A stretch of 64,000 nucleotides of DNA from the human T2T-CHM13v2.0 reference genome, Homo sapiens. Shown piece after piece: positions 1-64,000 of this stretch. Under the pieces are notes generated by a model. The model did no database searches and was not told where the DNA came from. It saw nothing but the letters and a program-made list of their open reading frames with translations. The stretch's first letter is position 1; every line of letters starts with the position of its first letter. A program made the translations under genes and the position numbers. The stretch lies in assembly GCF_009914755.1 (NCBI RefSeq), contig NC_060925.1. One strand, given 5' to 3'.

Positions 1-410
1 TTTTGATTACTGAAAGCATTTCTTTCATTTTGTCTAATTGAACAAATTTATGCAAAGAATTGGGGACTTATTCCTCATTAGTATTGTTCATCTACAGGTG
101 GAAATAAGTTCAAGTATGTGTTGCAGTATTAATTAAAGGCAAAGTGACCTACTTGTATTATATTCTGAATAAATAATGAATGAAAAATAGAAGAATGACT
201 CAGTTATTTTAGACTCTTAAGTTATACAGATTTATGTAATGTCTATTTTGATTTTTATTAATTAACCATGAATTTATCCTACTCTAGTATTGAGAAAAAG
301 AAAATGGAACTATGGGCCCTTCTTTCAAATGATACTTAGGAATGTATCTGCACTGTATCCAGAAGGTCAGTTACATGCCCTGTTACCAATTGAATTCTGC
401 TTCACTAAGG

Positions 411-663
411 ATAATAATAACTGACATTGAGTGCATGGCACATGATGGGCACTGTGCAAAATGCTTTGACATGTTGTGTTCATTTAATCCACACAATGGT
501 CCTATGCTATAAAAACAGTTAATATCTACTTTTTTATAGATGAGGAAACTCCAGCTTAGAGAGATTAGGTAAGCTGTCTAAAGTCACCCTGCCTGTAAGT
601 GTTTAGAGCTGAGATTCACATTCACGGAGTCCTCCTGAAGAACCTAGGATTAACCACTATGTT
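411..663 (-). mobile_element. MIR SINE, degraded
   Basis: ATAGATGAGGAAACT...AGAGAGATTAGGTAAGCTGTCTAAAGTCAC resembles the reverse complement of the MIR core; the flanks are MIR-like. Ends approximate. Confidence 0.75.
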
Positions 664-913
664 GAACAGCTTTGGCCTGCAAATTACATGCTTCTTAGAA
701 AATGAGGCTATTATCTATAATCTGTATTTTTTAATATCAATTTTATTCCTTTCAACTGGTCAGTTATATCATAAATTCCACGGAATTTTTATAGAACCCA
801 TGCTTTGCCACTCTTGTATCCCTATAGTGGTGCTGGGGAATAAAGACACATTTATTTGCCTTAGCACTCTTTCTTTCTTTTTTTTTTTTTTGTAATTTTA
901 CTTATAAATTGGG

Positions 914-1012
914 AGGGTGGCCATAAAATTTATCATCCAACCACTGAAAGTGAAAGAAGGTGCTATTTATGATTTCCCCAGGACAACAGGCAGAAAATAC
1001 TCTCTGGTCATA
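914..1012 (+). mobile_element. hAT-Blackjack MITE remnant (MER94-like)
   Basis: AGGGTGGCCATAAAATTTATCATCCAA...GAAAGTGAAAGAAGGTGCTATT...GGACAACAGGC...TGGTCA resembles the MER94 consensus as I recall it. Confidence 0.5.
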
Positions 1013-1099
1013 CATTTAGCCTGCAGAGAGAATTTAAGTACATTATGGATAGTCTGCCATAGACACAGCAGTAGCATCTGCAACAAGTGAATGATAAAT

Positions 1100-1177
1100 A
1101 TGTATACATATGTAACTAACCTGCACATTGTGCACATGTACCCTAAAACTTAAAGTATAATAATAATAAAAATAAAA
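1100..1177 (+). mobile_element. Extremely 5'-truncated young L1PA 3' end with A-rich tail
   Basis: ATGTATACATATGTAACTAACCTGCACATTGTGCACATGTACCCTAAAACTTAAAGTATAATAATAATAAAAATAAAA is the L1PA2-4 3' terminus. No clear TSD. Confidence 0.9.
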
Positions 1178-1670
1178 CAATCAACTTTCAGGGAAATAGC
1201 CATTTTTAGAAAACATAGGGAAATAGCCATTTTAAGTAAATGTCAGGTGAGTCTCACTATAAACTGCCTATAATGAGACAGTTTAGTAAGCTTAAAGTTT
1301 TATTAATTCCCAAAAGCATCTAATAGGTTGAGATTTATTGGCATTCAAAAGTATGATTCACAAATTGTAAGAGAAGCTGGCAAAGTCATGTTTTTGCTGG
1401 CCTATGGAATGCACCGGAGAATTCTTTGGACTTGCATATCTTCTGATTCATGTGTCATAATAATAATGTCTGTGTGATTCTCAGTGAATCATGAATGCGT
1501 GATTATGCTTTTACAATAAAATTTGTTTATGAAGTCAGTGAAGATAATTCATGAATAACATTGTCAAAATTACTTTTAATCACATGATTAACCTGCAACA
1601 ACTATGTATATTATTTTTTATGTGTTGGCTTATTATGTTCAAAAACTTTGTTTATAAAAACTGATTTTGC

Positions 1671-2707
1671 AGAGGGAGGAGCCAAGATGGCCGAACAGGA
1701 ACAGCTCCGGTCTACAGCTCCCAGCGTGAGCAATGCAGAAGACGGGTGATTTCTGCATTTCCATCTGAGGTACCGGGTTCATCTCACTAGGGAGTGCCAG
1801 ACAGTGGGCGCAGGTCAGTGGGTGCAGTGCACTGTGCGTGAGCCAAAGCAGGGCGACACATTGCCTCACTCTGGAAGCGCAAGGGGTCAGGGAGTTCCCT
1901 TTCCTGGTCAAGGAAAGGGGTGACAGACGGCACCTGGAAAATCGGGTCACTCCCACCCGAATACTGCACTTTTCCAATGGGCTTAGGAAACGGCACACCA
2001 GGAGATTGTATCCCGCACCTGGCTCGGAGGGTCCTACGACCACAGAGTCTCACTGATTGCTAGCACAGCAGTCTGAGATCAAACTACAAGGCAGCAGCGA
2101 GGCTGGGGGAGGGGCGCCCGCCATTGCCCAGGCTTGCTTAGGTAAACAAAGCAGCCAGTAAGCTCGAACTGGATGGAGCCCACCACAGCTCAAGGAGGCC
2201 TGCCGGCCTCTCTAGGCTCCACCTCTGGGGGCAGGGCACAGACAAATAAAAAGACAGCAGTAACCTCTGCAGACTTAAATGTCCCTGTCTGACAGCTTTG
2301 AGGAGAGCAGTGGTTCTCCCAGCATGCAGCTGGAGATCTGAGAACGGGCAGACTGCCTCCTCAAGTGGGTCCCTGACCCCTGACCCCTGAGCAGCCTAAC
2401 TGGGAGGCACCCCCCAGTAGGGGCAGACTGACACCTCACATGGCCAGGTACTCCTCTGGGACAAAACTTCCAGAGGAACAATCAGACAGCAGCATTTGTG
2501 GTTCATGAAAATCCGCTGTTCTGTAGACACCGCTGCTGACACCCAGGCAAAGAAGGTCTGGAGTGGACCTCTAGCAAACCCCAACAGACCTGCAGCTGAG
2601 GGTCCTGTCTGTTAGAAGGAAAACTAACAAACAGAAAGGACATCCACACCCAAAACCCTTCTGTACATCACCATCATCAAAGACCAGAGGTAGATAAAAC
2701 CACAAAG
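1671..2707 (+). promoter_or_regulatory. L1 5'UTR (sense and antisense promoter region; YY1 site CAAGATGGCC at 1683-1692)
   Basis: Sequence homology to the L1PA 5'UTR. Many CpGs have decayed; activity cannot be judged from sequence. Confidence 0.8.
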
Positions 2708-3716
2708 ATGGGGAAAAAACAGAGCAGAAAAACTGAAAACTCTAAAAAGCAGAGTTCCTCCTCCAAAGGAACGCAGTTCCTCACCAGCAACGGAACAAAG
2801 TTGGATGGAGAATGACTTTGATGAGTTGAGAGAAGGCTTCAGACAATCAAACTACTGCAAGCTACAGGAGGAAATTTGAACCAAAGACAAAGAAGTTGAA
2901 AACTTTGAAAAAAATTTAGACGAATATATAACTAGAATAACCAATACAGAGAAGTGCTTAAAGGAGCTGATGGAGCTGAAAGCCAAGGCTCGAGAACTAC
3001 GTGAAGAATGCAGAAGCCTCAGGAGCCGATGCGGTCAACTGGAAGAAAGGGTATCAGTGGTGGAAGATGAAATAAATGAAATGAAGCAGGAAGGGAAGTT
3101 TAGAGAAAAAAGAATAAAAAGAAACTAACAAAGCCTCCAAGAAATATGGGACTATGTGAAAAGACCAAATCTACATCTGATTGGTGTACCTGAAAGTGAC
3201 GGGGAGAATGGAACCAAGTTGGAAAACACTCAGCAGGATATTATCCAGGAGAACTTCCCCAATCTAGCAAGGCAGGCCAACATTCAGATTCAGGAAATAC
3301 AGAGAACGCCACAAAGATACTCCTCGGGAGGAGCAACTCCAAGACACATAATTGTCAGATTCACCAAAGTTGAAATGAAGGAAAAAATGTTAAGGGCAGC
3401 CAGAGAGAAAGCTCAGGTTACCCACAAAGGGAAGCCCGTCAGACTCATAGCTGATCTCTCGGCAGAAACTCTACAAGCCAGAAGAGGGTGGGGGCCAATA
3501 TTCAACATTCTTAAAGAAAAGAATTTACACCCCAGAATTTCATATCCAGCCAAACTAAGCTTCATAAGTGAAGGAGAAATAAAATACTTCACAGACAAGC
3601 AAATGGTGAGAGATTTTGTTACCACCAGGCCTGCCCTAAAAGAGCTCCTGAAGGAAGCACTAAACATGGAAAGGAACAACTGGTACCAGCCACTGGAAAA
3701 TCATGCCAAAATGTAA
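2708..3716 (+). pseudogene. L1 ORF1p, disrupted
   Basis: Starts ATGGGGAAAAAACAGAGC. The C-terminal 186-aa frame KRPNLHLIGVPE...ENHAKM (3156-3716) matches ORF1p; upstream stops and indels break the frame. Confidence 0.93.
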
Positions 3717-3779
3717 AGTCCATCAAGACTAGGAAGAAACTGCATCAACTAATGAGCAAAATAACCAGCTAACATCATA

Positions 3780-7585
<3,806 letters not shown>

Positions 7586-8568
7586 ATAATGAGAACACAT
7601 GGACACAGGAAGGGGAACATCACACTCTGGGGACTGTTGTGGGGTGGGGGGAGGGTGGAGGGATAGCATTAGGAGATATACCTAATGCTAAATGACGAGT
7701 TAATGGGTGCAGCACACCGGCATGGCACATGCATACATATGTAACTAAACTGCACATTGTGCACATGTACCCTAAAACTTAAAGTATAATAATAATAAAA
7801 AAACAAAAAAAACCTGATTTTGCTATTTAATTTTTAATTTACTTTAGAAAATAATGTAGCACAATGTTAGATTTATTACATATGTAACAATACTATTTAA
7901 TGCTGCACAATCATAGCACATAATGTTTATAACTATAGCATTTTATGAACTGTCTTTGTGCTTTTAAAGAAAGAAATATCATAATCTTTAGTTTTATTTA
8001 AGTGAAGGATCATGGATTTGTTTTGACATACTTTCTAATAATTATAATGTTTTCCTTTGTAAGCATGTGTGCCTAAATTCTCACTGAGGGCTTTCTATAC
8101 TGTGTAAATAGCACAGAAAATGTCTATATAGGAATGTTTAAAAAACATTTTCTGTTGCATGTAACTCAAAAGATACATCTAATATGCAGTTAAATTGAAT
8201 AAAATAGTACTTTGTGAATTAAAAATTTAAGTATTGGAAAACATTGTCATGCTTTTTGTTTTTAATAGTGGTTTAAAAGAGAATATAAAGGCACTAAACA
8301 GAAAACACTAGTTTTGTTTTTCTTTGTGTATACTCACAAGTAATTTAAATCATGTTGAACAATATGTCCTTCTCAAGCCTAGTGAAAAAGTGCACCTAGA
8401 CCTGGGACTCTAGTTTAACACATCAAACCAGAAGTCTTTCAGAAAGGAATTTTCAAAATGTCCCAAAATATATTTGAACAATTTAAAAGGCAGTAATGAA
8501 CTTCATAAAAATAGATATTTTAAGTTAAAATGATGCAGAGAACAAATTTTCTTGTTGTTCTTGTTAAA

Positions 8569-14998
<6,430 letters not shown>

Positions 14999-17900
14999 TG
15001 TTCTGGGTAATTTTTTTTTTTTTTAATTTTGCCATGTTAGTTTAGGTTGATTCAGCACAAATGCTTGCAAAATATTTCAAAATTTATATTCTATGAAAAT
15101 GTCTACTTCTACAAAAGAGAATCAATATTCCAAGTAGGGCATTTTAATGTTTCTAACAGTTAAGAGGAAAAAATATTAAGGGGAATATACAATATTTCAC
15201 TATGTATTTTATTTGACTCTTATTTGAAATACTTATATGCTAAAATGATTAATGACTGGTAAATAAGTGTGTGTGTTCTAAAGCATGTGAGGCCAGCTTA
15301 AAGGAAGTGAGTAATTGTGTTTTTTGGTGACTGCATTAGAAAACAATTATTGGGAGATCAACTTCTGGAAAGACTGAGTAGATATGCTTTCCCCCACTCC
15401 TGGTAAGCACAGCTAACAACATTAGGTCTTATAAAACAAACAGTAAAAGATTCTGACTTACACAGCTACTGTGGCCCCACCTCCACCTCCAGCAGCAAAG
15501 CCTCCCCAAGTAGGGAGCTGGGAGCCAAGACTGTCACCTGAACTGGTGATAAGGAACCCCTTTCATTCCTATTAAGAAGCCTGAACTCCCACTCTGGATG
15601 TGGAGGAACCAGGTACCCCTCTTACCCTGGATTTTTAATGGAGGCAAAATGAGGAATTTAGATTTCTAACTCTACCTGACAGTAATAAGGTGAAGTGAGT
15701 ATCTCTTTCCCCAGTAATGTGGTGTCAGAGGAGGCCTACTAAACCAATTTAGATAAGATCTAGAATCTCATAATATCTAAAATATTAGGTTTCAATAAAA
15801 AACATACCAAGAGTCATGAAATTCTCAACTTGATTAAGAAAAAAACCAATAGATGCCAAAACCAAAATGAATCAAATGTTAGAATTACCTAACAATTATT
15901 TAAAGCAGCCATCATCAAAATGCATCATGAGCAGCTAGGAACAAATGAAAAATAACCTCAGCGAATAGAAAGTGACAGAAAACAAATAGATGATGTAAGA
16001 GATAAAGAAAATAAAGGTTATCTATTCTGAATAACAGAGGTAATATAGACTGGAAAAAAAATGCAAAATGCACAGAGCCTCAGGCCCTGTGAGACTTGTA
16101 ACAAATGATATACCATTTGTATTATTGGTATTGCAGAAGGAGAGGATAAAATGTTGGGCTGAAAAGATATTCAAAGTAATAACGATTGAAAATTTCCCCA
16201 ACTTTAACAAGTGCCATTAACCTACACATTGAAGAAACTGAGCAAACCCCAAACAGAATAAACTGAAGGAAATCCAGGTCAAAACACACCATAATCAAAA
16301 TTATGAAAACTAAAGATAGAGAACCTTAAAAGCAGAGATAGAGAAACAATACCTCACCTACTGGGGAAAACCAAATGATGACAGTGGATTTCACATCAGA
16401 AACTATGGAAGACAAAAGAAGTATCACATTTTCCAAATGCTCCTAGAAAAGTAGAGTAGGCAGTCCAAAGTTCTATATCTGATGAAAGAATCTCTGAATA
16501 ATGAAATAGAAATCAGGATATCCTTAATAAAAACAGCTAAGAAACTGGCAGACCTACCTTAAAAAAATGGTTAAAGAAGGTTCTTCAAAGAGGGAGGGAA
16601 TCATAAAAGAAGGATTTGGAGAACATCAGGAAGGGAGAAATAACACTTTCTTGAGGGAGTAGAAGCATCAAATATAATAGACAGTCTTCCCTTCTTAATT
16701 TTTCTCTAATTTTTAACTATTAAAGCAAAAGTTACAACACTGATCTGGTTCTCAATGTAATGTAAATGTAAAGGACATATTGAAGATACTTATAAAGGAG
16801 CAAGATAAAGGGACATAAAAGTAGGTAAGGTTTTTAAGCTTCACTCAAATTGGTAAAATTTTAATATCAATAAATTGTAACAAATTATATTTAAAGTTAC
16901 ATAATCAGTTATATAATACCCAGAACAACCACTAAGAAAGTATGGATAAATCAAAATGGAATTCTAAAAAAGTTCTAGTAACTCACAGGAATGAAGGGAA
17001 AACAGTAAGGAAAAACAGAAGAAATGGAAAATAAAAGTAATCGTGGACTTAGGTTCTAATAAATTAATAATTACCCTAAATCTAAATAGGCTTCTTATAC
17101 CAATAAGACAGAGATTGGTAGAGTGGATGAAAAAGAACCCCACTATGTGCTGCCTACAAGAAACTCAATTCAAATGGAACAATATAGGTAGGTTGAATGT
17201 AAAAGGATGGAAATGTATTTGCCATATAAGCATTAATCAAAAGCAAGCAAGAGTGACTATATTGATATCTCATAAAATGGATGTCAGAGCAAAGAAAATT
17301 ACCAGGAACAAAAAGGGACATTACATAATAAAAGGACCCACCAAGAAAATATAGACTAAACAATAGAGTTGCAAAATATGTGGTAGACCATCAGCAAAAA
17401 CTGATAGAACTGAAATAATAAATAGACAAATTTACAATTATGTTTGGAGACATCAACAAGCCTTTTCCAACAACTGTTAGAACAACTAGACAGGAACAGA
17501 GCAAGTATATAAAACAACACCATCAATGAACATCATCTAATTTATATGTTTAGAATACTAAAAACAGCAGAATACACACATACATATAGAACATTTACCA
17601 AGATAGACTATATCCTGGACTTTAACACCAAAAAATATAAAAGAATTGAAATCATAGAGTATGTTTTGTGACAAAAATGGAATCAAACTATACATTAGTA
17701 ATAGAGATAACAGAAATATATCCACACTTGGGTGTTAAAAGACACACCTGTAAATAACTCTTGAGTCAAGGCGGAAGTCTTAGGGGAAATTTTAAAAGTA
17801 AATGGGATAGAAAGAAAATGAAAATTTAACACATCAAAAATTTGGGCATGCAGCTAAAGCAATGCTGACATTTATAGTGTTAAATTCTTATGTTAAAAAA

Positions 17901-19799
17901 GAGAAAGAGCCTCAAATCCACCTAAGCTCCCACACCAAGAAACTAGAAAATGAAGAACAAAAATCCAAAGCAAGCTAAAGGAAGAGAATTATGAATATAA
18001 CAGCAGAAGTCAATGAAATTAAATACACAAACAGCAGGGAAAATCAATGAAACAAAAAGATGGTTCTTTGGAAATAACGATAAAATTGGCAAAGCTCCAA
18101 CAAAACTGACAGCAAAAAAAGACAGAGAGACAAATTACCAATACCAGAAATGAAACAGGCAATATAATTATAGACCCTATAGATATCAAAAGGATAATAA
18201 AGAAATTGTATGAACAACTCTACACACATAAGTTTGACAATTTAGATGAAATGGGCTATACAACTACCACATAAAGTACCAAGGATTATTCAGTATGAAA
18301 AAGATAATTGCATAGCTCTACAACTATTAAGGAAATTCAATTCATCATTTAAAAACTACTAAAAAAGAAATATCTGAGTCTGGATCGGTTCACAGGAGAA
18401 TACCATTAAACATTTAAAAAAGAAATAACACAAGATCTGCACAATTTCTTCCAGAAAATGAAAGGGGGGAACATTTTGCAAATCACTTTATGAAACAATG
18501 TTACTTTTATACCCAAATAAAAGTACAAAATGAAGAAAACTATAAACTAATATCTCTCATGAATACAGAGCAAAAATCCTTTATAAATTATTAGAAAATA
18601 GCATTCAGCAATATATAAACAGAGTTATACATAATGCCCATTGGGAGTTCATCCTAGAGATGTAAAATTGGTCCAATATTTCAAAACAATTATTGTAATT
18701 CACCATATTACCAATATAAAGGAGATAAATCACACTTTCATATCAACTGAGGCAAAATAAGCATTTGACAAAATTTGACACTCATTTATGATAAAAGCCC
18801 AGAAAATAAGGAAAAGAAACACCCTCAACTTGATGAAGAATATTTACAAAAATCTTATAGCTAATATCTTACCTAGTGGTGAAAGTAGAATGCTTTCCTC
18901 TTAAGATGAGAACAATGCAGTGGTGTTTTCCAGTCCCACTGCTAGTCAACATATTACAGGAAGTTCTAGGAAGCTCAATAAGGTAAGAAAAGGAAATAAA
19001 AGACATCAATTAGAAAGGAAAATATAAAGCTGTTCCTACTTGCAGATGCCACAATGGTTTACAAAAAAAATAAGGGACCTATAAAAATACTCCTAGAACT
19101 GATGAGTTCAGCGATGCCAAAAGTTCTAAGTAAAACATATAAAATTAATTGTATTCCTACATGAGAGCAATGGCCCTGTGGAAACTAAAATTAAGAATAC
19201 AATAGTATGTATAATCTTTTTAAAAAACTGAAGTACTTAGGTAGAAATCTAACAAAATATATACAGGACTACTATGATGTAAACTACAAAACAGTGATGA
19301 AAGAAAGAAGGTTTAAATAAATAGACATCCAGTGTTCATGGATTGGAACACTCAACAGAGTAAAAATGTCATTTCTCCCCAAGGTAATACACATACTTTA
19401 TACACTTATTATAAAAATCTTAGCAAGAATTTTTAAAGACAAAACTAAAGTTATTTTAAAATTTATTAGGAAAGGAAAAGGAAATAGAAGAGCTGAAACA
19501 ATTTTTGAAAAATAGAAATGAAGTTGGAGAAATCACTTCATCTTATTTTAAGAGTTATTATGTAACTACCTTAATCAAGACTGTGTGATACTAGCTGAAG
19601 GATAGAAAAACAGATCAATGAAATAGAAAAAGAAACCAGAAATAGTTCCACGCAAGTATTGCCAAAGAGTCTTTTCAACAAATGTTGCTGGAAAAATTGT
19701 ATATCCAGAAAGATGACCCTCACCTTAAATCTCACACATTAGCCAAAAATCATCTCAAACTGGATTATAGATTTAATGATAAAGCAAACTGTAAACCTG

Positions 19800-20280
19800 T
19801 TCCACCCATGTTTATAGAAGCACTTCTCACAAAGCCAAGAGGTGGAAGCAATGCAAATGTCCAAATGTCATTGACAGATGAGTGGATAAGCAAAATGTGG
19901 TATATTCATACAATGGAACATTATTCAGTCTTTAAAGTGGAGGGAATCCTGTCACATGCTACAACATGGATGAACCTGAAGGACACTATGCTTGGTGAAA
20001 TAAGCCAGTCACAAAAAAATCTGTATGGTTCCACTTATATGAGGTATCTAAAGTCATCAAATTTATAGAAATATAAAGTAGAATAATGGTTACTAGGGGA
20101 TGGGGGAGGGAAGAAGAGTAATTGGTTAATGGGTATAGAGTTTAAGTTCTGCAAGAAAATGTTCTGGAGATCTGTTTCACAACAATGCAAATATACTTAA
20201 CATTACTAAACAGTACACTTAAAAATAGTTCATCTTAACCATGGCAAGTTTTATGGTTTTTAAAATTATAATTTAAAAAG
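19800..20280 (+). mobile_element. Nested L1MB-like 3' fragment
   Basis: A second ORF2 end and 3'UTR (DEWISKMWYIHTMEHYS; GGTTAATGGGTATAGAGTTT...GTTCTGGAGAT) interrupts the host, whose ORF2 resumes at ~20290. Confidence 0.7.
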
Positions 20281-20814
20281 TGGTAGGATAAAAAATCCTA
20301 TAAATCTTTCAGAAGAAAAATGCAATCTTTAAGATCTAGGGCTTGATAAAGAGTGCTTGACATCAAAAAAAGCCATAAAAATAAAATTGGTAAATTACAC
20401 TTCATCAAAATTTAAAACTTTTACTCTGAAGGACCTTGTTAAGAGGATGAAAAGACAATCTACACACTGGGAGAAAATATTTGGGAACCGTATATCTTAT
20501 AGATGATTCATTTAGAATATTTAAAGAACTCTCAAAACTCAACAATAACAAAACAAAAATTCTAGCTAGAAAATGAGCAAGAGACATGAACAGGCCAAAG
20601 AGGATATATAGATGGCAAATAAGCACATGCAAAGATGTTCATCACTAGCGATTAAAAACAGCAAATGAAGACCACAATCAGTATCACTACATACATATGA
20701 GAATAGCTTAAAACTACTGACAATATCAAATGTTGGTAAGTATACACAGGAATTATCTCTCCCATACATTGAGGAAATGCACAGACACTCTGAAAAGCAG
20801 TGCAGCAGTTTCTT

Positions 20815-21305
<491 letters not shown>

Positions 21306-23080
21306 GCAGCAGTTTCTTAAAGGGATAAACATATATGGCCAATAAATCTCATTCCTGGGCATTTATCTCAGAGGAATGAAAACTTAGGTCCACACAAAGA
21401 ATTGTACATGATTGTTCATAACGGCTTTAGTTACAAAAGCTTAAAGCTATAAGTAAACAAAATATCTTAAAGTAGGAGTATATTTAAACAAACTGTGGTA
21501 CATCCATATCGTGGAATATTGCTCCGTAATAAAGAGGAATGAATTGTTGATACATGCAACAATTTGGATGGATTTCAAGGACGTTATGCTAAGTGAAAAA
21601 AAAGCCCATGTCAAAAGATCTGAGTCCATTGATGGGATGTCCTTGAAAGGACAAAATTACTGAGATGGAAAACAAATTAGTGGTTACCATGGGTTAGGAA
21701 TGCTGAGGGGGGGGGCAGGGAAGTGGGAGTAGATGTGACTATAAAGAGGTTATAATAGGGAGATCTTTGTGGGAATGGGTTAGTTCTGTATCTTGGTGGT
21801 TGTGTGAATCTGCAAATGTGATAAAAGACATAGAACTAATACATATACATTATAACCAATGTCAATTTCCTTCTTTTGATATTGTACTATAATTACTTAA
21901 GATATAAGCATGGGGAGAAACTGAATTAGGTGAAAATGAGACCTCTCTGTAATATCTTTGCAACTTTCTATGAATCTGTAATTTTCTCAAAACAAAATAT
22001 TTTAAAATGTTTGAATCAATTCATTAGTCTAAGCATTAAATGATTAGTATTAGAAAAGAATATGGACGTTTTTTACTTTTTTATTATTGGTTTAGGTAGA
22101 AAATCAACCTAAACTATCAGCTCAAACTATTGGCATAAAAGCAAAGTACAGAGTCTGTTACAAGCCCATGTGCTCAGATGTCTTACCAGATAGTCCTTGC
22201 AAGAAAAAAAGAGAAAAGTCTTTCTTATTTCTATTTAAATGACAATACAGGATTTAAAATGTCCTTTCATCATTGAATGATTGACAATATTTATGTATAA
22301 ACTTGATAAAGATCATTTGAGAAGAATCTTTGTTTTGTGTTACTGTAGCTACATAAGAGAAAGAAATTATATATATTAAATCTCTCATTGTATCTAGCCA
22401 TAGTTACAATAGCCGCTTTATAGTGGGAAAAAAAGGTTATTTTATTTTGGAAATAAGTACATTTTCAAGTATGAATCAAAACCTTTCACACTTACTAAAA
22501 AATATCTGTACACACAAAACACCAGAGTAAATATTCATATTCATGTCACCTCCCTATAATAACTACATTTACTCATATATTTCTTTCTGTGAATAGGTGT
22601 TCTGGATCCATTATAGTAGCTAAAATGTGGTGCAGGAGATAAGAGTGTTTAATCAAGGTTCACAATGATTTGCAGTGGCAGGAGACAGTTTGTGGCTAGA
22701 GATAACATTCAGCAGCACATGTTTATGAGTGAGACAGACACCTGTCTGATAGTACCATGAGCCAGCCTGTGTGCTTTGCTGAGGCATGTAGTGCTGAAAG
22801 CATTAAAATTCTGTGCAGTGAAAAAATGTTATGCTTCTAAAACTTTTGAGATTCTGAAAACAATTATCAAATGATACTCTAATTATGCTTTATGTTCTGA
22901 AGTCTCTTGTATTGGGGCAAACAAAAACCTTTAGCCTAAATATAAAACATGGTAATTTAAAACGTAAACGTAAGTATGTTTATCTAAAGAGAAACCAAAG
23001 TTTGTTTTTAATTTTTAGTTATTTTTTTTATTGTGGCAGAAACACTGAACTTGAGATTTACCTTCTTAACAAATGTATAG

Positions 23081-23317
<237 letters not shown>

Positions 23318-23920
23318 TTATTTGTCTTACATAAGTAAAACTTTATGACCTTTGGTCAACAACCTCCCATTTACCCTTCCCCCAGCTCCTAGCGACCACC
23401 ATTTTACTTTCTATGAGATTGACTTAACGTTAGATAGCTCAGATAAGTGGCATCATACAGCATTTGTTCTGGCTAACTCACTTAGCACAATATCCTTCAG
23501 GTTTATCCATGTTCTTACATATGGTAGAATTTTTTTAAGAGCTAAGTAATATTTCATTGTATGTATATATCACATTTTCTTTATCCATTCATCTATTGAG
23601 GGACATTTAGATTGTTTTGAAATCTTGGGTGTTGCTAATAATGCTGCAGTGAACATAAGAATGCAGAAATTCTTTTGAGTTCCTGATTTTAATTCTATTG
23701 GATATATACCCAGAAGTGGGATTGCTGGATCATATAGTTGTTCTATTTTTACTTTTGTGAGGAACCTCCATATTGCTTTCCATAGTGGCTGCATCAACTA
23801 TTCCCATCAACAGTGTATAAGAGTTCAAACTTTTCCATATCCTCAACAGCACTTGTTTTTTAAGAGTCATCCTAAAGGTGTGAGGTGATTGACATTTCTC
23901 TGATGACTAGTGATGTTGAA

Positions 23921-24216
23921 TTTTTTTTTTTTTTTTGAGACAGGGTCTCACTGTGCCACCCAGCTGGAGTATAGTGGTGCAAACACAGCTTGCTGCAGCC
24001 TCAATCTCCTGGACTCGAGTGATCCTTCTGCCTCAGCCTCCTGGGTAACTGGGACTACAGGCATGTACCACCATGCTTGGCTAATTTTTAAGTGTTTTGT
24101 GGAGATAGGGTCTCACTATGTTGCCCAGACTGGTCTCGAACTCGTGGGCTCAAGTGATCCTCTCACCTCAGCTTTCCAAAGTGTTGGATTATAGGTGTGA
24201 GCCACTGAGCCCAGTT
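23921..24216 (-). mobile_element. AluJ-like element, full length
   Basis: Poly(T) and both arms, with J-type features (GGGTCTCACTATGTTGCCCAG, GGCTCAAGTGATCC). Confidence 0.88.
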
Positions 24217-25215
24217 TGAATGCTTTTTTATATATTTTTTGGCCATTTGTATGTCATCTTTGGAGAAATGTCTATTCAAATCCTTTGCCCATTAAAAATT
24301 ATTTTTTGATAATGAGTTGTAGAAGTTCCTTATATATTTGGAGATTAACCCATTATTGGATATGTGGTTTGCAAATATTTTAACCCATTCTATAGGCTGC
24401 CTTTTCACTCTGTTGATTGGTTCTTTTGCTATACAGAAGCTATTTAGTCTAAAGGAGTTTCACTTGTTCATTTTTGTTGTTATTGCCTGGGCTTTTGTCA
24501 TATACAAGAAATCATTGTCAAGACCGACATCCAGAAGCTTTCCCTCTATGTGTACTAAGAGTTTTACAGTCTGGGGTCTTACATTTAAGTCTTTATTTTG
24601 AGGTGATTTTTATATATGGTGTGAGAGGAGAGTCCAATTTATTCTTCTGCATGTGAGTATCTGGTTTTCCTAACACTATTTGTGGAAGAGACATTTTTTA
24701 CCCCATTGTGTATTCTTGGCACACTTTTTGAAGATTGGTTGGTTGTATATGCATGATTTTATTTCTGGGCTGTCTATTCTGTTCCATTGATCTATATTTC
24801 TGTTTTAACTTCAGTAAAGAAATATAATTAATTCAGCTGGAATTTTGATGGGGATTGCATTGAATCTGTTGAACACTTTGGGTAGTACGGACAAGTTAAC
24901 ACTATTAATTCTTCCAACTCAAGAGCACTGGATAACTTCATTTTTTGTGTGTGTCCCATTTATTTTATTACCGTTTATAGTATGTAGTTTAATTTCATGG
25001 TGCTTAGAAAAGATACTTGGTTTAATTTCAACCTTCTTAAATTTGTTAAAACTTGTTTTGTGACATATCCTGTAGAATATTCCCTGTTTACTTGAGAAGA
25101 ATGCATATTCTGCTACCAGTGAGAGGAATGTTTGTTACACATCTGTGAGGTAAATTTGGCCTGTAGCATTGTTCAAGTCTGTTGTTTTCTTATCTTTGAG
25201 TTCACTAATTCTTTC

Positions 25216-25585
25216 CTTTCTTTTTTTTTTTTTTTTGAAGAAGTATTGAATTTTATTGAAAGCCTTTTCTGCATCTATTGGGATTAAAATGTGGTTTCTG
25301 TCTTTAGTTATCTCTATGTGATGAATCACATTTATTGATTTGGGTATGTTGAACCAACCTTGCATCCTAGGGATAAAGCTGAGTTGGTTGTGGTGTATCA
25401 GCTTTATTATGTGCTGCTGGATTTGGTTCACCAACATTTTGTGGAGGATTTTTGCATCAATACTCATCAAGAACACATATTCATTTAATGTCATAAATTT
25501 CCCTCTAAGGAATGTTTTAGTGGAATCCTATAAATTTTAATACATTATGTTTTCTTATTATCATTTAAATGAAAATATTTTTCCA
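25216..25585 (-). other. 3' transduced segment and final poly(A) of L1-c
   Basis: Lies between the left TSD (25198-25215) and the L1-c 3' end. T-rich tail at 25216-25236; minus-strand AATAAA at 25252-25257. Confidence 0.88.
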
Positions 25586-25789
25586 TTTTTTTATTATACT
25601 TTTAGGTTACATATGCACAATGTACATGTTAGTTACATATGTATACATGTGCCATGTTGGTGTGCTGTACCCATTAACTTGTCATTTAACAATAGGTATA
25701 TCTCCTAATGCTATCCCTCCACCCTCCCACCAACCCACAACAGGCCCCACTGTGTGATGTTCCCCTTCCTTTTTCCATCTGTTCTCATT

Positions 25790-29610
<3,821 letters not shown>

Positions 29611-29673
29611 TATGATGTTAGCTGGTTATTTTGCTCGTTAGTTGATGCTGTTTCTTCCTAGCCTCGATGGTCT

Positions 29674-30671
29674 TTATGATTTGGCATGTTTTTGCAGTGG
29701 CTGGTCCCAGTTGTTCTTTTCCAAGTTTAGTGCTTCCCTCAGGAGCTCTTGTAGGGCAGGCCTGTTGGTGACAAAATCTCTCAGCATTTGCTTGTCTGTA
29801 AAGGATTTTATTTCTCCTTCACTTATGAAGTTAGTTTGGCTGGATATGAAATTCTGGGTTGAAAATTCTTTTCTTTAAGAATGTTGAATATTGGCCCCCA
29901 CTCTCTTCTGGCTTGTAGAGTTTCTGCTGAGAGATCAGATGTTAGTCTGATGGGCTTCCCTTTGTGGGTAACCAGAGCTTTCTCTCTGGCTTCCCTTAAC
30001 ATTTTTTCCTTCATTTCAACTTTGGTGAATCTGACAATTATGTGTCTTGGAGTTGCTCTTCTCGAGGAGTATCTTTGTGGTATTCTCTGTATTTCCTGAA
30101 TTTGAATGTTGGCCTGCCTTGCTAGATTGGGGAAGTTCTCCTGGATAATAACCTGCAGAGTGTTTTCCAAGTTGGTTCCATTCTCCCTGTCACTTTCAGG
30201 TACACCAATCAGATGTAGATTTGGTGTTTTCACATAGTCCCATATTTCTTGGAGGCTTTGTTTGTTTCTTTTTATTCTTTTTTCTCTAAACTTCTCTTCT
30301 CACTTTATTTCATTCATTTGGTTTTCCATCACTGATACCCTTTCTTCCAGTTGATCGAATGGGCTACTGAGGCTTGTGCATTCATCACATAGTTCTCGTG
30401 CCTTTGTTTTCAGCTCCATCAGGTCCTTTAAGGACTTCTAGTTAGGCATTCATCTAATTTTTTTTTCAAGCTTTTTAAGTTCTTTGTCATGGGTTCAAAC
30501 TTCCTCCTTTAGCTTGGGGTAGTTTGATTGTCTGAAACCTTCTCTCAACTCATCAAAGTCATTCTCTGTCCAGCTTTGTTTCATTGCTAGTGAGGAGCTT
30601 CATTCCTTTGGAGGAGGAGAGGCACTCCAATTATTAGAGTTTCCAGTTTTTCTGATCTGTTTCTCCCCCAT
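29674..30671 (-). pseudogene. L1 ORF1p, disrupted
   Basis: MGEKQIRK start; the KTPNLHLIGVPE...RISYPAKL fragment at 29823-30233. Confidence 0.9.
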
Positions 30672-33663
30672 CTTTGTGGTTTTATCTACCTTTGGTCTTT
30701 GATGATGTTGACGTACCGATGGGGTTTTGGTGTGGACGTCCTTTCTGTTTGTTAGTTTTCCTCTAACAGTCAGGACCCTCAGCTGCAGGTCTGTTGGAGT
30801 TTTCTGGAGGTCCACTCCAGACCCCATTTGCCTGGGTATCAGCAGCGGAGGCTGCAGAACAGCAGATATTGGTGAACAGCAAATGTTGCTGCCTGATTGT
30901 TCCTCTGGAAGTTTTGTCTCAGAGGAGTACCCGGCCATGTGAGGTGTCAGTCTGCCCCTACTGGGGGGTGCCTCCCAGTTAGGCTACTTGGGGGTCAGGG
31001 ACCCACTTGAGGAGGCAGTCTGTCTGTTCTCAGATCTCCAGCTGCATGCTCGGAGAACCACTACTGTCTTCAAAGCTGTCAGACAGGGACATTTAAGTCT
31101 GTAGAGGATTCTGCTGCTTTTTGTTTGGCTATGCCCTGCCCCGAGAGGTGAAGTCTACAGAGGCAGGCAGGCCTCCTTGAGCTGCTGTGGGCTCCACCCA
31201 GGTTGAGCTGCTGGCCGCTTTGTTTACCTACTCAAGCCTTGGCAATGGCGGGCGCCCCTTCCCCAGCCTCACTGCCACCTTGCAGTTTGATCTCAGGCTG
31301 CTGTGCTAGTAAGGAGTGAAGCTCCGTGGGCATAGGACCCTCTGAGCCATGTGCGGGATATAATTTCCTGGTGTGCCGTTTGCTAAGACCACTGGAAAAG
31401 TGCAGTATTAGGGTGGGAGTGACCCGATTTTCCAGTTGCCGTCTGTCATCCCTTTGTCTAGGAAAGGGAATTCCCTGACCCCTTGCACTTCCCAGGTGTG
31501 TCGATGTCTTGCCCTGCTTTGGCTCACTCTTGGTCTTGGTGCACTGCTCCCTCTGTCCTCTGCCCACTTTCTGACACTCCCCAGTGAGATGAACCCAGTA
31601 CCTCAGTTGGAAATGCAGAAATAACCCGTCTTCTGCATTGTTCATGCTGGGAGCTGTAGACTGGAGCTGTTCCTATTCAGCCATCTTGGCCCCACCCCTC
31701 CGAGTTCACTAATTCTTTCTTCTGCTTGATTAAATATGCTCCTGAACACTTACATTGAATATCTTAGTTCAGTTATATTCTTCAGTTCCAGAATTTTTGT
31801 TTGGTTCTTTAAAAAAAAATTTCTATTTGTTTACATTCTTAGTTTACTTACGCAACATTTTTCAGAATTTGTTTAATTGTCTGTGTTCTCTTGCAACTCC
31901 TGAGCCTCTTGAAGATGACTATCTTGAATTCTTTGTCAAATAGTTTTTATATCTCCCTTTCTTTAGGATCCATTACTAGAGATTTGTTTTCTTTATTTGA
32001 TTGTATCATGCTTTCCTGATCTTTTCCTATTTTTTGTAGCTTTGTATTGATGTCTGGAGATTTGAAGAAACAACTAACTCTTCTAGCAATTCTCCATAAA
32101 GTGGCTTTGACAGAAAAAAATTTCCTGATCAGCCTGGCTAGGGATTCCAGGCCTGTGTTCCTAGTTGCCCGGGTATCTAGTCTTTTTGTTTTTAAAGCTC
32201 ATGGTTTCTTGCTCCTGCTGGTGTTAGACTGTGTCAGTTCCTTTAGTGCTCCGTGTAAGGCAAGACAGGCACTGACTCCTTGAGAAGTGTGCTGAAAGGC
32301 CAGGGACATTGGAGTCACATTCCACTCATCTTCTTTCCTGAGGGAGAAGTCTCAGTTCTGTACTGTTTCCAATCTTGCAGCTCTGTGCTACCTGTAGGGG
32401 GGGTGCCCGCCCCTTTGTCTTTGTTCCAAGCTATCCCAGTAATCTGAGCTATGCTGCTTCCTTCAGCACTTTGTTTGTGGTAACACAGAAACTTGCCTCT
32501 TGTGGAGCATATTGAAAAGCTGGGAAGCTAGGCTTATGGTTCACCCTCTCTTTACTCCCTTTGTAGAAGTCACGGGCCAGGCAATCTCTCTCTGTGCTGA
32601 GCTGTGCCAGTTTCAGGGAAAGGCTGATGTGGATAAAGTGAAATTACTCATATCCATTTCAGTGTGGCTGTTCTTGGTTTTGTGCTCATGTGTTGTGCTG
32701 CACCTCTTTACCTACATTGTAGACTTCTCATAATGGTATTTTCATGTATATATTATTGTTTGCTGTTTCTCTGGGGGAACTAAATGCTGGGACTTCCTAT
32801 TCTTCCATTTTGTGGGCATCACTCTTTCAAAGTTTATTTTTTAATGTTATGAAAGCACACGGAGGTGATAGAAACTGTAAATCTACTTATACAGAGGAAA
32901 CCACAGTTAAGAAAATTAAACCTCAGCAATGAAACATCAATTTCTGTTCTTACAGTTATTAAGTAGTGCCTTACTATTTTCTGTTATTCTGAGCTTAATA
33001 ATTCCTGGTGAAGTACAATTTGAGCTCAGATCCCAAAACTTGTTCATTCAAATCGGTTGTAGAAAGAAACAATGATGTTCCCTTATATAACGGGAACAGG
33101 CATTATTTCATTTTTGGCTATTAATCTCACTCTAAAACATATGAAATTAATCTGTCATTCTTACTTTTCTGTTTTAATCATATCAATTTGCCAAAGTGCT
33201 AAATGTTTATGTCTGTGTATCCCTGTGCACACAGAGTAAATGGGCTTCAATTAATATAATGGAATGTTTCAGAAAAGCAATCAGTATCCATAAGATTGAG
33301 CTTAAGCTGGAAGCTTCTCAGTCCAAATGACTGCCGTTAAAAGAATACAGGAGCTGAATGTCCTTGCATTTGGCGGACTTAAGAAAGAAGGATGCCAAAC
33401 GAATGAACTATGACATGATTGAATTTTTGCAAATTCCTGAGAACTGTGGCAAAATGTTTTCCTTTCATAACCTTTGAACTGCTAAGATCATAAATAAGAA
33501 CTTAGATGTTTTTTTACCAATTTTCCTTTTACACTACACACAATAGAATGTGGTTGCATTTGGTATGTTATATATGCCAGAACTGTTGCTAACCAGTATC
33601 TAGTGAGGGATCGGGCATCAGCCACCATGTTCATTTGCTTTAGCCTTAGAAATACCAAGAACT

Positions 33664-33912
33664 GGCCTGGTGTGGTGGCTCACGCTTTTAATCCCAGCAT
33701 TTTGGGAGGCCGAGGTGGGTGGATCACCTGAGGTCAGGAGTTCAAGACCAACCTAGGCAACATAGTGAAACCCTGTCTCTACTAATAATACAAAAATCAG
33801 CTGGGCACGGTAGCATGTGCCTGTAGTCCCAGCTACTTGGGAGGCTGAGCCAGGAGAATCGCTTGAGCCCAGGAGGCAGAGAGAGACTCCGTCTCAAAAA
33901 AAAAAAAAAAAA
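33664..33912 (+). mobile_element. AluS-type element with ~50-bp right-arm deletion
   Basis: GGCCTGGTGTGGTGGCTCACGC...GTCTC then A-tail. TSD core ACCAAGAACT at 33654-33663 and 33913-33922. Confidence 0.93.
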
Positions 33913-34379
33913 ACCAAGAACTTACACTTGAGGAAGGAAGTTAAGTATTTAGAGAGAACATAATTTAGAGCTAGTGTGTTTTCTTAGAATTAGGTCATAG
34001 TTGGATTGAGAGAAAAATACCTTTTTATTCTCATGTTTCTTCCACAGGCTTTTCTCTACTCCAAATTCTTGTTTTGTAATTTTGAAAGACAGGGTAGGAA
34101 TTGTAAAAATGTGAAGAAGAAAATTATTGAATTTTAATGATGTAGAGCTTTATTTTCATGTCATTTAACCTCTTATTCTATAACAATGCACAAGTGTTTT
34201 TGCAATAAAGGTATTCTAAAATATTCCTTGCTGACTTTATTGTTTTCAGTTTTTGTTTGTACAAGGCCCTTGACACAACTTAAGATTCAATTAACATTAT
34301 TAAGACACATATTTTGTATATGTTATTTCATTCAAATCATGGGAATGATGGTAAATGCTATTTAAAAGATTTGTTTCTG

Positions 34380-34530
34380 CCTTCCACAAATATTTATGGA
34401 GGGCTCCCTTTGCTTAGCAATGTGCTGGTTACTGGGAATACATGGATAAATGAGGCAGTTCCTGTCTTTAAAGAATGTACTGGCTAGTCTTGGGTTAAAA
34501 GCAACAATTTTCAGTATAATGTGAAAAATG
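34380..34530 (-). mobile_element. L2 3' fragment
   Basis: CAAATATTTATGGAGGGCTCCCTTTGC...TGTGCTGGTTACTGGGAATACA resembles the L2 3' end. Confidence 0.5.
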
Positions 34531-35729
34531 CTATTTTTTTTTGAAATGAATGATCTCTGGTATATAAATAGAAAAGAATATATAAAGGAGATCTTACTTA
34601 GGTAGCCTTCTTTAAAATGGAATGAGTTCCTACACGCTTTAGTGCAGAAATGAACACTTTATCAAATTCTCAAGCGTAACAATTTCTAAATTTTTTTCAT
34701 AGTTCTGGCTCTTGTGTCAGGTCCTTCTGATTTGCCCCTCCAATTTTGTTATTATTATATGGTACTGTTGTCTCAGCTATGTCACCTGGGTTAATTACCA
34801 CTATTTTGGGCACATCCATACCAAGAGACCAGCTCTCTGAATTTTTGGAAAGGGACTCTACTTTCTCTCTGACTGCTTTACCCTAATATGTAGAATAGTC
34901 CCTTTTCCTTACTTCTTCATGACATAGAGAACATTTGTGAAGATTTTACCAAAGGCTTGACCACACTAGAAGAAAATACAGCATAGAAAATAATTCACAA
35001 TTATTACACAGTTGCAGCCCTTTACCGCAGAGTTTTTATCAGCCCTACTTCTTCCTGTTTACACCCAGGTTGCCTCCACCAATGTGAGAACTACCTGTGT
35101 CTCACTGAATCTAGGCCAAATGTCCAAAACATTTAGAGAAAATGAAAGATGTTCACACTTCTCAGCTGTGGTGCGCCTCTTGAGGCTCTTGAGGAATTTT
35201 CTTCCCCAGGATTGACAATTTGTCCAGTATAATTGACTGTGGGAATATTCATGAAGGAAAGTTCTACTCCCATCCATAACACACTTGTATCCAAACAATC
35301 CCACAGTAGTGTGAAATCAGTATATTTCCAGAATTTTGAATTATATAATGTTAGATAGTATCATGTTGAGTCAAAAATTGTCCAGGTCAGGTTGTGGTGT
35401 AACAGTCACTGAATTTATTTTCTACTCTTTTCCCATTAAAAAAACTGAACTTAAGGTCTAATATCAGCAAAATTCTTCCTGTTTTCTGTATGTAAAACTC
35501 ACAGAACAACATAAGAATTCACCAAGTAACACTCTGAAGATTCTTCAGGGGTCCTTTAACAAACTGACCATCCAAATGACGATCAGTGTCTTATCAGTTT
35601 ACCAGCCTAACTGTATCCTGGATGTCCTGGGTATAGTACATAGAATATATAATTTATGATATTCTAAGAATAGTATAAGAACATTTTGTGGGTAAGTTAA
35701 TGTATAATCAATTATTGATGCATTTATAC

Positions 35730-36220
35730 AGCCAATAAATATATATTGGACACCTGTACCTGGAACACTTATTGGTCTAAGAGATAGCATGATAAACAAA
35801 TTGAAGTGCCTACCCTCATGGAACTTACCTTCTAACAGAGAAGACAGATAAAGTAAAAAATAAAATATATAATATATTAGCTGAGATTAATAAGTACCAC
35901 AAAAGAAGTAACAGGCAAAGAAAGACTAACTTGTGCTTTTATTTAATATCTGATGACTTGAAGGCATTTCTGGAAAAGATCCAAGCAGAGATCAGACTAA
36001 AGTTATGTGAGTATCTGGGGAAATAGCATTACAGTCTGAAGGGCAGAAAGGACAACCTTATGGTGTGGTGTGCTCTAAGGAGCAGCAAGAAGTTTGGCAT
36101 AGCTGTACTAGAATGAATGAGGATGAAGGTTAGGAAATAACAGAGAAAGCCAAGGGCTGAGTCATGTAGGAACATACAAGCCATGAAGATTTTAAATTTC
36201 CCTCTCAATTTTGTGAAAAG
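35730..36220 (-). mobile_element. L2 fragment
   Basis: AAATATATATTGGACACCTGTACCTGGAACACT...CTACCCTCATGGAACTTACCTTCTA followed by a purine-rich L2-like body. Confidence 0.6.
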
Positions 36221-36258
36221 TTAGAATTAGGCATCAATGAAATATATATGTATACCAA

Positions 36259-36292
36259 CGCACACACGCGTGTGCACACACACACACACATA
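36259..36292. repeat. Interrupted (CA)n / alternating purine-pyrimidine microsatellite
   Basis: CGCACACACGCGTGTGCACACACACACACACATA. Confidence 0.85.
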
Positions 36293-37019
36293 TATGGAAG
36301 TGAATGAATCTTCTATCTTTCTATGAGTATCTCATTAGAGTACGGGTACAGAAAAATATTTCTACATTTTTTATTGACTGTTTTTTGAAGTAAATATTAA
36401 GTGAATAATCAAGGCAATAAAAACTTCAGGAACTAGGGTCAGTAACTGATATTTGGCCAGTTCCAAAGTAAACATTATAACAAATATCTTCTAATTACAT
36501 GTCTATTAAACCACTACTAAGATGACCTTCATAGAATTTAGATTGCTATCATAGACTTCTAGCTGGTCTACCTGCTTCAACTCTAGACTCCTCCATTCGT
36601 CACGCAGCAGTCCAAGGGATCCTTTCATGATCTAAATCAGTTTGTGTCATGCCTGTGCTCAACACCACCCAATGGCTTCTTATGTTGGAGTCTACTCATA
36701 TTCCTCCAAAGCATAGTAATTATTCTTTTTGGGAAATTGCACCCCTGATGTATTCACAAATAATTAGAATAAAAACTACATTTTCTTATTTATCTCAGAG
36801 CTAGAGTTAGCCACAAGATTAAATTCTATTTAATGGAATGTAATCAGAAGTGTAAGCAGAAGTCCATTCAATGGAATGTAAGCAGAAGCACTAGAACATA
36901 TATATGTATATTCTCGGTCCCTCCCTCTTTCTCTCTCTCTCCCTCTCTCCCTCTCCGTCTCTCTCTGTCTCTTTCCAGGAAAGATACAGATTGATTCGCT
37001 TTCATATAAAGACATCAAG

Positions 37020-37165
37020 ATAAAGGCATCCTGTTGAAATTCATAAAATTATCAGGGACCAAAGCTCCTCTCTCTTTCTGTTCAATCATACTCAGACTAG
37101 GACTTCCGCCTCAGGAACTGAAATGCCTGAATGAGCTCCAGTCATCAACTCTCTATTTCAACAAA
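37020..37165. mobile_element. Probable MLT1-type MaLR LTR fragment, cut at the satellite junction
   Basis: CAGGGACCAAAGCTCCTCTCTC...AAATGCCTGAATGAGCTCCAGTCATCAAC resembles MLT1 LTR motifs. Confidence 0.4.
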
Positions 37166-40100
37166 CATAAAATGCAAACATCCCAAAGAAGTTTCTGCCA
37201 ATGCTTCTGTTTAGTTAGGTGACGTTATCCCATTTCCAACGAAATCCTCAGAGAGGTCGAAATATCCACTTGCAGATTCTACAAAAAGTGTGTTTCAAAA
37301 CTGCTCCATGCAAAGGAATGTTCAGCTCTATGAGTTAAACTCAATCGTCACAAAGTATTTTCTGAGAATGCTTCTGTCCAGTTTTTACAGGAAGCTATTT
37401 CCTTTACTACCGTAGGCCCCAAAGCGGTCCAAATCTCCACTTGCAGATTCTACAAAAAGAGTGTCTCAACCTCAACTCACAAAGGAAGGTTCAAATCTGT
37501 GAGTTGAATGCCAACATCACAAAGAAGTTTCTGAGAATGCTTCTGTTTAGTTAAGTGAGGTTTATCCCGTTTCCAATGAAATCCTCAGAGAAGTCCAAAT
37601 ATCCACTTGCATATTCTAAAAAAAGTGTGTTTCGAAACTGCTCCATCAAAAGGAATGCTCAGCTCTGTGAGTTAAACTCAATCATCACAAAGAATTTTCT
37701 GAGAATGCATCTGTCTTCTTTTTAGATGAAGATATTTCCTTTACTACGATAGGCCTCAAAGAGGTCCAAATCTCCACTTGCAGATTCTACAGAAAGAGTG
37801 TTTCAAACCTGAACTATCAGAGGAAGGTTCAACACTGTGAGTTGAATGCAAACATCACGAAGAAGGTTCTGAGAATGCTTCTGTTTAGATAGGTGAGGTT
37901 TCTCCCGTTTCCAACGAAATCCTCAGAGAGGTCCAAATATCCACTTGCAGATTCTACAAAAAGTGTGTTTTGAAACTGCTCCATCCAAAGGAATGTTCAG
38001 CTCTGTGAGTTGAACTCAATCGTCACAAATTGTTTCCTGAGAATGCTACTGTCTTGTTTTTATATGTAGTTATTTGCTCTGCTGCCGTAGGCCTGAAAGC
38101 GGTCCAAATCTCCCCTTTCAGATTCTACCAAAAGTGTGTTTCCAAACGGCTCTATCAAAGGGAATGTTCAACTCTGTGACTTGAATGCAATCATCAAAAA
38201 AGTAGTTTCTGAGAATGCTTCCATCTAGCTTTTATGAGAAGATATTTCCTTTCCCACCACAGGCCTCGAAGCCCTCCAAATGTCCATTTGCAGATTCTAG
38301 AAAGAGAGGGTTTCAAGGCTGCTCTATCAAAAAGAAAGTACAACTCTGTGAGTTGAATGCAAACACCACAAAGAAGTTTCTGAGAATACTTCAGTGTAGC
38401 TTTTATGGGAAGATTATCCCTTTTCCATCGAAATCTTCAAAGAGGTCCAAATATCCGCTTGCAGATTCCACCGAAAGAGTGATTCCAAACTGCTGTATCA
38501 AAAGGAATCTTCAACTCCGTGAGTTCAATGCAATCATCACAAAGAAGTTTCTGACAATGCTTCTCCCTAGTTTTTATGTGAAGATATTTCCTTTTCCACC
38601 ACAGGCCTGAAAGCGCTGTAAATGTCCACTTGCAGACTCTACGAAAAGAATGCTTCAAAACTGCTCTATGAAAAGCAATGTTAAACTCTGGGAGTTGACC
38701 ACAAGCCTCACAAAGAAGTTTCTGAGAATGCTTCTGTTTATTTTTTATGTGAAGATATTCCCGTTTCCAAAGAAATCTTCACAGAGGTCCACATATCCAC
38801 TTGCAGATTCTACAAAAAGAGAGTTTCAAAACTGCTGTATCAAAAGGAATGTTCAACTCTGCGAGTTGAATGCAATCATCACAAAGCAGTTTCTGAGAAG
38901 GCTTCCGTCTAGATTTTACGTGAAGATATACCCGTTTCGAATGAAGGCCACAAAGTGCTCCAAATATCCACATGCAGATCCTACAAAAAGAGTGTTACAA
39001 ACGTGAACTAACAAAGGAAGGTTCAACTCTGGGCTTTGAATGCAAACATTACAAAGAAGTTTCTGGGAAAGCTTCTGTTTAGTTAGATGATGTTATCCCG
39101 TTTCCAACAAAATCCTCAGAGAGGTCCAAATATCCACTTGCAGATTCTACAAAAAGTGTGTTTCAAAACTGCTCCATCCAAAGGCACGTTCAGATCTGTG
39201 AGTTAAATTCAATCATCACAAAGTATTTTCTGAGAATGCTTCTGTCCAGTTTTTACATGAAGCTATTTCCTTTACTACCGTAGGCCTCCAAGCAGTCCAA
39301 ATCTCCACTTGCAGATTCTACAAAAAGAGTGTTTCAACCAGAACTCAGAAAGGAAGGTTCAACCCTGTGAGTGGAATGCCAACATCACAAAGAATTTTCT
39401 GAGAATGCTTCTGTCTTGTTTTTAGATGAAGTTATTTCCTTTACCACGATAGGCCTCAAAGAGGTCCAAATCTCCACTTGCAGATTCTACAGAAAGAGTG
39501 TTTCAAACCTGAATTATCAGAGAAAGGATCAACACTGTGAGTTGAATGCAAACATCACGAAGAAGGTTCTGAGAATGCTTCTGTTTAGATAGGTGAGGTT
39601 TATCCCGTTTCCAACGATATCCTCAGAGAGGTCCAAATATCCACTTGCAGATTCTACAAAAACTGTGTTTCAAAACTGCTCCATCCAAAGGAATGTTCAC
39701 CTCTGTGAGTTGAACTCAATCGTCACAAATTGTTTCCTGAGAATGCTACTGTCTAGTTTTCATATGTGCAGTTATATCCTCTACTGCCATAGGCCTCAAA
39801 GCGGTCCAAATCTCCCCTTGCAGATTCTACCAAAAGTGTGTTTCCAAACGGCTCTATCAAAGGGAATGTTAAACTCTGTGACTTGAATGCAATCATCACA
39901 AAGTAGTTTCTGAGAATGCTTCCATCTAGCTTTTATGAGAAGATATTTCCTTTTCCACCACAGGCTTCGAAGCCCTCCAAATGTCCACTTACAGATTCTA
40001 GAAAGAGAGGGTTTCATAGCTGCTCTATGAAAAGGAAAGTACAACTCTGCGAGTTGAATGCAAACATCACAAAGAAGTTTCTGAGAATGCTTCCGTTTAG

Positions 40101-43100
40101 CTTTTATGGGAAGATTATCCTTTTTCCATCGAAATCTTCAAAGAGGTCCAAATATCCGCTTGCAGATTCCACCGAAAGAGTGATTCCAAACTGCTGTATC
40201 AAAAGGAATCTTCAGCTCCGTGAGTTGAATGCAATCAATCCAAAGAAGTTTCTGACAATGCTTCTCTCTAGATTTTATGTGAAGATATCAGGCCTGAAAG
40301 CGCTCCAAATGTCCACTTGCAGACTCTACGAAAGGAATGTTTCAAAACTGCTCTCTGAAAAGCAATGTTAAACTCTGGGAGTTGAACACAAGCCTCACAA
40401 AGAAGTTTCTGAGAATGCTTCGGTTTACTTTTTATGTGAAGATATTCCCGTTTCCAAAGAAATCTTCACAGAGGTCCACATATCCACTTGCGGATTCTAC
40501 AAAAAGAGAGTTTCAAAACTGCTCTATCAAAAGGAATGTTCAACTCTGTGAGTTGCATGCAATCATCACAGAGAAGTTTCTGAGAAGGCTTCTGTCTAGA
40601 TTTTATGTGAAGATATACCCGTTTCGAACGAAGGCCACAAAGTGCTCCAAATATCCACTTGCAGATCCTTCAAAAAGAGTGTTTCAAAAGTGAACTATCA
40701 AAGGAAGGTTCAACTCTGGGCTTTGAATGCAAACATCACAAAGAAGTTTCTGCGAAAGCTTCTGTTTAGTTAGGTGACGTTATCCCGTTTCCAACGAAAT
40801 CCTCAGAGAGGTCCAAATATCCACTTGCAGATTCTACAAAAAGTGTGTTTCAAAACTGCTCCATCCAAAGGCATGTTGTGCTCTGTGAGTTAAATTCAAT
40901 CATCAGAAAGAATTTTCTAAGAATGCTTCTGTCCAGTTTTTAGATGAAGCTATTTCCTTTACTACCGTAGGACTCCAAGTGGTCCAAATCTCCACTTGCA
41001 GATTCTACAAAAAGAGAGTTTCAACCTGAACTCACAAGAGAAGGTTCAAACCTGTGAGTTGAATGACAACATCACAAAGAAGTTTCTGAGAATGCTTCTG
41101 TCTTGTTTTACGATGAAGTTATTTCCCTTACTACGATAGGCCTCAAAGAGGTCCAAATCTCCACTTGCAGATTCTACAGAAAGTGTGTTTCAAACCTGAA
41201 CTATCAGAGCAATGTTCAACACTGTGAGTTGAATGCAAACATCAGGAAAAAGGTTCTGAGAATGCTTCTGTTTAGATAAGAGAGGTTTATCCCGTTTCCA
41301 ACGAAATCCTCAGAGAGGTCCAAATATCCACTTGCAGATTCTACAAAAAGTGTGTTTCGAAACTGCTCCATCCAAAGGAATGTTCAGCAAGGTGAGTTGA
41401 ACTTAATGGTCACAAAGTGTTTCCTGAGAATGCTACTGTCTTGTTTTTATATGTAGTTATTTCCTCTGCTGCCGTAGGCCAGAAAGCGGTCCCAATCTCC
41501 CCTTTCAGATTCTACCAAAAGTGTGTTTGCAAACGGCTCTATCAAACGGAATGTTCAACTCTGTGACTTGAATGCAATCATCACAAAGTAGGTTCTGAGA
41601 ATTCTTCCATCTAGCTTTTATGAAAAGATATTTCCTTTTCGACCACATGCCTCGAAGCCCTCCAAATGTCCACTTGCAGATTCTAGAAAGAGAGGGTTTC
41701 AAAGCTGCTCTATCAAAAGGAAAGTACAACTCTGTGAGTTGAATGCAAACATCACAAAGAAGTTTCTGAGAATGCTTTCGTTTAGCTTTTCGGAAGATTA
41801 TCCCTTTTCCATCGAAATCTTCAAAGAGGTCCAAATATCCGCCTGCAGATTCCACCGAAAGAGTGTTTCCAAACTGCTGTATCAAAAGGAATCTTCAACT
41901 CCGTGAGTTGAATGCAATCATCACAAAGAAGTTTCTGACAATGCTTCTCTCTAGTTTTTATGTGATGATATTTCCTTTGCCACAACAGGCCTGAAAGCGC
42001 TCTAAATGTCCACTTGCAGACATTACAAAAAGAATGTTTCAAAACTGCTCTATGAAGAGCAATGTTAAACTCTGGGAGTTGAACACAAGCCTCACAAAGA
42101 AGTTTCTGAGAATGCTTCTGTTTACTTTTTATGTGAAGATATTCTTGTTTCCAAGGAAATCTTCACAGAGGTCCACATATCCACTTGCAGATTCTACACA
42201 AAGAGAGTTTCAAAACTGTTCTATCAAAAGGAATGTTCAACACTGTGAGTTGCATGCAATCATCACAGAGAAGTTTCTGAGAAGGCTTCTGTCTAGATTT
42301 TATGTGAAGATATAACCGTTTCGAATGAAGGCCACAAAGGGCTCCAAATATCCACTTGCAGATCCTGCAAAAAGAGTGTTTCAAACGTGAACTATCAAAG
42401 GAAGGTTCAACTCTGGGCTTTGAATGCAAACATCACAAAGTAGTTTCTGCGAAACCTTCTGTTTAGTTAGGGGACGTTATCCCGTTTCCAACGAAATCCT
42501 CAGAGAGGTCCAAATATCCATTTGCAGATTCTACAAAAAGTGTGTTTCAAAACTGCTCCATCCAAAGGAATGTTCAGCTCTGTGAGTTGAACTCAATCGT
42601 CACAAAGTGTTTCCTGGGAATGCTACTGTCTAGTTTTTATATGTAGTTATTTCCTCTATGGCCATACGCCTCAAACGGTCCAAATCTCCCCTTGCAGATT
42701 CTACCAAAAGTGTGTTTCCAAACGGCTCTATCAAACGGAGTGTTCAACTCTGTGACGTGAATGCAATCATCACAATGTAGTTTCTGAGAATGCTTCCATC
42801 TAGCTTTTATGGGAAGATATTTCCTTTTCCACCACAGGCCGCGAAGCCCTCCAAATGTCCACTTGCAGGTTCTAGAAAGAGAGGGTTTCAAAGCGGCTCT
42901 ATCTAAAGGAAAGTACAACTCTGTGAGTTGAATGCAAACATCACAAAGAAGTTTCTGAGAATGTTTCCGTTTAGCTTTTATGGGAAGATTATCCCTTTTC
43001 CATCGAAATCTTCAAAGAGGTCCAAATATCAGCTTGCAGATTCCACCGAAAGAGTGATTCCAAACTGCTGTATCAAAACGAATGTTCAACTCAGTGAGGT

Positions 43101-45534
43101 GAATGCAATCATCACAAAGAAGTTTCTGACAATGCTTCTCTCTAGTTTTTATGTGAAGATATTTCCTTTTCCACCGCAGGCCTGAAAGCGCTCAAAATGT
43201 CCACTTGCAGACCCTACGAAAGGAATGTTTCAAAACTGCTCTATGAAAAGCAATGTTATACTCTGGGAGTTGAACACAAGCCTCACAAAGGAGTTTCTGA
43301 AAATGCTTCTGTTTATTTTACGTGAAGATATTCCCGTTTGCAAAGAAGTCTTCACAGAGTTCCACCTATCCATTTGCAGATGCTAGAAAAAGAGAGTTTC
43401 AAAACTGCTCTATCAAAAGGACTGTTCAACTCTGTGAGTTGAATGCAATCATCACAGAGAAGTTTCTGAGAAGGCTTCTGTCTAGATTTTATGTGAAGAT
43501 ATACCCGTTTCGAACGAAGACCACAAAGTGCTCCAAATATCCACTTGCAGGTCCTCCAACAAGAGTGTTTCAAACGTGAACTATCAAAGGAAGGTTCAAC
43601 TCTGGACTTTGAATGCAAACGTCAGAAAGATGTTTCTGCGAAAGCTTCTGTTTAGTTAGGTGACGTTATCCCGTTTCCAAAGAAATCCTCAGAGAGGTCC
43701 AAATATCCACCTGCAGAGTCTACAAAAAGTGTGTTTCAAAACTGCTCCACCCAAAGGAATGCTCAGCTCTGTGAGTTAAACTCAATCATCCCAAAGTATT
43801 TTCTGAGAATGCTTCTGTCCAGTTTTTACATGAAGCTGTTTCCTTTACTACCGTAATCCTCAAAGCATTCCAAATCTCCACTTGCAGATACTACGAAAAG
43901 AGCGATTCAACCTGAACTCACAAGGGAAGGTTCAACTCTGTCAGTTGAATACCAACATCACAAAGAAGTTCTGAGAATGCTTCTCTTCAGTTATGTGAGG
44001 TTTATACCGTTTCCAACGAAATTCTCAGAGATGTCCAAATATCCACTTGCATAATCTACAAAAAGTGTGTTTTGAAAATGCTCCATCAAAAGATATGCTC
44101 AGCTCTGTGAGTTAAACTCAATCATCACAAAGAATTTTCTGAGAATGCTTCTGTCTAGTTTTTAGATGAAGTTCTCTCCTTTACTACGATAGGCCTCAAA
44201 GTGGTCCAAATCTCCACTTGCAGATTCTGCAGAAGGAGTGTTTCAAACCTGAACTATGAGAGAAAGGTTCAACACTGTGAGTTGAATGCAAGCATCACGA
44301 AGGAGGTTCTGAGAATGCTTCTGTTTAGATAGGTGAGTTTTCTACCTTATCCAATGAAATCCTCAGAGAGGTCCAAATATCCACTTGCAGATTCTACAAA
44401 AAGTGTGTTTTGAAACTGCTCCATCCAAAGGAATGTTCAGCTCTGTGAGTTGATCTCAATCGTCACAAAGTGTTTCCTGGGAATGCTACTGTCTAGTTTT
44501 TATGTGCAGTTATATCCTCTACTGCCATAGGCCTCACAGCGGTCCAAATCTCCCCTTTCAGATTCTACCAAAAGTGTGTTTCCAAATGGCTCTATCAAAG
44601 GGAATGTTCAACTCTGTGACTTGAATGCAATCATCACAAAGCAGTTTCTGAGAATGCTTCCATGTAGCTTTTATGAGAAGATATTTCCTTTTCCACCCCA
44701 GGCCTCGAAGCCCTCCAAATGTCCCCTTGCAGATGCCAGAAAGAGAGGGTTTCAAAGCTGCTCTATCAAAAGGAAAGTACAACTCTGTGAGTTGAATGCA
44801 AACATCAAAAAGAAGTTCCTGAACATGCTTCCGTTTAGCTTTTATGGAAAGATTATCCCTTTTCCATCGAAATGTTCAAAGAGGTCCGCATATCCGCTTG
44901 CAGATTCCACCGAAAGTGTGTTTCCAAACTGCTGTATCAAAAGGAATCCTCAACTCCGTGAGTTCCATGCAATCATCACAAAGAAGTTTCTGACAATGCT
45001 TCTCTCTAGTTTTTATGTGAAGATATTTCCTTTTCCACCACAGGCCTGAAAGCGCTCCAAATGTCCACTTGGAGAATCTACGAAAAGAATGTTTCAAAAC
45101 TGCTCTATGAAAAGCAATGTTATACTCTGGGAGTTGAACACAAGCCTCCCAAAGTAGTTTCCGAGAAGGCTTCTGTTTACATTTTACGTGAGGATATTCC
45201 CGTTTCCAAAGAAATCTTCACAGAGTTCCACGTATCCATTTGCAGATGCTAGAAAAAGAGAGTTTCAAAACTGCTCTGTCAAAAGAAATGTTCAAATCTG
45301 TGAGTTGAATGCAATCATCACAGAGAAGTTTCTGAGAAGGCTTCTGTCTAGATTTTATGTGAAGATATACCTGTTTCGAACGAAGGCCACAAAGTGCTCC
45401 AAATGTCCACTTGCAGGTCCTCCAAAAAGAGTGTTTCAAACGTGAACTATCAAAGGAAGGTTCAACTCTGGACTTTGAATGCAAACGTCAGAAAGATGTT
45501 TCTGCGAAAGCTTCTGTTTAGTTAGGTGACGTTA

Positions 45535-45551
45535 TCCCGTTTCCAACGAAA
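45535..45551 (-). promoter_or_regulatory. Representative intact CENP-B box (monomer A)
   Basis: TCCCGTTTCCAACGAAA is the reverse complement of TTTCGTTGGAAACGGGA, which matches the core TTCGNNNNANNCGGG. Confidence 0.93.
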
Positions 45552-47404
45552 TCCTCAGAGAGGTCCAAATATCCACCTGCAGAGTCTACAAAAAGTGTGT
45601 TTCAAAACTGCTCCACCCAAAGGAATGTTCAGCTCTGTGAGTTAAACACAATCATCACAAAGTATTTTCTGAGAATGCTTCTGTCCAGTTTTTACATGAA
45701 GCTGTTTCCTTTACTACCGTAGGCCTCAAAGCGTTCCAAATCTCCACTTGCAGATACTACGAAAAGAGCGATTCAGCCTGAACTCACAAGGGAAGGTTCA
45801 ATTCTGTCATTTGAATGCCAACATTACAAAGAAGTTCTGAGAATGTTTCTCCTCACCTATGTGAGGTTTATCCCGTTTCCCACGAAATTCTCAGAGAAGT
45901 CCAAATATCCACTTGGATATTCTACAAAAAGTGTGTTTTGAAAATGCTCCATCAAAAGATATGCTCAGCTCTGTGAGTTAAACCCAATCATCACAAAGAA
46001 TTTTCTGAGAATGCTTCTGTCTTGTTTTTAGATGAAGTTCTTTCATTTACTACGATAGGCCTCAAAGAGGTCCAAATCTCCACTTGCAGATTCTGCAGAA
46101 GGAGTGTTTAAAACCTGAACTATCAGAGAAAGGTTCAACACTGTGAGTTGAATGCAAGCATCAGGAAGAAGGTTCTGAGAATGCTTCTGTTTACATACGT
46201 GAGTTTTCTCCCGTATCCATCAAAAGATATGCTCAGCTCTGTGAGTTAAACTCAATCATCACAAAGAATTTTCTGAGAATGCTTCTGTCTTGTTTTTAGA
46301 TGAAGTTCTTTCCTTTACTACGATAGGCCTCAAAGAGGTCCAAATCTCCACTTGCAGATTCTGCAGAAGGAGTGTTTCAAACCTGAACTATCAGAGAAAG
46401 GTTCAACACTGTGAGTTGAATGCAAGCATCACGAAGAAGGTTCTGAGAATGCTTCTGTTTACATAGGTGAGTTTTCTCCCGTATCCAATGAAATCCTCAG
46501 AGCGGTCCAAATCTCCACTTGCAGATTCTACAAAAAGTGTGTTTTGAAACTGCTCCATCCAAAGGAATGTTCAGCTCTGTGAATTGAACTCAATCGTCAC
46601 AAAGTGTTTCCTGGGAATGCTCCTGTCTCCTTTTTATGTGCAGTTATATCCTCTACTGCCATAGGCCTCAAAGCGGTCCAAATCTCCCCTTTCAGATTCT
46701 ACCAAAAGTGTGTTTCCAAACGGCTCCATCAAAGGGAATGTTCAACTCGGTGACTTGAATGCAATCATCACAAACCAGTTTCTGAGAATGCTTCCATGTA
46801 GCTTTGATGAGAAGATATTTCCTTTTCCACCCCAGGCCTCGAAGCCCTCCAAATGTCCCCTTGCAGATGCTAGAAAGAGAGGGTTTCAAAGCTGCTCTAT
46901 CAAAAGGAAAGTACAACTCTGTGAGTTGAATGCAAACTTCACAAAGAAGTTCCTGAGCATGCTTCCGTTTAGCTTTTATGGGAAGATTATCCATTTTCCA
47001 TCGAAATGTTCAAAGAGGTCCACATATCCGCTTGCAGATTCCACCGAAAGAGTGTTTCCAAACTGCTGTATCAAAAGGAATCCTCAACTCCGTGAGTTGA
47101 ATGCAATCATCACCAAGAAGTTTCTGACAATGCTTCTCTCTAGTTTTTATGTGAAGATATTTCCTATTCCACCACAGGCCTGAAAGCCCTCCAAATGTCC
47201 ACTTGGAGGCTCTACGAAAAGAAAGTTTCAAAACTGCTCTATGAAAAGCAATGTTATACTCTGGGAGTTGAACACAAGCCTCACAAAGGAGTTTCTGAGA
47301 ATGCTTCTGTTTACTTTTTACGTGAGGATATTCCCGTTTCCAAAGAAATCTTCACAGAGTTCTACCTATCCATTTGCAGATGCTAGAAAAAGAGAGTTTC
47401 AAAA

Positions 47405-50400
47405 CTGCTCTATCAAAAGGAATGTTCAACTCTGTGAGTTGCATGCAATCATCACAGAGAAGTTTCTGAGAAGGCTTCTGTCTAGATTTTATGTGAAGAT
47501 ATAGCCGTTTCGAACGAAGGCCACAAAGTGCTCCAAATATCCACTTGCAGGTCCTCCAAAAAGAGTGTTTCAAACGTGAACTACCAAAGGAAGGCTCCAC
47601 TCTGGACTTTGAATGCAAACGTCAGAAAGATTTTTCTGCGAAAGCTTCTGTTTAGTTAGGTGACGTTATCCCGTTTCCAACGAAATCCTCAGAGAGGTCC
47701 AAATATCCACCTGCAGAGTCTACAAAAAGTGTGTTTCAAAACTGCTCCACCAAAAGGAATGTTCAGCTCTGTGAGTTAAACTCAATCATCCCAAAGTATT
47801 TTCTGAGAATTCTTCTGTCCAGTTTTTACATGAAGCTGTTTCCTTTACTACCGTAGGCCTCAAAGCGTTCCAAATCTCCACTTGCAGATACTACGAAAAG
47901 AGCGATTCAACCTGAACTCACAAGGGAAGGTTCAACTCTATCAGTTGAATGCCAACATCACAAAGAAGTTCTGAGAATGTTTCTCTTCAGTTATGTGAGG
48001 TTTATCCCGTTTCCCACGAAATTCTCAGGGAAGTCCAAATACCCACTTGCATATTCTACAAAAAGTGTGTTTTGAAAATGCTCCATCAAAAGATATGCTC
48101 AGCTCTGTGTGTTAAACTCAATCATCACAAAGAATTTTCTGAGAATGCTTCTGTCTTGTTTTTAGATGAGGTTATATCCTTTACTACGATAGGCCTCAAA
48201 GAGGTCCAAATCTCCACTTGCAGATTCTGCAGAAGGAGTGTTTCAAACCTGAACTATCAGAGAAAGGTTGAACACTGTGAGTTGAATGCAAGCATCACGA
48301 AGAAGGTTCTGAGAATGCTTCTGTTTATATAGGTGAGTTTTCTCCCGTATCCATCAAAAGATATGCTCAGCTGTGTGAGTTAAACTCAATCATCACAAAG
48401 AATTTTCTGAGAATGCTTCTGTCTTGTTTTTAGATGAAGTTCTTTCCTTTACTACGATAGGCCTCAAAGAGGTCCAAATCTCCACTTGCAGATTCTGCAG
48501 AAGGAGTGTTTAAAACCTGAACTATCAGAGAAAGGTTCAACACTGTGAGTTGAATGCAAGCATCACGAAGAAGGTTCTGAGAATGCTTCTGTTTACATAG
48601 GTGTGTTTTCTCCCGTATCCATCAAAAGATATGCTCAGCTCTGTGAGTTAAACCCAATCATCACAAAGAATTTTCTGAGAATGCTTCTGTCTTGTTTTTA
48701 GATGAAGTTCTTTCATTTACTACGATAGGCCTCAAAGAGGTCCAAATCTCCACTTGCAGATTCTGCAGAAGGAGTGTTTAAAACCTGAACTATCAGAGAA
48801 AGGTTCAACACTGTGAGTTGAATGCAAGCATCAGGAAGAAGGTTCTGAGAATGCTTCTGTTTACATACGTGAGTTTTCTCCCGTATCCATCAAAAGATAT
48901 GCTCAGCTCTGTGAGTTAAACTCAATCATCACAAAGAATTTTCTGAGAATACTTCTGTCTTGTTTTTAGATGAAGTTCTTTCCTTTACTACGATAGGCCT
49001 CAAAGAGGTCCAAATCTCCACTTGCAGATTCTGCAGAAGGAGTGTTTCAAACCTGAACTATCAGAGAAAGGTTCAACACTGTGAGTTGAATGCAAGCATC
49101 ACGAAGAAGGTTCTGAGAATGCTTCTGTTTACATAGGTGAGTTTTCTCCCGTATCCAATGAAATCCTCAGAGCGGTCCAAATCTCCACTTGCAGATTCTA
49201 CAAAAAGTGTGTTTTGAAACTGCTCCATCCAAAGGAATGTTCAGCTCTGTGAATTGAACTCAATCGTCACAAAGTGTTTCCTGGGAATGCTCCTGTCTCC
49301 TTTTTATGTGCAGTTATATCCTCTACTGCCATAGGCCTCAAAGCGGTCCAAATCTCCCCTTTCAGATTCTACCAAAAGTGTGTTTCCAAACGGCTCCATC
49401 AAAGGGAATGTTCAACTCGGTGACTTGAATGCAATCATCACAAAGCAGTTTCTGAGAATGCTTCCATGTAGCTTTGATGAGAAGATATTTCCTTTTCCAC
49501 CCCAGGCCTCGAAGCCCTCCAAATGTCCCCTTGCAGATGCTAGAAAGAGAGGGTTTCAAAGCTGCTCTATCAAAAGGAAAGTACAACTCTGTGAGTTGAA
49601 TGCAAACTTCACAAAGAAGTTCCTGAGCATGCTTCCGTTTAGCTTTTACGGGAAGATTATCCCTTTTCCATCGAAATGTTCAAAGAGGTCCACATATCCG
49701 CTTGCAGATTCCACCGAAAGAGTGTTTCCAAACAGCTGCATCAAAAGGAATCCTCAGCTCCGTGAGTTGAATGCAATCATCACCAAGAGGTTTCTGACAA
49801 TGCTTCTCTCTAGTTTTTATGTGAAGATATTTCCTTTTCCAACACAGGCCTGAAAGCCCTCCAAATGTCCACCTGGATGCTCTACGAAAAGAATGTTTCA
49901 AAACTGCTCTATGAAAAGCAATGTTATACTCTGGGAGTTGAACACAAGCCCCACAAAGGAGTTTCTGAGAATGCTTCTGTTTACTTTTTACGTGAGGATA
50001 TTCCCGTTTCCAAAGAAGTCTTCACAGAGTTCCACCTATCCATTTGCAGATGCTAGCAAAAGAGAGTTTCAAAATTGCTCTATCAAAAGGAATGTTCAAC
50101 TCTGTGAGTTGCATGCAATCATCACAGAGAAGTTTCTGAGAAGGCTTCTGTCTAGATTTTATGTGAAGATACAGCCGTTTCGAACGAAGGCCACAAAGTG
50201 CTCCAAATATCCACTTGCAGGTCCTCCAAAAAGAGTGTTTCAAACGTGAACTACCAAAGGAAGGCTCAACTCTGGACTTTGAATGCAAACGTCAGAAAGA
50301 TTTTTCTGCGAAAGCTTCTGTTTAGTTAGGTGACGTTATCCCGTTTCCAACGAAATCGTCAGAGAGGTCCAAATATCCACCTGCAGAGTCTACAAAAAGT

Positions 50401-53400
50401 GTGTTTCAAAACTGCTCCACCAAAAGGAATGTTCAGCTCTGTGAGTTAAACTCAATCATCCCAAAGTATTTTCTGAGAATGCTTCTGTCCAGTTTTTACA
50501 TGAAGCTGTTTCCTTTACTACCGTAGGCCTCAAAGGGTTCCAAATCTCCACTTGCAGATACTACGAAAAGAGCGATTAAACCTGAACTCACAAGGGAAGG
50601 TTCAACTCTGTCAGTTGAATGCCAACATCACAAAGAAGTTCTGAGAATGTTTCTCTTCAGTTATGTGAGGTTTATCCCGTTTCCCACGAAATTCTCAGAG
50701 AAGTCCAAATATCCACTTGGATATTCTACAAAAAGTGTGTTTTCAAAATGCTCCATCAAAAGATATGCTCAGCTCTGTGTGTTAAACTCAATCATCACAA
50801 AGAATTTTCTGAGAATGCTTCTGTCTTGTTTTTAGATGAGGTTATATCCTTTACTACGATAGGCCTCAAAGAGGTCCAAATCTCCACTTGCAGATTCTGC
50901 AGAAGGAGTGTTTAAAACCTGAACTATCAGAGAAAGGTTGAACACTGTGAGTTGAATGCAAGCATCACGAAGAAGGTTCTGAGAATGCTTCTGTTTATAT
51001 AGGTGAGTTTTCTCCCGTATCCATCAAAAGATATGCTCAGCTGTGTGAGTTAAACTCAATCATCACAAAGAATTTTCTGAGAATGCTTCTGTCTTGTTTT
51101 TAGATGAAGTTCTTTCCTTTACTACGATAGGCCTCAAAGAGGTCCAAATCTCCACTTGCAGATTCTGCAGAAGGAGTGTTTAAAACCTGAACTATCAGAG
51201 AAAGGTTCAACACTGTGAGTTGAATGCAAGCATCACGAAGAAGGTTCTGAGAATGCTTCTGTTTACGTAGGTGAGTTTTCTCCCGTATCCAATGAAATCC
51301 TCAGAGCGGTCCAAATCTCCACTTGCAGATTCTACAAAAAGTGTGTTTTGAAACTGCTCCATCCAAAGGAATGTTCAGCTCTGTGAATTGAACTCAATCG
51401 TCACAAAGTGTTTCTGGGAATGCTCCTGTCTCCTTTTTATGTGCAGTTATATCCTCTACTGCCATAGGCCTCAAAGCGGTCCAAATCTCCCCTTTCAGAT
51501 TCTACCAAAAGTGTGTTTCCAAACGGCTCCATCAAAGGGAATGTTCAACTCGGTGACTTGAATGCAATCATCACAAACCAGTTTCTGAGAATGCTTCCAT
51601 GTAGCTTTGATGAGAAGATATTTCCTTTTCCACCCCAGGCCTCGAAGCCCTCCAAATGTCCCCTTGCAGATGCTAGAAAGAGAGGGTTTCAAAGCTGCTC
51701 TATCAAAAGGAATGTTCAACTCTGTGAGTTGCATGCAATCATCACAGAGAAGTTTCTGAGAAGGCTTCTGTCTAGATTTTATGTGAAGATATAGCCGTTT
51801 CGAACGAAGGCCACAAAGTGCTCCAAATATCCACTTGCAGGTCCTCCAAAAAGAGTGTTTCAAACGTGAACTACCAAAGGAAGGCTCCACTCTGGACTTT
51901 GAATGCAAACGTCAGAAAGATTTTTCTGCGAAAGCTTCTGTTTAGTTAGGTGACGTTATCCCGTTTCCAACGAAATACTCAGAGAGGTCCAAATATCCAC
52001 CTGCAGAGTCTACAAAAAGTGTGTTTCAAAACTGCTCCACCAAAAGGAATGTTCAGCTCTGTGAGTTAAACTCAATCATCCCAAAGTATTTTCTGAGAAT
52101 TCTTCTGTCCAGTTTTTACATGAAGCTGTTTCCTTTACTACCGTAGGCCTCAAAGCGTTCCAAATCTCCACTTGCAGATACTACGAAAAGAGCGATTCAA
52201 CCTGAACTCACAAGGGAAGGTTCAACTCTATCAGTTGAATGCCAACATCACAAAGAAGTTCTGAGAATGTTTCTCTTCAGTTATGTGAGGTTTATCCCGT
52301 TTCCCACGAAATTCTCAGGGAAGTCCAAATATCCACTTGCATATTCTACAAAAAGTGTGTTTTGAAAATGCTCCATCAAAAGATATGCTCAGCTCTGTGT
52401 GTTAAACTCAATCATCACAAAGAATTTTCTGAGAATGCTTCTGTCTTGTTTTTAGATGAGGTTATATCCTTTACTACGATAGGCCTCAAAGAGGTCCAAA
52501 TCTCCACTTGCAGATTCTGCAGAAGGAGTGTTTAAAACCTGAACTATCAGAGAAAGGTTGAACACTGTGAGTTGAATGCAAGCATCACGAAGAAGGTTCT
52601 GAGAATGCTTCTGTTTATATAGGTGAGTTTTCTCCCGTATCCATCAAAAGATATGCTCAGCTGTGTGAGTTAAACTCAATCATCACAAAGAATTTTCTGA
52701 GAATGCTTCTGTCTTGTTTTTAGATGAAGTTCTTTCCTTTACTACGATAGGCCTCAAAGAGGTCCAAATCTCCACTTGTAGATTCTGCAGAAGGAGTGTT
52801 TAAAACCTGAACTATCAGAGAAAGGTTCAACACTGTGAGTTGAATGCAAGCATCACGAAGAAGGTTCTGAGAATGCTTCTGTTTACATAGGTGTGTTTTC
52901 TCCCGTATCCATCAAAAGATATGCTCAGCTCTGTGAGTTAAACCCAATCATCACAAAGAATTTTCTGAGAATGCTTCTGTCTTGTTTTTAGATGAAGTTC
53001 TTTCATTTACTACGATAGGCCTCAAAGAGGTCCAAATCTCGACTTGCAGATTCTGCAGAAGGAGTGTTTAAAACCTGAACTATCAGAGAAAGGTTCAACA
53101 CTGTGAGTTGAATGCAAGCATCAGGAAGAAGGTTCTGAGAATGCTTCTGTTTACATACGTGAGTTTTCTCCCGTATCCATCAAAAGATATGCTCAGCTCT
53201 GTGAGTTAAACTCAATCATCACAAAGAATTTTCTGAGAATACTTCTGTCTTGTTTTTAGATGAAGTTCTTTCCTTTACTACGATAGGCCTCAAAGAGGTC
53301 CAAATCTCCACTTGCAGATTCTGCAGAAGGAGTGTTTCAAACCTGAACTATCAGAGAAAGGTTCAACACTGTGAGTTGAATGCAAGCATCACGAAGAAGG

Positions 53401-55984
53401 TTCTGAGAATGCTTCTGTTTACATAGGTGAGTTTTCTCCCGTATCCAATGAAATCCTCAGAGCGGTCCAAATCTCCACTTGCAGATTCTACAAAAAGTGT
53501 GTTTTGAAACTGCTCCATCCAAAGGAATGTTCAGCTCTGTGAATTGAACTCAATCGTCACAAAGTGTTTCCTGGGAATGCTCCTGTCTCCTTTTTATGTG
53601 CAGTTATATCCTCTACTGCCATAGGCCTCAAAGCGGTCCAAATCTCCCCTTTCAGATTCTACCAAAAGTGTGTTTCCAAACGGCTCCATCAAAGGGAATG
53701 TTCAACTCGGTGACTTGAATGCAATCATCACAAAGCAGTTTCTGAGAATGCTTCCATGTAGCTTTGATGAGAAGATATTTCCTTTTCCACCCCAGGCCTC
53801 GAAGCCCTCCAAATGTCCCCTTGCAGATGCTAGAAAGAGAGGGTTTCAAAGCTGCTCTATCAAAAGGAAAGTACAACTCTGTGAGTTGAATGCAAACTTC
53901 ACAAAGAAGTTCCAGAGCATGCTTCCGTTTAGCTTTTACGGGAAGATTATCCCTTTTCCATCGAAATGTTCAAAGAGGTCCACATATCCGCTTGCAGATT
54001 CCACCGAAAGAGTGTTTCCAAACAGCTGCATCAAAAGGAATCCTCAGCTCCGTGAGTTGAATGCAATCATCACCAAGAGGTTTCTGACAATGCTTCTCTC
54101 TAGTTTTTATGTGAAGATATTTCCTTTTCCAACACAGGCCTGAAAGCATTCCAAATGTCCACCTGGATGCTCTACGAAAGAATGTTTCAAAACTGCTCTA
54201 TGAAAAGCAATGTTATACTCTGGGAGTTGAACACAAGCCCCACAAAGGAGTTTCTGAGAATGCTTCTGTTTACTTTTTACGTGAGGATATTCCCGTTTCC
54301 AAAGAAGTCTTCACAGAGTTCCACCTATCCATTTGCAGATGCTAGCAAAAGAGAGTTTCAAAATTGCTCTATCAAAAGGAATGTTCAACTCTGTGAGTTG
54401 CATGCAATCATCACAGAGAAGTTTCTGAGAAGGCTTCTGTCTAGATTTTATGTGAAGATACAGCCGTTTCGAACGAAGGCCACAAAGTGCTCCAAATATC
54501 CACTTGCAGGTCCTCCAAAAAGAGTGTTTCAAACGTGAACTACCAAAGGAAGGCTCAACTCTGGACTTTGAATGCAAACGTCAGAAAGATTTTTCTGCGA
54601 AAGCTTCTGTTTAGTTAGGTGACGTTATCCCGTTTCCAACGAAATCGTCAGAGAGGTCCAAATATCCACCTGCAGAGTCTACAAAAAGTGTGTTTCAAAA
54701 CTGCTCCACCAAAAGGAATGTTCAGCTCTGTGAGTTAAACTCAATCATCCCAAAGTATTTTCTGAGAATGCTTCTGTCCAGTTTTTACATGAAGCTGTTT
54801 CCTTTACTACCGTAGGCCTCAAAGGGTTCCAAATCTCCACTTGCAGATACTACGAAAAGAGCGATTAAACCTGAACTCACAAGGGAAGGTTCAACTCTGT
54901 CAGTTGAATGCCAACATCACAAAGAAGTTCTGAGAATGTTTCTCTTCAGTTATGTGAGGTTTATCCCGTTTCCCACGAAATTCTCAGAGAAGTCCAAATA
55001 TCCACTTGGATATTCTACAAAAAGTGTGTTTTCAAAATGCTCCATCAAAAGATATGCTCAGCTCTGTGTGTTAAACTCAATCATCACAAAGAATTTTCTG
55101 AGAATGCTTCTGTCTTGTTTTTAGATGAGGTTATATCCTTTACTACGATAGGCCTCAAAGAGGTCCAAATCTCCACTTGCAGATTCTGCAGAAGGAGTGT
55201 TTAAAACCTGAACTATCAGAGAAAGGATGAACACTGTGAGTTGAATGCAAGCATCACGAAGAAGGTTCTGAGAATGCTTCTGTTTATATAGGTGAGTTTT
55301 CTCCCGTATCCATCAAAAGATATGCTCAGCTCTGTGAGTTAAACTCAATCATCACAAAGAATTTTCTGAGAATGCTTCTGTCTTGTTTTTAGATGAAGTT
55401 CTTTCCTTTACTACGATAGGCCTCAAAGAGGTCCAAATCTCCACTTGCAGATTCTGCAGAAGGAGTGTTTCAAACCTGAACTATCAGAGAAAGGTTCAAC
55501 ACTGTGAGTTGAATGCAAGCATCACGAAGAAGGTTCTGAGAATGCTTCTGTTTACGTAGGTGAGTTTTCTCCCGTATCCAATGAAATCCTCAGAGCGGTC
55601 CAAATCTCCACTTGCAGATTCTACAAAAAGTGTGTTTTGAAACTGCTCCATCCAAAGGAATGTTCAGCTCTGTGAATTGAACTCAATCGTCACAAAGTGT
55701 TTCCTGGGAATGCTCCTGTCTCCTTTTTATGTGCAGTTATATCCTCTACTGCCATAGGCCTCAAAGCGGTCCAAATCTCCCCTTTCAGATTCTACCAAAA
55801 GTGTGTTTCCAAACGGCTCCATCAAAGGGAATGTTCAACTCGGTGACTTGAATGCAATCATCACAAACCAGTTTCTGAGAATGCTTCCATGTAGCTTTGA
55901 TGAGAAGATATTTCCTTTTCCACCCCAGGCCTCGAAGCCCTCCAAATGTCCCCTTGCAGATGCTAGAAAGAGAGGGTTTCAAAG
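47405..55984. repeat. 4290-bp tandem duplication within the HOR array (2 copies)
   Basis: A constant offset of 4289-4290 bp links paired landmarks and private variants; the junction is at ~51695-51711. Confidence 0.92.
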
Positions 55985-58900
55985 CTACTCTATCAAAAGG
56001 AAAGTACAACTCTGTGAGTTGAATGCAAACATCACAAACAAGTTCCTGAGCATGCTTCCGTTTAGCTTTTATGGGAAGATTATCCCTTTTCCATCGAAAT
56101 GTTCAAAGAGGTCCACATATCCGCTTGCAGATTTCACCGAAAGAGTGTTTCCAAACTGCTGTATCAAAAGGAATCCTCAACTCCGTGAGTTGAATGCAAT
56201 CATCACCAAGAAGTTTCTGACAATGCTTCTCTCTAGTTTTTATGTGAAGATATTTCCTTTTCCACCACAGGCCTGAAAGCCCTCCAAATGTCCACTTGGG
56301 GGCTCTACGAAAAGAATGTTTCAAAACTGCTCTATGAAAAGCAATGTTATACTCTGGGAGTTGAACACAAGCCCCACAAAGGAGTTTCTGAGAATGCTTC
56401 TGTTTACTTTTTACGTGAGGATATTCCCGTTTCCAAAGAAGTCTTCACAGAGTTCCACCTATCCATTTGCAGATGCTAGCAAAAGACAGTTTCAAAACTG
56501 CTCTATCAAAAGGAATGTTCAACTCTGTGAGTTGCATGCAATCATCACAGAGAAGTTTCTGAGAAGGCTTCTGTCTAGATTTTATGTGAAGATACAGTCG
56601 TTTCGAACGAAGGCCACAAAGTGCTCAAAATATCCACTTGCAGGTCCTCCAAAAAGAGTGTTTCAAACGTGAACTACCAAAGGAAGGCTCAACTCTGGAC
56701 TTTGAAGGCCAACGTCAGAAAGATGTTTCTGCGAAAGCTTCTGTTTAGTTAGGTGACGTTATCCCGTTTCCAACGAAATCCTCAGAGAGGTCCAAATATC
56801 CACCTGCAGAGTCTACAAAAAGTGTGTTTCAAAACTCCTCCACCCAAAGGAATGTTCAGCTCTGTGAGTTGAACTCAATCATCCCAAAGTATTTTCTGAG
56901 AATGCTTCTGTCCAGTTTTTACATGAAGCTGTTTCCTTTACTACCGTATGCCTCAAAGCGTTCCAAATCTCCACTTGGAGATAGTATGAAAAGAGCGTTT
57001 CAACCTGAACTAACAAGGGAAGGTTCAACTCTGTCAGTTGAATGCCAACATCACCAAGAAGTTCTGAGAATGTTCCTCTTCAGTTATGTGATGTTTATCC
57101 GGTTTCCAACGAAATTCTCAGAGAATTCCCAAAATCCACTTGCATATTCTACAAAAGGTGTGTTTTGAAAATGCGCCATCAAAAGATATGCTCCGCTCTG
57201 TGAGTTAAGCACAATCATCACAAAGAATTTTCTGAGAATGCTTCTGTCTTGTTTTTAGATGAAGTTCTTTCCTTTACTACGATAGGCCTCAAAGAGGTCC
57301 AAATCTCCACTTGCAGATTCTGCAGAAGGAGTGTTTCAAACCTGAACTATGAGAGAAAGGTTCAACACTGTGAGATGAATGCAAGCATCACAAAGAAGTT
57401 TCTGAGAATGCTTCTGTTTACATATGTGGCTTTTCTCCCGTATCCAACGAAATCCTCAGAGCGGTCCAAATCTCCACTTGCAGATTCTACACAAAGTGTG
57501 TTTGGAAACTGCTCCATCCAAAGGAATATTCAGCTCCGTGAGTTGAACTCAATCGTCACAAAGCGTTTCCTGAGAATGCTCCTGTCTCGTTTTTATGTGC
57601 AGTTATATCCTCTACTGCCATAGGCCACAAAGCAGTCCAAATCTCCCCTTTCAGATCCTACCAAAAGTGTGTTTCCAAACGGCTCCATCAAAGGGAATGT
57701 TCAACTCGCTGACTTGAATGCAATCATTCCAAAGCAGCTTCTGAGAATGCTTCCATGTAGCTTTGATGAGAAGATATTTCCTTTTCCACCCCAGGCCTCG
57801 AAGCCCTCCAAATGTCCCCTTGCAGATGCTAGAAAGAGGGGGTTTCAAAGCTGCTCTATCAAAAGGAAAGTACAACGCTGTGAGTTGAATGCAAACATCA
57901 CAAGGAAGTTCCTGAGCATGCTTCCGTTTAGCTTTTACGGGAAGATTATCCCTTTTCCATCGAAATGTTCAAAGAGGTCCACATATCCGCTTGCAGATTT
58001 CACCGAAAGAGTGTTTCCAAACTGCTGCATCAAAAGGAATCCTCAGCTCCGTGAGTTGAATGCAATCATCACCAAGAAGTTTCTGACAATGCTTCTCTCT
58101 AGTTTTTATGTGAAGATATTTCCTTTTCCACCACAGGCCTGAAAGCGCTCCAAATGTCCACTTGGAGGCTCTACGAAAAGAATGTTTCAAAACTGCTCTA
58201 TGAAAAGCAATGTTATACTCTGGGAGTTGAACACAAGCCTCACAAAGGAGTTTCTGAGAATGCTTCTGTTTACTTTTTACGTGAGGATATTCCCGTCTCC
58301 AAAGAAGTCTTCACAGAGTTACACCTATCCATTTGCAGATGCCAGCAAAACTAGAGAGTTTCAAAACTGCTCTATCAAAAGGAATGTTCAACTCTGTGAG
58401 TTGCGTGCAATCATCACAGAGAAGTTTCTGAGAAGGCTTCTGTCTAGATTGTATGTGAAGATATAGCCGTTTCGAACGAAGGCCACAAAGTGCTCCAAAT
58501 ATCCACTTGCAGGTCCTCCAAAAAGAGTGTTTCAAACGTGAACTACCAAAGGAAGGCTCAACTCGGGACTTTGAAGACCAACGTCAGAAGGATGTTTCTG
58601 CGGAAGCTTCTGTTTAGTTAGGTGACGTTATCCCGTTTCCAACGAAATCCTCAGAGAGGTCCAAATATCCACCTGCAGAGTCTACAAAAAGTGTGTTTCA
58701 AAACTGCTCCACCCAAAGGAAGGTTCAGCTCTGTGAGTTGAACTCAATCATCCCAAAGTATTTTCTGAGAAGGCTTCTGTCCAGTTTTTACATGAAGATG
58801 TTTCCTTTACTACCGTAGGCTTCAAAGCGTTCCAAACCTCCACTTGCAGATAGTACGAAAAGAGCGTTTCAACCTGAACTCACAAGGGAAGGTTCAACTC

Positions 58901-61900
58901 TGTCAGTTGAATGCCAACGTCACCAAGAACTTCTGAGAATGTTCCTCTTCAGTTATGTGAGGTTTATCCCGTTTCCAACGAAATTCTCAGAGAAGTCCCA
59001 AAATCCACTTGCATATTCTACAAAAGGTGTGTCTTGAAAATGCGTCATCAAAAGATATGCTCACCTCTGTGAGTTCAACTCAATCATCGCAAAGAATTTT
59101 CTGAGAATGCTTCTGTCTTGCTTTTAGATGAAGTTCTTTCCTTTACTACGATAGGCCTCAAAGAGGTCCAAATCTCCACTTGCAGATTCTGCAGAAGGTG
59201 TGTTTCAAACCTGAACTGTCAGAGAAAGGTTCAACACTGTGAGTTGAATGCAAGCATCACGAAGAAGGTTCTGAGAATGCTTCTGTTTACATAGTTGACT
59301 TTTCTCCCGTATCCAGCGAAATCCTCAGAGCGGTCCAAATCTCCACTTGCAGATTCTACACAAAGTGTGTTTGGAGACTGCTCCATCCAAAGGAATGTTC
59401 AGCTCTGTGAGTTGAACTCAATCGTCACAAAGTGTTTCCTGGGAATGCTCCTGTCTCGCTTCTATGTGCAGTTATATCCTCTACTGCCATAGGCCTCAAA
59501 GCGGTCCAAATCTCCCCTTTCAGATCCTACCAAAAGTGTGTTTCCAAACGGCTCCATCAAAGGGAATGTTCAACTTGCTGACTTGAATGCAATCATCCCA
59601 AAGCAGCTTCTGAGAATGCTTCCATGTAGCTTTGATGAGAAGATATTTCCTTTTCCACCCCAGGCCTCGAAGCCCTCCAAATGTCCCCTTACAGATGCTA
59701 GAAAGAGGGGGTTTCAAAGCTGCTCTATCAAAAGGAAAGTACAACGCTGTGAGTTGAATGCAAACATCACAAGGAAGTTCCTGGGCATGCTTCCGTTTAG
59801 CTTTTACGGGAAGATTATCCCTTTTCCATCGAAATGTTCAAAGAGGTCCACATATACGCTTGCAGATTCCACCGAAAGAGTGTTTCCAAACTGCTGCATC
59901 AAAAGGAATCCTCAGCTCCGTGAGTTGAATGCAATCATCACCAAGAAGTTTCTGACAATGCTTCTCTCTAGTTTTTATGTGAAGATATTTCCTTTTCCAC
60001 CACAGGCCTGAAAGCGCTCCAAATGTCCACTTGGAGGCTCTACGAAAAGAATGTTTCAAAACTGCTCTATGAAAAGCAATGTTATACTCTGGGAGTTGAA
60101 CACAAGCCTCACAAAGGAGTTTCTGAGAATGCTTCTGTTTACTTTTTACGTGAAGATATTCCCGTCTCCAAAGAAGTCTTCACAGAGTTACACCTATCCA
60201 TTTGCAGATGCCAGCAAAACTAGAGAGTTTCAAAACTGCTCTATCAAAAGGAATGTTCAACTCTGTGAGTTGCGTGCAATCATCACAGAGAAGTTTCTGA
60301 GAAGGCTTCTGTCTAGATTTTATGTGAAGATATAGCCGTTTCGAACGAAGGCCACAAAGTGCTCCAAATATCCACTTGCAGGTCCTCCAAAAAGAGTGTT
60401 TCAAACGTGAACTACCAAAGGAAGGCTCAACTCTGGACTTTGAAGACCAACGTCAGAAGGATGTTTCTGCGGAGGCTTCTGTTTAGTTAGGTGACGTTAT
60501 CCCGTTTCCAACGAAATCCTCAGAGAGGTCCAAATATCCACCTGCAGAGTCTACAAAAAGTGTGTTTCAAAACTGCTCAACCCAAAGGAAGGTTCAGCTC
60601 TGTGAGTTGAACTCAATCATCCCAAAGTATTTTCTGAGAAGGCTTCTGTCCAGTTTTTACATGAAGCTGTTTCCTTTACTACCGTAGGCTTCAAAGCGTT
60701 CCAAACCTCCACTTGCAGATAGTACGAAAAGAGCGTTTCAACCTGAACTCACAAGGGAAGGTTCAACTCTGTCAGTTGAATGCCAACGTCACCAAGAACT
60801 TCTGAGAATGTTCCTCTTCAGTTATGTGAGGTTTATCCCGTTTCCAACGAAATTCTCAGAGAAGTCCCAAAATCCACTTGCATATTCTACAAAAGGTGTG
60901 TTTTCAAAATGCTCCATCAAAAGATATGCTCAGCTCTGTGTGTTAAACTCAATCATCACAACGAATTTTCTGAGAATGCTTCTGTCTTGTTTTTAGATGA
61001 GGTTATATCCTTTACTACGATAGGCCTCAAAGAGGTCCAAATCTCCACTTGCAGATTCTGCAGAAGGAGTGTTTAAAACCTGAACTATCAGAGAAAGGTT
61101 GAACACTGTGAGTTGAATGCAAGCATCACGAAGAAGGTTCTGAGAATGCTTCTGTTTATATAGGTGAGTTTTCTCCCGTATCCATCAAAAGATATGCTCA
61201 GCTCTGTGAGTTAAACTCAATCATCACAAAGAATTTTCTGAGAATGCTTCTGTCTTGTTTTTAGATGAAGTTCTTTCGTTTACTACGATAGGCCTCAAAG
61301 AGGTCCAAATCTCCACTTGCAGATTCTGCAGAAGGAGTGTTTCAAACCTGAACTATCAGAGAAAGGTTCAACACTGTGAGTTGAATGCAAGCATCACGAA
61401 GAAGGTTCTGAGAATGCTTCTGTTTACATAGGTGAGTTTTCTCCCGTATCCAACGAAATCCTCAGAGCGGTCCAAATCTCCACTTGCAGATTCTACACAA
61501 AGTGTGTTTGGAAACTGCTCCATCCAAAGGAATGTTCAGCTCTGTGAATTGAACTCAATCGTCACAAAGTGTTTCCTGGGAATGCTCCTGTCTCGTTTTT
61601 ATGTGCAGTTATATCCTCTACTGCAATAGGCCCCAAAACGGTCCAAATCTCCCCTTTCAGTTTCTACCAAAAGTGTGTTTCCAAACGGCTCCATCAAAGG
61701 GAATGTTGACCTCGGTGACTTGAATGCAATCATCACAAAGCAGCTTCTGAGAATGCTTCCATGTAGCTTTGATGAGAAGATATTTCCTTTTCCACCCCAG
61801 GCCTCGAAGCCCTCCAAATGTCCCCTTGCAGATGCTAGAAAGAGAGGGTTTCAAAGCTGCTCTATCAAAAGGAAAGTACAACTCTGTGAGTTGAATGCAA

Positions 61901-64000
61901 ACATCACAAACAAGTTCCTGAGCATGCTTCCGTTTAGCTTTTACGGGAAGATTATCCCTTTTCCATCGAAATGTTCAAAGAGGTCCACATATCCGCTTGC
62001 AGATTCCACCGAAAGAGTGTTTCCAAACTGCTGCATCAAAAGGAATCCTCAGCTCCGTGAGTTGAATGCAATCATCACCAAGAGGTTTCTGACAATGCTT
62101 CTCTCTAGTTTTTATGTGAAGATATTTCCTTTTCCAACACAGGCCTGAAAGCGTTCCAAATGTCCACCTGGACGCTCTACGAACAGAATGTTTCAAAACT
62201 GCTCTATGAAAAGCAATGTTATACTCTGGGAGTTGAACACAAGCCTCACAAAGGAGTTTCTGAGAATGCTTCTGTTTACTTTTTACGTGTGGATATTCCC
62301 GTTTCCAAAGAAGTCTTCACAGAGTTCCACCTATCCATTTGCAGATGCTAGCAAAAGACAGTTTCAAAACTGCTCTATCAAAAGGAATGTTCAACTCTGT
62401 GAGTTGCATGCAATCATCACAGAGAAGTTTCTGAGAAGGCTTCTGTCTAGATTTTATGTGAAGATATAGCCGTTTCGAACGAAGGCCACAAAGTGCTCCA
62501 AATATCCACTTGCAGGTCCTCCAAAAAGAGTGTTTCAAACGTGAACTACCAAAGGAAGGCTCAACTCTGGACTTTGAATGCCAACGTCAGAAAGATGTTT
62601 CTGCGAAAGCTTCTGTTTAGTTAGGTGACGTTATCCCGTTTCCAACGAAATCCTCAGAGAGGTCCAAATATCCACCTGCAGAGTCTACAAAAAGTGTGTT
62701 TCAAAACTGCTCCACCCAAAGGAATGTTCAGCTCTGTGAGTTGAAGTCAATCATCCCAAAGTATTTTCTGAGAATGCTTCTGTCCAGTTTTTACCTGAAG
62801 CTGTTTCCTTTACTACCGTAGGCCTCAAAGCGTTCCAAATCTCCACTTGCAGATAGTACGAAAAGAGCGTTTCAACCTGAACTCACAAGGGAAGGTTCAA
62901 CTCTGTCAGTTGAATGCCAACATCACAAAGAAGTTCTGAGAATGTTCCTCTTCAGTTATGTGAGGTTTATCCCGTTTCCAACGAAATTCTCAGAGAAGTC
63001 CCAAAATCCACTTGCATATTCTACAAAAGGTGTGTTTTGAAAATGCGCCATCAAAAGATATGCTCAGCTCTGTGAGTTAAACTCAATCATCGCAAAGAAT
63101 TTTCTCAGAATGCTTCTGTCTTGTTTTTAGATGAAGTTCTTTCCTTTACTACGATAGGCCTCAAAGAGGTCCAAATCTCCACTTGCAGATTCTGCAGGAG
63201 TGTTTCAAACCTAAACTGTCAGAGAAAGGTTCAACACTGTGAGTTGAATGCAAGCTTCACGAAGAAGGTTCTGAGAATGCTTCTGTTTACGTAGGTGACT
63301 TTTCTCCCAAATCCAACGAAATCCTCAGAGCGGTCCAAATCTCCACTTGCAGATTCTACACAAAGTGTGTTTGGAAACTGCTCCATCCAAAGGAATGTTC
63401 AGCTCTGTGAGTTGTACTCAATCGTCACAAAGTGTTTCCTGGGAATGCTCCTGTCTCGTTTTTATGTCCAGTTATATCCTCTACTGCCATAGGCCTCAAT
63501 GCGGTCCAAATCTCCCCTTTCAGATCCTACCAAAAGTGTGTTTCCAAACGGCTCCATCAAAGGGAATGTTCAACTCGGTGACTTGAATGCAATCATCACA
63601 AAGCAGCTTCTGAGAATGCTTCCATGTAGCTTTGATGACAAGATATTTCCTTTTCCACCCCAGGCCTCAAAGCCCTCCAAATGTCCCCTTGCAGATGCTA
63701 GAAAGAGAGGGTTTCAAAGCTGCTCTATCAAAAGGAAAGTACAACTCTGTGAGTTGAATGCAAACATCACAAGGAAGTTCCTGAGCATGCTTTCGTTTAG
63801 CTTTTATGGGAAGATTATCCCTTTTCCATCGAAATGTTCAAAGAGGTCCACATATCCGCTTGCAGATTCCACCGAAAGAGTGTTTCCAAACTGCTGCATC
63901 AAAAGGAATCCTCAGCTCCGTGAGTTGAATGCAATCATCACCAAGAGGTTTCTGACAATGCTTCTCTCTAGTTTTTATGTGAAGATATTTCCTTTTCCAA

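What the first reader, a model, noticed from the sequence alone, without database searches (positions are those of the whole stretch)
25198..25595. Full-length L1-c carries a ~350-bp 3' transduction
The 18-bp TSD partner of the 5' end (31702-31719) is not next to the L1 3' end but at 25198-25215. On the minus strand the order is: L1 end with its own AATAAA (25590-25595) and a very short A run; foreign sequence at 25585-25237 (pieces of two older L1 ORF2 regions); a second AATAAA (25252-25257) 15 nt before the poly(A); then the TSD. This is the standard read-through transduction layout. It is easy to miss because the cargo is itself L1-derived. The tag should identify the source locus and any sibling insertions.
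Basis: partly seen in the sequence, partly recalled or inferred. Interest (0 to 1): 0.75.

Follow-up and report, generated by a model that had tools for sequence, protein, structure and literature searches.

The report
Parentless L1 transduction, later duplicated
A full-length LINE-1 jumping gene on chromosome 1 carries 350 extra bases that match a spot on chromosome 4 where no such element sits today, so it likely records a parent element that has since vanished; it is a clean example of an already known process.

Summary
The 18-bp repeat is exact (25198-25215, 31702-31719) and brackets a full-length L1, 349 bp of foreign sequence, an AATAAA and an A16 tail. The tag maps to one native site, chr4:13,290,545-13,290,893 (96%), where older L1 fragments run across both tag ends. 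No young L1 lies in 18 kb upstream, and the tag starts at an unscarred TTTT|A7 endonuclease-type site. The only other copy (chr5:51.20 Mb) shares the L1, tail, target repeat and flanks, so it is a segmental duplicate, not a sibling. Best reading (0.8): a full-length L1 of about L1PA4/5 age once sat at the chr4 site and was read through to an old L1's AATAAA. It produced one insertion, likely on chr5, which was duplicated to chr1 soon after. The parent was never fixed or was lost. One loose end: the chr5 junction carries TTT matching chr4 upstream of the A7, which leaves room for a tailless parent or a template switch. This is a new member of a known kind (parentless 3' transduction). Interest 0.3.

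The parts
31702..31719 (-). 5' copy of the target-site duplication; part of an older repeat that continues into 31720+
   Evidence: Exact match to 25198-25215; many unrelated old repeats align from the first bases of this 18-mer onward; chr5 duplicate has it with 1 mismatch
25593..31701 (-). Full-length L1, about 6.1 kb, 5' UTR 1030 nt (undeleted type, L1PA3 or older; L1PA4/5 by divergence, inferred); reading frames broken
   Evidence: ORF1 start at element position 1031; ORF2 start at window 29610, longest stop-free frames 414/209/236 codons; best scored relatives 91-92%
25586..25592 (-). A7 run at the L1/tag junction; same length as the A7 at chr4:13290538-13290544, which follows TTTT
25472..25585 (-). 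5' part of the transduced tag: piece of an old L1 fragment that continues upstream at chr4
   Evidence: 97% to chr4 and chr5, next best 78%; 10 of 16 unrelated old-L1 loci span the tag's 5' boundary at chr4
25237..25471 (-). 3' part of the tag: piece of a second old L1 ORF2 fragment that continues downstream at chr4
   Evidence: 17 of 17 unrelated loci span the tag's 3' boundary at chr4
25252..25257 (-). AATAAA likely used as the poly(A) signal; AATGAA on chr5, AGTAAA on chr4, so AATAAA is the inferred ancestral state
   Evidence: AATAAA in 11 of 17 related old-L1 copies, which were picked by likeness to the window's tag
25221..25236 (-). A16 tail, starting at a CA where chr4 continues ATGTT
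25216..25220 (-). Extra GAAAG, present on chr1 only; likely a later slippage copy of the start of the target repeat
25198..25215 (-). 3' copy of the target-site duplication
   Evidence: exact on chr5 at 51201143; the five bases to its left match the older repeat in 6 of 10 relatives exactly and 10 of 10 within one mismatch

Best explanation
A full-length L1 and a 349-bp tag from chr4 lie together between one target-site duplication, most likely because a parent L1 that would once have sat at the chr4 site, and is absent there now, was read through to the AATAAA of an older L1 fragment, giving one insertion that was then duplicated between chr5 and chr1. Steps: (1) inferred: a parent L1 of about L1PA4/5 age inserted at TTTT|AAAAAAA, chr4:13,290,537/8. 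(2) Inferred: transcription passed its end and two further AATAAA and was cleaved and tailed at a CA 15 nt after the third. (3) Shown by structure: L1, tag and tail were inserted as one unit into an older repeat, with an 18-bp (up to 20-bp) duplication. (4) Shown: the surrounding block exists on chr5 and chr1 with the insertion in both; direction chr5 to chr1 is inferred from the EMBP1 pseudogene. (5) Shown: chr4 has no L1 and no scar in this genome; inferred: the parent was polymorphic and never fixed in our lineage.
For: Exact unique 18-bp repeat. Tag at only three loci among scored hits: window, chr4 96%, chr5 93%; next best 87% over part of the query. chr4 is native: 10 of 16 and 17 of 17 unrelated old-L1 loci span the tag's 5' and 3' ends, 0 of 33 span its internal junction. 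No scar at the 5' boundary in 10 of 10 alignments. The tag begins at an A run preceded by TTTT, a context seen for 6 of 190, 3 of 384 and 19 of 459 A5+ runs in three control stretches. No young L1 in 27.9 kb of chr4, and the chr4 upstream flank is single-copy, next best 75%. chr5 shares both target repeats and flanks over window 1-37178. Star-like tag divergence: 5 chr1-only, 8 chr5-only, 8 chr4-only changes in 335 columns, against 8-29 (mean 17.2) chr1/chr5 mismatches per 335 columns in 47 flank windows. Parentless transductions are described: only 3 of 27 mappable dog transductions lay beside an L1 (PMC13141329, passages).
Against: The parent is not seen, so steps 1, 2 and the reason for step 5 are inferred. 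The chr5 junction reads AGTATAA-TTTT-A6, like chr4 upstream of the A7. Only 61 of 15,729 comparable L1 ends continue TTTAAAA, and 483 of 15,729 have two or more extra T. The A run between L1 and tag on chr1 is exactly the chr4 A7, leaving no separate parent tail; 508 of 15,729 ends have exactly A7. chr4 has a genomic A16 only 5 nt past the tag end, the same length as both tails. The insertion site itself is not a consensus endonuclease site. L1 divergence between chr1 and chr5 (6.7-8.8%) exceeds the flanks (4.1-5.8%), and shared changes are few (17 against 12 and 6 for the other pairings, 2429 columns); I read this as duplication soon after insertion plus CpG decay, which I did not test.
Confidence: 0.8

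Rival explanations
1. Template-switch or RNA-ligation chimera: no L1 ever sat at chr4. Reverse transcription began on a polyadenylated chr4-derived RNA and moved to the 3' end of an L1 mRNA at the shared AAT/A-run, then copied the whole L1.
For: No L1 or scar at chr4. chr5 shares TTT with chr4 upstream of the A7, rare among L1 ends at 61 of 15,729. No extra parent tail. Template switching and ligation are described for L1 chimeras (PMC13174262, passages).
Against: The chimeras in those passages have the foreign RNA 5' of the L1, the reverse of this order. The break falls on an endonuclease-type site (TTTT before the A run in 1-4% of control runs). No promoter or transcript for the chr4 site was identified, though I did not search for one. 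chr1 would have had to lose exactly TTT.
Confidence: 0.09
2. Same lost parent, but the RNA ran past the tag end and was primed internally on the genomic A16; the four bases TGTT were lost before the duplication. No new poly(A) addition was involved.
For: All three A runs are exactly 16 long, and the chr4 run lies 5 nt past the tag end. Relatives have about A5 there.
Against: Both copies lack TGTT, which needs an extra deletion. The end falls at a CA 15 nt after an inferred ancestral AATAAA, as ordinary cleavage would give (established 3'-end processing, own knowledge).
Confidence: 0.06
3. The parent sat in a paralogue of the chr4 region that has since been deleted or is absent from this assembly.
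For: Would explain the absence of an L1 at chr4 without invoking loss at that site.
Against: chr4 flanks are single-copy among scored hits. The chr4 branch (8 changes) is no longer than the chr5 branch (8), leaving little time for a separate paralogue.
Confidence: 0.03
4. DNA-level capture: chr4 sequence was copied in beside an existing L1 by break repair or gene conversion, independent of retrotransposition.
For: Both ends of the tag touch A-rich runs that could act as microhomology.
Against: The tag lies inside the target duplication, in the L1's sense, and ends at AATAAA plus tail; the L1 has no target-repeat copy at its own end.
Confidence: 0.02

Closest known systems
L1-mediated 3' transduction (described in passages of bioRxiv 10.1101/2021.07.12.451456, PMC9311842 and PMC13141329; Moran 1999, Goodier 2000, Pickeral 2000, Szak 2003 seen only as reference-list entries)
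   Same: L1, downstream genomic tag, second poly(A) signal, tail, all inside one target duplication; source on another chromosome; 349 bp lies within the 8-997 bp range reported in PMC9311842.
   Different: Fixed and old rather than L1HS and polymorphic; cargo wholly made of older L1; no parent at the source.
Parentless 3' transductions (dog LINE-1, PMC13141329)
   Same: The tag maps to a site with no adjacent L1; explained there by a parent that is dimorphic in the population.
   Different: Here the event is about as old as the L1PA4/5 expansion, so the parent is probably gone from humans rather than still segregating (inferred; no other human genomes were checked).
Transduction spread by segmental duplication (AluSx3-WaluSat, bioRxiv 10.1101/2021.07.12.451456)
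   Same: A transduced unit later copied by segmental duplication, mimicking siblings.
   Different: L1 rather than Alu; two copies only; no satellite expansion of the cargo.
RNA/LINE-1 chimeras such as U6/L1 (PMC13174262)
   Same: Two sources joined in the same orientation inside one target duplication.
   Different: In those the foreign RNA is 5' of the L1; here it is 3'.

Membership tests
L1 3' transduction | One target-site duplication brackets L1 plus tag | tested here: met
L1 3' transduction | Tag ends in poly(A) 10-40 nt after a poly(A) signal | tested here: met
   AATAAA 15 nt before A16; ancestral state supported
L1 3' transduction | Tag maps to a native locus elsewhere that continues into its own flank | tested here: met
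   chr4:13290545-13290893; a genomic A16 follows 5 nt later
L1 3' transduction | Empty insertion site lacks L1 and tag | tested here: inconclusive
   No orthologous genome was available. Indirect support: flanks rejoin into one older repeat. A local search with the joined flanks found no held locus spanning the junction (before the relevant relatives were fetched).
3' transduction with identified parent | A related full-length L1 lies directly upstream of the tag at the source | tested here: not met
   Best L1 identity 78% in 27.9 kb, all of it older fragments; not filed under this subclass
Parentless 3' transduction | Source site lacks an L1 and looks like an unscarred pre-insertion site | tested here: met
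Parentless 3' transduction | Parent present at that site in another individual or species | not testable with these tools
   Only one human assembly is held
Sibling transduction family | Same tag at independent insertion sites with different target repeats | tested here: not met
   chr5 copy has the same target repeat and flanks; no further copy, where DNA searches score only 40 candidates each
L1PA4/L1PA5 subfamily | 5' UTR keeps the 129-bp segment lost in L1PA2/L1PA1 | tested here: inconclusive
   5' UTR is 1030 nt, which fits the undeleted type described in PMC5860796 (passages); judged by length only, using a recalled ~900-nt L1HS 5' UTR
L1PA4/L1PA5 subfamily | Diagnostic 3'-end sites against subfamily consensus | not testable with these tools
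   No repeat library held; private changes about 3% per copy (74, 69, 63, 71 of 2429 columns) fit that age on a recalled scale
Template-switch RNA/L1 chimera | Foreign RNA 5' of the L1 | tested here: not met
   Tag is 3' of the L1

The most novel reading that the evidence does not exclude
The chr5 junction is the ancestral one, so the L1 end was joined to chr4 DNA at AAT|TTT with no tail and no AATAAA. Either the vanished parent was a tailless insertion without a poly(A) signal, forced to transduce with every transcript, or no parent ever sat there and this is a reversed chimera in which a full-length L1 is the 5' partner of a genomic RNA.
Probability: 0.25. Interest if true: 0.5.

Novelty: new member of a known kind. 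Interest (0 to 1): 0.3.

Why it matters
The tag pins the position of an active L1 that is no longer in the human reference, to the base (chr4:13,290,537/8), and orders four events: transduction, duplication of the EMB/EMBP1 block, a later L1 on chr1 and a later LTR-bounded insert on chr5. It also shows a class that catalogues can miss: one pipeline drops segmental duplications (PMC9311842) and another drops tags with under 25 unmasked bases (PMC13141329), and this event would probably fail both (inferred). It does not reveal a new mechanism or any sign of function.

Tried and rejected
Sibling hunt: (40 candidates scored of 3135, 96 and 10,470) and the whole-genome pattern count (13 matches within 2 mismatches: chr5 and chr1, plus 11 at two mismatches that I did not read individually) gave no independent copy. 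chr5 as the source or as a sibling was rejected because it shares the tail, target repeat and flanks. A parent further upstream on chr4 was rejected. A local search with the joined empty site gave no spanning hit among the loci then held; the question was answered only indirectly. The nearest relatives of the L1 gave identities but no sequences, so no tree was built. Szak 2003, Pickeral 2000, Macfarlane 2013 and three other look-ups by id (intended as Hoyt 2022 in journal form, Jacobs 2014 and Khan 2006; ids recalled) were not held. Paper searches listed nothing on this locus by title or abstract start. The transduction table of the T2T repeat preprint (Table S13) could not be seen, so I do not claim the event is unpublished. 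Earlier scan notes were unavailable.

Full report
Observation. The 18-mer at 25198-25215 is identical to 31702-31719, extends on neither side, and has no third match in the window within 3 mismatches. On the minus strand the L1 ends at 25593 and is followed by A7, 349 bp of foreign sequence, AATAAA at 25257-25252, 15 more bases, A16, an extra GAAAG and the repeat. Two more AATAAA lie inside the tag. The L1 begins directly after the other copy of the repeat, has a 1030-nt 5' UTR and broken reading frames.

Source of the tag. A search of the whole assembly gave three full-length hits: the window, chr4:13,290,545-13,290,893 at 96% and chr5:51,200,792-51,201,126 at 93%; the next best was 87% over part of the query (40 of 3135 candidates scored). 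The 5' part with the internal junction gave the same three at 97-100%, then 78%. chr4 is the native site. Of 16 unrelated loci of the older L1 type, 10 align across the tag's 5' boundary; 17 of 17 loci of the second type align across its 3' boundary; 0 of 33 cross the junction between the two fragments. The junction is therefore a private mark of chr4, carried into both copies.

The parent is missing. In 27.9 kb around the chr4 site, 18.4 kb of it upstream, the best match to the window's L1 is 78% and lies downstream. The old fragment crosses the tag's 5' boundary without extra sequence in 10 of 10 alignments. The upstream flank is single-copy among scored hits. The tag begins at TTTT followed by A7, which fits the L1 endonuclease consensus quoted in PMC13141329 (passages). 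A runs of five or more are preceded by TTTT in 6 of 190, 3 of 384 and 19 of 459 cases in three control stretches, and by TT in 42, 33 and 74. This is what the pre-insertion allele of a parent would look like. In dogs only 3 of 27 mappable transductions lay beside an L1, attributed to dimorphic parents.

The chr5 copy is a duplicate. It has the same L1, tag, A16 and 3' repeat, a 5' repeat with one mismatch, and flanks that align over window 1-37178, ending where a 171-bp satellite begins at 37171. The annotation places the EMBP1 pseudogene just before the window, and PMC13122177 (passages) lists EMB as its parent. That EMB lies at this chr5 position is recalled, not tested, so the direction chr5 to chr1 is inferred. 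No independent sibling appeared; the DNA searches score only 40 candidates each, so short diverged orphans could be missed.

Timing. In 335 ungapped columns of the tag there are 5 chr1-only, 8 chr5-only and 8 chr4-only changes. chr1/chr5 flanks differ by 8-29 per 335 columns, mean 17.2 over 47 windows. Four L1 copies compared over 2429 columns have 74, 69, 63 and 71 private changes; the two duplicates share 17, against 12 and 6 for the other pairings. Transduction and duplication were therefore close in time. The L1 at window 1670-7809 is absent on chr5, which shows a single target repeat there, so it came later. About 3% private change and the long 5' UTR (PMC5860796, passages) fit L1PA4/5 on a recalled scale; PMC13174262 (section 9) places these subfamilies around the ape/Old World monkey split. 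No consensus test was possible. The L1 body differs more between duplicates (6.7-8.8%) than the flanks do (4.1-5.8%); CpG decay is my untested explanation.

Empty site. No orthologous genome was available. The 18-mer is part of an older repeat that continues into 31720+. In ten relatives of that repeat the five bases upstream match the bases left of 25198 exactly in 6 and within one mismatch in all 10, and do not match the L1 start. This supports, but does not prove, an empty site without the tag. The insertion site is T-rich but not a consensus endonuclease site, and two A's shared with the tail could make the duplication 20 bp.

3' end. The hexamer reads AATAAA on chr1, AATGAA on chr5 and AGTAAA on chr4, and AATAAA in 11 of 17 related old copies chosen by likeness to the window's tag, so AATAAA is the likely ancestral state. 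Both copies end at a CA where chr4 goes on ATGTT and then A16. Ordinary cleavage and tailing is simplest. The equal length of all three A runs is unexplained and keeps internal priming alive at about 0.06.

The loose end. On chr5 the junction has TTT between the L1 end and the A run, as chr4 has upstream of its A7; chr1 does not. Of 15,729 L1 ends with the same 21-base motif, 61 continue TTTAAAA, 483 have two or more extra T, and 508 have exactly A7 (the chr5 copy is itself among the 61). Either chr5 gained a rare lookalike or chr1 lost three bases. Both are unlikely single events and two copies cannot decide between them. If chr5 is ancestral, the parent had no AATAAA and read-through was obligatory, which still falls under the main reading, or the join was a template switch. 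Known L1 chimeras have the foreign RNA on the 5' side (PMC13174262, passages), so I give the switch 0.09.

Literature seen. Passages of PMC13174262 (plus section 9), bioRxiv 10.1101/2021.07.12.451456, PMC9311842, PMC13122177, PMC13141329 and PMC5860796; other papers as search listings only. The T2T preprint reports 183 top-confidence L1 3' transductions, but its table was not visible to me and may list this locus.

Verdict. The feature is real and well supported: a parentless 3' transduction copied by segmental duplication. It is a new member of a known kind. Interest 0.3.

Noticed in passing
G000:C5:51188414-51197127 (L023, L025): 8714-bp insert inside the chr5 copy of the L1, bounded by long terminal direct repeats 90-94% alike; LTR12/ERV9-like by recall; absent from chr1, so later than the duplication.
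   Followed up: partly
window 1670-7809: Second full-length L1 on the plus strand with its own target repeat; chr5 shows the empty site, so it inserted after the duplication.
   Followed up: partly
window 14819-20180: 5.4 kb present on chr1 and absent from the chr5 paralogue; overlaps the annotated enhancer 14314-15141; insertion or deletion not determined.
   Followed up: no
window 1-1670: chr1/chr5 divergence drops to 2.6-3.6% here against 5-7% elsewhere in the block; possibly later gene conversion or constraint near the EMB/EMBP1 3' end.
   Followed up: no
window 37171-64000: 171-bp satellite begins exactly where the chr5 alignment ends; self-matches of 96-99% at offsets of about 0.27 to 5.9 kb appear from about 44000 on. 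The annotated enhancers at 37235-40069 lie in this satellite.
   Followed up: no
G000:C4:13290899-13290914 (L002 about 1855-1870): A16 run where related old L1 copies have about A5, right after a TT; an expansion or a bare poly(A) insertion.
   Followed up: partly
window 8561-13880: Older L1 on the minus strand, about 86% to the L1 studied here, shared with chr5.
   Followed up: no
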